From Dictyoglomus sp. NZ13-RE01 (GTDB lineage Bacteria > Dictyoglomota > Dictyoglomia > Dictyoglomales > Dictyoglomaceae), in the NCBI GenBank assembly GCA_002878375.1, contig NIRF01000001.1:235931-299930 (forward strand): 64,000 bases of DNA, given 5' to 3'. The position numbers and the translations under genes are program-made. This document shows, piece by piece, positions 1 to 64,000 of this stretch. The notes under the pieces were generated by a model. The model was given only the letters and a program-made list of their open reading frames with translations. It was not told the DNA's origin and made no database searches. Position 1 is the stretch's first letter, and each line of letters opens with the position of its first letter.

Positions 1-1422
1 TATGATTCTTTCTGCCTCATTATAGTATTTAACTCTTAAATTCCAACTGGATACTTTTCTTGCTTTATTAGTTAACTCATCAACCTTTGGATTCTCATAG
101 AAGCTATGATTTCCACCCTCTCCAAAGTTTGCTGAGTTGAAGAGTACCCATAGGAAGTTGTCTGGATCAATATAGTCTGCAACCCATCCAAGTCTATATA
201 CAGGAAGCTTACCTTTATCTAATAGGTCTAAGTAAACTGCCCAGTCATAATTCTGTATCTTTGCATTAATACCTATAGCTAATAAATTAGCCTGAATTGC
301 TTCCATAATTCTTTGATGAGCCTTGCTTGAGTTATAGTATATTACAACCTCAGGAAGTCCTTTTCCACCAGGATATCCTGCTTTCTCTAATAATTTCTTT
401 GCCTCTTCCACATTATAACTGAAGTTTTCTTTTGCCCAATTATATAAGTCTTTACTGAAACCAGGCATTGATGGAGGAAGAATTGTATATGCAACTTCCG
501 CTCTATTTCTTCTTATAACTTTTACAATAGAATCTTTATCTATAGCTCTCGCTATTGCCCATCTTAGATATTTGTTATCAAAGGGTTTCTGTTTTACATT
601 AAATCCTAAGTAATAAATACCAAGAATTGGTTTCGATAAGATATATGGTTTGTATTTTGGATCGTTACTTACCCTATCCCATTCAGGATCAGGAACACCC
701 GTTATATCAAGATTCCCTTTCTCAAAATTCATAAAGTCTACATTCTCATCAGGAATTATTGCCCATTCTATTGCATCGGTATATGGTCTTCCTCTAAAGT
801 ATTTTAGATTGGCTTTAACTCTTATTTTTACATCATGTTTCCATTCATCAAATATATAAGCTCCAGTTCCTACAGGCTTAGTTGCAAAATCTTTTCCAAG
901 TTTCTCAACCTCTTCCTTAGGAACAACCCAGAAACATGAATAAGTTAAAGTAGATAGGAAGGGAGCAAAAGGTTCTTTTAATGTTATTTCTAATATGTAT
1001 TTACTTTTTGCCACCACATCCTTGATTGGGTCTGTGAAGTTTGCCCTTGGTGATGCAGTCTTTGGATCCATTACTCTCTTTATTGAGTATACGAAGTCCT
1101 CTGCAGTAACTTTTCTTCCGTTATGGAAGTATACATCATCTCTTAAATAAAAGGTATACTTGAGCCCATCATTAGATATACTCCAACTTTTTGCTATAAC
1201 AGGGACTACTTTCCCATTAGGATCATATTCTACCAAACCATCAAATATTTGCCTTGCTACCTCATCGGATGCTGTATCTGTTATCATCGCAGGGTCTAAT
1301 GTTGGTGGATCATTTACCAAACTTCTTCTCAATACACCACCATATTGGGGTGTTTGAGCTAAAGAAGACCCAAATAAGGTAATTAAGAAAACTAATAAAA
1401 GAAGAATACTTATACGTTTCAT
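1..1422 (-). CDS. ABC transporter substrate-binding protein, family 5 (DppA/OppA-type peptide/nickel binding). Partial: the C-terminus lies beyond the window start.
   Basis: Absent from the ORF track because there is no stop in the window. My minus-strand translation from the ATG (rc of 1420-1422) stays open to base 1: MKRISILLLLVFLITLFGSSLAQTPQYGGVLRRSLVNDPPTLDPAMITDTASDEVARQIFDGLVEYDPNGKVVPVIAKSWSISNDGLKYTFYLRDDVYFHNG... This is a signal peptide followed by the typical family-5 SBP N-terminal block. AAGGAGG lies 6 nt upstream. Confidence 0.9.
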   Translation of the reverse strand, partial: MKRISILLLLVFLITLFGSSLAQTPQYGGVLRRSLVNDPPTLDPAMITDTASDEVARQIFDGLVEYDPNGKVVPVIAKSWSISNDGLKYTFYLRDDVYFHNGRKVTAEDFVYSIKRVMDPKTASPRANFTDPIKDVVAKSKYILEITLKEPFAPFLSTLTYSCFWVVPKEEVEKLGKDFATKPVGTGAYIFDEWKHDVKIRVKANLKYFRGRPYTDAIEWAIIPDENVDFMNFEKGNLDITGVPDPEWDRVSNDPKYKPYILSKPILGIYYLGFNVKQKPFDNKYLRWAIARAIDKDSIVKVIRRNRAEVAYTILPPSMPGFSKDLYNWAKENFSYNVEEAKKLLEKAGYPGGKGLPEVVIYYNSSKAHQRIMEAIQANLLAIGINAKIQNYDWAVYLDLLDKGKLPVYRLGWVADYIDPDNFLWVLFNSANFGEGGNHSFYENPKVDELTNKARKVSSWNLRVKYYNEAERII

Positions 1423-1484
1423 AGCATACCTCCTTACAAAATATAAACTTTTTTTGGAAAAAATTTTTTAAGTAAATCACCTCC

Positions 1485-1712
1485 TCATTTAATTAAGAAT
1501 AAAAGAGTAGAAGTAATCATGAAAAGAATTGCAAGAACTACCGTAGCTTGTTTTAAGGTTCTCTCCATTTTTCTCTTTGCTTTATAAAATACAGAAGCTC
1601 CACCACCAATGAAGCCCAAACCTTCTCCAACTTCAGATTGGAATAATATTACCGCAATTAACCCAATTGATATTAGAAAATGAAGAATCAAAAGTACTGT
1701 AAACATTCTCAT
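1485..1712 (-). CDS. secG: Preprotein translocase subunit SecG
   Basis: 75-aa two-TM protein with the glycine-rich loop GEGLGFIGGGASVF. It sits in the conserved position directly downstream of tpiA. Confidence 0.85.
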   Translation of the reverse strand: MRMFTVLLILHFLISIGLIAVILFQSEVGEGLGFIGGGASVFYKAKRKMERTLKQATVVLAILFMITSTLLFLIK

Positions 1713-1723
1713 CTCTCCTTATT

Positions 1724-2473
1724 TTAAATTTTTACTATTTCCCAAAAGCTTTTTGCCTTTAAACTTGCTCCACCCACTAAAGCGCCGTCAATTTCTGGCT
1801 GTGACAAAAATTCACCAATATTATTTGGATTTACACTCCCCCCATACTGAATTCTAACCTTTTGGGCTACCTCCTGAGAATATTTTTCCTTTATAACATT
1901 CCTAATTAAAAGGGCTACTTCATTTGCATCCTCACCTTTTGCTGAGTGCCCTGTTCCAATAGCCCATACAGGTTCGTATGCTATTACTAAATTTTGCAAT
2001 TTATCTCCATCAATTCCTTCTATTGCTTTAGAAACTTGTCTTATAATTACTTCCTCAGTTTTACCTTTCTCTCTTTCTTCCCATTTTTCTCCTACACATA
2101 GAATTGGAGTTAGTCCAAATTCATATGCAGATTTTATTTTTTTGTTTACATTTTCATCAGTCTCTCCAAAATATTGTCTTCTTTCAGAATGCCCAATAAT
2201 AACATACTCACAGTCTAAGTCTTTAAGCATTATTGGAGAAATCTCCCCCGTAAAAGCACCTTCTTTTTCCCAAAAAAGATTTTGTGCTCCTAATTTAAAA
2301 GGAGTACCTTTCAGTAAATTCCGAGCCACATAAAGGGATGTAAAGGGTGGACAAATTACTACTTCTTTATCTTCGTAATTAGAAGCAAGCTCTATAAACT
2401 CCCTTATAAATTCCTCCGTCTCATGGGTAGTCTTATACATCTTCCAGTTTGCAGCTATAATTTTTTTTCTCAT
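1724..2473 (-). CDS. tpiA: Triosephosphate isomerase
   Basis: Motifs AANWKM, IIGHSERR, AYEPVWAIGTG and YGGSV are all present. Confidence 0.97.
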   Translation of the reverse strand: MRKKIIAANWKMYKTTHETEEFIREFIELASNYEDKEVVICPPFTSLYVARNLLKGTPFKLGAQNLFWEKEGAFTGEISPIMLKDLDCEYVIIGHSERRQYFGETDENVNKKIKSAYEFGLTPILCVGEKWEEREKGKTEEVIIRQVSKAIEGIDGDKLQNLVIAYEPVWAIGTGHSAKGEDANEVALLIRNVIKEKYSQEVAQKVRIQYGGSVNPNNIGEFLSQPEIDGALVGGASLKAKSFWEIVKI

Positions 2474-2496
2474 ACTTCCTCCTTATTACACTAATC

Positions 2497-2856
2497 TTAT
2501 TGTATTAATCTTATAAGTTTGTAAATAACCTTCTTTATAGCATTTCTTATTTTCCCAAAATTTGCTCCAGGATTCGCTACAACAACTAATGTTGCAGGCT
2601 TTCCTTCAATTGGATAAATAAAAACTGCTCCCTCCTCAAATATGATTATTACTTCCTTTGTGGAACCCTTTGCTAATTCATTTCCTATCATAGTAGTAGC
2701 TCTTAACCCACCCGATGCAACAGCCCCCAGAGCCTCTGGATCTATTGAATCCTTAGTTGCTTTATCAATTACTAAACCATCATCACTGGCAAGAAGAGAA
2801 ACCTGGACACCCTCAATTTCAAGAATCTCATTTAAAATAGGTTGAAAGTCAGCCAA
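2497..2856 (-). CDS. Roadblock/LC7 (MglB-like) domain protein
   Basis: 119 aa. Typical Robl pattern: EGVQVSLLASDDGLVID...ALGAVASGGL...EVIIIFEEGAVFIYPI. Intact ORF between pgk and tpiA. Confidence 0.75.
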   Translation of the reverse strand: MADFQPILNEILEIEGVQVSLLASDDGLVIDKATKDSIDPEALGAVASGGLRATTMIGNELAKGSTKEVIIIFEEGAVFIYPIEGKPATLVVVANPGANFGKIRNAIKKVIYKLIRLIQ

Positions 2857-2874
2857 AGTCTCCCCCTCTAAATT

Positions 2875-4065
2875 TTATTTATCTTTAAGAACCGCAATAC
2901 CGGGCAAAGTTTTCCCCTCGAGAAATTCTAAAGAGGCTCCTCCACCTGTGGATATATGTGTAAATTTATCCTCAAGACCAAATTTTGCCACGGCAGATGC
3001 GGTATCTCCACCTCCCACAATACTTACACAATTCTTATTATTGGCAATAGCCTCTGCAATCTTCTTCGTTCCCTCAGCAAATTTGTCCATCTCGAATATT
3101 CCCATTGGTCCATTCCAAATAATAGTCTTTGCATTTTTAATCTCTTCAACAAACTTACTTATAGAATTTGGACCGATATCTACACCTATATCATCTGGTG
3201 CAAATTCCCCCATTTTCTTTATAGTAGTCTCTGTATTCTCAGAAATTTCTTTTACTACAACTGCATCATCTGCAATAATAAGTTTTACTCCCTTTTCTTT
3301 TGCCATATTTATAAATTCCTTAGCTAACTCTATTTTATCTTCTTCCAGTTTTGATTTACCTACTTCATATCCAAGAGCCTTCCAAAAAGTAAACATCATT
3401 CCTCCACCAATTAGTAACGCATCTACCTTACCAAGAAGATTCTGAATAACTCCTATCTTATCAGAAACCTTTGCACCACCCAAAATACATACAAAGGGTC
3501 TTTCTGGACTCTCTAACGCCTTTCCCATAATTTCTATTTCTTTTTTTACCAATAAACCAGCATAAGCAGGTAAATATTGAGCAACACCAGCAGTTGAGGC
3601 ATGGGCTCTATGAACAGTACCAAAAGCGTCACTTACATAAATATCTCCTAATTTTGCTAATTTCTTGGCAAATTCAGGATCATTTGCCTCTTCCTCTTTA
3701 TAGAATCTAACATTCTCCAATAAAATTACTTCCCCTGGTTTCATATTATTTACTTCTTTTTCAACTTCCTCACCAATACAATCATTAAGTTTTTTCACTG
3801 GTCTTCCTAAAAGCTCACTTAATCTTTTTGCTACAGGATCAAGACGTAAATCATCCTGAAATCCCTTTGGTCTTCCTAAATGAGACATAAGAATAACTTT
3901 TGCCTGTTTTTCTATTAGGTATTGAATTGTAGGTAAGGCTTCTCTAATCCTTCTATCATCTGTAATAACTCCGTTCTTTATAGGAACATTAAAATCAACT
4001 CTTACTAATACCCTCTTTCCCCTCAGTTCTTCATCCTTTAAATCCAATATCGTCATTTTAGCCAT
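2875..4065 (-). CDS. pgk: Phosphoglycerate kinase
   Basis: Motifs [15 protein letters not shown] and [13 protein letters not shown]. The ORF track begins at a TTG (4071). The ATG at 4065 is 8 nt downstream of GGGAGG and is preferred. Confidence 0.96.
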
Positions 4066-4126
4066 TATCAATTCCTCCCTTCTTTTAAGAATATTATAGA
4101 ATTGTGAGTTTTTTTGTCAAATGAAA

Positions 4127-5098
4127 TTAATATAAAAACTTATTAATTATGAATTTTGCTAATTTATCAGGATCGTGTCTAACCATATCATTTTCATATA
4201 TAAATTCACCCGTTAAAACCTCAACATCAAATTTTCCAAAATTCTCAATATCTGGATAAACTATATCTGCCCCTACAGCTCTATACTTTTTCAATAACTC
4301 TTCCTTTGGCACTTGAGTATTTATTATAACATAATCTACAGGAACAAACCCCAAATGCTCCACTATTACCCTTAAATGATCAGAGGCAGAGAAACCAATA
4401 GTCTCAAAAGGTTGAGTCATTACGTTACATATATAAACCTTTGGTACATTCACTTTTTTAAGAACATTCTTGATATCTTCAATCAAAAGGTTAGGAAGAA
4501 TACTTGTGTAAAGACTACCAGGTCCAATTACTATTAAATGCGAATTTTTCAATGCATATAATGCCTCTGGTGTTGCTGTGATAGGGGTATCAGATACTAA
4601 AAAAAGTCTTTTTATCCTGCTTTTATGATATGAGGAGATAGCTGTTTCTCCAATTATTTCCTCACCGTTTTCAAACAATGCCTTAAGTTTTACTTTACAC
4701 AAGGTTGATGGAAAAACCTGTCCTTTTATAGCTAATACCTTACTTGCCTCCTTAATCCCTAAAAGAAAATCCCCAAGAATATCCGCCATTGCTGCAAGAA
4801 ACAAATTCCCAAAAGAGTGTCCCTTCAATTCTCCATTATTAAATCTATACTGGAACAGTTTTGTCATTAATGCTTCTTCATCAGCTAAAGCGACAAGACA
4901 ATTTCTAATATCACCAGGTGGTAGAATATCTAAATCCCTTCTTAATCTTCCAGAGCTTCCCCCATCATCACTTACTGTAACGATAGCATTAAGCTTTAGA
5001 GGATATTTCTTCAATCCTCTTAATACTGTTGAGAGCCCTGTTCCTCCACCAATTATAGTTACGCTTTTCAATTCTTTCTTATGATACATCCTTATCAA
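4127..5098 (-). CDS. YvcK-like gluconeogenesis factor (CofD/UPF0052 family)
   Basis: Motifs IIGGGTGLSTVLRGLK, TVSDDGGSSGRLR and GPGSLYTSILPNLL. An alternative ATG lies at 5089. Confidence 0.9.
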   Translation of the reverse strand: MIRMYHKKELKSVTIIGGGTGLSTVLRGLKKYPLKLNAIVTVSDDGGSSGRLRRDLDILPPGDIRNCLVALADEEALMTKLFQYRFNNGELKGHSFGNLFLAAMADILGDFLLGIKEASKVLAIKGQVFPSTLCKVKLKALFENGEEIIGETAISSYHKSRIKRLFLVSDTPITATPEALYALKNSHLIVIGPGSLYTSILPNLLIEDIKNVLKKVNVPKVYICNVMTQPFETIGFSASDHLRVIVEHLGFVPVDYVIINTQVPKEELLKKYRAVGADIVYPDIENFGKFDVEVLTGEFIYENDMVRHDPDKLAKFIINKFLY

Positions 5099-5960
5099 TA
5101 TCTCTATGAAAAACTTTTACATAATATTTTGAGGACAAATAATCCTTTAATTCTTCAGCAATAACAACCGCTCTGTGTCTTCCTCCAGTACAGCCTATAG
5201 ATATGTTAAGATAAGTTTTTCCCTCTTCCTGATACAACGGGATTAAAAAATCAAGAAGATTCTTTAGTTTGTTAAGAAACTCTTGAGTTTCTTTTCTCTC
5301 CAATACAAAATTTTTTACTTCCTTATCGAGTCCTGAAAGCTTTCTTAAATTTGGGTCATAAAAAGGATTAGGTAAAAATCTAACATCAAAGATTAAATGA
5401 GAGTCCAATGGAATTCCATATTTAAATCCAAAGGAGTATATTGTAATATTTAAATTTATTTTTAAGTTATATCCAAAATCTTCAATATATTGCAATATGA
5501 TCTCTTTTAATTCCTTTGTCGTAGTTTTACTTGTATCAATAATGTAAGTTGCTAAGCTCCTTATGTCATTTAATCTTTCTTTTTCTAACCTAATACTCTC
5601 TAAAATACTTCTTCCCTCTTTTAATAAAGGATGTCTTCTCCTCGTCTCATTATATCTCCTAATTAAAACTTCTTCGTCCGCTTCTAAGAATAAAAGTATA
5701 TATTTAGGAATAATCTTTTTTAGATCATTTAAGACGTCTCTAAAATTTTGAAGAAATTCCTCACTTCTAATATCAGAAACTAAAGCCACTTGGGATATTT
5801 TCCCATCAGTATTCATACATAAATCCACTAAAGTAGGTATCAAATTAGGTGGTAGATTATCAACACAGAAAAATCCACTATCCTCTAAAATATGTAATAC
5901 TTGAGATTTTCCTGCGCCAGAAAGCCCTGTAATAATTATTAGCTGAAAATCATTCCTCAT
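5079..5960 (-). CDS. rapZ: RNase adapter / nucleotide-binding protein RapZ (YvcJ)
   Basis: N-terminal Walker A ITGLSGAGKS, C-terminal block GCTGGRHRAV. Conserved pairing with yvcK. Confidence 0.93.
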   Translation of the reverse strand: MRNDFQLIIITGLSGAGKSQVLHILEDSGFFCVDNLPPNLIPTLVDLCMNTDGKISQVALVSDIRSEEFLQNFRDVLNDLKKIIPKYILLFLEADEEVLIRRYNETRRRHPLLKEGRSILESIRLEKERLNDIRSLATYIIDTSKTTTKELKEIILQYIEDFGYNLKINLNITIYSFGFKYGIPLDSHLIFDVRFLPNPFYDPNLRKLSGLDKEVKNFVLERKETQEFLNKLKNLLDFLIPLYQEEGKTYLNISIGCTGGRHRAVVIAEELKDYLSSKYYVKVFHRDIDKDVS

Positions 5961-6033
5961 AGACTTTATTATATCTTATTTTTGATATAAAATAAATACT
6001 AAGTTTAATTTATTTTGGAGGGATAAAGGAAGG

Positions 6034-7959
6034 ATGAATAAAAAAGCAATAAACGAAATATCAGTAATGCCAAAAAAAGAAAGAAAATTTTGGAAGGTTT
6101 TAAAATTTACAATTCTTACAGCTTTAATTTTAGTACTAATTTCTTTTACCTTTGCTTCCATATACGTAGTATCTGTACTAAAATCCGCTCCATCCATTGA
6201 GAAATGGACGGAGATAAGACCAAGTCAAACAACAATTATATATAGCAGTGACAATAAAATCTTAGGAAGGATCTATAAAGAGAATAGAATAATTGTTCCC
6301 CTCTATAAAATATCTCCATATTTACAAAAAGCAGTAATTGCTTCTGAAGATAAAGACTTCTATAACCATTCAGGAGTTAGCATAAGAGGAACAATTAGGG
6401 CTTTATGGAAAGATTTAACTGGTACAGGACCTTTGCAAGGAGGAAGTACAATAACACAACAAGTAGCTAAACTACTATTCTTGTCTCCAGAAAGAACCAT
6501 AAGAAGAAAAATACAGGAAATTTACATTGCAACAAAATTAGAAAAATATTACACAAAACAGGAAATATTAGAGATATATTTGAATTTAGTTTACTGGGGA
6601 AATGGAGCATACGGTGCGGAGTCTGCAGCACAAACATACTTTGGAAAATCTGCAAAGGATCTAAATTTAGAGGAAAGTGCAATGCTTGCTGGAATACTCC
6701 CTGCACCTGAGTTATACAATCCCTTCAAAAATATTGAAAAGGCAAAACAATTAAGAAACATTGTCTTAGAAAAAATGTTAGAAGAAGGTTATATAAGCCA
6801 AGAAGAGTTTAAAAAGGCATATAACTCTCCAATTAAGTTAATAACTAAAAAAACATCCCAATATCTTGCTCCATATTTTTTTAATTATGTCCTCAAAGAA
6901 TTAATTCAAAGATTTGGTGAAGAAACAGTTTATAAAGGTGGATTAAAAGTATACACAACGCTTGATCTAAATTTACAAAAATTTGCGGAGGATGCATTAA
7001 ACAAAATTATTAATAAATATGGCAAAGACTACCATGTAAGCCAGGGAGCATTAATTGCTATAGAACCTAATACGGGATATATTAGAGCATATGTAGGAGG
7101 ATTAGATTATAATAAAAGCCAGTTTGATAGGGTAAGTCAAGCAAAAAGACAACCTGGTTCAGCTTTCAAACCTTTTGTTTATCTCACTGCTATTCAGAGG
7201 GGATTTAAGCCCACAGATCTTCTTGAGGAAAGAGAGATATCCTATAAATTTGCAGGAAAAGTATGGAAGCCTCAAAACTATGATCAGAAATTACATGGAA
7301 CAGTAACTTTAGAGGAAGCTTTAAAAAATTCTTACAATATAGCTACGATTATGTTATTAGAAGAGATAGGCGTGAGCGATGTTATAAAAAATGTAAAGAA
7401 AATGGGCATAGAAAGCGAAATAGAGCCAAGCTTAGCATTAGCTTTAGGATCGTATGTTGTTACACCATTAGAGCTAACAAGAGCCTACGCATGTATTGCA
7501 AATGGTGGATATAGAATAAATCCTATTGCCATACTGAGGGTTGAAGATAGCAAAGGGAATATACTTCTTTCAAATGAACCTCAATTAACAAAAGTTCTAG
7601 ATACAGAGGTAGTAGCTACTTTGGTAAAGATGATGAAAAAAGTCATATTGGAAGGGACAGGGACAAGAGCAAATATAGGCAGACCATGTGCTGGAAAAAC
7701 TGGAACTACTGATGATTATAGGGATGCATGGTTTATCGGATTTACTCCCGATCTTTGTACAGGCGTTTGGGTAGGAAATGATGACTATTCTCAAACCAAA
7801 AAAGTTGTAGGAGGATTTATTCCTGCTTTGATTTGGAGAGAATTTATGTCAAATGCTTTAAAAGATAAGCCGGCAAAAGACTTTGACTTTTTATATGCTC
7901 CTCCCCCAGAGGAAACATATACGGATACTCAAAGCCAAACAGAAACTAAAGCTCCATAG
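6034..7959 (+). CDS. Class A penicillin-binding protein (PBP1A family glycosyltransferase/transpeptidase)
   Basis: N-terminal membrane anchor. GT51 motifs [10 protein letters not shown] and GGSTITQQ. Transpeptidase motifs SAFKP and KTGTT. Confidence 0.95.
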
Positions 7960-8575
7960 GATCTTTATGTCTTCTTATAAGTTCCTTAATAATATCCCTT
8001 AAGGAAAGATCTTTTGATACTAAAGCAATTAGTAAATGGTATAAAAGATCTGATGCCTCATAGATTAGCTCTTCTTTTTTATTTTTAATGCCTGAAATAA
8101 CTGTCTCTATAGCTTCTTCTCCAACCTTCTGAAATATCCTCTCTTCACCCTCCCTAAAAAGCTCCGCAGTATAAGATCCCTCAGGTAATTTTTCTTTTCT
8201 ATCTTTAATTACTTCTTCCAAATGAAACAAAAAATTTTCTTCTAAATTTTTAATTCCTCTAAAAAAGCAACTGAAATTTCCTGTATGACATGCCACACCT
8301 ATCTGCTCAACCATTAACAAAAGAGTATCTCCATCACAATCTATTTTTATATCCTTCACTTTTTGTATATTACCAGAGGTTTCGCCCTTATGCCATAACT
8401 CTTTTCTACTTCTACTCCAATACCAGGCTTCTTTTGTTTCAATCGTCTTTATCAATGCTTCTTTATTCATATAAGCAAGCATTAATACCCTTCCAGTAAT
8501 ATAATCCTGTACTATGACTGGAATTAATCCTTTCTCATCAAATCTTACCAAACTTACAAGTTCATCAAAATCCAT
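7946..8575 (-). CDS. hisI: Bifunctional phosphoribosyl-AMP cyclohydrolase / phosphoribosyl-ATP pyrophosphatase
   Basis: The HisI part contains [22 protein letters not shown]. The HisE part contains SYTAELF...EASDLLYHL. Last gene of the his operon. Confidence 0.95.
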
Positions 8576-8577
8576 TA

Positions 8578-9336
8578 TTACACCTCTCTAATATGTACAT
8601 TCTTATTTTTCAAATAATCTTTTACTTCTTTCACAGTGTATTCACCGTAGTGAAAAATAGATGCAGCAAGCACTGCATCAGCACCAGACATTAAAGCTAA
8701 ATAAAGATCTTCAAGCGAACCTGCACCACCTGATGCTATTAATGGAATATTTAATATAGAAGATGCTCTTTTTATTAAATCCAAATCGTAACCTCTTCTA
8801 TGACCATCCGCATCTATACTCGTTAATAAAATTTCTCCAGCTCCCCTATTCTGCACCTCTCTCAGCCATTCAAAAACATCTATTCCTGTAGACTCCTTTC
8901 CACTTTTAATATATACCTCCCATTTACCTTGTGAAATCCTCTTAGCATCCACAGCAATAACCAGGCATTGACTTCCAAATTCATCTCTTACCCTATTTAT
9001 TATCTCAGGATTTAATACAGCAAAGGTATTTAAGGAAACTTTATCCGCTCCAGCCCTTAATAAATTACGAATATCTTCTATACTCTTAATCCCGCCCCCC
9101 ACTGTTAAAGGTATAAAAATCCTTTTTGCAATATCTTCTACAAGCTTTAAAAAGGTCTTTCTATTTTCCAGTGTTGCAGTTATATCTAACAAAACTAATT
9201 CATCCGCTCCTTCTTTTTCATATCTTTCTGCAAATTCTATGGCAGGACCTATCACCTGAAGGTTTTCAAAACTCCTTCCTTTAACTACATTTTCACCAAT
9301 TGTATCAAGACAGGGTATAATTCTTTTTGCTAACAT
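8578..9336 (-). CDS. hisF: Imidazole glycerol phosphate synthase cyclase subunit
   Basis: Motifs [21 protein letters not shown] and ASGGAG. Confidence 0.97.
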
Positions 9337-10046
9337 ATAAACTCTCCTAAATCTATTTTTCCTTCATATAATGCTCTTCCAACAATTACTCCTTTTATTC
9401 GATTTCCATAGTCACCATTAATCTCTTTAAGCTTTTCAATATCCATGGTAGAAGATATACCACCTGCAATCCATAAGTAAAAATTTGTATTTTCTAACAC
9501 ATTTCTTATTAGTTTCACGTTAATTCCTTGTAGAGTACCATCTCTACTAACATCTGTAAAAATTACCTCCCTAAAACCTGCGTACTCTATCTTATCTATT
9601 ACTTCATTCCATGATATGTTCTCTTTCCATCCTTTAATTACCACAGAATTTCCCATCACATCTATACTTGGTATAATTTTTTCTCCAAATTGGAGCCTTA
9701 AATTTCTTAAAAAATCTTTATTCTCCTTTAATAAACTACTGAAAATGACTCGCCAAGCACCAAAAGATAAAATTTTTTCAATTTTTTCTATGGTTCTAAT
9801 ACCTCCTCCTACCTCAACAGGTATTGGGATATTTTTTATTATCTTTTCAATTATTGGAAGACTTTCTTCATCTCCAACTATGGCGCCCTGTAAATCAATC
9901 ACATGTAATGCTTTAGCGCCTTTCTTATACCAGTAAAAAGCCACATCAAAGGGATTTTCTAAACTAAAAAGGATTTTACTCTCTCTCCCTTGTTCCATTC
10001 TCACAGTCTTGCCTTGGTAAATATCAACAGCAGGAATAACTATCAT
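9330..10046 (-). CDS. hisA: ProFAR isomerase (1-(5-phosphoribosyl)-5-[(5-phosphoribosylamino)methylideneamino]imidazole-4-carboxamide isomerase)
   Basis: MIVIPAVDIYQGKTVRM..VGGGIR..GVIVGRALYEG. The track start (10061) is a TTG. ATG 10046 gives the canonical N-terminus. Confidence 0.93.
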   Translation of the reverse strand: MIVIPAVDIYQGKTVRMEQGRESKILFSLENPFDVAFYWYKKGAKALHVIDLQGAIVGDEESLPIIEKIIKNIPIPVEVGGGIRTIEKIEKILSFGAWRVIFSSLLKENKDFLRNLRLQFGEKIIPSIDVMGNSVVIKGWKENISWNEVIDKIEYAGFREVIFTDVSRDGTLQGINVKLIRNVLENTNFYLWIAGGISSTMDIEKLKEINGDYGNRIKGVIVGRALYEGKIDLGEFIC

Positions 10047-10647
10047 ATACATGCTCCACAAAGTTTTTTATTATCTTTAGTCCCAAGGTACTACTTTTTT
10101 CAGGATGAAACTGTACACCAAAAATATTATCCTTCTGAATTATGGATGGAAATGTGCCCTCATAATCGGTTAAACCTACAATGATGTCTTTTTCACATTC
10201 TACATAATAAGAATGTACAAAATAAAAGAAAGAATTATTAGGGATATCTTTTAAAATGACAGAAGGATTAATAATCTCTACCTGATTCCAACCAAGATGT
10301 GGAAGTTTAAAGCTCTTCAATTTCTTTACTTTACCCTTCAAAATACTTAGCCCTTTCATTTCCATATCTACCGCCTCTTCGCTTTCTTCAAATAAAATCT
10401 GCATACCCAAGCATATACCCAAATAGGGTTTCTCTCCAAGTAAATCCTTCAATGTATAAAAATTCCCATTCAGACGCAAGTTTTCTACTGCTTGTACAAA
10501 ATTCCCTTGCCCAGGAAAAACTAAAGCATTACTTTTCTCCCACTCTCTTGGATCAGAAGAAATTTCAGCTCTTATTTTTAAAAAATCAAAAGCCTTTTTA
10601 ATACTAAATAAATTTCCTCCACCATAATCAATAATGGCTATTTTCAT
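10024..10647 (-). CDS. hisH: Imidazole glycerol phosphate synthase glutamine amidotransferase subunit
   Basis: IAIIDYGGGN, the catalytic GICLGMQ, and FGVQFHPEKS. Confidence 0.96.
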   Translation of the reverse strand: MKIAIIDYGGGNLFSIKKAFDFLKIRAEISSDPREWEKSNALVFPGQGNFVQAVENLRLNGNFYTLKDLLGEKPYLGICLGMQILFEESEEAVDMEMKGLSILKGKVKKLKSFKLPHLGWNQVEIINPSVILKDIPNNSFFYFVHSYYVECEKDIIVGLTDYEGTFPSIIQKDNIFGVQFHPEKSSTLGLKIIKNFVEHVYDSYSCC

Positions 10648-11207
10648 ATTATCCCCTTTGTAGAAGTTGTTGTGTCAGAAATTTCACAAGCCTCCTTTAA
10701 AGCCATGCCTAAAGACTTGAAAATTGCCTCCTGTATATGATGTATGTTTTCTCCATATAAAATAATTACATGTAATGTAATTTTACTTTCGTTCACAAAA
10801 GCCCTTAAGAACTCCTTAACTAATTCATGCTCAGTTGTCCTATATTGAGAATTATCTTTAAAATTCAAATATGGTCTTCTACTTATATCTAACGAAGTCA
10901 TTACCAAAGCATCATCCATAGGAACTATTTTATTGGAAAACCTCTTAAAATTATACTTATAAATTATGTTATAAAAAGCAGTTCCAAGACAAAGTCCTAC
11001 ATCCTCAACTAAGTGATGAAAATCTACATCAATATCACCTTCCGCCTTCATCTCCAAATCAAAAGAAGCATAAAATATTAAAGTCTCCAATAAATGTTTC
11101 CAATATGGGATAGGAAAATCTCCAATAAATCTTCCTTTTCCATCAAGATTTAGCTTTAGTTTTATTTTTGTTTCCCTTGTTGTTCTTTCTAATTCATATT
11201 TCCTCAT
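10644..11207 (-). CDS. hisB: Imidazoleglycerol-phosphate dehydratase
   Basis: RTTRETKI...HHLVEDVG...HHIQEAIFK. ATG 11205-11207 overlaps the hisC TGA (ATGA junction). The track start at 11228 is an upstream extension. Confidence 0.94.
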   Translation of the reverse strand: MRKYELERTTRETKIKLKLNLDGKGRFIGDFPIPYWKHLLETLIFYASFDLEMKAEGDIDVDFHHLVEDVGLCLGTAFYNIIYKYNFKRFSNKIVPMDDALVMTSLDISRRPYLNFKDNSQYRTTEHELVKEFLRAFVNESKITLHVIILYGENIHHIQEAIFKSLGMALKEACEISDTTTSTKGII

Positions 11208-12253
11208 GATAACACCTCTGATAAACAATTTAAAAACTTCTCATTTTCCTCTCTACTTCCAATTGTAACCCGTAGACAGTTTTCTAATAGAGGCTCTTTG
11301 CTAAAATCCCTTAGGGCAATCCCCCAATCAACAAGCTTTCTATCCAACAACTCTTTCTTTTCGGTTCTAAAGAGCAAAAAGTTTGTTGTTGATGGAAAAA
11401 CCTTAATGTTTTCAAACTTTCTCATTGTAGAATATACTTCCTCTTTATACCTTAAAATTTCCTCTATTCTTTTCTCTAAAATATCCCAATATTTAAGTAC
11501 TATAGTCCCTGTAATCTGAGAAAAAATATTTAAGTTATAAGGAAGTCTAAAGTTTTCCAAGTAATTTATCAAATTTCTATGGGCAACAAGATATCCTAAT
11601 CTTACACCTGCACAGGAAAAAGCTTTTGAGAAAGTCCTAAGGATCATAATATTTGGATAATCATTTATCAAGTCAATAAAGGAAACTTTTGAAAACTCAT
11701 AATAAGCCTCATCAATAAGAATGATACTATTAAAATCTAAAATCTTATCTAAATCTGAAGGCTCAATTAATAAATTTCCCGTTGGATTATTAGGATTACA
11801 TATTACAATTAATTTAATACTTCTTTTTTTATAGCTATCCAATTTTTCCCATGGCATTGAAAAATCTTCTTTATTTAAAAACAAGTCATGAATAATTACA
11901 TCTTTTTGTTGAAAGATCTTTTTATAGAGAGGAAATGTTGGTTGAGGGAGTATTACTTCATCTCCTTCTGATAGAAGGGCATTCGATATGATGTTTATAA
12001 TTTCCCCTGAGCCATTACCAAGTAGAATATTCTCATAAGGAATTTTTAAAAAATCCGCTAATGCATTTTTTAACTCATAAGCCTTGCTATCAGGATACCT
12101 ATTCCAAGGCGTATTTAATAACTTATTAATTACCTCTTGTTTTATTTCCAATGGTAAATCATAGGGATTTTCATTTCTTGCCAAAGAAATAGGTAAATCT
12201 TTAACCTCAACCTTATATCCTGTATAATCTTTTTTAATTATCTCTTCCCACAT
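11204..12253 (-). CDS. hisC: Histidinol-phosphate aminotransferase
   Basis: LARNENPY, NPNNPTG, and the PLP-lysine context RTFSKAF. Confidence 0.95.
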   Translation of the reverse strand: MWEEIIKKDYTGYKVEVKDLPISLARNENPYDLPLEIKQEVINKLLNTPWNRYPDSKAYELKNALADFLKIPYENILLGNGSGEIINIISNALLSEGDEVILPQPTFPLYKKIFQQKDVIIHDLFLNKEDFSMPWEKLDSYKKRSIKLIVICNPNNPTGNLLIEPSDLDKILDFNSIILIDEAYYEFSKVSFIDLINDYPNIMILRTFSKAFSCAGVRLGYLVAHRNLINYLENFRLPYNLNIFSQITGTIVLKYWDILEKRIEEILRYKEEVYSTMRKFENIKVFPSTTNFLLFRTEKKELLDRKLVDWGIALRDFSKEPLLENCLRVTIGSREENEKFLNCLSEVLS

Positions 12254-13533
12254 TAACTTTTTCCCCCAAAATAGTTTTTTAGACTTTTTTCATGCATAAA
12301 GAATCCCTCTTCTCTTGCTATTATACTTCCATATTTTGAAATTTCTCTAATATCTTCATCACTTAAATTGACAAAACTAATTCTTTTTATAAAAGTGTTT
12401 ACACTTAATCCTGATGAAAAGATTGCTCTTCTACCTGTAGGTAAAACATGACTTGGTCCTGCTATAAAATCTCCAAAAATAGAGGAATGATTTATAAATA
12501 TGGCACCTGCATTATTAATATGTGGTATATATTCCATGTAATTATTACTAAGAATTTCTAAATGCTCAGGGGCTATATGATTAATGATTTCTATAGCATT
12601 CTTCTTATCTTCTACTAATATTATAAAACTATTTTTCATTGATTCTTTTAGAATAGCACTTCTCATTGCCTTTTCAATCTCAATATTTATCTCTTTTACT
12701 ATATCATCTACTATTTCTTCATTTTCAGTTATGATCCATCCTCTGTCATATGGGGAGTGTTCTATTTGAGCCAAAAAGTCACAAACAACTTTCTTAATAT
12801 CTATTTCTTTTTCCTTATCAATCAAAATAGCAATTTCACTGGGTCCATTAATACCATCAATACCAACTTCCCCAAAAACCATCTTTTTAGCTAAAGCTAC
12901 ATATATATTTCCTGGGCCAACAATCATATCCACTCTTGGAATACTTTCTGTTCCATAAGAAAAAGCAAATATAGCTTGAGCTCCCCCTAAGGTATAAAAT
13001 TTTGAAAAGTTTAATACTTTCAGTGTATATAAAAATAATTCATTATAAGTTTGTTGGGGAGGAGTAGTAATATAAATTTCTTTAACCCCTGCAATTAATG
13101 CTGGAATTGTAGTCATAATAATTGTTGAGGGATAAACGGCTCTTCCCCCTGGTACATATATTAATACCTTTTCAACAGGTTTTATAATCTGCCCCAATAA
13201 GCTATTTTTATCATTAGTAAAAAACCAAGAATTAATCCTTTCTCTTTCATGAAATTCACTTACTCTCTTGATCATTACATTAATGCTATACTTAACCTCA
13301 TCTTCTATACTTAAAGTATCCGCTTTAATATTTTCCAAACTATATATGAAACCTTTTTCACTTAGATCAATATTGTCAAACTTTTTAGTCAAAGAAATTA
13401 AAGCATTATCTCCATACATCAGTACTTCTTGCATAATATTTTTCAATTCTTCCTCTACTTTATACTCCCACTTCTTCCTTTCCACTTCAAAATCGACTTT
13501 AAAAAAATCACTGCCTTTAATCACTCTGATCAT
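12253..13533 (-). CDS. hisD: Histidinol dehydrogenase
   Basis: [20 protein letters not shown] and GPSHVLPTG. Confidence 0.96.
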
Positions 13534-14152
13534 TCTCCGCCTCCTCCATTTTAGCTATCAAATCTAAAACCTCATCCTTCTTAAAAGCAAAACTTACCTC
13601 ATTAATAATAAGCATCGCTGATGTTTCAAATATGACATCCTTTATCTCTAATCCATTCTCTCTTAAAGTATTTCCTGTCTCCACAAGATCTATGATACAG
13701 TCCGCTATGTTAGCTATAGGAGCAAGCTCAACAGATCCATTCAACTTAACAATTTCATAATCTATTCCTTTCCATTTATTATTAAAATATTCTTCCGAAA
13801 CCTTAGGATATTTTGAAGCAACCTTAACAGATTCTTTACTTTTTATGTCCCATTCAGGATAGCTTGCCAAAACCATCTTACAATAACCAAACCTAAATCT
13901 TCCCATTATAACCACATTACTTTTTCTCTCTCTAATTACATCTCCCCCTACAATTCCAATCTCCGTAATTTTTTCCTCCACATAAACGGGAATGTCCCAA
14001 GGTTTCACCAAATAAATCTCAAAAACATTACCTCTCCATACTAACTTACGAGATAACTCATCTAATTCAGGTAGAGAGCTATCTATTTCCCTTAATAAGT
14101 TCCAACTTCTATTAAATAATCTTCCAGTAGGAATTGCTATCTTCAACAACAA
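13517..14152 (-). CDS. hisG: ATP phosphoribosyltransferase, short (HisZ-dependent) form
   Basis: 211 aa. KIAIPTGRL...DLVETGNTLRENGL. It lacks the long-form C-terminal regulatory domain and is paired with hisZ. Confidence 0.94.
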   Translation of the reverse strand: MLLKIAIPTGRLFNRSWNLLREIDSSLPELDELSRKLVWRGNVFEIYLVKPWDIPVYVEEKITEIGIVGGDVIRERKSNVVIMGRFRFGYCKMVLASYPEWDIKSKESVKVASKYPKVSEEYFNNKWKGIDYEIVKLNGSVELAPIANIADCIIDLVETGNTLRENGLEIKDVIFETSAMLIINEVSFAFKKDEVLDLIAKMEEAENDQSD

Positions 14153-14162
14153 AACCAGCTCC

Positions 14163-14987
14163 TTATTTATAGATTTCTCTTAAATTATCCTCAATAAAAG
14201 CAAAACCAATCCCACTTATCTTTTCTCCCTTTTCATTATACTTAATATAACTTCCCCCACCACCAATAGCTTTTTTAAGATTAGAAATATAAACCTGAAA
14301 AATAATGCCATCGTAATATTCATATGGTCTTAAAAGTATTGGAGAAATAGAAATTTTTTCATTATCTATACCGCCCTTTATTAACTCATCTTTAAAAGAT
14401 TTTAGTTCTTCAAGGACTGTATTAATGTCATTATCCTTGATAACACTTCTTGGATAATAAACCAAAGATTTCATTAATTCCTTATTTAAAGACTCTTCTA
14501 TTAAACTCACATAATCTCTTTTCAAGGCAAATTTCCTCAGTTTTTCCATATTTTCTTCTTTTTCTTTGGAGTACAAATAGTTCCAAATTTTAGTGGAATT
14601 TATCTCGATGATGAACTCCTTTATATTTAGTTTTGAAAATATCTCATATATAAGATATATAGCCTCAAAATCTCTTGAAATTTTATTCTCTTCAATTAAC
14701 TCCCACCCTATTTGATATCTCTCCTGAATTTCCCCATTTATATAGGAAAATATTGGTCCCATATAATAAAGTCTTAGGGGTTCTCCATAATAGGAAACTT
14801 TTTGTATTACAAGGGATGTTATTTCTGGTCTTAATGCAACTACCCTACCTTTCCCATCTATAATCTTCACAATATTGTTTTCTTTCCATAAGGAAAGATC
14901 TCCCATTGTGGGGACTATAATCTCTTTATAACCCCTTTTTCTTAATGTATCTCTAATAATCTCAGATATATTCTCTACTATCTGCAT
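14163..14987 (-). CDS. hisZ: ATP phosphoribosyltransferase regulatory subunit (HisRS paralog)
   Basis: Class II aaRS-like core (RGYKEIIVPT...ALRPEITS...GGGSY) without an anticodon-binding domain. First gene of the his operon, next to the short hisG. Confidence 0.85.
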   Translation of the reverse strand: MQIVENISEIIRDTLRKRGYKEIIVPTMGDLSLWKENNIVKIIDGKGRVVALRPEITSLVIQKVSYYGEPLRLYYMGPIFSYINGEIQERYQIGWELIEENKISRDFEAIYLIYEIFSKLNIKEFIIEINSTKIWNYLYSKEKEENMEKLRKFALKRDYVSLIEESLNKELMKSLVYYPRSVIKDNDINTVLEELKSFKDELIKGGIDNEKISISPILLRPYEYYDGIIFQVYISNLKKAIGGGGSYIKYNEKGEKISGIGFAFIEDNLREIYK

Positions 14988-15097
14988 ACTTTATTTCTTT
15001 AAAGTATTAATATGATAAAATTATAAAGACAAAATTCAAAAATGTCAAATTCTTTTTATTATTGACAGAACCAATCATATTTTTTAGACTGAAAAAC

Positions 15098-15832
15098 ATG
15101 GAAAGATATAAGTTTGAAAAAAGCTTAAAAGATAAACTATTTAATTTTAATATAAATCTTACCCAGTCTGAGATTGATTTGTTTTATACATATTACGAAA
15201 TACTCGTTTTTTGGAATAAAAAATTCAATTTAACTGCTATAGAAGATGAACAGGAAATAATATTAAAACACTTTGTAGATTCTTTAATACTAAAATTAAC
15301 CATTGAAAATGAGGAGCTCGAAAAAGTTATTGATATAGGAACTGGAGCAGGTTTTCCAGGAGTCCCATTAAAAATAATAAATCAAAATTGGAAATTAACA
15401 CTTCTTGAAGCCCAAAAGAAAAAAGTTGAATTCCTTAAAGAGCTAATAAAGGAACTTAATTTAAAAGATGTAGAAATTTTATGGGATAGAGCGGAAAATT
15501 TGGGAAGAATGAGAGGTTTCAGAGAAAATTTTGACCTGGTATTAGCAAGAGGCGTGGCAAAACCAGAGATTGTTTTAGAATATGCTGTTCCTTTTGTAAA
15601 AATTAATAAGATCTATTTAGCTCAAACAACTCCTAAAAGTATTGATCATTGGAAAGAAGTTTCAAAAATATCTGAGATGTTAGGAGCTAAATGGGAAAAA
15701 GAATATTACTTTTCCTTTGATGACAATAATAGAGCTGTAATTAAGTTTAGAAAAATAAGATCTACTCCTGAAAAATACCCAAGAAAGCCGGGAATTCCCG
15801 AAAAAAGACCATTAGATCCAAGCAAATTATGA
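15098..15832 (+). CDS. rsmG: 16S rRNA (guanine527-N7)-methyltransferase RsmG/GidB
   Basis: WNKKFNLTAI, HFVDSL, and the SAM motif IDIGTGAGFPGVPL. The track start 15062 is a TTG. ATG 15098 is preferred but its RBS is weak. Confidence 0.9.
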   Translation: MERYKFEKSLKDKLFNFNINLTQSEIDLFYTYYEILVFWNKKFNLTAIEDEQEIILKHFVDSLILKLTIENEELEKVIDIGTGAGFPGVPLKIINQNWKLTLLEAQKKKVEFLKELIKELNLKDVEILWDRAENLGRMRGFRENFDLVLARGVAKPEIVLEYAVPFVKINKIYLAQTTPKSIDHWKEVSKISEMLGAKWEKEYYFSFDDNNRAVIKFRKIRSTPEKYPRKPGIPEKRPLDPSKL

Positions 15833-15873
15833 TATAATCTTAAAAAATTTTTAAGAAAGGGAGAGAGGAAAAA

Positions 15874-16998
15874 ATGGAAATTGTAGAGGTTGTATCAAAA
15901 AAAGAGAAGAAAGACTTTATAATGTTTCCTTTTGAATTATATAAAAACGATCCTTTATGGGTACCTCCTTTAATTAGTGATATGAAGAAAATAATTAATG
16001 GAGAGGGAAGCCTTCTTTTTCAAAGTGGTCCACACACATTTTTCTTAGCTTATAAAGGGAACAAGGTTGTAGGAAGACTTGCTGTAGGTATAGATGAAAA
16101 GACAAATAAAATTCAAAATAAAAGTGAAGGATATATCACTTTATTTGAGAGTATAAATGATAGAGAAGTAGCCTTTTCTCTTATTGATACCGCAATAAAA
16201 TGGTTGAAATCAAAAGGCATTACCTATGTTTCAGCCTTTGTATCTCCAACAAACGGTGATGATTACAGAGGAATGTTAATTGAAAATTTTCAAGATCCAC
16301 CCCTCATCTATACAACTTATAACCCTCCTTATTATATTGATCTTTTTGAAAATTATGGATTTAAAAAAGACCATGTTTTCTTAGCTTTTAAATACAATTT
16401 AAAATCTCTACCTTTAGATAACGCATTAAAGGTAATAGAATATGCTAAGAGAAAATATAATTTTATAGTAAGACCTGCAGACTACTCTCGTGTTAGAGAA
16501 GAGGCATTAGCAATACAAAAGGTTATTGCAAGATCTTTAATACCTTTGGAGTACGATTACCTTCTTCCCCCAACAGAGGAAGAAATGCTTGCTATTGCAA
16601 AAGACCTAAAGAGTTTTATTCCCCCACAATTTGTTCAATTAGCCTGGTCAGGTGATGAACCTATAGGTGTTGCCGTAGCCATTCCAGATTATAATCAGGT
16701 ATTGAAAAAACTAAATGGTAGGTTATTTCCCATTGGTTGGTTAAAATATCTTTGGTATAAGAGAAAAATAACAAGAGCAAGAGTATTTATACTTTTTGTA
16801 GTACCAGAATATCAGTCAAAAGGTGTGCCATCCGCTCTCTTTATTGAGTTACTTAAGCATGCAAGAAACATTGGATATGAATTTGCGGAGGGGTCTACAA
16901 TAAATATTAATAATGAAAAGATGTGTAGAGAAGCTGAAGGAGCAGGTGGTATTCCTTATAAAAAATATGCCATATATGGAAAAAGTATTGAATCTTGA
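15874..16998 (+). CDS. GNAT-like N-acetyltransferase family protein (function unknown)
   Basis: 374 aa. C-terminal acetyl-CoA-binding-like block RVFILFVVPEYQSKGVPSALFIELLKHA. RBS GGGAGAGAGG upstream. Confidence 0.6.
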   Translation: MEIVEVVSKKEKKDFIMFPFELYKNDPLWVPPLISDMKKIINGEGSLLFQSGPHTFFLAYKGNKVVGRLAVGIDEKTNKIQNKSEGYITLFESINDREVAFSLIDTAIKWLKSKGITYVSAFVSPTNGDDYRGMLIENFQDPPLIYTTYNPPYYIDLFENYGFKKDHVFLAFKYNLKSLPLDNALKVIEYAKRKYNFIVRPADYSRVREEALAIQKVIARSLIPLEYDYLLPPTEEEMLAIAKDLKSFIPPQFVQLAWSGDEPIGVAVAIPDYNQVLKKLNGRLFPIGWLKYLWYKRKITRARVFILFVVPEYQSKGVPSALFIELLKHARNIGYEFAEGSTININNEKMCREAEGAGGIPYKKYAIYGKSIES

Positions 16999-17066
16999 CA
17001 ATTACTCATCTTATTTTATAATGTATAAAGTTATTAAAATTTTAAAAGAAAAGAGGTAAGGGTGAT

Positions 17067-17381
17067 ATGGAGAAGGAGAAGAATAAATTAACAATCGAAG
17101 AGTGTGAAGGCTTAGCAGATGTTTTTAAATCTCTTTCAAGCTCTGTAAGAGTACATATACTTTGTACTCTATCAGAGGGAGAAAAGAGTGCTGGAGAAAT
17201 TGCAAAAGCAGTCAATGCATCCTTTGCTAACACATCCCAAAACCTAAAAGACCTATATAATTTAGGTCTATTAAAGAAGAAGAGAGTTGGACAACATGTT
17301 TATTATGCTCTTGCTAATGATGATGTAATGGAATTATTAAAGTTGGTTTATAAGCTTAGATATAGAACTGTAACTAAATAA
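17067..17381 (+). CDS. ArsR/SmtB family transcriptional regulator
   Basis: 104 aa. Winged-HTH pattern VRVHILCTLSEGEKSAGEIAKAVNASFANTSQNLKDLYNLGLLKKKRVGQHVYY. Confidence 0.85.
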   Translation: MEKEKNKLTIEECEGLADVFKSLSSSVRVHILCTLSEGEKSAGEIAKAVNASFANTSQNLKDLYNLGLLKKKRVGQHVYYALANDDVMELLKLVYKLRYRTVTK

Positions 17382-17389
17382 TCTTAGTT

Positions 17390-17424
17390 GCGAGGGGTCG
17401 GAAGGGGGTCAACCGACCCCTCGC
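17390..17424. terminator. GC-rich hairpin between convergent genes; probable bidirectional terminator
   Basis: Perfect 12-bp stem GCGAGGGGTCGG (17390-17401) / CCGACCCCTCGC (17413-17424) with an 11-nt loop. It is the only strongly GC-rich patch in this AT-rich neighbourhood. The U-tracts are weak on both sides. Confidence 0.6.
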
Positions 17425-17433
17425 CCTTTACCC

Positions 17434-18681
17434 TTAGAACTGTATTGAACCAGATATAGAAGCTACCAAAGGTTGAGTATTCTGAATAGTCTCTACTATG
17501 GATCCCTGGGCTAAGTAACCTAATCCTGCATCAACTCTTATAAACAATAAGTTTACTCCTGCGCCTAATGTATAGTACAGTGGAGTAAAGTTAGGATCTA
17601 ATATGGCACCGCCTCTTACCACAAATACAAGTAATGGTTGTTCTACTCCCAATCTGTAAAGGACTGGCTGGAAGTTGTTATTTAAATCTACATCAAAGGC
17701 AACCCTTGTATTCAAAGTAGGAACCTTTAATAATGCACCTGCTTTTAATGTGAGAGGAGGAATATTTATTTGGTCTGAAGATATATAGTATGGTCCATCT
17801 GTATAGGTGCTATCATAAACTAATATTGGTTCTCCACTCTGTGTATCTATCTCCCAATGGTAATATTTAATATGATGGTGTATATCTCCCTCAATACCTT
17901 GACCATAAACATTTTGAGCAGAAATTCCAAGAGCAAAGTTATCAGAAAGTTTTAAATACCCACCTAAATCTAATACCCAGTATTTATAGAGTTCTTCATA
18001 ATCTTCTACTTTTAGGTAATTTTCAAATCCTGTATTTTCACTGTAAGTTTCTAATGCTAAACCAGCTGGAGTTAATTTTGAATCTATTTTAATAGGTTTT
18101 GCATATCCATTTATATTAACTCTAAAGTTAGCACCTACAGAAAGTTTCAAATCTCTACTGTTTATAATAGGTAATGCAATTGTTAAGGCTCCATTTGCAT
18201 CAAAATTACTATCTAAGTAAACATTTGCTTCAAAAAGTGTATATGTAGTATAGGTAGCCTTATAATAATTAAAACTTGGTGATGCATCTCCCCAGAGTGT
18301 TAACCCAACCCTTCCAATTCCAAGATTAGCATATCCTGTTAAGAAAACATTTCCTGATAGCTCGTCATCAGGTGGCTCTTGGTCATTCATAAACATCTTG
18401 AGATATTCTACAAACTTGTTAAGACTTTCAAGGGTAGTTTCATCAACTGGAGCAGATCCAAGTCCAGCCTTTAGAGTAAAGCTATTATATTCACCCATTA
18501 AAGCAGGATTAAATATGGCAGAGGTTGGAGAATCACCAAGAGCGGTCATTGCTCCTGCCATACCAAGGGCTCTTGGATCCTTTGCAAGAGAAGTTATAGG
18601 ATCCTCAAATGTTACTGCCCAGGTATAGATAGGAATTAAAAGGAACGCTAAGATTAGAAGAGATATAATTTTGGTTCTCAT
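17434..18681 (-). CDS. Putative outer-membrane beta-barrel protein (family unknown)
   Basis: Signal peptide MRTKIISLLILAFLLIPIYTWA. N-terminal block ALGMAGAMTALGDSPTSAIFNPAL. Alternating hydrophobic/polar segments and a C-terminal ...SGSIQF ending in Phe, as in OM barrels. Confidence 0.6.
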   Translation of the reverse strand: MRTKIISLLILAFLLIPIYTWAVTFEDPITSLAKDPRALGMAGAMTALGDSPTSAIFNPALMGEYNSFTLKAGLGSAPVDETTLESLNKFVEYLKMFMNDQEPPDDELSGNVFLTGYANLGIGRVGLTLWGDASPSFNYYKATYTTYTLFEANVYLDSNFDANGALTIALPIINSRDLKLSVGANFRVNINGYAKPIKIDSKLTPAGLALETYSENTGFENYLKVEDYEELYKYWVLDLGGYLKLSDNFALGISAQNVYGQGIEGDIHHHIKYYHWEIDTQSGEPILVYDSTYTDGPYYISSDQINIPPLTLKAGALLKVPTLNTRVAFDVDLNNNFQPVLYRLGVEQPLLVFVVRGGAILDPNFTPLYYTLGAGVNLLFIRVDAGLGYLAQGSIVETIQNTQPLVASISGSIQF

Positions 18682-18761
18682 ATTTTATCCTCCCTTCAAA
18701 ATTATTCTTATTTAAGTTTATCATTTTCAATTTGATAATACAAATTTTCAACTTCATTGTC

Positions 18762-18800
18762 TGTGATGTATATCACACTTTCTTTGTGATTTTAGACACA
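18762..18800. promoter_or_regulatory. Two tandem CRP/FNR-type boxes (candidate operator) upstream of hsp20-lon
   Basis: 18762-18777 is TGTGA-tgtata-TCACA, a perfect 5-N6-5 palindrome. 18785-18800 is TGTGA-ttttag-ACACA (9/10). Both lie in the divergent intergenic region between the OMP gene and hsp20. Confidence 0.5.
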
Positions 18801-18822
18801 TGATAGCTTTAAATGGTATAAT
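18793..18822 (+). promoter_or_regulatory. Candidate sigma-70-type promoter of the hsp20-lon operon
   Basis: -35-like TAGACA (18793-18798), an 18-nt spacer, and an extended -10 TGgTATAAT (TATAAT at 18817-18822). It lies about 30-40 nt upstream of the hsp20 start candidates. Confidence 0.4.
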
Positions 18823-18849
18823 TAGTTTAAAAGGAAATTAAGTTTAGTA

Positions 18850-19263
18850 ATGGAGGCAAAAATGAAGAAAGATGAAATCTTTTTAAAAGAAAGTGACTAT
18901 TTCCGCAGTCAAATATACAGATTGGTTGATTGTTTTTATAGGCAAGGTAGTAGGGTACCTTTTCAATGGGGTGCCTGGATACCAGCAGTAGATGTGTATG
19001 AAACAGAGGATAAAATAGTAGTCTTAGTAGATATTGCAGGTGTAAGCAAAGATAACATTGATCTGACCTTTCAACAAAATAAGTTGATTATAAAGGGAAC
19101 AAGACCTGCAAAAGTATATTCAGACCCAGAAATATATTATCAAATGGAGATAAATTTTGGACCTTTTGAGAGAGTTATAGAACTACCATGTCCAGTGGAT
19201 GGAGAAAATGCAGAAGCAATTTACAAAGAAGGTTTCTTAGAGATCATTCTTCCCAAAAAGTAA
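18850..19263 (+). CDS. Hsp20/alpha-crystallin family small heat-shock protein
   Basis: Alpha-crystallin domain [28 protein letters not shown]...GFLEIILPK. The ATG at 18862 (GGAGG at 18852-18856, 5 nt upstream) may be the real start. Confidence 0.92.
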
Positions 19264-19280
19264 AGAAAGGAGGAAAGTTA

Positions 19281-21665
19281 ATGGACGAACAAGAATTAAA
19301 AAATCTACCCGAAATTCCAGAGATATTGCCTATTTTGCCTCTAAGGGAAACTGTTGTCTACCCCCAAATGTTAATTCCGTTAGTTGTTGGAAGGGAGAAA
19401 AGCCTAAAGCTTATTGAGGATGCTGCAGCAGGGAATAAAATTATAGGACTTTGCATGCAGAAAACTCCTGTGGAAGAGCCCACTTACGATGATATACATA
19501 GAATAGGAACAGCTGGAATAATAGTAAGAATGTTAAGATTTCCAGACAATACTATAAGACTATTTGTCCAAGGTTTACAAAGAATAAAAATAGAAGAGTT
19601 TATACAGAGTGAGCCATACTTCAAAGCTAAAGTCTCTCTTATAAAAGAAACCTACGAAAAAACTATAGAAATAGAGGGAGCAATGAGAAATATTATCTCC
19701 CTCTTCCAAAGAATGGCATCCCTAATACCTCAATTCCCAGAAGAGCTTTTAATTAATGCAATGAACATTCAGGATCCAGGAAGATTAGCAGACTTCATTG
19801 CCTTTAATCTAAACATTAATGTAAATGAAAAGCAAGAAATTTTAGAAACCATAGATATTAAGGAGAGACTTCAAAAAGTTACCTTCTATCTCAATAGAGA
19901 AATAGAAATATTAGAAATAGCAAATAAAATTCAAAATGATGTTAAGAACGAGATAGAGAAAAGCCAAAGAGAATACTTCTTAAGACAACAAATGAAAGCT
20001 ATACAAAAGGAGTTAGGAGAAATTGATCCTCGTGAAATGGAGGTAAATGAACTAAGACAAAAATTACAAGAGGCAAAACTACCTCCAGAAGCAATGAAAG
20101 AGGCAGAAAGGGAATTAGAAAGACTTGCCCAGATGCCCCCAGGATCTGCCGAATACACTGTAACAAGAACTTACTTGGATTGGATGATTTCTCTACCTTG
20201 GAGTAAGAGTACTGTAGATAATTTAGATATACAAAAGGCGAAAGAAGTATTGGATGAAGATCATTATGATTTAGAAAAAGTAAAGGAAAGAATATTAGAA
20301 TACTTAGCGGTGAGAAAATTAAAAGAGGATATGAAAGGACCTATTCTTTGCTTTGTAGGACCCCCAGGAGTTGGTAAAACATCCTTAGGTAAATCTATAG
20401 CAAGAGCCTTAGGAAGAAAATTTGTAAGGATATCCTTAGGTGGAATAAGAGATGAGGCAGAGATAAGAGGTCATAGAAGAACATACGTTGGAGCATTACC
20501 AGGTAGAATAATACAAGGAATGAGAAAGGCGGAGTCAAACAATCCTGTATTTATGCTTGATGAAATTGACAAAATTGGTACAGACTTTAGAGGAGATCCT
20601 GCAGCAGCATTATTAGAAGTTTTAGATCCCGAACAGAATAATAGCTTTGTAGATAATTACTTAGGAGTTCCCTTTGATCTTTCTAAGGTAATGTTTATAG
20701 CAACTGCAAATGTGCTTTATACAATTCCTCCAGCTCTTTTAGATAGAATGGAGATCTTGGAGCTTCCAGGATATACTGAAATAGAAAAGATTGGAATTGC
20801 AAAGGGATTCCTTATCCCAAGACAATTAAAAGAACATGGTCTAAGTGAGGAACAACTTAGTTTTGAGGAAGATGCTATTAGAAAGATTATAAGAGAATAT
20901 ACAAGAGAAGCAGGGGTAAGAAACTTAGAGAGAGAAATAGCATCAATATGTAGAAAGGTTGCAAAAGGATATGCAGAGGGGAGTATTACTGAGAAAGTAG
21001 TTATTACTGAAGAGGAGATTCCTAAATATTTAGGTGTCCCAAAATATACATATGGCATGAAGGGAGAAAAAGACGAAATAGGAGTTGCTACAGGTTTAGC
21101 ATGGACTGAAGCTGGAGGAGACATCTTATTTGTAGAAGCATTGGTAGTTGAAGGAAGAGGTAATTTAATATTGACAGGTAAATTAGGAGAAGTAATGCAG
21201 GAGTCTGCCAAAGCGGCACTTTCTTATGTTAGATCAAAGGCAAAAGAGTTAAATATCAACTACGAAATCTTTGAAAAGTCAGATATACATATTCATGTGC
21301 CATCTGGTGCCATACCTAAGGATGGTCCATCCGCAGGAGTAACCATTGCAACTGCCCTTGCATCTGCTCTTACTAAAAGACCTGTCAAGAAAGATATTGG
21401 AATGACTGGTGAGATCACATTGAGAGGTAAAGTTCTTCCTGTAGGAGGAATTAGGGAGAAAGTTTTAGCAGCACATAGAGCAGGACTTTCCGCAGTAATT
21501 ATGCCTAAAGAAAATGAGAAGGACTTAGAAGAGATTCCAGAAATAGTAAGGAAAGAATTGAAGTTTTACTTTGTAGAGCATGCGGACGAGGTTTTAAATC
21601 TTGCCCTTTTGGAGGTGAAGGCGAGTGATACTGAAAGAAAGCCTGAGGAGGTTAGGGGATCTTAA
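19281..21665 (+). CDS. lon: ATP-dependent Lon protease (LonA)
   Basis: LON N-domain, Walker [10 protein letters not shown], protease Ser context PKDGPSAG and Lys context GGIREK. ATG 19281 follows AAGGAGG. The track start 19188 overlaps hsp20 and is rejected. Confidence 0.97.
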
Positions 21666-22728
21666 CTTTAGCCCCTACCTCATAACTTCCCTTTATCTAA
21701 ATATTTCACCTTTGGATTATCCGAAAGGTGAGTATAGGTTGATCTGGAAAAATTTTCAGAAGGAGATTGAAAAATACAACACAGAAGATAGAGATATAAA
21801 AATGTCTCTTCTTGGTGATGCGGAAAGAATATCACAATTTCTTGATCAGGAAATTACAACTCATGCAAATACTTTAGTATTTTTCTCCTGTAGTAGCAAA
21901 GATTGGTTTGAAGTTTATCCTTTGTATCCAAAATTAAAGTCAAAATTAGTTATAGATAAGGATCCATATACAAAACCTATTGCAAGGCTTCTTGCCTCCC
22001 AAAACCCATATTTAATATTACTTGTATCAAAAGATAAGGCACGAATATTTACATACTATTTAGGAGAGTTAAGCGAGGAAGAAGATGTAAGCACAGAAAT
22101 TCCAAAAAAACACAAACAGGGAGGATGGTCTGCAGCTACATGGCAGAGATGGCATGAAACTCATGTTACATGGCATCTTAAAGATGTTGTTGAACATACT
22201 TTAAAAATTGTTGACGATAAAAAAATAATTCTTGGAGGAACTCTTCCTACTATAGCAGAATTTAAAGATCTATTACCCAAATCACTATCAGAAAAGGTAG
22301 TTGGGGAATTTACTGTAGAATTTGAAGCACCAATAAAAGAGGTATTAGAAAAAGCGGAAGAATTTATAGATAATTATGAGAAAAGAACAACTGAAGAATT
22401 AGTAGAAAGAATATATACTAATACGAAGAAAGGGAAAGAATCAACTTTTGGTTTAGACGAAGTCGCATATATGGTTTATCAAAATAGAGTACATACTTTA
22501 TTAGTAAGCGAAAATTTTGAGAAACCTGGTTATCAATGCCCTAAATGTTCCTTTATAAGCTCATACTTAGAAATTTGTTCATTTTGCAATGTTCCTATGG
22601 AAAAAAGAGCGGACATAGTAGATGAAACCATAGAGATGGCTATCAACAAAGATGCAAGATTAATATTCATAAAGGATCAAGAGTTAGGAAAGAAAATTGA
22701 AAATATAGGTGCTTTATTGAGGTTTTAA
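21625..22728 (+). CDS. Archaeo-eukaryotic release factor (eRF1/Pelota/Vms1-type) family protein, GGQ loop replaced by GGW, with a C-terminal-domain zinc ribbon
   Basis: 367 aa. [20 protein letters not shown] closely parallels the eRF1 GGQ loop KKHGRGGQSALRFARL. The eRF1 domain-3-like block is [27 protein letters not shown]-x12-CSFC forms the zinc ribbon. The GTG start is 9 nt after GGAGG (21611-21615) and overlaps the lon 3' end by 41 nt. Confidence 0.75.
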
Positions 22729-22756
22729 AAAAAGGGGGCAAAAATGCCCCCTTTTT

Positions 22757-22758
<2 letters not shown>
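22727..22758. terminator. Bidirectional intrinsic terminator
   Basis: A-run, stem GGGGGCA (22734-22740), loop AAAA, stem TGCCCCC (22745-22751), then T7 (22752-22758). It lies between the convergent aeRF1-like gene and gap. Confidence 0.85.
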
Positions 22759-23788
<1,030 letters not shown>

Positions 23789-23857
23789 TTATTTAATTAT
23801 TTTACAAACTTGATTATATCACAAATATATTCTACTTTTATTAAAAAAGTTTTAAAA

Positions 23858-26284
23858 TTATACATAAAAACTTAATAATTTACCTGGCACAAAGACTATC
23901 TTTTTTGGATTTTTATCACTTAGATATTTTTTAACATTCTCCCTCTGCATCGCTAACCTTACAGCAGTATCCTCGTCTATATCAGCAGGCACTTCAATTC
24001 TATCTCTTACTTTTCCATTTATCTGTATTACTAAAGTTACAACATCCTCTTTAATTAATTCTGGATCATAATTCGGCCATGATTGCATGTGTATTGAATA
24101 TTGATAACCTAATTCTTGCCATAATTCTTCAGTTATATGAGGGACAAAAGGAGAGAGTAAAAGCAATACATTCTTTATACCTTCATTAAAAATTTTTGTT
24201 CTTCCATACTTTCTTTTATATTCTGTTAATGCATTAGTAAATTCCATAATCATTGCTATGGCTGTATTGAATTTGAAATTTTCAATATCTTCTGTTACCT
24301 TCTTAATAGTCTTATGAAGCATTCTCAATATTTTTTTATCTTCCTCAGAGTCTTGCTCTTTTGGTTCCTCCTCTTCTAAAGCTAACCTCCAAAGTCTATT
24401 CAAAAACCTATTTGCTCCTTCTACCCCCTCATCACTCCACTCCATATCGACTTCAGGAGGTGCTACAAAAAGAATAAATAATCTTGCAGTATCAGCCCCA
24501 TAATTTTCAACCATATAATCAACAGATACAATATTCCCTAAGGATTTTGACATGATCTGTCCATCCTTGTATACCATTCCTTGTGTGAACAATCTTTTGA
24601 AAGGCTCCCTCACAGGACTATATCCTGCATCATAGAGCACTTTTGTTATAAATCTTGAATAGAGTAAATGTAGTATTGCATGCTCAATTCCACCTGTATA
24701 TTGATCAACAGGAAGCCAATACTCCGCTTTCTCTCTTGAGAAGGGTTCTTTATCATTATGAGGATCTGTATATCGGAAATAATACCAAGAAGAATCTACA
24801 AAGGTGGCAAGAGTATCTGTTTCTCTTCTTGCAGGTCCTCCACACTTTGGACATTTTGTATTAACAAATTCTGGCACTTTAGCTAATGGACTTTCTCCTG
24901 TACCTGTCGGCTGAAAATCATTTAAATCAGGAAGTAAAACAGGAAGATCCTCATATGGTACTGGGACTATGCCACAATTTGGGCAGTAGATGATAGGTAT
25001 TGGAGCCCCCCAATATCTCTGTCTTGAGATCAACCAATCTCTTAATCTATACTGTACTTTTCTTTTGCCTAAACCAAGTTTTTCAAACTTTTCTATAATT
25101 AAATTCCAAAATTCTTTGCTATTTAAACCATTATATTCACCAGAATTTATCATAATACCTTCCCCTTCATAGGGAAGCTCAGGTTCTTCACCATTTTCTA
25201 AAGCAATAACCGTTTTTATAGGAAGATTAAACTCTTTTGCAAATTCAAAATCTCTTGAGTCATGGGCAGGAACTGCCATTATTGCTCCTGTCCCATAACC
25301 ACCAAGTACATAATCCGCCACATATATTGGAACTAATTCTTCTGTAAGAGGATGAATGGCATAACTTCCTGTGAATACTCCTGTTTTCTTTTTCTCTAAG
25401 GTTCTTTCAAGTTCGCTTTTATTTTTTGCTCTTGTAACATACTCCCTTACTTTATCCAAATACTCTGGCTTAGTTAACTTTTCCACTAAAGGATGTTCTG
25501 GAGCCAAAACCACAAAAGTAATACCAAAAATAGTATCAGGTCTTGTAGTAAAGACAAAAATCTTCTCATTAGAATCTTTAACTTTAAAATAAAATTCAAG
25601 ACCCTCGGATCTACCTATCCAGTTTTTCTGCATCAACTTAACTTTTTCTGGCCAATACTCTAAGGTATCAAGATCCTTTAGTAAATCTTCTGCATATTCT
25701 GTGATCTTAAAGAACCATTGTTCAAATTCTCTCTTTTCAACCTCTGATTTACATCTCCAACATTTACCATCAATAACTTCTTCATTTGCAAGCACTGTTT
25801 TACATGTAGGACACCAATTAGCAGGAGCCTTCTTCCTATAAGCAAGTCCTCTCTCATAAAGCTTTAAAAATATCCATTGGGTCCATTTATAGTAATCAGG
25901 AGAACAGGCTGTGACTTCCCTATCCCAGTCATAGACAACTCCCATCTTAAAGAGTTGTTCTTTCATCCTTGCAATATTTCTATAGGTCCAATCTTTTGGA
26001 TGGACACCATGTTTAATAGCTGCATTTTCTGCAGGTTGTCCAAAGGCATCCCATCCCATAGGATTTAAAACGTTATAACCTCTCATAGTATAGTATCTTG
26101 CTATCACATCTCCAATGGTATAATTTCTCATATGTCCCATATGAAGATCGCCAGATGGATAAGGAAACATAACTAAGGTATAATATTTTGGCTTGTCCTT
26201 AACCTCAGTTACATAATATAATCTATCACTTTGCCATTTCTTCTGCCACTTTGGTTCTATCTCCTGAGGATTATATTTTTTCAT
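23858..26284 (-). CDS. leuS: Leucyl-tRNA synthetase
   Basis: The HIGH motif appears as HMGH, the KMSKS motif as IMSKS, plus a CP1 editing-domain insert and zinc-binding CxxC pairs. Confidence 0.97.
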
Positions 26285-26360
26285 ATCTCTCCCTCTCTTC
26301 TCTTTACAAATTTTGTAATATATTGTGTATTATATAAAAGTAGAGAAGAAAGGTAAAGTA

Positions 26361-29141
26361 TTAAAAGCCTTCTCCAACCCCAATCGTTAGATAGTAATTG
26401 CCATTTTCATTTGGATTTTTCAGCCCTTGATATACTGGAAAGGCATATCCTATATTCAAGGAAATAGGTAAATCAAGAAAAGTTGTGAAATTGTAACTAA
26501 GCTCAAAACCTAAACCTAATTTCAATCCCTTTTCATCTATCTTATCCTGTGTATTCCAAACTCCTCCCAACTCAGAAAACACTTTAAAATTCAAAGACCT
26601 AAAAATGAATAGGTTAAGAATTTTCATCTCTTGTTCTCTAATAATTGGTAAACTCCAAGTTGTTTTCAAAGTCCACTTAAAATTGCCAGTGTACTTATCT
26701 TTTAAAGACATCCAATCACTTAGATCAAAAATTTCATCTTCCGGAGAATTTACCGATGTATATCCTAATTTATTACTCACACTTAAATAGCTATGAGGAA
26801 AGACTAAGAAGAACTTATTTAAGGACCACTCAACCTTAATAAAGTTTTCTTGCTGGAAAGGGATAGAAGTTCTTATATGAAAATCATTTTGCATTGCTAA
26901 AGAATAATAGTCGTTAAGCTTAGAAATATTAACATCAAAATAGCCATAATTGATATATCCTAAGGTTAGTCTTAGTTGATAAGCAGGTTGCCACAAGTTT
27001 CCACTAACGCCAAGATCAAACTTCTGCCAGAAGTTTTTTGTTAATGAGGCTTCTCCTGCAAAATAGTTTGGATATATCCAGAGTAGTGAGAATGAAAAAT
27101 TATCATTTCTTGGTAGATATCTAACAAATTGGAAGAAAGTTCCTTGATATGTTTCTTCTTTATCCTGCAAATAAAAGCTCTCAAGACTCCACTTATGATC
27201 AATAGGATCGTACCCTTCTATATGATAGGAAAGGTATGATATCTGCCCTGTTGTAAGATCAATGAAAAATGATGGAATTAAATCATAGTATATGACATAT
27301 GCATCTAATGGTATTACTCTTTTTGATGTATAAATAATTTTTCTGGGCATTGAATTATTTAGTCTATTAATATCGGGGATTTTTGAATCAGGATCTAATA
27401 AAACCCTTACAACCTTTGATTTTGTTTGATAATTCAAATTCACATCCTTTTCATTTCCATAGTAGATATCCTTTACTTCTTCTCCATTCTCCAAAACAAG
27501 TAAAATCTCTACAGGAAGTATCCCCTCCCCTTCCCTTCTTATATGAATCTTTGTATTCCAGCCATCTAATGTGGGATAACTTGAAAAATCTAATACCTGC
27601 CAATCAATGGTAGCTGTAGAATAAAACCAGGTATTGAAAAATCCTGAGAAGTCTTTATGAGTAACCTCCTCCAAGATACTTTCAAAATCTTTTGTAGTTG
27701 CTAATTTCCCTTTATAACGTTCAAAGAATAATTTTAGCACATTATTAAATTTTTCCTCGCCTATTTCAAAAGCTAATGCCCTTAGTAAAAGATATGCCTT
27801 TCCATAAACTTTTGTTTCGTAACCATTATAGATACTATTCCAGTAATCTTTTACTATAGGTTCATCCCATTTATCCTTAACAGATAGTAAATAGGGAAGT
27901 TCTACTTGACTTTCCCTTAAGTTCCACTCCCCTAAAACATTATCCTTTAAATACTCCAAAAAGTAATCATCCCCTAAATCAGGAATAAGGTTTCCACCCT
28001 TTGATCCATATTTCTCCTCAAAATAATATATAGAGGAATACTGAGCAAAAGCTTCAGAAAGCCAATTCTCAGCATCAAAATCTGCTCCAACCCCAATTCC
28101 CCACCATAGATGGGCGATCTCATGAGCTAATAACCATTCATTTATTCTTTCTAATAAAAAGGGTGTAAATAAGTCTGATGAGTAAAAAATGCTATTTCCA
28201 AGAATAATTAATCCATCCGCTGTCATCCCCCAATATCCTTCAATCTGACCTTCTACAATTACAACTCTTTTATGACCTGATGGACCATATAGAGAAATAT
28301 ATTTATCCATTATCTCCCGGGCATAGGTTGCCAGAATTCTTGCCTTATACTCCCTTCCTGGATAGAAATATACTAATATTTCAGGATCTCTTTGAGATGG
28401 AAACTTATAAACTTGATAATTAGGACTTATTGCAATAGGCAAAGATCTTCTCGGACCATAATTTATACCTACTACTTTTTTCCATGAATCATCCGTAATC
28501 TCCTCTTTTTGTTCATCAACACCTAAAGCAACCTTATAATTCTTAGGAACCAAAAGTTCCACGCTAAAGTTGCAGGAAACAAGTCTTCCTCCTTTATCCC
28601 ATTCCCCATCGCTAAAGTAAAGTTCTTGTGGAAACCAACCAAATCTCCAAACAAAGGAATCTTTTGCAAAGGAATTATCCCCAAAATATGCTCTTGGGAA
28701 TTTTGTGGAAAAGAGGATCTTTAGAGTAAAAGATTTTCCAGGTAAAAGTGGGTATGGAAGTATTACTTTAAGATAGTTGTCTTCCAATGAGTAATTGGAG
28801 AATAAAATTTTACCTTTCTCATAGCTATAATTTAGAGGAATTCCATCTTTATCAAAAACATTTTTTACCTCCGTATAGCCTGGGTCAAAACCTCCAACAT
28901 AATTAGGGTCCTGTAATACAGGGTTAATGTGTGGATTTTTCTCTTTTAAAAGATTCGCAGGAAGATAGAAATATATCTCCTTTAACTCTTGCGAAGTATT
29001 ATTGTAATAATCTACCTCTACATATCCACTAATTAAATAACTTTGAGGATTAAGCTGAGCAAATATCCTATAATTGGAAACCTGGGCATAAGCAGGTACA
29101 ATAAGAAAGATGAAAAAGATTATATAAACTAATTTTTTCAT
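26361..29141 (-). CDS. Secreted M1-family (gluzincin) peptidase domain fused to a C-terminal Omp85/BamA-like beta-barrel
   Basis: Signal peptide MKKLVYIIFFIFLIVPAYAQ. HEIAH (nt 28110-28124) with Glu exactly 18 residues later (WLSEAF) gives HEXXH-X18-E. The C-terminal roughly 300 aa is beta-strand-patterned: FSELGGVWN...GLKLGLGFELSY...ISLNIGYAFPV...YYLTIGVGEGF, ending in Phe like BamA/TpsB barrels. Confidence 0.7.
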   Translation of the reverse strand: MKKLVYIIFFIFLIVPAYAQVSNYRIFAQLNPQSYLISGYVEVDYYNNTSQELKEIYFYLPANLLKEKNPHINPVLQDPNYVGGFDPGYTEVKNVFDKDGIPLNYSYEKGKILFSNYSLEDNYLKVILPYPLLPGKSFTLKILFSTKFPRAYFGDNSFAKDSFVWRFGWFPQELYFSDGEWDKGGRLVSCNFSVELLVPKNYKVALGVDEQKEEITDDSWKKVVGINYGPRRSLPIAISPNYQVYKFPSQRDPEILVYFYPGREYKARILATYAREIMDKYISLYGPSGHKRVVIVEGQIEGYWGMTADGLIILGNSIFYSSDLFTPFLLERINEWLLAHEIAHLWWGIGVGADFDAENWLSEAFAQYSSIYYFEEKYGSKGGNLIPDLGDDYFLEYLKDNVLGEWNLRESQVELPYLLSVKDKWDEPIVKDYWNSIYNGYETKVYGKAYLLLRALAFEIGEEKFNNVLKLFFERYKGKLATTKDFESILEEVTHKDFSGFFNTWFYSTATIDWQVLDFSSYPTLDGWNTKIHIRREGEGILPVEILLVLENGEEVKDIYYGNEKDVNLNYQTKSKVVRVLLDPDSKIPDINRLNNSMPRKIIYTSKRVIPLDAYVIYYDLIPSFFIDLTTGQISYLSYHIEGYDPIDHKWSLESFYLQDKEETYQGTFFQFVRYLPRNDNFSFSLLWIYPNYFAGEASLTKNFWQKFDLGVSGNLWQPAYQLRLTLGYINYGYFDVNISKLNDYYSLAMQNDFHIRTSIPFQQENFIKVEWSLNKFFLVFPHSYLSVSNKLGYTSVNSPEDEIFDLSDWMSLKDKYTGNFKWTLKTTWSLPIIREQEMKILNLFIFRSLNFKVFSELGGVWNTQDKIDEKGLKLGLGFELSYNFTTFLDLPISLNIGYAFPVYQGLKNPNENGNYYLTIGVGEGF

Positions 29142-29146
29142 ATCTT

Positions 29147-30439
29147 CTATACTCCTCCTACAGTAGATTTTTTACCCTTAAATCTAAGTTTCATGGTTAA
29201 AATTCTATCTGTAGAGAAGATCTTACTTGCAATTAGTATCAAAATAGCAAAAACAACAAGCATATAAATGATCCCATAATATACAATGGAGTAATTACCA
29301 AGAAGTACATTTTGAGATGCAATAAAAGGATGACTAAAAGGAATTATCCAAACTAATATCTTTAGAGGAAGAGATAAAGAGTTTATATCCGAGAACAAAG
29401 AAAGAAAATAAGGAATGATAACGAGGAATGTCAATGGTAAACTGGCACTCTGAGCACTCTTAAGGTCCTCCGCCAGTACTCCTAAAATAGTAGAAAGAGC
29501 TAATGCACATAATATAGCTAAAAACAATGAAATGCCCAATAAAACATAACCTTCGGTGGTGAATTGTAGCCCTAACTTTTGTGCCACCCCCTTTATTTGA
29601 TCACTTACACTAATATCTCCCATAAAACCACCCATATAGAATCTAAATCCAAACATATAAATTCCAGCGGATATTAATCCTACAAGTCCTGCTCCAATCA
29701 TTTTTGCTACAACAATCTGACTTCTACTTATAGGAACAGTAAGAAGGGTTTCTAAGGTTTTGTCCTGTTTCTCCATGGCAATGGCGGAAAGTACCATTTG
29801 AGAAGAATACATTATAACCATCATAAGAATAATTGGTATAAATACTGACTGAGAATAAACAAAACTACTTACAGCCCCTGCTGAACCTTCTGCTACTTTA
29901 TCTTTTACTATTACAAATTCTTTAGTCTTTATAGGATTCTTCAGATTATCTGGGTCAATATCGGGAAACTTTTCTTTTATGAAATTGTCGGATAAATATC
30001 TATTAATTGCTGAAATTACTTCATTTACAATAGAAGAGCTAACAGAAGAACTAAGAGAAAGGCTACGTATAAAAGAATAAGTCTCAATCTCTTTTAACTG
30101 AAATTTTGATATACCTGAGGCAAATCCTTCAGGTATTATTAATAGGAAATCAATTTTATTTTCTTTTGCATAACTTATAGCAGATTCTCTATCCTTTTCC
30201 TTTAATAAATGAATCTTGAAATTGGCAAAGGATAGATTGTTTAAGATATCTTCAGAAAGCTTTGATTTATCCAAATCAAGAACATATATATCTCTAAAAC
30301 TTATTGCCTTCTTTGTCTCCGTTTTTACTAATGAGCCCATAAAATAAAAGAGAGCAATAGTAAAAAGCAGAGAGAAAATTAATTGAGGTGTAATTAACTC
30401 CCTTATCTCTTTTCTTATGAGATTTAAAAACTTTCTCAT
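29147..30439 (-). CDS. ABC-2 type transporter permease (NatB-like) with a large extracytoplasmic loop
   Basis: 430 aa. One N-terminal TM, a soluble loop of about 150 aa, then 5 clustered TM helices. 4-nt overlap with the ATPase gene. Confidence 0.8.
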   Translation of the reverse strand: MRKFLNLIRKEIRELITPQLIFSLLFTIALFYFMGSLVKTETKKAISFRDIYVLDLDKSKLSEDILNNLSFANFKIHLLKEKDRESAISYAKENKIDFLLIIPEGFASGISKFQLKEIETYSFIRSLSLSSSVSSSIVNEVISAINRYLSDNFIKEKFPDIDPDNLKNPIKTKEFVIVKDKVAEGSAGAVSSFVYSQSVFIPIILMMVIMYSSQMVLSAIAMEKQDKTLETLLTVPISRSQIVVAKMIGAGLVGLISAGIYMFGFRFYMGGFMGDISVSDQIKGVAQKLGLQFTTEGYVLLGISLFLAILCALALSTILGVLAEDLKSAQSASLPLTFLVIIPYFLSLFSDINSLSLPLKILVWIIPFSHPFIASQNVLLGNYSIVYYGIIYMLVVFAILILIASKIFSTDRILTMKLRFKGKKSTVGGV

Positions 30440-31158
30440 GCTACTATCCTCCTAAATACTTCCTCTAAATTTCTTGAATTATATTTCTCTTTTAATTCCT
30501 GAGGGGTACCCACATCTAAAATTTTTCCTTTATCAATAATTGCAACCCTGTCAGAAAGAAACTCTATCTCTAACATGTTATGAGAAGATAGAAGTACAGA
30601 TACTCCTTCTTCAACAAACTTTCTAATAATCTCTCTTATCTCAAGAGAATTAATAACATCCAATCCTGAGGTCGGCTCATCTAAAATTGCAAGCTTTGGC
30701 TTTATCATTAATGCTCTTGCAAGTAATAATTTTCTCACCATTCCTTTACTATAGGTCCCAACTTTATCCTTTAACCTATCCCCCAAACTTGCAATTTTCT
30801 TTGCTCTCTCAACAAACTCTTCTACCTCTCTACTATCTTGAGCATAAAAATTTGCCATAAACCGTAAATATTCAATTCCAGTCATATTTTTGTATGCTCC
30901 GGCTTCTTCAGGTAAATAACTTATTCCTTCTCTTATCTTCTCAGGATTTTTCTTTAAATCATAACCCATAAATTCAACTCTTCCATCAGAAGGGGTTAAA
31001 AGAGTTGCAATAATTCTTAGGGTTGTTGTTTTTCCTGCACCATTGGGACCAATAAGCGCAAAGATTTCACCTCTTTTTACTTCAAAACTGATCCCCTTCA
31101 AAGCCTCAAACTTTCCATAAGTTTTCTTAAGGTTTTCAACAATCAATATTTCATCCAC
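30436..31158 (-). CDS. ABC transporter ATP-binding protein (ABC-2 subfamily)
   Basis: Walker A GPNGAGKTT, signature YSKGMVRKL, Walker B LAILDEPTSGLD. Confidence 0.95.
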   Translation of the reverse strand: MDEILIVENLKKTYGKFEALKGISFEVKRGEIFALIGPNGAGKTTTLRIIATLLTPSDGRVEFMGYDLKKNPEKIREGISYLPEEAGAYKNMTGIEYLRFMANFYAQDSREVEEFVERAKKIASLGDRLKDKVGTYSKGMVRKLLLARALMIKPKLAILDEPTSGLDVINSLEIREIIRKFVEEGVSVLLSSHNMLEIEFLSDRVAIIDKGKILDVGTPQELKEKYNSRNLEEVFRRIVA

Positions 31159-31262
31159 AAAAAACTCCCCCTTTCATTATTTCTCCATGTCAATTTTACC
31201 ATAAAATATTACAATTTTTTTAAAAATCCTTTTAAAAATAAACTTTACTAATTCACTATGTT

Positions 31263-31317
31263 ATTGCAAAAGATTTGCAATTATCTTAAAATAATTAATG
31301 AAAAAAAAATTTGCAAT
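31263..31317. promoter_or_regulatory. Candidate Fur-family operator in the fur-feoABC promoter region
   Basis: 19-bp palindrome ATTGCAA-aagat-TTGCAAT (31263-31281), plus a third TTGCAAT half-site (31311-31317) immediately before the fur RBS. Confidence 0.45.
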
Positions 31318-31328
31318 AAGGAGAGCCT

Positions 31329-31778
31329 ATGAAGGAATTAAGAGAAAGTCTAAAAAACTTTGGTTTTAGATTGAGTAAACAAAGAATGCTTGTTTTACAA
31401 TTTTTTGAAGAGCATAAAACCGGACATTATTCTATAAATGACATTTACAAATATCTATCTGAAAAATATAGCAACATTTCCTATACTTCAGTTTACAGAA
31501 CCTGCAAACTTTTAGAAAAACTTGGATTAATAAGAGCAATCTCTTTTGAAGAGAGACATATCCATTACGAAAGCAATTTATCTCTTCATTTGCATTATCA
31601 ATGCCTAATTTGTGGAAAAGTTTTTGAGGATGAAAAAGAATGGATAAAAGAATTAGAAGAAAAACTTTATAGGGAAGATTTTGAAATTAAATCCTATAGA
31701 ATCCAAGTTTATGGCATATGTAGTGAATGTAGAAAGAGAGGTGAAAGCAATGGTAAAAACATTGTATCAAATGAATAA
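31329..31778 (+). CDS. fur: Fur family transcriptional regulator
   Basis: Winged-helix N-domain (RLSKQRMLVLQFF...SVYRTCKLLEKLGLI). HxH and CxxC...CxxC metal sites (HLHYQCLICG...GICSECR). Confidence 0.9.
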   Translation: MKELRESLKNFGFRLSKQRMLVLQFFEEHKTGHYSINDIYKYLSEKYSNISYTSVYRTCKLLEKLGLIRAISFEERHIHYESNLSLHLHYQCLICGKVFEDEKEWIKELEEKLYREDFEIKSYRIQVYGICSECRKRGESNGKNIVSNE

Positions 31779-31992
31779 AGGAGAAAAGGGTAAAATCCTT
31801 TTAATTAAAGGTGGAAGAGGAAAAATATTAAGATTGGCAGAGATGGGATTAATCCCAGGGGAAGAAGTAGTTTTATTGCAAAAGAGTATAGGACCAGTGA
31901 TTGTTAAGGTAAAAGATACTAATTTAGCCCTTGGACGTGGTATTGCAGAGTCGATTCTTGTGGAGGTTGAAACGAATGAAAAAGAAAATTAG
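31750..31992 (+). CDS. feoA: Ferrous iron transport protein A
   Basis: FeoA SH3-like domain LYQMNKGEKGKILLIKG...RLAEMGLIPGEEVVLL. ATG 31750 is preferred over the track start 31681. Confidence 0.9.
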   Translation: MVKTLYQMNKGEKGKILLIKGGRGKILRLAEMGLIPGEEVVLLQKSIGPVIVKVKDTNLALGRGIAESILVEVETNEKEN

Positions 31993-33946
31993 GGTTGCAT
32001 TAGCTGGAAATCCAAATGTAGGAAAAAGTACAGTTTTTAATCTTCTAACAGGTCTTAGACAACATGTGGGTAACTGGCCAGGTAAAACCGTTGAGAAAAA
32101 GGAAGGAATATATGAGACTAATAATTATATTATTGAAATTATTGACCTTCCAGGAACTTATAGCTTAAGCTATCATTCTTTAGAAGAACAAATAGCAAGA
32201 GATTTCATCATAAATGAAAAGCCAGACATTGTTGTAGTTATAGCGGACGCAACTGCTTTAGAAAGAAATTTATATCTTCTTTCTCAACTTTTGGAATTAC
32301 ATCCTAAAATCATCTTAGCAATTAATATGATTGATCTCCTTAAGGAGAAGAAGTACAAGCTTAATTTTGAGAGACTAAGTAAGAAATTAGGGATACCTGT
32401 AGTTCCTATGATTGCCAGCAAAGGTGAAGGTATCAAAGAACTTGTAAATAATATAATTAATCTATTTGAAAACAAAATTCAACTCAATCTAACATTACCA
32501 AATTATCAAGATTTAGAGCCTTTGATAAGTGAGTTAGAGAATATATTGTCATCAAAAGAATGTAGTATACCAGTTCGCTGGTTAGCAATTAAGATCTTAG
32601 AAAACGATCAAGAATTTATAGAATACGTTAAGAAAAATTATGATTTCACAATTATACAGAAAATTATTGGAAAGAGAGAAGATTTACCAGTATTAATTGC
32701 AAGCTATAGGTATAAATGGATTAAGGATTTATTAAAAGATGTACTGGAAAAGCCAAAAACTCAAGTTATAACCCTAACGGATAAGTTGGATACAGTATTT
32801 ACTCATCCAATTTTAGGATTTTTTATAGCATTATTTGTATTATTCTCCATATTTTACTTTACATACTTCATAAGTGGAATATTCATAGAACCATGGTCAA
32901 AAATCTTGGATTACTTTAAACTTCTTTTGCAAAATACCTTCAATTTTCTTCCCAATTTCCTAAATAACTTTACTTTTGATGGAATTTGGTCTGGTGTCTC
33001 TATATTATTTAATTTCATTCCACTATTAGTAATATTTCTCTTCTTTTTAGCATTATTAGAAGATACAGGGTATTTAGCAAGAATTGCTTTTGTAACGGAT
33101 AGACTTATGCACACTCTCGGACTACATGGAAAAAGTTTCATTCCACTCATTTTAAGCTCTGGATGCAATGTAGTTGGTATCATGGGAACGAGAACAATAG
33201 AGGATGAAAAAGATAGAACTCTTCTAATCTTAGTAAGTTCATTTATCCCTTGCCTACCAAGAATTATTGTTTCAGCCTTTTTTATTAGTATCTTTTTTCC
33301 AAAGTATTCCGCTTTAGTTTTAATTTCTCTATATTTAATTAGTTTATTTTCAGTATTCATTAATAGCAAAATAATTGGCAAATTCATCATTAAGACTTCA
33401 TTTAATCCCCTAATTATGGAATTACCGCTATATAAATTGCCAAACATGAAAGTAGTATTACTTTATATTTGGGAAAATTTAAAGTCCTTTCTTAGAAGAG
33501 CAGGTACAGTTATAGTTTTACTCTCTGGCATCATTTGGATTTTATCCAATTATCCCTCCTCTAATTTGGAAGATTCATTCTTATCTCAATTAGGAAAAAT
33601 AATTTTACCGATATTCAAGACTATGGGATTTAACTGGCAATTAGTTATTGCTTTAATAACTGGGTTTGTTGCAAAAGAGTCAAGCCTTTCTACCCTCTCT
33701 ACCATATATCAGAAAGCCGGTCTTGATTTAACACAGGCTTTAAAAACTCAATTTACTCCTACAACCATATATGCCTTTTTAGTTATGCAACTTTTATATA
33801 TACCTTGTTTAGCAACTTTAGCAACAATCTATAAAGAAACCCATTCTAAGAAGTGGACCGCCTTTAGTGTGTTCTACTCTTTAGTGTATGCCTACATTCT
33901 TTCCTTCATTGTATACATTATTGGAGGATTATTATGGAAGAGTTAA
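31976..33946 (+). CDS. feoB: Ferrous iron transport protein B
   Basis: N-terminal G-domain VALAGNPNVGKST...DLPGTYSL...NMIDL, followed by a polytopic membrane domain. ATG 31976 is preferred over 31931. Confidence 0.96.
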   Translation: MKKKIRVALAGNPNVGKSTVFNLLTGLRQHVGNWPGKTVEKKEGIYETNNYIIEIIDLPGTYSLSYHSLEEQIARDFIINEKPDIVVVIADATALERNLYLLSQLLELHPKIILAINMIDLLKEKKYKLNFERLSKKLGIPVVPMIASKGEGIKELVNNIINLFENKIQLNLTLPNYQDLEPLISELENILSSKECSIPVRWLAIKILENDQEFIEYVKKNYDFTIIQKIIGKREDLPVLIASYRYKWIKDLLKDVLEKPKTQVITLTDKLDTVFTHPILGFFIALFVLFSIFYFTYFISGIFIEPWSKILDYFKLLLQNTFNFLPNFLNNFTFDGIWSGVSILFNFIPLLVIFLFFLALLEDTGYLARIAFVTDRLMHTLGLHGKSFIPLILSSGCNVVGIMGTRTIEDEKDRTLLILVSSFIPCLPRIIVSAFFISIFFPKYSALVLISLYLISLFSVFINSKIIGKFIIKTSFNPLIMELPLYKLPNMKVVLLYIWENLKSFLRRAGTVIVLLSGIIWILSNYPSSNLEDSFLSQLGKIILPIFKTMGFNWQLVIALITGFVAKESSLSTLSTIYQKAGLDLTQALKTQFTPTTIYAFLVMQLLYIPCLATLATIYKETHSKKWTAFSVFYSLVYAYILSFIVYIIGGLLWKS

Positions 33947-34152
33947 AAAATGTTTTGGATTTCATTAGAAAAAATAAAATTGTTTCAATAAATGAGATAA
34001 AAACAAAGTTCCATCTCTCTGATGAAGAGATGGAACTTATTATCATCCAACTAAAGGATTTAGGATTTTTTATTAGTAAAGAAGAAAACAAGTGTAAAAG
34101 TTGTCCATATTTTAAATCCTGCTCTCAAGGATGTCTGAAATCTGATCTCTAA
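33934..34152 (+). CDS. FeoC-like winged-helix protein with a Cys cluster
   Basis: 72 aa, 13-nt overlap with feoB. Winged-helix-like N-terminus plus CKSCPYFKSCSQGC, resembling the FeoC Cys-rich region. Confidence 0.65.
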   Translation: MEELKNVLDFIRKNKIVSINEIKTKFHLSDEEMELIIIQLKDLGFFISKEENKCKSCPYFKSCSQGCLKSDL

Positions 34153-34840
34153 TATTCTTAATAACTTGTGCAGGATTATCACTCTTAGTTATAGGTCTAC
34201 CAATTACTAAGAAATCTGATCCTTTTTCCATTGCCTCTCTTGGTGTCATAACCCTTTTCTGATCATCTTTTAAATTCTTCTCAAGTCTTATTCCAGGTGT
34301 AACAATTATGAGTCTTTTTTTAATGTTATTTCTTATTAATTCAATCTCCCAAGGGGATGCTACAACACCATCTAAACCTGTTTCCTGTGCTAACTGGGCT
34401 AAGAATAAAACTTGTTCAGGTAATGAACGAGAAATTCCCCAACTTCTTCTTAATGTTTCTTCAGAAAAACTTGTTAAAACAGTAATCCCTAATAAATAAG
34501 GAGTATCTGTATGATTCTCATTTTTAAATCTCTCTACCACCTCCACAGATTTTTTAAGCATTTCCTCTCCACCTAAAATATGAAGTGTTAACATCATTGG
34601 GTTCAATTCTAATAACTTTTCTATGGTTCTAACTACTGTATTTGGTATGTCAAATAACTTTAGGTCTATAAAAACTTCCCCTCCTAACTCCTTAATCTTT
34701 GTCACAATCTTAGGACCAGCGGAAGAGAATAACTCTAACCCAACCTTAAAATTCTTCACATAAGGGAGCAAAGTCTCAACCATATGAAGAGCTTCAGACT
34801 CGGTAGGAAAATCTAAGGCAACAATAATAGGATCCTTCAT
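34112..34840 (-). CDS. pyrF: Orotidine 5'-phosphate decarboxylase
   Basis: IVALD, FIDLKLFDIPNTV and VIGRPIT. Confidence 0.95.
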   Translation of the reverse strand: MKDPIIVALDFPTESEALHMVETLLPYVKNFKVGLELFSSAGPKIVTKIKELGGEVFIDLKLFDIPNTVVRTIEKLLELNPMMLTLHILGGEEMLKKSVEVVERFKNENHTDTPYLLGITVLTSFSEETLRRSWGISRSLPEQVLFLAQLAQETGLDGVVASPWEIELIRNNIKKRLIIVTPGIRLEKNLKDDQKRVMTPREAMEKGSDFLVIGRPITKSDNPAQVIKNIRDQISDILESRI

Positions 34841-35760
34841 AGGATATTATCCTCCTTTCTTTTATGAGCAAAACCTATTAAATCTTGAATACTCTCATCT
34901 TCTATATTCCTATACAGATCTTCTACTAACTCTTTTCCAATCATAGGATTTATAAAATTAGCTGTTCCAACCTCTACTAATGATGCACCAGCAAGAATAT
35001 ATTCTAAAACATCAGTATAATTTATAATTCCACCGCATCCTATAATAGTAATACCTGTTTTCTCATAAACTTCCCATACATATCTAAGAACTAAAGGTTT
35101 CACTGCAGGACCTGAGTATCCAGCAAAAATTCTCTTAAAAGCAGGTTTCCTATTCTTCCAATCAATAGCCATTCCTAAGAAAGTATTAAATAGGACTACA
35201 ACATTTACTCCAACATTTTTTAGCCCTAAAACTATATCGACTATATCTTTTGCTTCAGGGGAAAGTTTCACCCACACCGGCTTTTTTGAAATCTTCAATA
35301 CCTTTTTTACCAAACTTATTAGAGAATCCTTATCAACCCCAAAATGCATTCCACCTTTATCTACATTAGGACAGGAAACATTTAATTCTATAGCAGATAC
35401 CTTTGTATCATTTAAACTCTTAATGAGATCCAGATATTCACTCTCACTCTCTCCTGCAATTGAAACAATTATATTAGTATCTATCCTTTGAAGTTTTTCT
35501 ATTTCTTCACATAGAAATGCTTCTATTCCTGGATTTTCTAAACCTATAGAATTTAATATACCAGAATAAGCTTCCCATATTCTTGGAGGAGGGTTACCTT
35601 TTCGGGGTTTTAAGGTTATACTCTTTGTAACTATTCCTCCTAAAATACTTAAATCATAAAATTTTGATATCTCTTCTCCAAAACCAATAGTTCCTGATGC
35701 TAATAATATAGGATTTTTAAAAGTAAGATCTCCAATCTTAACTTCCAATCTATTATTCAT
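34837..35760 (-). CDS. pyrD: Dihydroorotate dehydrogenase B, catalytic subunit
   Basis: ASGTIGFG, NVSCPN and GCGGI. Paired with pyrK. Confidence 0.95.
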   Translation of the reverse strand: MNNRLEVKIGDLTFKNPILLASGTIGFGEEISKFYDLSILGGIVTKSITLKPRKGNPPPRIWEAYSGILNSIGLENPGIEAFLCEEIEKLQRIDTNIIVSIAGESESEYLDLIKSLNDTKVSAIELNVSCPNVDKGGMHFGVDKDSLISLVKKVLKISKKPVWVKLSPEAKDIVDIVLGLKNVGVNVVVLFNTFLGMAIDWKNRKPAFKRIFAGYSGPAVKPLVLRYVWEVYEKTGITIIGCGGIINYTDVLEYILAGASLVEVGTANFINPMIGKELVEDLYRNIEDESIQDLIGFAHKRKEDNIL

Positions 35761-36503
35761 AGTATTACCTCAGCTCCTGATAAAACTGGACCATCCTTAC
35801 ATATATGCATATTTTTATCCTTTCCCCCTATATAACAGCTTAGGCATATCCCAATCCCACAACCCATTCTCTCCTCCAAAGACAAATATAATTTTCCTTT
35901 GTCCTCTATCATTTCCCATATTTTTTTCAACATTAATATGGGACCACAGGCGTAAATGAGATCATACCTATCTAAATCCTCTATATAATCTGTAATTATT
36001 CCTCTATTACCTAAACTTCCATCCTCAGTGGTAATTACCAAGCTATGTGAATTATCAATGAAATTAGAAAGAATAATATTAGGTACATAAGTTGAAAATC
36101 CCAAATAAATATCAGGCTTTATTCCCCCTCTATTCAGTTCTAACAGCAAAAAGTTTAATGGAGCAATTCCTATACCACCTCCTATTATTGCGATTTTTTT
36201 AGAAACCTCAGGGTATGGAAAACCTCTTCCCAAAGGAGCCAATACTTTTAGTTTTTCTCCTCTTTTTCTTTCTGAAAGTAAACTTGTACCTCTTCCTTTT
36301 ATTTGATACAAAAATTCCAAGGAATCTTCTGAAGCATTATAAAAACTAAAGGGTCTTGAAAGTAATGGGTCTAAACTATTATTTATTCTTATCATAGCAA
36401 ACTGTCCGGGATATATTTGAAAATCAAAATTATTTTTAATCTTTAAAAGATATATATCTTTGAATAAATTTTTATTTTCTAAGATCTCACAATCTCTATA
36501 CAT
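35757..36503 (-). CDS. pyrK: Dihydroorotate dehydrogenase B, electron-transfer (FAD/2Fe-2S) subunit
   Basis: RPFSF, GGGIGIAP, and the C-terminal cluster MGCGIGICLSC...C. Confidence 0.93.
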   Translation of the reverse strand: MYRDCEILENKNLFKDIYLLKIKNNFDFQIYPGQFAMIRINNSLDPLLSRPFSFYNASEDSLEFLYQIKGRGTSLLSERKRGEKLKVLAPLGRGFPYPEVSKKIAIIGGGIGIAPLNFLLLELNRGGIKPDIYLGFSTYVPNIILSNFIDNSHSLVITTEDGSLGNRGIITDYIEDLDRYDLIYACGPILMLKKIWEMIEDKGKLYLSLEERMGCGIGICLSCYIGGKDKNMHICKDGPVLSGAEVIL

Positions 36504-37794
36504 TTACTATCCTACCCTCTTTATATACAATCTTCCCATCTACTATGGTTAAGACTGGCCACCCTTTTAAACTCCATCCTTTAAAAGGAGTGTTTTTACC
36601 AAGAGAGAAAAATTCGTCAGGGTTAACCTTCTTTTCTAAATTAAGGTCGATCATAGTAAGGTTTGCCTTTAGTCCTTTAGCTAAAGGTGTATAAGGAATA
36701 TTAAAAATCTTTGCAGGATTATAAGACAATTTTTTAAATAATTTTAAGAGTGGAATTTTTCTCTCATAATAACCGTATGTTATAATGAGAGGTATAACCG
36801 TCTCTATTCCGGAAATTCCAAATTCTGCTAAGTTATATTCCTTTTCTTTATCATCTCTATGATGCGGTGCATGATCAGATGCAATTACATCTATAATATC
36901 TTCATCCAAAGCTTTCCAAAGACTATCAACATCCTCCTTTGTTCTTAAAGGAGGATTAACCTTTGTATCTGGATCATAATTCGTCTTAATTATGTAATCT
37001 TCCGTTAAAGTTAAATGATGAGGAGTTACTTCACATGTAACCTTTATATTATTCTTTTTACCCCATTTTATCATTTCTATACTTTGCCATGTAGAAACAT
37101 GGGCAATATGTATTTTCCCACCTGTTAATTGAGACAAAAATATATCCCTTATTACAATACTTGACTCTGCAACCCAAGGAATTCCTTTGAGTCCTAAGAT
37201 TGTAGCTGTTTTACCCCAATTAATAGAACCTTCGCTCGATAAATTTACATCTTCACAGTGTTCAACAATTGGAACATCAAACATTTTTGAGTATTCTAAA
37301 GCACATCTCAATAACTCACTATTCATTACACAATTTCCATCATCAGAGAAGGCTTTTGCACCAGCACGATACATATCTCCAAGTTCTGTCAATTCCTTTC
37401 CTTCTCTTCCCTTTGTAATTGCTCCCATAGGATATATCTTTATGATGTTAATCTCCTCCGCTCTCCTTCTAACATAATTGACCATGGCACTATTATCAAT
37501 TGAAGGGTCTGTATTTGGCATACATAAAACTCCTGTAAATCCGCCAGCTGCTCCTGCCATACTTCCAGTAAGCATATTCTCCTTCCATTCATATCCAGGC
37601 TCCCTAAAATGAACATGGGTATCTATTAAGCTTGGTACAATAATCTTCCCTTCCCCATTAATCTCTTCTGCATCTGAAACTCTAATATATTCATCAATCT
37701 CTCTTATAATTCCATCCTCAATTAAGATATCTTTCTTTTCCTGAAAGTCTTTTTCTGGATGAATAAGAAGTACATCATGAATTAAAAGTCTCAT
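36496..37794 (-). CDS. pyrC: Dihydroorotase
   Basis: [10 protein letters not shown], and DHAPH in [10 protein letters not shown]. Confidence 0.95.
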
Positions 37795-38719
37795 CCAATT
37801 TACCTCCTCCCAATATGAGGTAAAGAATTGCCATTCTTATTGCAACACCATTTGTAACCTGTTCATTTATAACTGAATATTTACTATCAGCCACTTCAGA
37901 TGTTATCTCTACTCCTCTATTCATAGGACCGGGATGCATAATTAGAACATCCTTCTTAGCTTTTTTAACTCTTTCTTCGGTAATGCCAAAAAGCATATTA
38001 TACTCTCTGAGAGTAGGAAATAATCCCTTCTTTTGTCTTTCAAGCTGCAGCCTTAAAACATATATGATGTCTGCAGATTTTATAGCGGAGTCTACATCAT
38101 AGGTAACTTGAACGCCTAAATCCTCAATTCCTGGAGGTATTAATGTGCTTGGTCCACAAACTACTACCTCATTTCCAAGGGTCTTCCAAGCATATATATT
38201 TGATCTTGCCACTCTACTATGCATTATATCTCCAACAATAGCAACTTTTAAATCGCTTATTTTCTTTTTCTTTTCGAAAACCGTAAACACATCAAGAAGG
38301 GCTTGAGTTGGATGTTCATGCATACCATCGCCAGCATTTATCACAGAGCACGACACATTTTGAGCAATAAAATTACAAACCCCAGAAGAACTATGTCTTA
38401 TTATGAAAGCATCAATTCCCATAGCTTCCAAAGTCTTTACTGTATCTAATAAAGTTTCTCCCTTTTGCACACTACTTACTGATACTGATATACTTATGGT
38501 ATCAGCACTTAAATATTTTGCAGCAAGTTCAAAAGAAGATCTCGTTCGTGTACTTGGCTCATAGAATAATGTACATATTGTTCTTCCTCTTAGAGTAGGC
38601 ACTTTCTTTATAGTTCTTTTAAGAATTTCTTTCATAGAATTAGCAGTCTCGATAATTAACAAAATATCATCTTTACTTAACTGTTCAATTCCAAGAAGAT
38701 GTTTATGATTCCATCTCAT
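37775..38719 (-). CDS. pyrB: Aspartate carbamoyltransferase catalytic subunit
   Basis: [15 protein letters not shown] and [11 protein letters not shown] 38719 follows GAGGTGA. The track GTG at 38728 is part of that RBS. Confidence 0.95.
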
Positions 38720-38729
38720 AAATATCACC

Positions 38730-39410
<681 letters not shown>

Positions 39411-39489
39411 GTCGGTTTATTATAAGGGGAAAATTTAAAAGTGTCAATTTAATCTTTACCATTTTTCTTTATAGTATTATAATAAAGTC

Positions 39490-40227
39490 ATGATTAAAAA
39501 AGAGATGGAAAATGTTAAATTTAACATAAATTTTATCGTTATAATACTACTCACAATATTTATTAACCTTTTTCCCTTTAGTAGTAATAAAGAATTAATA
39601 GTAAGCTCCTATGCTTTAATATTTGATATAATTTTAGTTTTATTAAGTTTTTACAAAATATTTAAAACTCCTCAAATAAAAGATTATATTAAATTTCTTT
39701 TTATTTCTTTTTTACTTTGGACCATTGGTGATTTTGTGATTTTTTACAAAATCTTTACCAATATTCCCATTAAGTTTGTAGGTCTTGAGGATGTATTTTA
39801 TATTCTATTTCCTATACCAATTTTTCTTCTCTACTTGCATTTTTTCAAAGAAAGAAGTTTCAACATTCAAAAACCATTCATTATTCTTGGATTATTAGCT
39901 TTTATTGTTCTTTTATTAGGAATAGCTTATCCATTGATAGCTTACAGCTCTTACTTTTCAATAATTGAAAAAATAGTGTGGATATACTACGCTATCACCG
40001 ATTTTCTATTAATATTCCTATCCATCTCTTATATTCAATCTTTAAAAAGAGATTCATCTTATTACCTTTTCTTTGCAATTTTCTTATTCTCTTTATTATA
40101 TGGTTTAGCGGATATGATATTCTCTATGAGTTCAATATGGCTTAATCCTTTAGAGAATCTTACTAATACCTCGTTAATATATGAATTATCCTTTATACCT
40201 ATCTTATGGTATTTAACTAACTATTAA
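39490..40227 (+). CDS. Polytopic membrane protein of unknown function (about 7 TM, no soluble domain)
   Basis: 245 aa, hydrophobic throughout. It resembles the stand-alone membrane sensor modules of signalling proteins but carries no output domain. Confidence 0.55.
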   Translation: MIKKEMENVKFNINFIVIILLTIFINLFPFSSNKELIVSSYALIFDIILVLLSFYKIFKTPQIKDYIKFLFISFLLWTIGDFVIFYKIFTNIPIKFVGLEDVFYILFPIPIFLLYLHFFKERSFNIQKPFIILGLLAFIVLLLGIAYPLIAYSSYFSIIEKIVWIYYAITDFLLIFLSISYIQSLKRDSSYYLFFAIFLFSLLYGLADMIFSMSSIWLNPLENLTNTSLIYELSFIPILWYLTNY

Positions 40228-40251
40228 TAAAAATTAAGGAGGTAAGGGCTT

Positions 40252-41021
40252 ATGAAAGAAAAAAGGGAACCAGTAGTCTTAATCAATAATGGAGAAAAAA
40301 TATTTGGAGTTATTCACATTCCTGAAAAAACACCTACACCTTTTGTTTTACTTTGTCATGGATTCACTGGTACAAAAATAGAACCCCACAGAATTTTTGT
40401 CAAAACTGCAGAAGCTTTGACAAACGCAGGAATAGGAGCTCTTCGAATTGATTTTAGAGGATCAGGAGATAGCGAAGGTTCATTCAAGGATATGACTTTA
40501 GAAGGAGAAATATCTGATGCCATGGTGGCAATTGATTATTTATTGAACAATGAATTTGTAGATAAAGAAAAAATTGGAATATTAGGATTGTCCATGGGTG
40601 GGGCTGTTGCAAGTATGGTTTCTGGAAGAAACAACCACATTAAATCTTGTGTCTTGTGGTCTGCTGTTTGCCATTTTGATATATTTTTCAATAGAAGTCC
40701 AGAAGAAATGGGAAAAATTAAGGATTATGGAGATTTCTTAGACTTAGGCGGAAATCCAGTCGGAAAAAATTTTTAGCAGAAATAGCTACTAAAAAGCCAT
40801 TAGAGGAAATTAAGAGAAGACCCCTACCTGTTTTAATAATTCATGGCTCTGGTGATTTTGTAGTACCTATACAACATGCCTATGATTATTTCAATGGTCT
40901 CAAAGATACACACAAAGTTAAATTAGAAATTATTGAGCAAGCAGATCACACATTTAACTCCATTGAATGGGAAACCCAAGTAATAAATAAAACTGTTGAA
41001 TGGTTTAAAAATACTTTATAA
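40252..41021 (+). pseudogene. Alpha/beta hydrolase (dienelactone hydrolase/BAAT-like), interrupted by a 1-nt frameshift
   Basis: Frame 1 (40252-40776) encodes HGFTG and the nucleophile elbow GLSMGG, then stops at TAG 40774-40776. The -1 frame from 40776 continues AEIATKKPLEEIKRRPLPVLIIHGSGDFVVP...ADHTFNS...WFKNTL, stopping at 41019-41021 and carrying the catalytic Asp and His. The break lies in the GGAAAAAATTTTTAG tract. Confidence 0.8.
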
Positions 41022-41024
41022 AAA

Positions 41025-41050
41025 GTAGGGGGAGCTACCCCCTACTTTTT
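41025..41050. terminator. Bidirectional intrinsic terminator
   Basis: AAAA, stem GTAGGGGG (41025-41032), loop AGCT, the spacer base A (41037), stem CCCCCTAC (41038-41045), then TTTTT. It lies between the convergent hydrolase and DUF438 genes. Confidence 0.8.
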
Positions 41051-41076
41051 ATATATTTTTCAGGATCTTTTTCAAA

Positions 41077-42306
41077 TTATTGCCAATCTAATAACCTTTT
41101 TTCTCCCTCTATCTTTTTAATATCAGTTATATCTTGAGTAACTTCCAAAGTTCCCAAGTAGTTTCCTTCCTTATCCCTTACAGCAAAATATCTTATATAT
41201 ATTAGTCTCCCCTCCAAATTTATCCAAAATTCAGCAGAATCTTTTGTACCCTTTTTGAATTCATTTAATATTTTCTCAACTATATGAACACTTTTTTGGG
41301 GATGACATTGTTGTACTTTTCTCTCAATGACTGCTCTTGTTCTAACAAAAATTCTATCTTTTGTTTCACTAAAATATTTTACCTCATCATCTTTTCCAAC
41401 AAAAGTAATATCAACGGGAAGAGTATTCAATACTGCCTCTAATTCTTTTAAAGTAAAGCTTCCTGATGGTAGATTAATTACACCCTCCCCAACTTTAGGC
41501 TCTTCCTTTTTAATCTGCTCTCCAAAGGAAACCAAAACATCTTCAGGAGTAAAGCAACAATATCCAATTTCGTCAAATTGCAATCTTATATCCTTTCACT
41601 CCTCTTCTGATATTACTTGTTTACTCATAGGAAATAAAACATTATTCTCTTTATAAAAATGGCTGGCTAACATCTCTGATAAATTTGAAGAGAGAAGGGA
41701 TAATTTTATTATAAACTCATCAAATTTTAAATTTTTATAAGTGTCTAAAAGCTCATATATATCTTTTTTATAGCCCTAATCTTATCATGATCCATCCACA
41801 TAATTGCAGGTGGTTCAGTTATGCCATGCTTTTCAATATAAGGGAATAAAACATTTTCTTCTCTCAAATAATGTTTTTCAGATTCCTTGAAGTGCTTTAC
41901 AATATCTTTTATCTCCGTCATTATATTTTCACAAGATTCAAAACTGTCATATGATCTCAAGCTATTTGTAAGACTTATTAGTTTATCTGTATAATCTAAT
42001 AAAATTCTATGCTCTTCCATAAGAATAGAGATTGGATGCCCCTTTTCTGCTTTCTTGTTCTCCTTTTCTAACGCCTCTTGAAAAACAGATAAAATGGACT
42101 TCACATAATCTCATAACTTCTTCTCTTGGCATCCCCTCTTTTATAAGTTCTTGCTCAATCTCTGCAATCTCAGTAGAGGATACACTTCCAAATATCTCCT
42201 TAAATTGTTTTTTTAATACCTCAGGATCCTCTCCTTCGTGGATCTTTTTAATTAATGTCTTCAACATTTCCTTTTTGCTCATTCTCATCCCAAAAATCTC
42301 ACTCAT
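41077..42306 (-). pseudogene. DUF438 / hemerythrin-like / PAS domain protein, disrupted by two frameshifts and one in-frame TGA
   Basis: Three track ORFs (42306-42007, 42104-41745, 41583-41077) plus an untracked segment join into one colinear protein: ...EVMRLCEVH|LSVFQEALEKE...MWMDHDKIRAIKK|DIYELLDTYKN...HFYKENNVLFPMSKQVISEEE*KDIRLQFDEIGYCCF...PAS. Lesions lie at about 42091-42094, 41764-41769 and 41596-41598. Confidence 0.8.
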
Positions 42307-42327
42307 TTTAAAACCTCCTTTTTATTT

Positions 42328-42492
42328 TTATATTGGTGGAGAAAATTTCCTTAACCTTAAAGAATTAGTTACTACAAAAACTGAACTGAAAGCCATAGAT
42401 ATACCAGCTATCATTGGATTTAATAGTATATGGAAGAATGGAAATAGCACGCCACCTGCAAAGGGACGTTTTCTTAGAAACAATATCGTAAC
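42328..42492 (-). pseudogene. Remnant of the C-terminus of a copper-translocating P-type ATPase (CopA)
   Basis: Minus-strand translation gives [45 protein letters not shown], the conserved last TM helix and tail of CopA-type ATPases. In another frame just upstream, IGYDIVSKK is the usual end of an HMA domain. About 700 aa of core ATPase are missing. Confidence 0.7.
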
Positions 42493-42675
42493 CTATACTT
42501 CAATTTTCTCTTTAATTTCCTTTAAATTTATATGATCCGCCTGAATTTCTACCCTTTCCAAAGGAAAATTAACAGTAACACTCTCTAAGCTTGGTAAATC
42601 CTTTAAACTTTCCTCAATCCTCAATGCACAACTTGCACATGTCATACCACTTACAGGTATTATAAACTTCTTCAT
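42493..42675 (-). CDS. Heavy-metal-associated (HMA) domain ORF, CopZ-like; probably the surviving N-terminus of the collapsed copA
   Basis: 60 aa with the GMTCASC metal-binding motif and a GAGGT RBS upstream. It ends at a TAG that is in frame with the downstream CopA C-terminal remnant. Confidence 0.7.
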   Translation of the reverse strand: MKKFIIPVSGMTCASCALRIEESLKDLPSLESVTVNFPLERVEIQADHINLKEIKEKIEV

Positions 42676-42825
42676 TTTTACAACCTCATCTTCTCAGCAA
42701 ATTTTCTATACAATAATATTTTATACTAAATTAGTAGGAAATCAAGAGTATAAATTCAAAATAAATTATGATAAAATTATCTTAAAAATTACATTATCAC
42801 ATGAGTTTAAAAGGATGTGATGTAA

Positions 42826-44568
42826 ATGAAAAATAGTGAGGTTGCAAAAGCATTATATGAAATTGCAGCCTTATTAGAAATAAAAGGAGAAAACAAATAT
42901 AAAGTAGCAGCATATACAGAGGCTGCAATGAGAATTGAAAATTTGCAGGAGGATATAGAAAAGTTATACAAATTGGGAAAATTAAATAAGATTAAAGGTG
43001 TAGGAGAAAGTATTGGACAAAAAATAGCTGAATATTTGGAAACTGGTAAGATTTCATATTTAGAAGAACTAAAAAAAGAAATACCTCCTGAGGTTTTGGA
43101 GTTAGAGAAAATACCTGGAATAGGTCCAAAATTAGCTTACAGATTATATAAAGAATTAGGCATAAAGGATATAGATAGCTTAGAGAAAGCAGCAAAAGAA
43201 GGTAGAATTAGATTGTTACCAAGATTAGGTGAAAAGGTAGAACAAAACATTTTAGAAGGGATAAAACAATTTAGACAAAGCAGTGAAAGGATACCTTTGG
43301 GTATTGCTCTACCAATCGTCGAAGAAATTATATCCTATTTATCCAACAACCCATATATAACCAATATTACTCCAGCAGGTAGTATTAGAAGAAGAAAAGA
43401 GACTATCGGTGATATTGATATCTTGATTACAACAAAGGACATGGAAAGAGTAAATGAACAACTATTGAAGCTACCTATTTTAAAAAATATTCTTGCTGCA
43501 GGCACAACAAAAACCAGCATTATAGTAGAGCCTGGAATCCAAGTAGACTTTAGGGTTGTTGAGGATGAATCCTTTGGTGCTGCGTTACAATATTTTACAG
43601 GCTCAAAAAATCACAATATAAAATTAAGAGAACTCGCCCTTAAAAAGGGATTAAAAATTAACGAGTACGGAGTATTTAGATTATCTGATAATAAAAAAAT
43701 AGCAGGAGAAAAAGAGGAAGAGATATATGAAGTGCTCGGTCTACAATATATACCCCCTGAACTTAGAGAGGACCAAGGTGAAATTGAGTTAGCTATGCAA
43801 AATAAGATACCTATATTAATAGAAGAAAAGGATATAGTGGGAGAAATGCATTCTCATACTAATTGGAGTGATGGCATGAATACTATAGAGGAGATGGCAA
43901 ATTATGCATATAAACTTGGCTATAAGTACTTAGTAATATCTGATCATAGTCAGGCATTAGGAGTAGCAGGAGGATTGACTCCCGAACAAATAGAAAAGCA
44001 AAGAAGGGAAATTTATGAACTGAATAAAAAATTTAAAGATTTTAGAATAATACATGGCATTGAGGCAAATATACTAAGTGATGGTAACTTAGATCTTCCA
44101 AATGAAGTTTTGGAAAAATTCGACATAGTAATAGCAGGACTTCATTCTGGGTTTAAACAATCAAAAGAAAAAATTACAGAGCGATTAATATCCGCTATAA
44201 AAAATCCTTATGTAGATATCATAAGTCATCCAACAGGAAGATTGATAAATAAGAGACCTGCTTATGAGGTAGACTTAGATGCCATATTAGAAGCTGCAAA
44301 AGAAACTGGAACTATTTTGGAAATAAATGCTCAGCCAGACAGATTGGATTTATGCGACTTAGATGCAAGAAGAGCAAAAGAAAAATATGGTATACTTCTT
44401 TCTATTGGTACGGACGCCCATGATATTCGTAGCTTCTCACTAATCAGGTATGGAATTTTTGTAGCGAGAAGAGCCTGGCTCAAGAAAGAAGATATATTAA
44501 ACACCTATCCTTGGGAAGAAGTACAAAAAAGACTGAAAAGGGCAAAGTTAAATGCAAAGAATTTATAA
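42826..44568 (+). CDS. polX: Family X DNA polymerase with a C-terminal PHP phosphoesterase domain
   Basis: HhH motifs (IKGVGESIGQKI, IPGIGPKLA). Pol-beta nucleotidyltransferase motif GSIRRRKETIGDIDIL. PHP motif HSHTNWSDG...GTDAH. Confidence 0.93.
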   Translation: MKNSEVAKALYEIAALLEIKGENKYKVAAYTEAAMRIENLQEDIEKLYKLGKLNKIKGVGESIGQKIAEYLETGKISYLEELKKEIPPEVLELEKIPGIGPKLAYRLYKELGIKDIDSLEKAAKEGRIRLLPRLGEKVEQNILEGIKQFRQSSERIPLGIALPIVEEIISYLSNNPYITNITPAGSIRRRKETIGDIDILITTKDMERVNEQLLKLPILKNILAAGTTKTSIIVEPGIQVDFRVVEDESFGAALQYFTGSKNHNIKLRELALKKGLKINEYGVFRLSDNKKIAGEKEEEIYEVLGLQYIPPELREDQGEIELAMQNKIPILIEEKDIVGEMHSHTNWSDGMNTIEEMANYAYKLGYKYLVISDHSQALGVAGGLTPEQIEKQRREIYELNKKFKDFRIIHGIEANILSDGNLDLPNEVLEKFDIVIAGLHSGFKQSKEKITERLISAIKNPYVDIISHPTGRLINKRPAYEVDLDAILEAAKETGTILEINAQPDRLDLCDLDARRAKEKYGILLSIGTDAHDIRSFSLIRYGIFVARRAWLKKEDILNTYPWEEVQKRLKRAKLNAKNL

Positions 44569-45415
44569 TAGAGGAAAGTTCAGAGAAGGAGACTTAGTAG
44601 TTCTTTGGGAAGAAAAAAGAAAACATTTAATAAAGTTAGAAAAAGATAAAATCTTCTTCTATAATAAGGGGTCCATTCCCCATAATGATATTATAGGTAA
44701 GGAAGAAGGAAGTGTAATCTACTCTTCTCATGGAGGAAGAATTATAGCTTTCCGTCCAACCTTTTCAGATTATATTTTAGAAATGCCTCGTGGAGCACAG
44801 ATCATCTATCCTAAGGATATTGGTATTATTCTTATATGGGCAGATATATTTCCAGGTGCAAAGATAATAGAGGCAGGGATCGGATCTGGTGCTCTTACTA
44901 TTGCACTACTCCAGGCAGTCGGAGAAGAAGGACTTGTTGTCTCTTACGAAATTAGAGAGGATTTTGCAAATAGAGCCATGAAAAATATACATAACTTTCT
45001 TTTGGAGCCCAAAAACCATGTCCTAAAGCTGAAAAATATATATGAAGAAATAGAAGAAGAGGACTTTGATAGGTTAATATTAGATCTACCTGAACCTTGG
45101 CGAGTTGTTCCGCACGCTGTTAAAGCCCTCAGACCAGGTGGGATTTTTCTGGCATATACTCCTACAATCATACAAGCCCAAAAAACAGTAGAAGCCCTAA
45201 AAGAAACAAAACAATTTGTTCTAATTGACACTTTCGAAACTTTATTGAGACCTTGGCAAATAGAAGATTTATCAGTTAGACCTTTCCATAGAATGGTTGC
45301 TCATACAGCGTTTATTACTTTGGCTCGAAAGCTTCATAATAGAATAGAAGAGAATAAATTTCAGAGAGACGACCTCTCTGAAGAAGAAGTAGAAAATCAA
45401 GAGCATTCTTTTTAA
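44552..45415 (+). CDS. trmI: tRNA (adenine-N1)-methyltransferase, TrmI/GCD14 family
   Basis: PRGAQIIYPKDIG, SAM motif IEAGIGSGALT, DLPEPW. A 27-aa acidic tail follows the conserved ...HTAFITLARK. Confidence 0.88.
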   Translation: MQRIYNRGKFREGDLVVLWEEKRKHLIKLEKDKIFFYNKGSIPHNDIIGKEEGSVIYSSHGGRIIAFRPTFSDYILEMPRGAQIIYPKDIGIILIWADIFPGAKIIEAGIGSGALTIALLQAVGEEGLVVSYEIREDFANRAMKNIHNFLLEPKNHVLKLKNIYEEIEEEDFDRLILDLPEPWRVVPHAVKALRPGGIFLAYTPTIIQAQKTVEALKETKQFVLIDTFETLLRPWQIEDLSVRPFHRMVAHTAFITLARKLHNRIEENKFQRDDLSEEEVENQEHSF

Positions 45416-47810
45416 AAAATACTTGCTCTTCCCTCAAGAGAGTATTCAACTTTTCCTGAAGTCTTTTATAAGCCTCTAATATTTCATCCTTTCCAAAAAA
45501 TAGATAAGAATGTTTTGATATTTTTGTCCATCTTCTTAACTCTGATAAAAGCAAGGGAGGGCTTTGAAAAACCAAATGGTTGTAATATTTAAAGGGGTAT
45601 TGTGTGGGATAAAATAAAGCATTTATTCTTTTAAAGGTTTCTTCCTCCTTAATCCTATTTTTAGAAAATCTAAGATCAGCCAAAAATGGTCTTGATGCCT
45701 TTGAAGAATATCTTATGAATCTGATGTTTAAAAGTTTAGATATATCTAAAAAAGTTTTTTCATCGTTTATTAACGTGATAAAAAATATATGAGACTTTAA
45801 ATTTTTTACATACTTTTCATAAAGATCCACAAAATCATTTATTGATAGCAATAATTCTGCATCCTCCCAAACTATTAAAGATGCTTTCTCTAAATAATCC
45901 AAATTTTTCTCTAAATTCCATGGAGAAATAAAAGTTAAATCATTAAATTGCCAATATTCTTTGTTCCAAGATGAAGTTACTATAATTACCTCTTTCTTTA
46001 TTTTCCTTATTTTTTCTATAAGCAAATTTTTTTCTATATCATTATCTACATTAATCAGATATCGCCCTTTTTCTCTTTTTGAATGTTGAATATTTATTTT
46101 TGCTTTATCCGCTAACTTAAAATCTTCCAAGTGAAATTTATAGAATTTTTCACCGCCAAAACTACCTTTATGGATTCTAACCACCATATCCATAAATTCA
46201 TTCTTATTGTTCTGGAGCTTATCAGTGGTTCCAAAACCCGTTACCGACAAAACAGTGCCAGAAACATCAACTACTCTTACATTAAATCTTTTTCCTGGCT
46301 TATATTCATACAGATCTTGAACAGTAGAATTAGGAATAAGAAAATAGGGCTCCTCGTTTCCTGGTCCAAAAGGAGATAATCTTTCAATATCTAAAAACAA
46401 ATTTGAATTAATCTCTTTAATATCAAGTTTTGCATCAATTTTAATCTTTGGAGATAAATCCAAATCACCCCACAACTTCCAGGCAAGTTCAATAGCGGAT
46501 TTATAAAATTTATCCCATTCACTCTTTTCAATACTAAAACCAACTGCAGATTTATGTCCACCAAACCTACTAAGGTAGTGGGAGAGGCTTTTGATAAAGT
46601 TGTATATATCTACATCTTCCACTCCTCTACCTGATCCAACCACATATTCATCTTCAATTCTACCCAATAATACAGGTCTATTATATTTCTCCGCCAAATC
46701 TGCAGCTACTAATCCTAAAACTCCTTTATGCCAATTTTCATTGTAAAGTATAATTATTGGCACATTATCATTTTCTTTCCTAAAATATTCCTCAATTAAT
46801 TCTTCTGCAGAATTATAAACTTCATCTTTAATCCTCTGCCTTTCTCGATTTTCCCTATCTAAAATTTCTGCAAGCTCTAATGCTATATTTTCATCTTCTG
46901 TAAGAATAAGATCTATCGCCTCTTTTACTTCCCGAAGTCTACCAATAGCATTTAACCGAGGAACTAAATAAAAAACAACATCTTTTGTATCGAATGAAGA
47001 ATAATTACTAAGTCCTGCTTTTTTTATAAGATGTTTAATTCCAAAATTTTTAGTATTGATGAGCTCCTTTAGACCATGTTTAACCAATACTCTATTTTCA
47101 TCCTTTAATTCTACTTGATCTCCCAAAGTACCTAAAGTAACCAATTCGAATATTCCCTTTTCATTAAATAAGTTATAATTTAATTTTTCTGCTATTGCTT
47201 GTATAAACTTAAAAACAGTGCCAACTCCTGCAAGATATGGGAATGGATAATTCTTAAGATGAGGATTAAATACTATTAGTGCATCTGGAATATTATTTTG
47301 CATTGGAATATGATGATCAGTAATAATAACTTCTAAACCATTTCTCCTAAGATAATTAACCTCCTCTATACTATTTATCCCACAATCTACCGTAATAAGT
47401 AAGCTATATTCAGAAAGGTTTAATTTTTGAAGAGTCTCTTTTTTTAAGCCATAACCTTCAACTAATCTATGAGGAATATAATAGTCCGCTTCCCATCCCC
47501 ATTTTCTAAGAAATTTCAATAGAAGTGCTGTAGATGTTATACCATCTGCATCATAATCTCCATATATGAGAATCTTTTTTTTCTTATCCCTAATATATAG
47601 AAGATAATCTATGGCTCTTTCAAGTTCAGAAAAGTATTTAAAAGGATCGTGAAGATTTTGAAAAGAAGGGTTAAGGAATTTACGAGCAGATTCTACATCG
47701 GTAATATCACGATTAACAAGAAGACGGGCAAGAAGAGGAGATATGTTTAAATTTCTTATAAGCTCCTCTTCTTGCCTTTCATTTCCAGGCAAAAAAACCC
47801 ATTTGAACAT
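45315..47810 (-). CDS. recJ: Single-stranded-DNA-specific exonuclease RecJ with a C-terminal extension of about 270 aa of unknown function
   Basis: DHH motifs (IYGDYDADGITS, TVDCG, ITDHH) and DHHA1 (GGHKSAVGF). Residues from about 565 to 831 have no motif I recognise. Confidence 0.9.
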   Translation of the reverse strand: MFKWVFLPGNERQEEELIRNLNISPLLARLLVNRDITDVESARKFLNPSFQNLHDPFKYFSELERAIDYLLYIRDKKKKILIYGDYDADGITSTALLLKFLRKWGWEADYYIPHRLVEGYGLKKETLQKLNLSEYSLLITVDCGINSIEEVNYLRRNGLEVIITDHHIPMQNNIPDALIVFNPHLKNYPFPYLAGVGTVFKFIQAIAEKLNYNLFNEKGIFELVTLGTLGDQVELKDENRVLVKHGLKELINTKNFGIKHLIKKAGLSNYSSFDTKDVVFYLVPRLNAIGRLREVKEAIDLILTEDENIALELAEILDRENRERQRIKDEVYNSAEELIEEYFRKENDNVPIIILYNENWHKGVLGLVAADLAEKYNRPVLLGRIEDEYVVGSGRGVEDVDIYNFIKSLSHYLSRFGGHKSAVGFSIEKSEWDKFYKSAIELAWKLWGDLDLSPKIKIDAKLDIKEINSNLFLDIERLSPFGPGNEEPYFLIPNSTVQDLYEYKPGKRFNVRVVDVSGTVLSVTGFGTTDKLQNNKNEFMDMVVRIHKGSFGGEKFYKFHLEDFKLADKAKINIQHSKREKGRYLINVDNDIEKNLLIEKIRKIKKEVIIVTSSWNKEYWQFNDLTFISPWNLEKNLDYLEKASLIVWEDAELLLSINDFVDLYEKYVKNLKSHIFFITLINDEKTFLDISKLLNIRFIRYSSKASRPFLADLRFSKNRIKEEETFKRINALFYPTQYPFKYYNHLVFQSPPLLLSELRRWTKISKHSYLFFGKDEILEAYKRLQEKLNTLLREEQVFFKKNALDFLLLLQRGRLSEIYSLLFYYEAFEPK

Positions 47811-48716
47811 TTAAGCTTTTCTTACTTCTCTAAATTCAGTAAGTAGTCCTGATGCAACAAATATGTTGGAATAGGTACCTAAAAGGATACCTAAATATAA
47901 TGCAATAATAAAGGGTCTTAAAACCTCACCACCCATAATTAATAAAGGAGTAATAGCAAGCAAAGTAGTAATAACAGTATACAAAGTTCTTACTAAAACC
48001 TGGTTTATACTCTTATTTGCTACTTTCACGAAATCCTCTTTAGGATACAACTTTATATTTTCTCTTATTCTGTCAAAAACAATAATGGCATCATTAATGT
48101 CATAACCAAGTAATGTTAATAAAGCTGCAATAAAGGAAGGACTTACCTCCCACTGGAAAATTGAAAAAAGACCAATGGTACCTAAAATTACAAAGGTTTC
48201 ACCTACAATTGCAGAAATTGCATAATCAAATCTAAATCTCAGTGTAATATAGACTAACATTACTATTACTGCTAAAACTGAAGCAAGAATAGCCTTTTCA
48301 GTTAATTCTTTACTTATTGTAGGCTCTATGGTTGTTAAATCCTTCCCTGTATATTTACCAAGAATTTTTTCTAATTCGGACGAAAGCTTTTTATACTCTT
48401 CATCATTTAAGGGCTTTGTTCTTATCCATACTTCTTTTAAATCAGAGGCTGTTTGTACCATTGACTTTGCAAACATACTATTTACAATTCTTCTTATCTC
48501 TGATATCTGTTTTGTATTTAGAGGATTTTCTAATTTATAATGGATTAATGTTCCACTTTGAAAATCTATACTATAATTTAACCCTTTTGTAAAAAGTGAA
48601 ACAATACAGATTATTATAAATATTAGAGAAACTGCAAAATAAAACCTTCTAACATTCTTGCCTAAAAAGTTTATCTCTTTCACTTCTTTATCCTCCCTTC
48701 TAAAACTAAAAACCAA
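47811..48716 (-). CDS. secF: Protein translocase subunit SecF
   Basis: NYSIDFQSGT, and a six-TM C-terminal domain with GYDINDAIIVFDRIRE. Confidence 0.94.
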   Translation of the reverse strand: MVFSFRREDKEVKEINFLGKNVRRFYFAVSLIFIIICIVSLFTKGLNYSIDFQSGTLIHYKLENPLNTKQISEIRRIVNSMFAKSMVQTASDLKEVWIRTKPLNDEEYKKLSSELEKILGKYTGKDLTTIEPTISKELTEKAILASVLAVIVMLVYITLRFRFDYAISAIVGETFVILGTIGLFSIFQWEVSPSFIAALLTLLGYDINDAIIVFDRIRENIKLYPKEDFVKVANKSINQVLVRTLYTVITTLLAITPLLIMGGEVLRPFIIALYLGILLGTYSNIFVASGLLTEFREVRKA

Positions 48717-49905
48717 TAAGCTTTGTTGCTTTTCTAAGGAAAGGCAATTGTAGTAGGTTCTCTAATAGGGTTCTTGTAACTGTAATTGCTGTGAACATAC
48801 TAAGGGCAACACCAATGGACAAAGTCACTGCAAAACCCCTTACTGGACCTGTACCAAAGTAGAATAGTATTAAAGCACCAAGAATAGTTGTAACATTACT
48901 ATCTATGATAGCACGGAGTGCATTTCTAAAACCTGCATCTAAAGAGGCCATTGGAGTTTTTCTCTTTTCAAACTCTTCTCTCATTCTAACAAATATTAAA
49001 CAGTTAGCATCTACAGCCATACCAATGGACAAGATTATTCCTGCAATACCTGGTAATGTTAAAGTTGCTCCAATAAGTTTTAAAGCAGCTAAATCCAATA
49101 TAACGTATAAAATCAAAGCTATATCTGCTACCAAACCAAGAAGTCTAAATACAATTAACATAAACAAAATAACAAGAATACCGCCTATAATTCCTGCCTT
49201 ATAAGCAGATTCCATTGTATCTTTTCCCAATGTTGGATCAATAGTTCTATTTTCAACAACCTTTACGGGTACTGGCAATGCTCCTGCTCTAAGTAGTATT
49301 GCTAACTTTTGTGCCTCATCCAAGGTAAATTTTCCTGTTATTACTCCAACACCTTGTGTAATTGCATCTTTAATTATTGGACTGGATATTACTTTTCCAT
49401 CAAGAACAATAATTACAGGCTTTCCTATATTTTTTGATGTGAAATCGGCAAAGATTTTTGCGCCTTCAGGAGTCATTTCAACCCTTACTTGAGGCTGACC
49501 CAACTGATCAAATTCAACTCTTGCATCTTTCAAGGCGGATCCAGTTAGTATTGTTTTTTCGTGTTCATCTTTAAATTCTAACAATGCAGTTTGACCTATT
49601 ATCTCTAAAGCTCTTTCTGGATCCTTTATTCCTGGCAATTCAACAACTATTCTATCCGCACCCTCCCTATATAAAGATGGTTCTGTAACACCTAATTGGT
49701 CGATTCTATTTCTAATTACTTCAATGGTTCTTCGAACTGCATCATCTGTTATTTCTACATTAGGTGCTTTTTGGCATTGCAAAGTTACTCTAATACCACC
49801 TTTTATATCAAGTCCTAATCTAAATGGATAAGTTAAAAGAATCCATAAAGCAACAGCAGAAACAATAACAATAAAAGCAGTTTTATACTCTGATCGAATA
49901 TTCAT
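48706..49905 (-). CDS. secD: Protein translocase subunit SecD
   Basis: LGLDIKGGI, a periplasmic domain, and the C-terminal TM bundle with GIAGIILSIGMAVDANCLIF. Confidence 0.95.
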   Translation of the reverse strand: MNIRSEYKTAFIVIVSAVALWILLTYPFRLGLDIKGGIRVTLQCQKAPNVEITDDAVRRTIEVIRNRIDQLGVTEPSLYREGADRIVVELPGIKDPERALEIIGQTALLEFKDEHEKTILTGSALKDARVEFDQLGQPQVRVEMTPEGAKIFADFTSKNIGKPVIIVLDGKVISSPIIKDAITQGVGVITGKFTLDEAQKLAILLRAGALPVPVKVVENRTIDPTLGKDTMESAYKAGIIGGILVILFMLIVFRLLGLVADIALILYVILDLAALKLIGATLTLPGIAGIILSIGMAVDANCLIFVRMREEFEKRKTPMASLDAGFRNALRAIIDSNVTTILGALILFYFGTGPVRGFAVTLSIGVALSMFTAITVTRTLLENLLQLPFLRKATKLIGF

Positions 49906-49933
49906 AATTTTTTATCTCCCCTTTCTCTAATTA

Positions 49934-50215
49934 TTATTCCTTAAGTTTATATGCTACACCTTCACGAACCATTTCAATAATTATTCCCTTTCCAAAAGAT
50001 ACCTGCAATATTTTAGTTTGCTTATTTACTGCAACAATCTGTCCTATTAATCCACCTTTTGTTACTATTTTATCTCCAGCCTTTAAAGATTCCAACATTT
50101 CTTGCCTTCTTTTTTCTTCTCTTCTTTGAGGGACTATTGCAATAAAGTAGAAGATTGCTATTACAACTCCCCAAACAATTAATAAACTAATTAAACTCCC
50201 AGTATTTTGGTCCAT
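49934..50215 (-). CDS. yajC: Preprotein translocase subunit YajC
   Basis: 93 aa, single TM, then [13 protein letters not shown]...[12 protein letters not shown]. Confidence 0.9.
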
Positions 50216-51354
50216 AGCTCCTCCTTCTCCAATCTATTTTCTCTGTCATTACTAAGAAATCTCTTAAGAAAACTTTTTTTATACTCCTCATACCTCCCTT
50301 CTATTATACTTCTTTTTAATTCAGACATAATCCTAAATAAAAATCTTAGATTATGAATAGTTAAAAGTCTATAGGAAAAGGTTTCATATTGAAGATACAA
50401 ATGTCTAATATATGCACGGCTAAACTTTCTACAAGTATAACAATCACAGTCTTCTTCCAATGGGGATAAATCTTCTTTATAGATAGCATTTTTTATATTT
50501 CTTCTCCCATCTCTTGTATAAAAAATCCCATGACGAGCAAGTCTCGTTGGCAAAACACAATCAAACATATCAATACCAAACCCTACCATAACAACGAGAT
50601 CCTCAGGAGCTCCCACCCCCATAAGATATCTTGGCTTATCATCTGGCAAATTATCTGTAATAAATTGCGATATTTCATACATCAACTCTTTTGGTTCTCC
50701 TACACTAATACCACCTAAAGCAAAACCATCTAATGGCAATTCCAACATTTTGTTAATAGCTTCCAGTCTAAGGTCTTTGTAAAATCCTCCCTGAATTATA
50801 CCAAATAGATTTTGATAATGTTTTCTATTGTTATAGTTTATACTTCTTTTCAACCATTCAATAGTTAGTCTTAAAGCTTCTTCAGTCTCCCAATAATCCG
50901 CCCCATATCCAAGACAAACATCTAAAGGCATGACAATATCTGAACCCAACTTACTCTGTGTATCAATAACAAGTTCTGGAGTAAAAAAATACCTTGTACC
51001 ATCAATGTGAGAACTAAAATGGATCCCATCATTATCAATCTTTCTCAGTTTTGCTAAGCTAAAAACCTGATAACCTCCACTATCTGTCAAAATAGGACCA
51101 TCCCAAGACATAAATTTATGTAAACCACCTGCTTTCTCAATTATTTCTGGTCCTGGTCGTAAAAATAAATGATATGTATTACTTAAAATAATTTCTGCTC
51201 CCTGCTCCCTGACCTCCTCAGGTGATAGAGTTTTTACAGCTCCTTGTGTGCCTACTGGCATAAAGACAGGAGTTGTTATTTCTCCATGATAAGTCTCTAT
51301 CTTACAGATCCTTGCTTTACTCTTTTGATCCCTTATCAATACTTCAAATTTCAT
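50191..51354 (-). CDS. tgt: Queuine tRNA-ribosyltransferase
   Basis: [21 protein letters not shown], zinc site CDCYTC...H. ATG 51354 follows GAGGTG. The track start 51366 is a TTG. Confidence 0.96.
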
Positions 51355-51362
51355 CCTACACC

Positions 51363-52382
51363 TCAATATATAAACATGGCATCTCCAAAGCTATAAAATC
51401 TAAATCTTTCTTCAATGGCTTTTGCATATGCTTTTTTCATTAAATCATATCCCATAAATGCGGAAACTAACATTAATAGGGTAGATTTTGGAAGATGAAA
51501 ATTTGTTATTAAACCATCAATTATTTTAAATTCAAATCCAGGATAAATAAATAAATCAACAAGACCTTTTCCCGCCTTTACCCTACTACCCTCTCTATTT
51601 CCTTCCAAGGTCCTTGTAACAGTAGTTCCCACTGCTATTATTCTCCTTCCCTCCTCTTTTGCCTTATTTATCCTGTAACTAACTTCTTCTGAAATCTCAT
51701 AGTATTCTGGATCAATCTTATGTTTTGTAATATCATCTACAACTACAGGTCTAAAAGTACCTAAACCAACATGTAGAGTTATATATAAAATTTCAATTCC
51801 CATATTTTTTAAATTCTCTAATAACTCAGGAGTAAAATGTAAACCTGCGGTAGGAGCAGCAACTGAACCTAACTTTTTAGCATAAACTGTTTGGTATCTT
51901 TCTGGATTTTCCAAAGGTTTTTTAATATAAGGAGGTAAAGGTATCTTTCCAATCTCAGGCAAAATATTTTCTAAATTTGGCGTTGAGAACTTGAGAAGAA
52001 ATATACCATCTTCATTTCTTTCTAATACTTCACAAAACACATCATCCTTAAAAAGAATTTTAGATCCAATTTTTGCTCTCCTTCCTGGTTTTATGAGAGC
52101 AGAGAAGGTCAAATCATCTATCTTCTTCAACAACAAAACCTCTATTTTAGCTCCTGTCTCTTTTCTTCCATATATTCTTGCAGGTATTACCTTTGTATCA
52201 TTTAAAACTAATACATCACCTTTTCTCAAAAACCTGTGAATATCTCTAAAAATACAGATAGATATCTCTCCACTCTCCCGAGATACTACCATTAATTTGG
52301 AGCTATCCCGTGGTTCTACTGGTTCTTGGGCTATCAATTCTTCTGGCAAATAGTAATCATAATCAGATAATTTTAGTACCAT
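51363..52382 (-). CDS. queA: S-adenosylmethionine:tRNA ribosyltransferase-isomerase
   Basis: [32 protein letters not shown] and [10 protein letters not shown]. Confidence 0.96.
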
Positions 52383-53455
52383 CTTTTTATATCTACCCCT
52401 TGATAGTAGTACTTTAAAATATCCTTATAATTATAACCTTTTTCTGCCAAATACTTTGCACCCTTTTGAGACATTCCAACACCATGCCCATAACCCTTTC
52501 CTTTAAAATACATCCCGCCATTTGAAAATTCTATATTAAAAAGAGTACTCGGTAAATCAAAAATCTCTCTCCACAAAGTTCCTTTGATTATATTTTCACC
52601 CATTGTATTCTTTAGGACAACATTTTTTACTCTTCCAGTAGCACTCTTCTCTAATTCTATAGTGTCTATATTTTCTAAATTTATATTTATTGATAATAAT
52701 TTTCTCCTCGTATCTTCAAAAGAATAGTATACTGTCCAACTATCCTTTTCAAGTTCTTCTACATCCTTAACACTTCTCAAATAAGGATAATATCCCCCCC
52801 AAACGTCTTCACTATTTTCCGTTATGCCTCCTGAGGAGGAATGAAAAAATGCCTTTATTAAACTTCCATTATAAGTAATAACTTCTCCTATCGTCTCCAA
52901 TACTGCCTTATTAGAACTTTCCTTCTCATAACTAAAGCCCTTATAAACTTGGCAGTGAGTTGTTGAACACAGATCAAAATCTTTATGTTTTCCCATATTT
53001 GCTAATGCATAGGTTCTCGAAGCTACAGCCTGTGCCTTTAAAGCCTCTATTGGATAAGAGGCTGGCATCTCTGCAGGTACAACACCATACAAATATTCCT
53101 CTAAATTCAATATATTTATAAGCCATCCGTCATTGTTTATCTCAAAAATACCTCTATATTGGTTAGAATTTATTGTTATTTTCTTATCTTTCTGTGGATA
53201 TAGAGTAATCGGTAAGCTAAGGATTAAAACGTCCTTACCAAAGTTTAATACTGCACAATTTTCAGAAATTTTTAAATATAGTTCTCCATTTCCTCCCAAT
53301 TCAATATTAATATAAGAGTTAACAATTAAACCAACATTTGAAATAAATATTTCTCTGTCTATTTTTAAGACACCCACTCTTATGATAGGTATCTCTTGAG
53401 AAAAAGAGACCACAAATAATATTAAAAAGAGAACAAAGATACAAAAGATCCTCAT
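52373..53455 (-). CDS. SpoIID/LytB domain protein (lytic transglycosylase-like cell-wall enzyme)
   Basis: Signal peptide. EALKAQAVASRTYA, FHSSSGGITE and GHGVGMSQKGA. Confidence 0.88.
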   Translation of the reverse strand: MRIFCIFVLFLILFVVSFSQEIPIIRVGVLKIDREIFISNVGLIVNSYINIELGGNGELYLKISENCAVLNFGKDVLILSLPITLYPQKDKKITINSNQYRGIFEINNDGWLINILNLEEYLYGVVPAEMPASYPIEALKAQAVASRTYALANMGKHKDFDLCSTTHCQVYKGFSYEKESSNKAVLETIGEVITYNGSLIKAFFHSSSGGITENSEDVWGGYYPYLRSVKDVEELEKDSWTVYYSFEDTRRKLLSININLENIDTIELEKSATGRVKNVVLKNTMGENIIKGTLWREIFDLPSTLFNIEFSNGGMYFKGKGYGHGVGMSQKGAKYLAEKGYNYKDILKYYYQGVDIKRWY

Positions 53456-53676
53456 TTCAAGATCCTAAATATGATACTTAGGATTATAGTCAAGATAATA
53501 CTTAAGATAATAGAAGTGGTAACAGGAAAATAAAAGACAAAATTCTTCTTTTCAATCCTTATATCACCAGGAAGACGACCAATAGGAAAGAACTTAAGAC
53601 CATAGGATAAAACTATTCCCAAAATTATGAGAATGACTCCTAAAATAATCAACCATTTCCCAAATAAATTTAACAT
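53452..53676 (-). CDS. DUF2905 family small membrane protein
   Basis: MLNLFGKWLIILGV...GRLPGDIRIEKKNFVFYFPVTTSIILSIILT. A second ATG at 53697 would add 7 aa. Confidence 0.75.
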   Translation of the reverse strand: MLNLFGKWLIILGVILIILGIVLSYGLKFFPIGRLPGDIRIEKKNFVFYFPVTTSIILSIILTIILSIIFRILK

Positions 53677-54551
53677 AGTTCGATCACACCCCCACATATA
53701 ACATCTTGTATATTAGGAATATTTTTAACTACTAATTTTTCCGCAGGAATCAATTCTCCATCCATAGTTGCCATTAAATCCTTCTCCCCCTCAATCTTTA
53801 CCTCTTTTGCCCTATACATTTTTACATGAGGATTAATAGTGTGTTTTCCAAAATAAATTAATGGAAAATAGAGAACTAATTCTAAGGGATGTATTTTCTC
53901 CACAATACAAATATCAAATAAACCATCATTTAATCTAGCACTTGGAGTTATTTTCATTCCTCCTGCATAATTTCTTGTATTTCCAATAGCCACTAACGTA
54001 ATTTCTCCACTCCAAACTTTATCATCCATATAAATGTTACACTTTTTTGGTTTATAATTTTTAAGGGTTAAAAAAACTGATGCCACATATCCAAGCGGTC
54101 CCCTAAACTTTAATCTATTTGCTGTTAAATTTGCTTCTGCATCAAATCCCAATCCAGTAACCCCCACAAAATATCTACCATCTATCATGCCTAAATCCAT
54201 CTTAAAATTTTTGCCCTTTTTAAGTAGCTTAACTGCCTCTTTTAAGTTCTTAGGAATTTTCAAAGATCTTGCTACATCATTCCCTCTTCCAATAGGAAGA
54301 ATTCCTAATTTAGCTCTACCTCTAAGTCCATTCACAACTTCATTCACTGTTCCGTCTCCACCTGCAGCAACAACTATATCTGCCCCCTTATCCAAAGCCT
54401 TTTCAACCTGCTTAAGAGTTCCCTCTCCTCCTAATGTAAACTCAATATCAAAATTAATATTTTCTTTCTCTAACAAAGATTTAATTTCTGGAAATAACTT
54501 TTCTCCTCTGCCTTTATTTGCTATAGGATTAACCAATACATGATATTTCAT
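53670..54551 (-). CDS. Diacylglycerol/lipid kinase family protein (YegS/BmrU-like)
   Basis: NPIANKGRG, and GGDGTVNEVVNGL. Confidence 0.9.
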   Translation of the reverse strand: MKYHVLVNPIANKGRGEKLFPEIKSLLEKENINFDIEFTLGGEGTLKQVEKALDKGADIVVAAGGDGTVNEVVNGLRGRAKLGILPIGRGNDVARSLKIPKNLKEAVKLLKKGKNFKMDLGMIDGRYFVGVTGLGFDAEANLTANRLKFRGPLGYVASVFLTLKNYKPKKCNIYMDDKVWSGEITLVAIGNTRNYAGGMKITPSARLNDGLFDICIVEKIHPLELVLYFPLIYFGKHTINPHVKMYRAKEVKIEGEKDLMATMDGELIPAEKLVVKNIPNIQDVICGGVIELC

Positions 54552-55093
54552 TTCTTCTCTCCTTTCCAGTATCTCTCCTTTTCACTATATATACAACCGC
54601 AATATTTTTGTCTATATAAATTTAGTTCCTTAGCCTTATTTATAGCAGTCCTATATTCACTTCTATAGTCATAATAAACAAACTCTATATTATACTCATT
54701 TTCTAACATCTTACCAATCTTAAATATTAAATCATGCTTCTGATAAGGACTCATTAAAAGTGTAGTAGTAAATCTATTAAATCCTAAATCTTTAGCAGTT
54801 TCTACTGTTTTCTTTAGCCTCATATAGTAACAAACAGGGCACCTTTCATTCTCTCTATAAACTACATTTCGAATAAAACCTTCTAAATCATAATCATCAT
54901 TTACAATTAACTCTAAATTTTGCATACTTGCATAATTTTTTAAGGTTTCTAATCTCATTTTGTATTCCTGATAAGGATGAATATTGGGATTATACCAAAA
55001 ACCTTTCACATCATACCCATTCTCTCTTAGCTTTTCAAGGGGATATATCAAACAAACCGCACAACATATATGCAAAAGAAGATCCCTATTCAT
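54548..55093 (-). CDS. queH: Epoxyqueuosine reductase QueH (DUF208)
   Basis: LLLHICCAVC, CPVCYYMRL and YRQKYCGCIYSE, the characteristic Cys motifs of QueH. Confidence 0.85.
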   Translation of the reverse strand: MNRDLLLHICCAVCLIYPLEKLRENGYDVKGFWYNPNIHPYQEYKMRLETLKNYASMQNLELIVNDDYDLEGFIRNVVYRENERCPVCYYMRLKKTVETAKDLGFNRFTTTLLMSPYQKHDLIFKIGKMLENEYNIEFVYYDYRSEYRTAINKAKELNLYRQKYCGCIYSEKERYWKGEKK

Positions 55094-56082
55094 GAGTCAG
55101 CCTCCATTAAATGAGTTAAACCTAAAGGTGTTATTATTCTTCCTCTTGGAGTTCTTTGAATAAAACCAATCCTTAAAAGATAAGGTTCATACATCACTTC
55201 TATTGTTTCAGGAGATTCATTCAAAAACTCAGCAAGATTTTTTATTCCTACAGGTCCACCTTTAAAATTATCCCTAATCGCTTTTAATATTTTTCTATCT
55301 AACTCATCCAATCCTTTATAGTCTATTCCTAAGAAATTTAGAATTTCTTTAACCTTATCAATACTTAAATTATTAATATCCATAACCTGAATATAATCTC
55401 TAACCCTCTTTAGAAGCCTGTTTGCAATTCTTGGTGTACCTCTTGAACGCTTTGCAATCTCCAAGAGTACTTCTTCAGAAAGATTTAAATCCAATATTTT
55501 TTGGGATCTTAACAAAATCTCTACCAACTCTTCCTCATTATAATAGTCAAAATTGGCAATAAAACCAAATCTATCCCTTAAAGGATGACTTAATAATCCA
55601 GGTCTTGTTGTAGCTCCAACAATAGTAATAGGTGGTAGTTTGAATTTTATTATTCTTGCAGAAGGTCCTTTACCAGTAACTATACTTATAGATAAGTCCT
55701 CCATTACAGAATATAATACCTCTTCAAGAGAGGGGGAAAGTCTATGAATTTCATCAATAAATAAAATACTTCTCTCCGATAAAGATGTTAAAATTCCTAC
55801 TAAATCACCAGTCTTTTGCAAAGTTGGTGCAGAAACCATCTTTATTTCCACATTCTCTTCAGTAGACAAAATTAAAGCCAATGTCGTCTTACCTAAGCCA
55901 GGAGGACCACAAAATAAAATATGATCTAAAGCTTCTTTTCTTTCTTTTGCAGCTTTTAAAATAATATCAAGTCTTTCTATAATCTTCTTTTGACCAACAA
56001 ATTCACAAAGATTCTTTGGTCTTAAAAGATTTTCTAAGGCTGGTTCTTTTTGAACTAAAGAAAAAGAATAATTCTTTCTCAT
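55090..56082 (-). CDS. ruvB: Holliday junction branch migration DNA helicase RuvB
   Basis: LRPKNLCEFVGQ, Walker A GPPGLGKTT, FIDEIHRL and RGTPRIANRLL. Confidence 0.97.
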   Translation of the reverse strand: MRKNYSFSLVQKEPALENLLRPKNLCEFVGQKKIIERLDIILKAAKERKEALDHILFCGPPGLGKTTLALILSTEENVEIKMVSAPTLQKTGDLVGILTSLSERSILFIDEIHRLSPSLEEVLYSVMEDLSISIVTGKGPSARIIKFKLPPITIVGATTRPGLLSHPLRDRFGFIANFDYYNEEELVEILLRSQKILDLNLSEEVLLEIAKRSRGTPRIANRLLKRVRDYIQVMDINNLSIDKVKEILNFLGIDYKGLDELDRKILKAIRDNFKGGPVGIKNLAEFLNESPETIEVMYEPYLLRIGFIQRTPRGRIITPLGLTHLMEADS

Positions 56083-56086
56083 TTAT

Positions 56087-56659
56087 TTACATCTTTCTGA
56101 GTATATCTAATGCAATCTTTATTAATTCTTCTATAGATTTCCCTTTCTCCTTTGACAATTCTTTCATTACTTTGTTAACTTCGCTTTTTGTATAACCAAG
56201 ATTAATCAAAGCATTTGCTACTGTTTCAATTTCATCGCTCTTTTCTTCAATAGGCAATGTCCTCTTAGCAGAGAAAAATATTTTTTGGGCAATTTTTTTT
56301 CCAATTCCTGGAATAGAAGTTAAGATCTCCCAATTATTATTTTCTAAAGCATTTTTCCAGTCATTATAAGTAATATTATCTACAATCTTCAAGGCTAATC
56401 TCACCCCCACTCCCGGTAATTCCATCAGGCTTTCAAAAAAATCCCTCTCGTCTTTTTCTAAAAAACCATAAAGTCTAATACTTTCCATATTAAAAATCTC
56501 ACTTACATAAATATCTATTTCTTCTCCTATCTTATCTTTTATTTTTTTTATACTACAATCAGATAGAAATATCCTAAAACTAATTTTATTTAACGAAATT
56601 ATTAAAACATTATTGTCAACTTCCAATATCTTTCCATGAATATGATTGATAAAACTCAA
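56087..56659 (-). CDS. ruvA: Holliday junction branch migration complex subunit RuvA
   Basis: OB-fold N-terminus, tandem HhH motifs (LPGVGVRLALKI, IPGIGKKIAQKI), and C-terminal domain III. Confidence 0.92.
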   Translation of the reverse strand: MSFINHIHGKILEVDNNVLIISLNKISFRIFLSDCSIKKIKDKIGEEIDIYVSEIFNMESIRLYGFLEKDERDFFESLMELPGVGVRLALKIVDNITYNDWKNALENNNWEILTSIPGIGKKIAQKIFFSAKRTLPIEEKSDEIETVANALINLGYTKSEVNKVMKELSKEKGKSIEELIKIALDILRKM

Positions 56660-57135
56660 ACTTTATCACCTTTAGTTAAAGAATAACATATACAAAGCGC
56701 CAATGCATCTGCAGCATCATCTGGTTTTGGAATTTCCTCTAATTGTAGAAGTTCTTTTACCATAATCTGCATTTGCTCCTTAGTAGCTCTACCATAGCCT
56801 ACTATAGTCTGTTTTACTTCTAAGGGAGTAAAGGTCTGTAACTTAATATTATGTTGATAAGTAGATAACATTATTACTCCCTGTGCTTGGGCAACATTTA
56901 TAGCTGTTTTCGTATTCTTATAAAAATATACATTTTCCATTACTACAACATCTGGATTATACTTTTCTAAAATATTAGAAATTTCCATATATACATAGTT
57001 TAATCTTTTTTCTACAACCCATTCCTTTGGAGTAGTTAATACTCCATAATCTACTATTTTTAGTTTTTTGTTATTAAAATCAACCAAACCGTAGCCTATA
57101 GTGGCTGTTCCTGGATCAATTCCTAAAATTAACAT
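56656..57135 (-). CDS. ruvC: Crossover junction endodeoxyribonuclease RuvC
   Basis: ILGIDPGTATIGYG, and PDDAADALALC. Confidence 0.95.
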   Translation of the reverse strand: MLILGIDPGTATIGYGLVDFNNKKLKIVDYGVLTTPKEWVVEKRLNYVYMEISNILEKYNPDVVVMENVYFYKNTKTAINVAQAQGVIMLSTYQHNIKLQTFTPLEVKQTIVGYGRATKEQMQIMVKELLQLEEIPKPDDAADALALCICYSLTKGDKV

Positions 57136-57885
57136 CTAAGACAATTTTTGCAAAATTTCGTCAGGAATATCAAAATTAGCATAAGTTTTTTGTACATCAT
57201 CATGATCATCTAATTCTTCCATTAGTTTCAAAAGCTTTTCTGCATCTTCACCTTGAACAGGTACTAAATTTTTTGGAACCTTAGTTACTTCTGCTTGAGT
57301 TATCTTATATCCTTTAGCTAATAATGCTTCTTTAACAGCAGTGAATTCCTGTGGAGATGTGATAATCTCAATACTATCAGGATCAATTCTTACATCTTCT
57401 GCACCAGCTTCTAAGGCATCACTCAAAAGTTGATCCTCATCCACTACACTTTCTTTATCAATGAAAATACTCCCCTTATCTTCAAAAATCCATGAGACAC
57501 AGCCAGCCTCTCCTAAATTGCCACCATGTTTTGTAAAGATCCTTCTAATCTCAGAGGCAGTCCTATTTTTATTATCTGTTACAACCTCTACCATAATTGC
57601 AACACCAGCAGGTCCGTATCCTTCATAAACTACCTCTTCATAAGTTACACCAGGAATTTCTCCTGTTCCCCTCTTAATAGCTCTTTCGATGTTTTCTTTT
57701 GGCATATTTGCCTCGCGAGCTCTCTCAATAGCAGCTCTTAATCTTGGATTAGTTTCTGGATTCCCTCCTCCTTGTTTAGCAGCTATTATAATTTCTTTAC
57801 TTAAATTGGAGAAAAGCTTCCCCTTCTTTGCATCTGTTGCTGCCTTTCTATGTTTAATATTTGCCCATTTTGAATGTCCAGACAT
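57136..57885 (-). CDS. yebC: YebC/PmpR family DNA-binding regulatory protein
   Basis: [14 protein letters not shown]...NPRLR...[14 protein letters not shown]. Conserved position upstream of ruvC. Confidence 0.93.
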
Positions 57886-57983
57886 TATTCCGCCTCCTTA
57901 CATTGAAATTTTCAAAAGTATATCTCAATTAGAATTCTACTATATTTTATTAAGTTTGACAAGAAGAGAAAGAATAGGTTAAA

Positions 57984-59519
57984 TCAAGAATTTTCTATAA
58001 TTTTCTTAAACGCCAAAGGTATGTTTTCAACTATATCTCCTGCAATAAGACCTCTATCTCCAATTGTTTCTTTGTATATCAAAGAAGATAAAGAATGAAT
58101 ATAATTACCTAACACACATGCTTTCTTAATAGAAATTCCCTGAGCTAATAAAGCGGTAAGTATACCTGTCAAAACATCTCCCGAGCCTGCTGTAGCTAAA
58201 AGAGAAGATGCAAATGGATTTATATATACATCACCATCTGGAAAAACAGACAAAGAATAAGGACCTTTTAAGATAAGATTTATATTATATTTTTCTGCAA
58301 ATTTTCTCGAAACATCTATCCTGTTTTCTAAAATGTGTTCTATTGACAAATCAGTTAAACGAGACATTTCCCCTATATGAGGGGTTATTATTATGTTACC
58401 TTTATTTAGATAAGACAAAGTAGGTTTAATTGCAGTTAAAGCATCTGCATCAATAACTAATGGCTTATCAATTTTCAAAACCAATTCTTGAATAAATCTT
58501 TGAGTAGCTTCAAAGAGTCCAATACCTGGTCCAATCCCTACAGAATCTATTCTCAATTTTTCTATAATTTCAAGAATTTTACTTACACTCTCATAGGATA
58601 TATAACCACTTTGATCCCCTAATGGAATGAAAATAATCTCTGGATTTTGTCCCCTATGAAGATTACTTATAGATTCTGGAAGAGCAAGGTAAACTAACCC
58701 AGCAGAAGTTCTTAAAGCGGACTTTGCAGATAAAATTGGAGCACCACTATACTGGAGGGATCCCCCTATAATTAAAACTTTACCCTTTTCCCCTTTATGA
58801 ACTCCTAATGGAAATTTAGGAATACTTTTTAAAATATCTTCTTCTTGGACATAGTATATATTAGAAGGAATCAAGTCGTTTAAAAATTTTATAGGAAATC
58901 CCAATGGATTAACAACAAGTTCCCCAATGTAATCTATAACCTTTGGATTAAAAAAGCCAATTTTGGGTAAAAACATAGTAACTGTATAGTTTGCTTTGAT
59001 ACAAGCCCCCATAATTTTACCAGAATCAGCATCTATTCCTGTAGGCACATCTATTGAGATAACAGTTTTGTTAAGATTATTAACTTCTTCAATTATACTT
59101 ACTAACTCATTATCTAATGGTCTCTTTAGACCAATCCCTAAAAGCCCGTCAATAATAATATCAAAAAATCTTATGCTTCTATATTCTTCTCTTAGTGATA
59201 AAAATTCTATCTCTGTATTTTTTAAAATCTCATATTGTATCTTCGAAAGCTCAGAAATATTTTTATCCCAATTGTATAAAAAAACTGTTGGCGTTATTCC
59301 ATTCATATATAGATAGCGCGCAATAACTAAGGCATCTCCTCCATTATTTCCTGGTCCACATAAAACACATATCCTTTTATCCTTTAAATTTATTTTCTCT
59401 TTTAATAAGCTAAAAGATTGAGCACCAGCATTTTCCATTAACAACAATGGAGGAATATTATATTCTTTTACCAACTTATTTTCTAAAATTCTTGTCTCTT
59501 CAACAGATAAAACCTTCAT
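57984..59519 (-). CDS. nnr: Bifunctional NAD(P)H-hydrate repair enzyme (epimerase / ADP-dependent dehydratase)
   Basis: YjeF_N motif GPGNNGGDALV. C-terminal kinase-like motifs HKGEKG, GGS..YSGAP and GSGDVLTG. Confidence 0.92.
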   Translation of the reverse strand: MKVLSVEETRILENKLVKEYNIPPLLLMENAGAQSFSLLKEKINLKDKRICVLCGPGNNGGDALVIARYLYMNGITPTVFLYNWDKNISELSKIQYEILKNTEIEFLSLREEYRSIRFFDIIIDGLLGIGLKRPLDNELVSIIEEVNNLNKTVISIDVPTGIDADSGKIMGACIKANYTVTMFLPKIGFFNPKVIDYIGELVVNPLGFPIKFLNDLIPSNIYYVQEEDILKSIPKFPLGVHKGEKGKVLIIGGSLQYSGAPILSAKSALRTSAGLVYLALPESISNLHRGQNPEIIFIPLGDQSGYISYESVSKILEIIEKLRIDSVGIGPGIGLFEATQRFIQELVLKIDKPLVIDADALTAIKPTLSYLNKGNIIITPHIGEMSRLTDLSIEHILENRIDVSRKFAEKYNINLILKGPYSLSVFPDGDVYINPFASSLLATAGSGDVLTGILTALLAQGISIKKACVLGNYIHSLSSLIYKETIGDRGLIAGDIVENIPLAFKKIIENS

Positions 59520-59857
59520 CTTTTTCCTTCCAATCTCAAAACAACTCTATTTGGCAAACACACAATACTTTCTCCCACTTTTTTAATCCATCCTTGCTTC
59601 ACACATAATTTATCAGGACATGGAGATGCTATCATTCTAACCCCATACTTAGGATCATACTCAAAATAACTTTTATCTATTACTCCTTCTACACTAAAAA
59701 CTTTTTTCTCTTGAATTTTTGCCAAATTAATTCTCATTACTTCCTTGTTATTAACTTCGACAACTAAATAGAAAGCTTGCCCACTGGTATAGAAATATAC
59801 CCAAATAATAAAAGCAATGATTAAAATAGAAAATAAAACTATAAATTCTTTTTTCAT
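59516..59857 (-). CDS. NusG domain II-containing membrane-anchored protein
   Basis: N-terminal TM helix, then CPDKLCVKQGWI...GESIVCLPNRVVL, typical of the NusG_II (formerly DUF1312) family. Confidence 0.75.
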   Translation of the reverse strand: MKKEFIVLFSILIIAFIIWVYFYTSGQAFYLVVEVNNKEVMRINLAKIQEKKVFSVEGVIDKSYFEYDPKYGVRMIASPCPDKLCVKQGWIKKVGESIVCLPNRVVLRLEGKR

Positions 59858-59861
59858 AAAA

Positions 59862-59884
59862 TAGGGGTAGATAAACTACCCCTA
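59862..59884 (-). terminator. Hairpin between eno and the downstream gene (terminator or attenuator)
   Basis: 9-bp stem TAGGGGTAG (59862-59870) / CTACCCCTA (59876-59884), loop ATAAA. On the minus strand it is followed by UUUU and then the AUG of the next gene. Confidence 0.55.
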
Positions 59885-59889
59885 CCTTC

Positions 59890-61236
<1,347 letters not shown>

Positions 61237-61290
61237 TTAAAAACAATACAAATCATATAAAATAAAAGAAAAAAAGATGGAGGTAGAAAT

Positions 61291-61875
61291 ATGGAATATA
61301 TTTCACCATCATGGGAAGAAATATATAAACAATGTATTGACTTAGCCAAAAAAATTAAAGATGACAATTATATTCCTGAAGTAATAGTAGGTGTGGCAAG
61401 AGGAGGATGGATACCAGCAAGAATCCTATCGGATCTTCTTGAAAATTCTTATACAGCCAATATAAAGATAGATTTCTATAGAGGGGTTGGTGAAACAAGA
61501 GAAAGACCCGTTATAACTCAAACAATATCTACAGGAGTAGAAGGGAAGAAAGTTTTAATTGCAGATGATGTAGCGGATAGTGGGAAAAGTTTAAAAGTTG
61601 CAAAAGAACACTTAGAGCATTGTGGTGCTTCTCAGGTAAAGATTGCTACCATTTATTATAAACCATGGTCCATAATTAAACCTGATTACTACATATCTGA
61701 GACATCCGCATGGATTATTTTTCCTTGGGAGGTTAACGAGACTCTTCTTAAAATTGCAAAAAACCTAAAGAGTCAAGGTAAATCTCACGATGAGATCTTA
61801 GATGAACTTTTTAAAACAGGAGTAAGTAAGGAATTAATAGATAGATTTAGAAGTGATTTTTGGAAAAATCTATGA
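61291..61875 (+). CDS. Phosphoribosyltransferase (purine PRT-like)
   Basis: GVARGGWIPARIL, and the PRPP motif VLIADDVADSGKS. Confidence 0.85.
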   Translation: MEYISPSWEEIYKQCIDLAKKIKDDNYIPEVIVGVARGGWIPARILSDLLENSYTANIKIDFYRGVGETRERPVITQTISTGVEGKKVLIADDVADSGKSLKVAKEHLEHCGASQVKIATIYYKPWSIIKPDYYISETSAWIIFPWEVNETLLKIAKNLKSQGKSHDEILDELFKTGVSKELIDRFRSDFWKNL

Positions 61876-62285
61876 AGGCAGTTTCTGCAGGTGGAATTAT
61901 AATTGATGAAAAAAATAGAGTCTTAATACTACAGAAGAGAAATGGATGTTGGGTACTTCCTAAGGGACATGTAGAGGAAGGAGAAAATATAGAAGAAACA
62001 GCTATAAGAGAGGTAGAGGAAGAATCAGGTATAAAAGCAAAGATTATAAAATTTATAGGAGAAATAGAATATCATGCAGAAGCCACAGAATTTCATCCTG
62101 AGGAAGATAAAAAGGTTTTATGGTTTTTAATGTATCCATTAACGAAAGATATTAATGTGGAAAAGGAAGTATTCATTCAGGGAAAGTTTGTTGATATGAA
62201 AACTGCATTAAATTTATTGACATATCCCTTAGAAAGGGAAATGGTTAAAAAGGCTTATAGCTTAATTAAGGAGGACCAAAAATGA
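61872..62285 (+). CDS. NUDIX hydrolase
   Basis: Nudix box LPKGHVEEGENIEETAIREVEEESG. The ATG overlaps the upstream TGA (ATGA). The track start 61860 is a TTG. Confidence 0.9.
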   Translation: MKAVSAGGIIIDEKNRVLILQKRNGCWVLPKGHVEEGENIEETAIREVEEESGIKAKIIKFIGEIEYHAEATEFHPEEDKKVLWFLMYPLTKDINVEKEVFIQGKFVDMKTALNLLTYPLEREMVKKAYSLIKEDQK

Positions 62286-63469
62286 AGGTTTTAATGCTTA
62301 GCTGGGAATATCCTCCAAGAATCGTTGGAGGCTTAAGCAGGCATGTTTATGGCTTGAGCAATGCTTTAGCTTCTCTTGGCATTGATGTAAAAGTTATAAC
62401 ATGTTGTTCAGACATTGCTCCTGATGAGAAAAATAAAAACCTTGAGGTATATAGAGTGCCATCAAAGATTATAGATACACCTGATTTTTTAAGCTGGATA
62501 TATTTCTTGAATTTAAATTTTATTAGAAAGTCAATAGAGATATATGAAAGAGATAATTTTGATATTATCCATGCTCATGATTGGCTAAGTGCTTTTGCAG
62601 GATACACCTTAAAGCATAGTCTAAAAAAACCTTTAGTTTCAACAATCCATGCTACAGAGTATGGAAGGAATCAAGGTATATATACAAGAGAGCAAAAATT
62701 TATTCATGATATTGAATGGTGGCTAACTTATGAATCATGGAGAGTCATAGTATGTAGTAATTCAATGAAGGAAGAAGTTAAGAATCTTTTTAGTCTTCCT
62801 GAAGACAAGATAGATATTATACCTAACGGAATAGACATAAAAGATTTGGATTCTGGAGATATTAATTTAGAAGAAATTAGAAAAAAGTATGCTCCTAATG
62901 ATGAAAAGATAGTACTTTTTATCGGTAGAATGTACTTTCAAAAGGGACCTGAATATTTGCTAAGATCAATTCCTATTGTTCTCTCAAAATTCCCTAAAAC
63001 AAAATTCATTTTTATTGGTACAGGAGACATGCTTGAACAATTGAAAAGAGAAGCATATGAATTGGGTGTTCAAGAGAATACAATATTTACAGGATTTATC
63101 GAAGATAATTTGAGAAATGCCATATTAAAAGTAAGCGATATATGTGTTTTTCCAAGCATTTATGAACCATTTGGTATAGTTGCCTTAGAGGCAATGGCTT
63201 TAGAGAAACCTGTTATTGCCTCAAATACAGGTGGCTTTAGTGAAATAATAGAATCTGGTAGGGATGGCATACTTTTCAAACCAAGAGATGTTAGCGAACT
63301 TTCTCAAAAGATAATTTTCCTATTAGAAAATCCAGATTATGCAAAGGAGTTAGGGAGAAATGCTAAAGAAAAGGTAGAGAAAATTTATACCTGGGATAAA
63401 ATAGCAGAAAAGACTTTAGAAGTTTATAATAGAGTTTACAAAGAGTATCAAAATTCCAATTGGAAATAA
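62282..63469 (+). CDS. GT4-family glycosyltransferase (glycogen-synthase-like N-terminus)
   Basis: MLSWEYPPRIVGGLSRHV N-terminal motif, and the C-terminal EPFGIVALEAMA (E-x7-E) motif. ATGA overlap with the NUDIX gene. Confidence 0.88.
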   Translation: MKVLMLSWEYPPRIVGGLSRHVYGLSNALASLGIDVKVITCCSDIAPDEKNKNLEVYRVPSKIIDTPDFLSWIYFLNLNFIRKSIEIYERDNFDIIHAHDWLSAFAGYTLKHSLKKPLVSTIHATEYGRNQGIYTREQKFIHDIEWWLTYESWRVIVCSNSMKEEVKNLFSLPEDKIDIIPNGIDIKDLDSGDINLEEIRKKYAPNDEKIVLFIGRMYFQKGPEYLLRSIPIVLSKFPKTKFIFIGTGDMLEQLKREAYELGVQENTIFTGFIEDNLRNAILKVSDICVFPSIYEPFGIVALEAMALEKPVIASNTGGFSEIIESGRDGILFKPRDVSELSQKIIFLLENPDYAKELGRNAKEKVEKIYTWDKIAEKTLEVYNRVYKEYQNSNWK

Positions 63470-63481
63470 GGAGGAATTATT

Positions 63482-64000
63482 ATGAGAGCTGTTATAATGG
63501 CGGGGGGAGAAGGCACAAGACTTAGACCTTTAACCATAACTCGCCCCAAACCGATGGCACACGTTGTAGGAAAGCCAATCATGGAGTATATAATTGAGCT
63601 TTTAGTTAATCAGGGATTTAGAGATATAACTGCAACATTGTATTATTTACCCGAAATTATTCAAGAGTATTTTGATGATGGCTCTTCATGGAATGTTAAA
63701 TTAGATTACTCTATCGAAGAAACTCCTTTGGGAACAGCAGGCAGTGTTAAGTATGCATTAAGAGATAAAAAAAGAGAAAGAATATTAATAATAAGCGGAG
63801 ATGCCTTAACAGATATTGATCTAAATAAAGTTTTGGAATTTCATGAAGAGAAAGGAGCCTTAGTTACTATTGTTTTAAAATCTGTTGAAAATCCATTAGA
63901 ATATGGGGTTGTTATAACTAATGAAGATGGAAGAATAATTAAGTTTCTTGAAAAACCTGGATGGGGAGAAGTTTTTAGTGATACTGTAAATACTGGAATT
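63482..64000 (+). CDS. Sugar-1-phosphate nucleotidyltransferase (mannose-1-P guanylyltransferase-like). Partial: it continues beyond the window end.
   Basis: Not in the track because there is no stop in the window. My translation: MRAVIMAGGEGTRLRPLTITRPKPMAHVVGKPIMEYIIELL...PLGTAGSVKY...ISGDALTDIDL...FLEKPGWGE. AAGGAGG upstream. Confidence 0.88.
   Translation, partial: MRAVIMAGGEGTRLRPLTITRPKPMAHVVGKPIMEYIIELLVNQGFRDITATLYYLPEIIQEYFDDGSSWNVKLDYSIEETPLGTAGSVKYALRDKKRERILIISGDALTDIDLNKVLEFHEEKGALVTIVLKSVENPLEYGVVITNEDGRIIKFLEKPGWGEVFSDTVNTGI

Follow-up and report, generated by a model that had tools for sequence, protein, structure and literature searches.

An M1 aminopeptidase-like protein with a divergent Omp85-superfamily barrel and its ABC-2 exporter neighbors in Dictyoglomus

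In Dictyoglomus sp. NZ13-RE01, three genes, for an ABC ATPase, an ABC-2 permease, and a secreted protein of 926 aa, lie closely packed on the minus strand. An earlier note had seen in the secreted protein an M1 metallopeptidase fused to an Omp85-like barrel. The locus raises the question of what this protein is, on which side of the outer membrane its peptidase module would act, and whether it belongs with the exporter. We analyzed the genes computationally within the window, i.e., the whole stretch of 64,000 nucleotides that contains them. Gene coordinates, strands, and spacings in the open reading frame list were as previously described. The gene for the ABC transporter ATP-binding subunit (240 aa; 30436..31158, minus strand) has a GTG start with a GGGGGAG ribosome-binding site upstream and overlaps the ABC-2 permease gene (430 aa; 29147..30439, minus strand) by 4 nt. 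The gene for the 926-aa protein (26361..29141, minus strand, stop codon included) follows the permease gene after a gap of 5 nt. Its ribosome-binding site, read from the sequence as GGAGGAG (29152..29158, minus strand), sits in the last permease codons, and its end lies 10 nt upstream of the start codon (ATG at 29141). No terminator was found within the three-gene array, and this packing fits co-transcription of the ATPase, permease, and M1-barrel genes.

A hypothetical protein of Dictyoglomus sp. NZ13-RE01 matches the 926-aa protein at 100% identity, and ∼75 full-length homologues were retrieved (E 0 to 1e-75), so the features of the 926-aa protein are not the product of chance. Its sole hydrophobic segment, MKKLVYIIFFIFLIVPAYA at residues 1-19 (29085..29141, minus strand), followed by Q, reads as a signal peptide, and signal-like N-terminal segments were found again in the homologues. 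The full-length AlphaFold2 model was of high confidence (pLDDT 93.6, pTM 0.92). Residues 20-582 (27396..29084, minus strand) constitute an M1 aminopeptidase-like module of domains I-III, as judged from a Peptidase_M1 (PF01433) match (E 4.4e-15, 56.3 bits versus a cut-off of 27.7), from Foldseek matches in the PDB to IRAP, ERAP, and APN (E 1e-26, ∼600 aligned columns), and from PDB profile searches that also retrieved M1 enzymes. The HEXXH-X18-E zinc site noticed earlier is HEIAH-X18-E (residues 340-363; 28053..28124, minus strand). In an alignment of 76 sequences, H340, E341, H344, and E363 are invariant and align to HEXXH-E of solved M1 enzymes; Y446, K448, and Y450, also invariant, align to the 'YSKG'/'YGKG' of these enzymes. 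With the zinc ligands, catalytic Glu, and catalytic Tyr all intact, the module is predicted to be catalytically active. The GAMEN (GXMEN) exopeptidase motif, which binds the free amino terminus of the substrate, is absent: the 926-aa protein has WGMTA and its family GMxAD, compared with GAMEN in 4kx7 and 3q7j, and Omnitrophota relatives carry GYGGxQxSG where the motif is expected. The missing motif suggests a specificity that is probably unlike that of classical aminopeptidases. Known M1 enzymes (PepN, ERAP1/2, IRAP, tricorn factor F3, and the short M1 aminopeptidases) share domains I-III, HEXXH-X18-E, and the catalytic Tyr with the 926-aa protein, whereas the latter lacks GAMEN, is predicted to be exported, and has a barrel in place of the helical domain IV of classical members.

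Residues 616-926 (26364..27296, minus strand), which end in GVGEGF, were assigned to a 16-stranded Omp85-superfamily β-barrel by modeling, fold matches, and hhalign. The AlphaFold check suggested in the earlier note was carried out on the full-length protein and on the barrel alone (pLDDT 90.6); DSSP counted 16 strands in the barrel model, with the kinked first strand taken once, and no POTRA domain was present in the full-length model. The four C-terminal segments that the note had likened to barrel strands correspond to β13-β16 of this confidently modeled barrel. All 50 of the top 50 PDB fold matches were TamA, BamA, Sam50, or FhaC, and TamA barrels matched best (TM ∼0.5). The HMM searches, also suggested previously, gave a divided outcome: Peptidase_M1 was found, but none of 31 barrel segments gave an hmmscan match to Pfam Omp85 (PF01103) at E ≤ 10, and no POTRA match from Pfam was obtained in the 926-aa protein. 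An exhaustive profile search with the barrel reached proteins above Pfam's Omp85 threshold. Comparison of the barrel with Pfam-verified Omp85 barrels by hhalign gave a 99.1% probability (E 1.8e-18), and those verified proteins match solved BamA/TamA sequences with E 1e-12 to 1e-13. Strands β7-β16 have one strongly hydrophobic face, strands β2-β5 are weakly amphipathic, and the barrel is minimal (∼310 residues) with short loops. Profile comparison and structural model together identify the C-terminal domain as a divergent barrel of the Omp85 superfamily.

Column mapping with hhalign located the loop 6 equivalent between β11 and β12 (residues 796-820; 26682..26756, minus strand). In the Omp85 lid-lock, (L/M/V)RG(F/Y/W) in loop 6 pairs with the Asp of FxDxG in β13 (PMC11358297). 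The lid-lock positions correspond in the 926-aa protein, but WMSL replaces the Omp85 LRGY and β13 reads FSELG, i.e., Met stands for the conserved Arg and Glu for the conserved Asp. Of the 76 family members, 46 carry R, K, or H at the loop-6 position; at the β13 position, 16 of the 76 carry Glu, and Asp is not among the residues tallied there. Erosion of the lid-lock means that the pore could be open and could allow translocation. A C-terminal β-signal is present, the protein ending in YYLTIGVGEGF, and the last residue across the family is most often Phe (31/76) or Leu (22/76). The genus Dictyoglomus is diderm and possesses BamA, TamB, and Skp genes (PMC5167688).

Between the two modules lies a conserved linker (residues 583-615; 27297..27395, minus strand) recognizable by DPxxxxPDxNRLNNxxPRK and PLDAY motifs. 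Residues D583, D590, R593, N596, and P599 are invariant in the 76 sequences, and the linker motif is also present in canonical M1-Omp85 relatives. The structural model leaves these regions without a POTRA domain: residues 512-582 make up M1 domain III, a β-sandwich, and the linker at residues 583-615 shows no POTRA β-α-α-β-β pattern.

By definition, an Omp85 protein combines a barrel with POTRA domains, and research has treated these proteins as insertases or translocases. That the Omp85 scaffold can bear an enzyme was learned from PlpD, and the M1-Omp85 family adds a second enzyme module of far greater size, a zinc peptidase of three domains without any POTRA. The fusion holds over the full length of the protein, as the earlier note had proposed: the 926-aa protein aligns collinearly with a ∼940-aa, mostly Omnitrophota family that carries PF01433 plus PF01103 (100% probability, E 7e-114, 837 columns). 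We found no description of an M1-Omp85 fusion in the literature, in agreement with the earlier impression of novelty, but databases already contain at least 244 protein clusters that match at E ≤ 1e-10. All 120 of the 120 matches listed have both Pfam domains, and the entries are named 'M1 family aminopeptidase' or 'BamA/TamA family outer membrane protein'. The family occurs in at least four deep-branching phyla. As a natural test case, it could show what an Omp85 barrel does when POTRA is missing and the lid-lock is degenerate, and it would supply a thermostable candidate for structural studies.

The Omnitrophota proteins resemble the 926-aa protein in size (∼930-945 aa), signal peptide, HEXXH-X18-E near residue 340, lack of GAMEN, a DPxxxxxDxxRxNNxxPR linker, the C-terminal barrel, and a terminal Phe; they differ from it in sequence (∼22% identity) and gene neighborhood. 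Their barrels pass the Pfam Omp85 model, whereas those of the branch that includes the 926-aa protein fall below it. These canonical relatives retain the full lid-lock and an EYRFPL motif, while in the Dictyoglomota/Bipolaricaulota/Thermotogota branch both the LRGY of loop 6 and the Asp of β13 have been lost. Because the Pfam Omp85 model misses this branch, surveys that rely on domain models and assign only BamA to these lineages underestimate their Omp85 repertoire. The Heinz and Lithgow (2014) survey includes no M1 class, and BamA is the only Omp85 protein that it records for Thermotogae (PMC4104836). Its noNterm and 'Metallo' subfamilies share with the 926-aa protein a minimal ∼310-residue barrel without long surface loops and a non-POTRA N-terminal region (PMC4104836); however, the 'Metallo' class carries PF00149 (metallophosphoesterase) instead of an M1 peptidase. 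The 926-aa protein is an uncharacterised variant of non-POTRA Omp85 proteins.

Loop 6 of Omp85 proteins is extracellular, and alignment of the 25-residue loop to it places the start of β1 on the periplasmic side. PlpD of Pseudomonas aeruginosa (type Vd) also has its enzyme N-terminal to a 16-stranded Omp85 barrel; that enzyme domain is exclusively periplasmic, an earlier secretion model having been revised, and by analogy the enzyme of the 926-aa protein is probably periplasmic (PMC11116518). PlpD differs in having a patatin lipase and a POTRA domain between enzyme and barrel, neither of which occurs in the 926-aa protein. The periplasmic N-terminus of the barrel, by homology, and the periplasmic PlpD enzyme make a periplasm-facing, outer-membrane-anchored peptidase likelier than the type-Vd-like display put forward in the earlier note. 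We propose that the Sec system would export the 926-aa protein via its signal peptide and that the BAM machinery would insert the C-terminal barrel, with Phe as the final residue of its last strand, into the outer membrane of Dictyoglomus, where the protein is expected to reside. Through the 33-residue linker, M1 domains I-III would be held where β1 begins in the periplasm, thus putting the module on the periplasmic face, an orientation predicted from the homology-based topology and the model confidence values. There it may cleave peptides or envelope proteins, with the barrel serving chiefly as a membrane anchor. This account as a whole, in which a divergent member of the M1-Omp85 fusion family acts as an outer-membrane-anchored periplasmic peptidase and the ABC pair is a separate entity, is the one we consider moderately probable.

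Surface display appears unlikely by comparison. In this alternative the Omp85-type barrel would move the M1 module across the outer membrane in the manner of an autotransporter, and the peptidase would act on extracellular peptides, e.g., feeding a fermentative thermophile. The barrel does belong to a superfamily with protein-translocating members (FhaC/TpsB), its counterpart of the lid-lock by which BamA-type barrels are closed is degenerate, and the conserved linker could in principle cross a pore. Against this, the protein has neither a POTRA domain nor a partner, the passenger would comprise three domains of ∼560 residues, the homology-based topology puts the start of β1 in the periplasm, and the enzyme domain of PlpD, the root of the type Vd idea, is itself periplasmic (PMC11116518). 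The linker had pLDDT values of 94-96 in the full-length model versus 51-61 in the barrel-only model, where it is disordered and apparently not in the lumen. Its being confidently placed only when the M1 module is present argues for packing on that module and not for threading through the pore.

The two remaining genes were as the earlier note had assigned them. The ATPase matches Pfam ABC_tran (E 1.6e-31) and an NCBIfam DrrA-type subfamily model (E 1e-72, under that model's cut-off), and the permease matches ABC2_membrane_3 (E 6.5e-40). Hydropathy analysis of the permease placed TM1 at approximately residues 14-39 and the next TM at ∼189, leaving an external loop of ∼150 aa, and gave six TM in all, five of them after the large loop. 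An ATPase with a 6-TM permease that has a large loop after TM1 is an ABC-2 type exporter. The earlier pairing of this exporter with the M1-barrel protein was not borne out as co-conservation when loci were compared. Permease orthologues (60-77% identity) have a wide distribution and frequently occur by themselves, and the ATPase-permease pair occurs without an M1-barrel gene in Clostridiales-labelled and Caldisericota MAGs (60-64% identity). Conversely, an adjacent ABC ATPase/permease is absent at ∼16 barrel-bearing orthologue loci outside Dictyoglomaceae, and the M1-barrel orthologues of Bipolaricaulota, Thermotogota, and Omnitrophota have no ABC neighbor. Adjacency is confined to Dictyoglomaceae.

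An envelope-spanning system in that family, with the ABC-2 exporter bringing a peptide or lipopeptide to the periplasm and the outer-membrane-anchored M1 module processing this cargo, therefore seems improbable to us. The close spacing, the ribosome-binding site inside the permease gene, and the missing terminator speak for it, and such a system would resemble the ABC-2 permease-M1 fusion proteins of other phyla, one of which combines ABC2_membrane_2 with Peptidase_M1 (P0096). The gene order is maintained down to ∼52% identity within Dictyoglomaceae; however, synteny there covers the whole neighborhood, from Fur-FeoAB through LeuRS-GAPDH-Lon, so the conserved order tells little, and the LeuRS and GAPDH genes also share the strand with no intervening terminator. 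Genes for a membrane-fusion (HlyD-type) adaptor or a TolC-type channel were not found between 22 and 36 kb. Dictyoglomaceae possess a second, divergent M1-barrel gene that follows, with an overlap of 4 nt, a different array of GntR, ABC ATPase, and membrane protein genes; two such genes, each behind an ABC ATPase and membrane proteins with a 4-nt overlap, hint at a functional tie with exporters in this family. Of the envelope-spanning array envisaged earlier, the packing stands, whereas the phyletic and neighborhood survey restricts the arrangement to one lineage. The ATPase and permease would thus form a separate, widely conserved two-gene exporter, with the peptidase gene presumably co-transcribed only in Dictyoglomaceae, and the exporter is probably just a lineage-specific neighbor of the M1-barrel gene, a link that should not be generalized.

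We regard as similarly improbable that M1-Omp85 proteins are a functionally new Omp85 class in which the peptidase is mechanically coupled to the outer-membrane barrel, either as a quality-control protease or as a processing gate. The first version, if true, would be an outer-membrane protease built on an insertase-like barrel. The second, if true, would cleave an exported peptide and pass it across the envelope in Dictyoglomaceae together with the ABC-2 exporter, and the eroded lid-lock of the Dictyoglomota/Bipolaricaulota/Thermotogota branch could then mean an open pore. Most doubtful is that the barrel retains insertase/translocase activity, with M1 taking the place of POTRA in handling substrates or in quality control in the periplasm, like a fused BamA-plus-BepA unit degrading stalled outer-membrane proteins: the lid-lock and EYRFPL of the Omnitrophota relatives are typical of functional Omp85 barrels, one locus (L097) has an M48 peptidase and TPR/transglutaminase-like proteins upstream, and Heinz and Lithgow suggested that Omp85 proteins with an enzyme take part in quality control in the periplasm (PMC4104836), but the branch of the 926-aa protein has lost the lid-lock residues, its barrel is minimal with short loops, and Dictyoglomus already has two BamA genes (PMC5167688).

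Next on the same strand as the three-gene array lie the LeuRS and GAPDH genes, likewise without a terminator. The divergent promoter region that the array shares with fur-feoAB contains an inverted repeat, TTGCAAA-N3-TTTGCAA (31264..31280, no strand assigned), that is a candidate operator; one match was observed versus 0.03 expected, and the repeat is kept at four other Dictyoglomaceae loci.

An ABC ATPase gene (window 30436-31158, minus strand; 240 aa; Pfam ABC_tran, E 1.6e-31), an ABC-2 permease gene (29147-30439, minus strand; 430 aa; ABC2_membrane_3, E 6.5e-40), and a gene for a 926-aa protein (26361-29141, minus strand; Peptidase_M1, E 4.4e-15) form a tightly packed array exactly where the earlier note had placed it. 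The first two genes overlap by 4 nt, a 5-nt gap separates the permease gene from the 926-aa ORF, and the GGAGGAG ribosome-binding site of the latter lies inside the last codons of the permease gene. According to hydropathy analysis, TM1 of the permease is followed by an external loop of ∼150 residues, spanning residues 40-188, and then more TM segments, in agreement with the large loop described earlier. The only hydrophobic segment of the 926-aa protein is N-terminal and ends in AYA followed by Q, which fits the signal peptide proposed for it. A "hypothetical protein" of Dictyoglomus sp. NZ13-RE01 matches it with 100% identity. PADLOC returned no defense-system match for the peptidase or permease, and its matches to the ATPase were generic.

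The Peptidase_M1 score of the 926-aa protein (56.3 bits) exceeds the Pfam cut-off of 27.7. We aligned ∼75 full-length homologues (860-1026 aa; named sources were Dictyoglomaceae, Bipolaricaulota, and Thermotogota) and found H340, E341, H344, E363, and Y446 to be invariant (residue numbers refer to the 926-aa protein). In the AlphaFold2 model built from this alignment (pLDDT 93.6, pTM 0.92), the first ∼600 residues correspond to M1 domains I-III, and a fold search matched them to IRAP, ERAP1/2, and aminopeptidase N (E 1e-26). The M1-type zinc site noted earlier was thus corroborated. The helical domain IV of M1 enzymes is absent. HMMER alignments placed "GMxAD" in the family (W-G-M-T-A in the window protein) at the position of the GAMEN motif of solved M1 enzymes; hence, the Glu that binds the free amino group of the substrate is missing. 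The M1 enzyme is probably active and need not be a classical aminopeptidase.

Residues 596-926 of the window protein and the corresponding region of 30 homologues yielded no Pfam or NCBIfam match even at E ≤ 10, and the barrel profile had no match among PDB sequences; the Omp85 kinship of this C-terminal domain is visible only by fold and profile-profile comparison. Matches to the M1 part prevailed in the full-length fold search, so the barrel was modeled separately from a barrel-domain alignment. The resulting model (pLDDT 90.6) contains 16 long antiparallel strands, and its best 50 PDB fold matches all belong to the Omp85 superfamily (50/50), with TamA ranked first (E 1.8e-6, TM 0.52), followed by Sam50, BamA, and FhaC. 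An exhaustive HMMER search of the barrel profile against 1.84 billion representative proteins gave only 164 matches; weaker ones among them, of other lengths, exceed the Omp85 threshold of Pfam across the same region, and several also possess Peptidase_M1, Peptidase_MA_2, or PD40 repeats. Twelve intermediates display the canonical motifs F.LGG...LRGY, EYRFPL, F.DAG..W, and a terminal GQSF, and their alignment matched the window barrel family with an hhalign probability of 99.1% (E 1.8e-18, 169 columns) and the solved BamA and TamA sequences with E values of 1e-12 to 1e-13. The Omp85-like barrel of the earlier note therefore stands, with direct Pfam and NCBIfam searches silent. One face of β7-β16 is strongly hydrophobic, as expected of a lipid-exposed barrel. 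The Omp85 homology and the hydrophobic faces of the strands make a soluble β-barrel in place of M1 domain IV unlikely. Strands β2-β5 (residues 633-690) are weakly amphipathic, without the clear hydrophobic/polar alternation of β7-β16, and might form a protein-protein interface (a dimer or M1-module contact) or a thinned membrane region by the seam.

P0244, one of the intermediates, shares its layout with the window protein (936 aa, with HETGH at 341, LRGY at 825, and FFDAGSAW at 872). A search with P0244 returned at least 244 protein clusters at E ≤ 1e-10; both PF01433 and PF01103 were present in 120 of the 120 clusters listed from these, and the named clusters among those listed were mostly from Candidatus Omnitrophota. 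The source annotations of these relatives read "M1 family aminopeptidase" or "BamA/TamA family outer membrane protein". An alignment of 25 of these matched that of the full-length homologues with a probability of 100% (E 7e-114) over 837 collinear columns spanning the M1 domains, a shared linker motif (DPxxxxxDxxRxNNxxPR), and the barrel. This collinearity indicates that the M1-Omp85 fusion arose once, and on the sequence comparisons the window protein represents a branch whose barrel drifted below Pfam detection. A 2014 survey of Omp85/TpsB proteins defined ten subfamilies, including patatin, WD40, PF00149 "Metallo", and noNterm, lacked an M1 class, and credited Thermotogae with BamA only (PMC4104836); the "Metallo" class carries PF00149, whereas the window protein carries an M1 peptidase. 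We found no description of an M1- or aminopeptidase-Omp85 fusion in the open-access literature, consistent with the suggestion that it was undescribed, but the architecture is already visible in public annotation. In the M1-barrel protein, a non-POTRA enzyme domain is attached to an Omp85 barrel, a kind of protein already known; the gene in the window encodes a divergent representative whose barrel had escaped recognition. The M1-Omp85 fusion is real, widespread, and unstudied.

The record of another M1-Omp85 fusion (P0236; NCBI HSV43934.1) names a "Candidatus Bathyarchaeia archaeon" MAG as its source; a binning error is the most likely reason for finding such an outer-membrane barrel under an archaeal label. 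Loci of two Omnitrophota genomes (L096, 1079-6019; L097, 170-6011) encode M1-Omp85 proteins, both only 43% identical to P0244. Upstream of each gene are those for an ∼800-aa TPR/DUF3857/transglutaminase-core protein and an unannotated ∼650-aa protein, and L097 also has an M48 peptidase; these surroundings may be a conserved envelope-protease neighborhood.

Cells of Dictyoglomus give a Gram-negative stain, and the genus has two BamA genes together with genes for TamB, Skp, and lipid A (PMC5167688). The hhalign mapping showed that the 25-residue β11-β12 loop corresponds to Omp85 loop 6 and that FSELGGVW lies on β13. In the Omp85 lid-lock, the Arg of (L/M/V)RG(F/Y/W) pairs with the FxDxG Asp (PMC11358297). 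At these positions, W-M-S-L and F-S-E-L-G are found in the window protein; of 76 family members, 46 carry a basic residue at the loop-6 position and 16 carry Glu at the β13 position, where Asp was not among the residues tallied. The 926-aa protein contains no POTRA domain: M1 β-sandwich domain III occupies residues 512-582, a conserved linker extends over residues 583-615, and a cryptic POTRA was rejected on the modeled secondary structure of residues 512-615.

Once loop 6 is placed outside the cell, the parity of the strands is set, with the start of β1 and the end of β16 in the periplasm. To our knowledge, every solved Omp85 protein has both ends there. Thirty-three residues join the M1 module to β1, and the pLDDT of this linker (94-96 in the full-length model versus 51-61 in the barrel-only model) suggests packing against the M1 module and not inside the pore. 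In PlpD, the closest described analogue, the enzyme domain was long regarded as secreted but has since been demonstrated to lie solely in the periplasm (PMC11116518). The loop-6 parity, 33-residue tether, linker confidence, and PlpD precedent together favor a periplasm-facing peptidase over surface display; we infer the orientation as a whole from homology, models, and analogy, and have moderate confidence in an outer-membrane-anchored peptidase facing the periplasm. Type Vd-like display of the M1 module as a passenger, as proposed earlier, is unlikely, since homology parity puts the start of β1 in the periplasm and the PlpD enzyme domain, once its model, is itself periplasmic.

Even more doubtful is a dedicated envelope-spanning system in which the ABC-2 exporter works with the M1-barrel protein. 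The overlap, short gap, and embedded ribosome-binding site are consistent with such a system, as are the absence of a terminator-like site from the array onward until past GAPDH, the retention of the order ATPase-permease-M1-barrel-LeuRS-GAPDH across Dictyoglomaceae down to ∼52% identity, and a second M1-barrel gene that also follows ABC ATPase and membrane protein genes. However, the whole region is syntenic in Dictyoglomaceae, so conserved order there is weak evidence, and LeuRS and GAPDH are housekeeping genes downstream on the same strand. No ABC gene adjoins the orthologue in any of ∼14 Bipolaricaulota/Thermotogota loci, a phmmer scan of 88 loci located a directly adjacent ATPase/permease pair by an M1 relative only in Dictyoglomaceae, and the two Omnitrophota loci share the DUF3857/transglutaminase-like and ∼650-aa proteins upstream instead. 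The array is not accompanied by an adaptor or TolC-type gene. Conservation is much higher in the permease (>1,200 matches, many at 60-77% identity) than in the peptidase, and the unusually well-conserved ATPase-permease pair occurs alone by unrelated genes, at 60-67% identity, in Clostridiales-labeled and Caldisericota MAGs (L092-L095), which suggests that the pair either has a housekeeping function or spread horizontally between anaerobes. The ABC/M1 pairing thus holds as a tight array of stable order within Dictyoglomaceae but not as a general partnership, and neither a new autotransporter class nor an ABC-coupled trans-envelope system is supported.

Chloroflexi ABC ATPases by M1 genes were discounted as support for an ABC-2/M1 link because they are components of a metal importer of the ABC-3 (Znu-like) type. 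In an Anaerolineales MAG (L066, 2299-7711), two tandem M1 genes (∼510-530 aa) follow such an importer; a zinc or manganese uptake system thereby adjoins zinc peptidases. The second, divergent Dictyoglomaceae M1-barrel gene is 53% identical to that of the window and lies in a different array (L007, 3379-8796), after genes for a GntR regulator, an ABC ATPase, and 256-aa and 261-aa proteins (∼6 TM each). The 261-aa protein carries an HEGGH motif and is possibly an intramembrane metalloprotease; its gene overlaps the M1-barrel gene by 4 nt.

A perfect inverted repeat, TTGCAAA-N3-TTTGCAA (window 31264-31280; 1 match versus 0.03 expected), occurs in the 170 nt that separate the ABC ATPase gene from the divergently oriented fur-feoA-feoB genes. 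A second site, TGCAAA...TTTTCA, lies near 31300-31320, and both are conserved in four other Dictyoglomaceae loci. The repeat is probably a Fur-family operator, a candidate that might also control the ABC/M1 array. A 367-aa ORF (21625-22728, plus strand) has counterparts in related loci, called baeRF_family10 (bacterial eRF1-like), that are situated between GAPDH and Lon, and a strong bidirectional terminator-like hairpin is found at 22726-22759.
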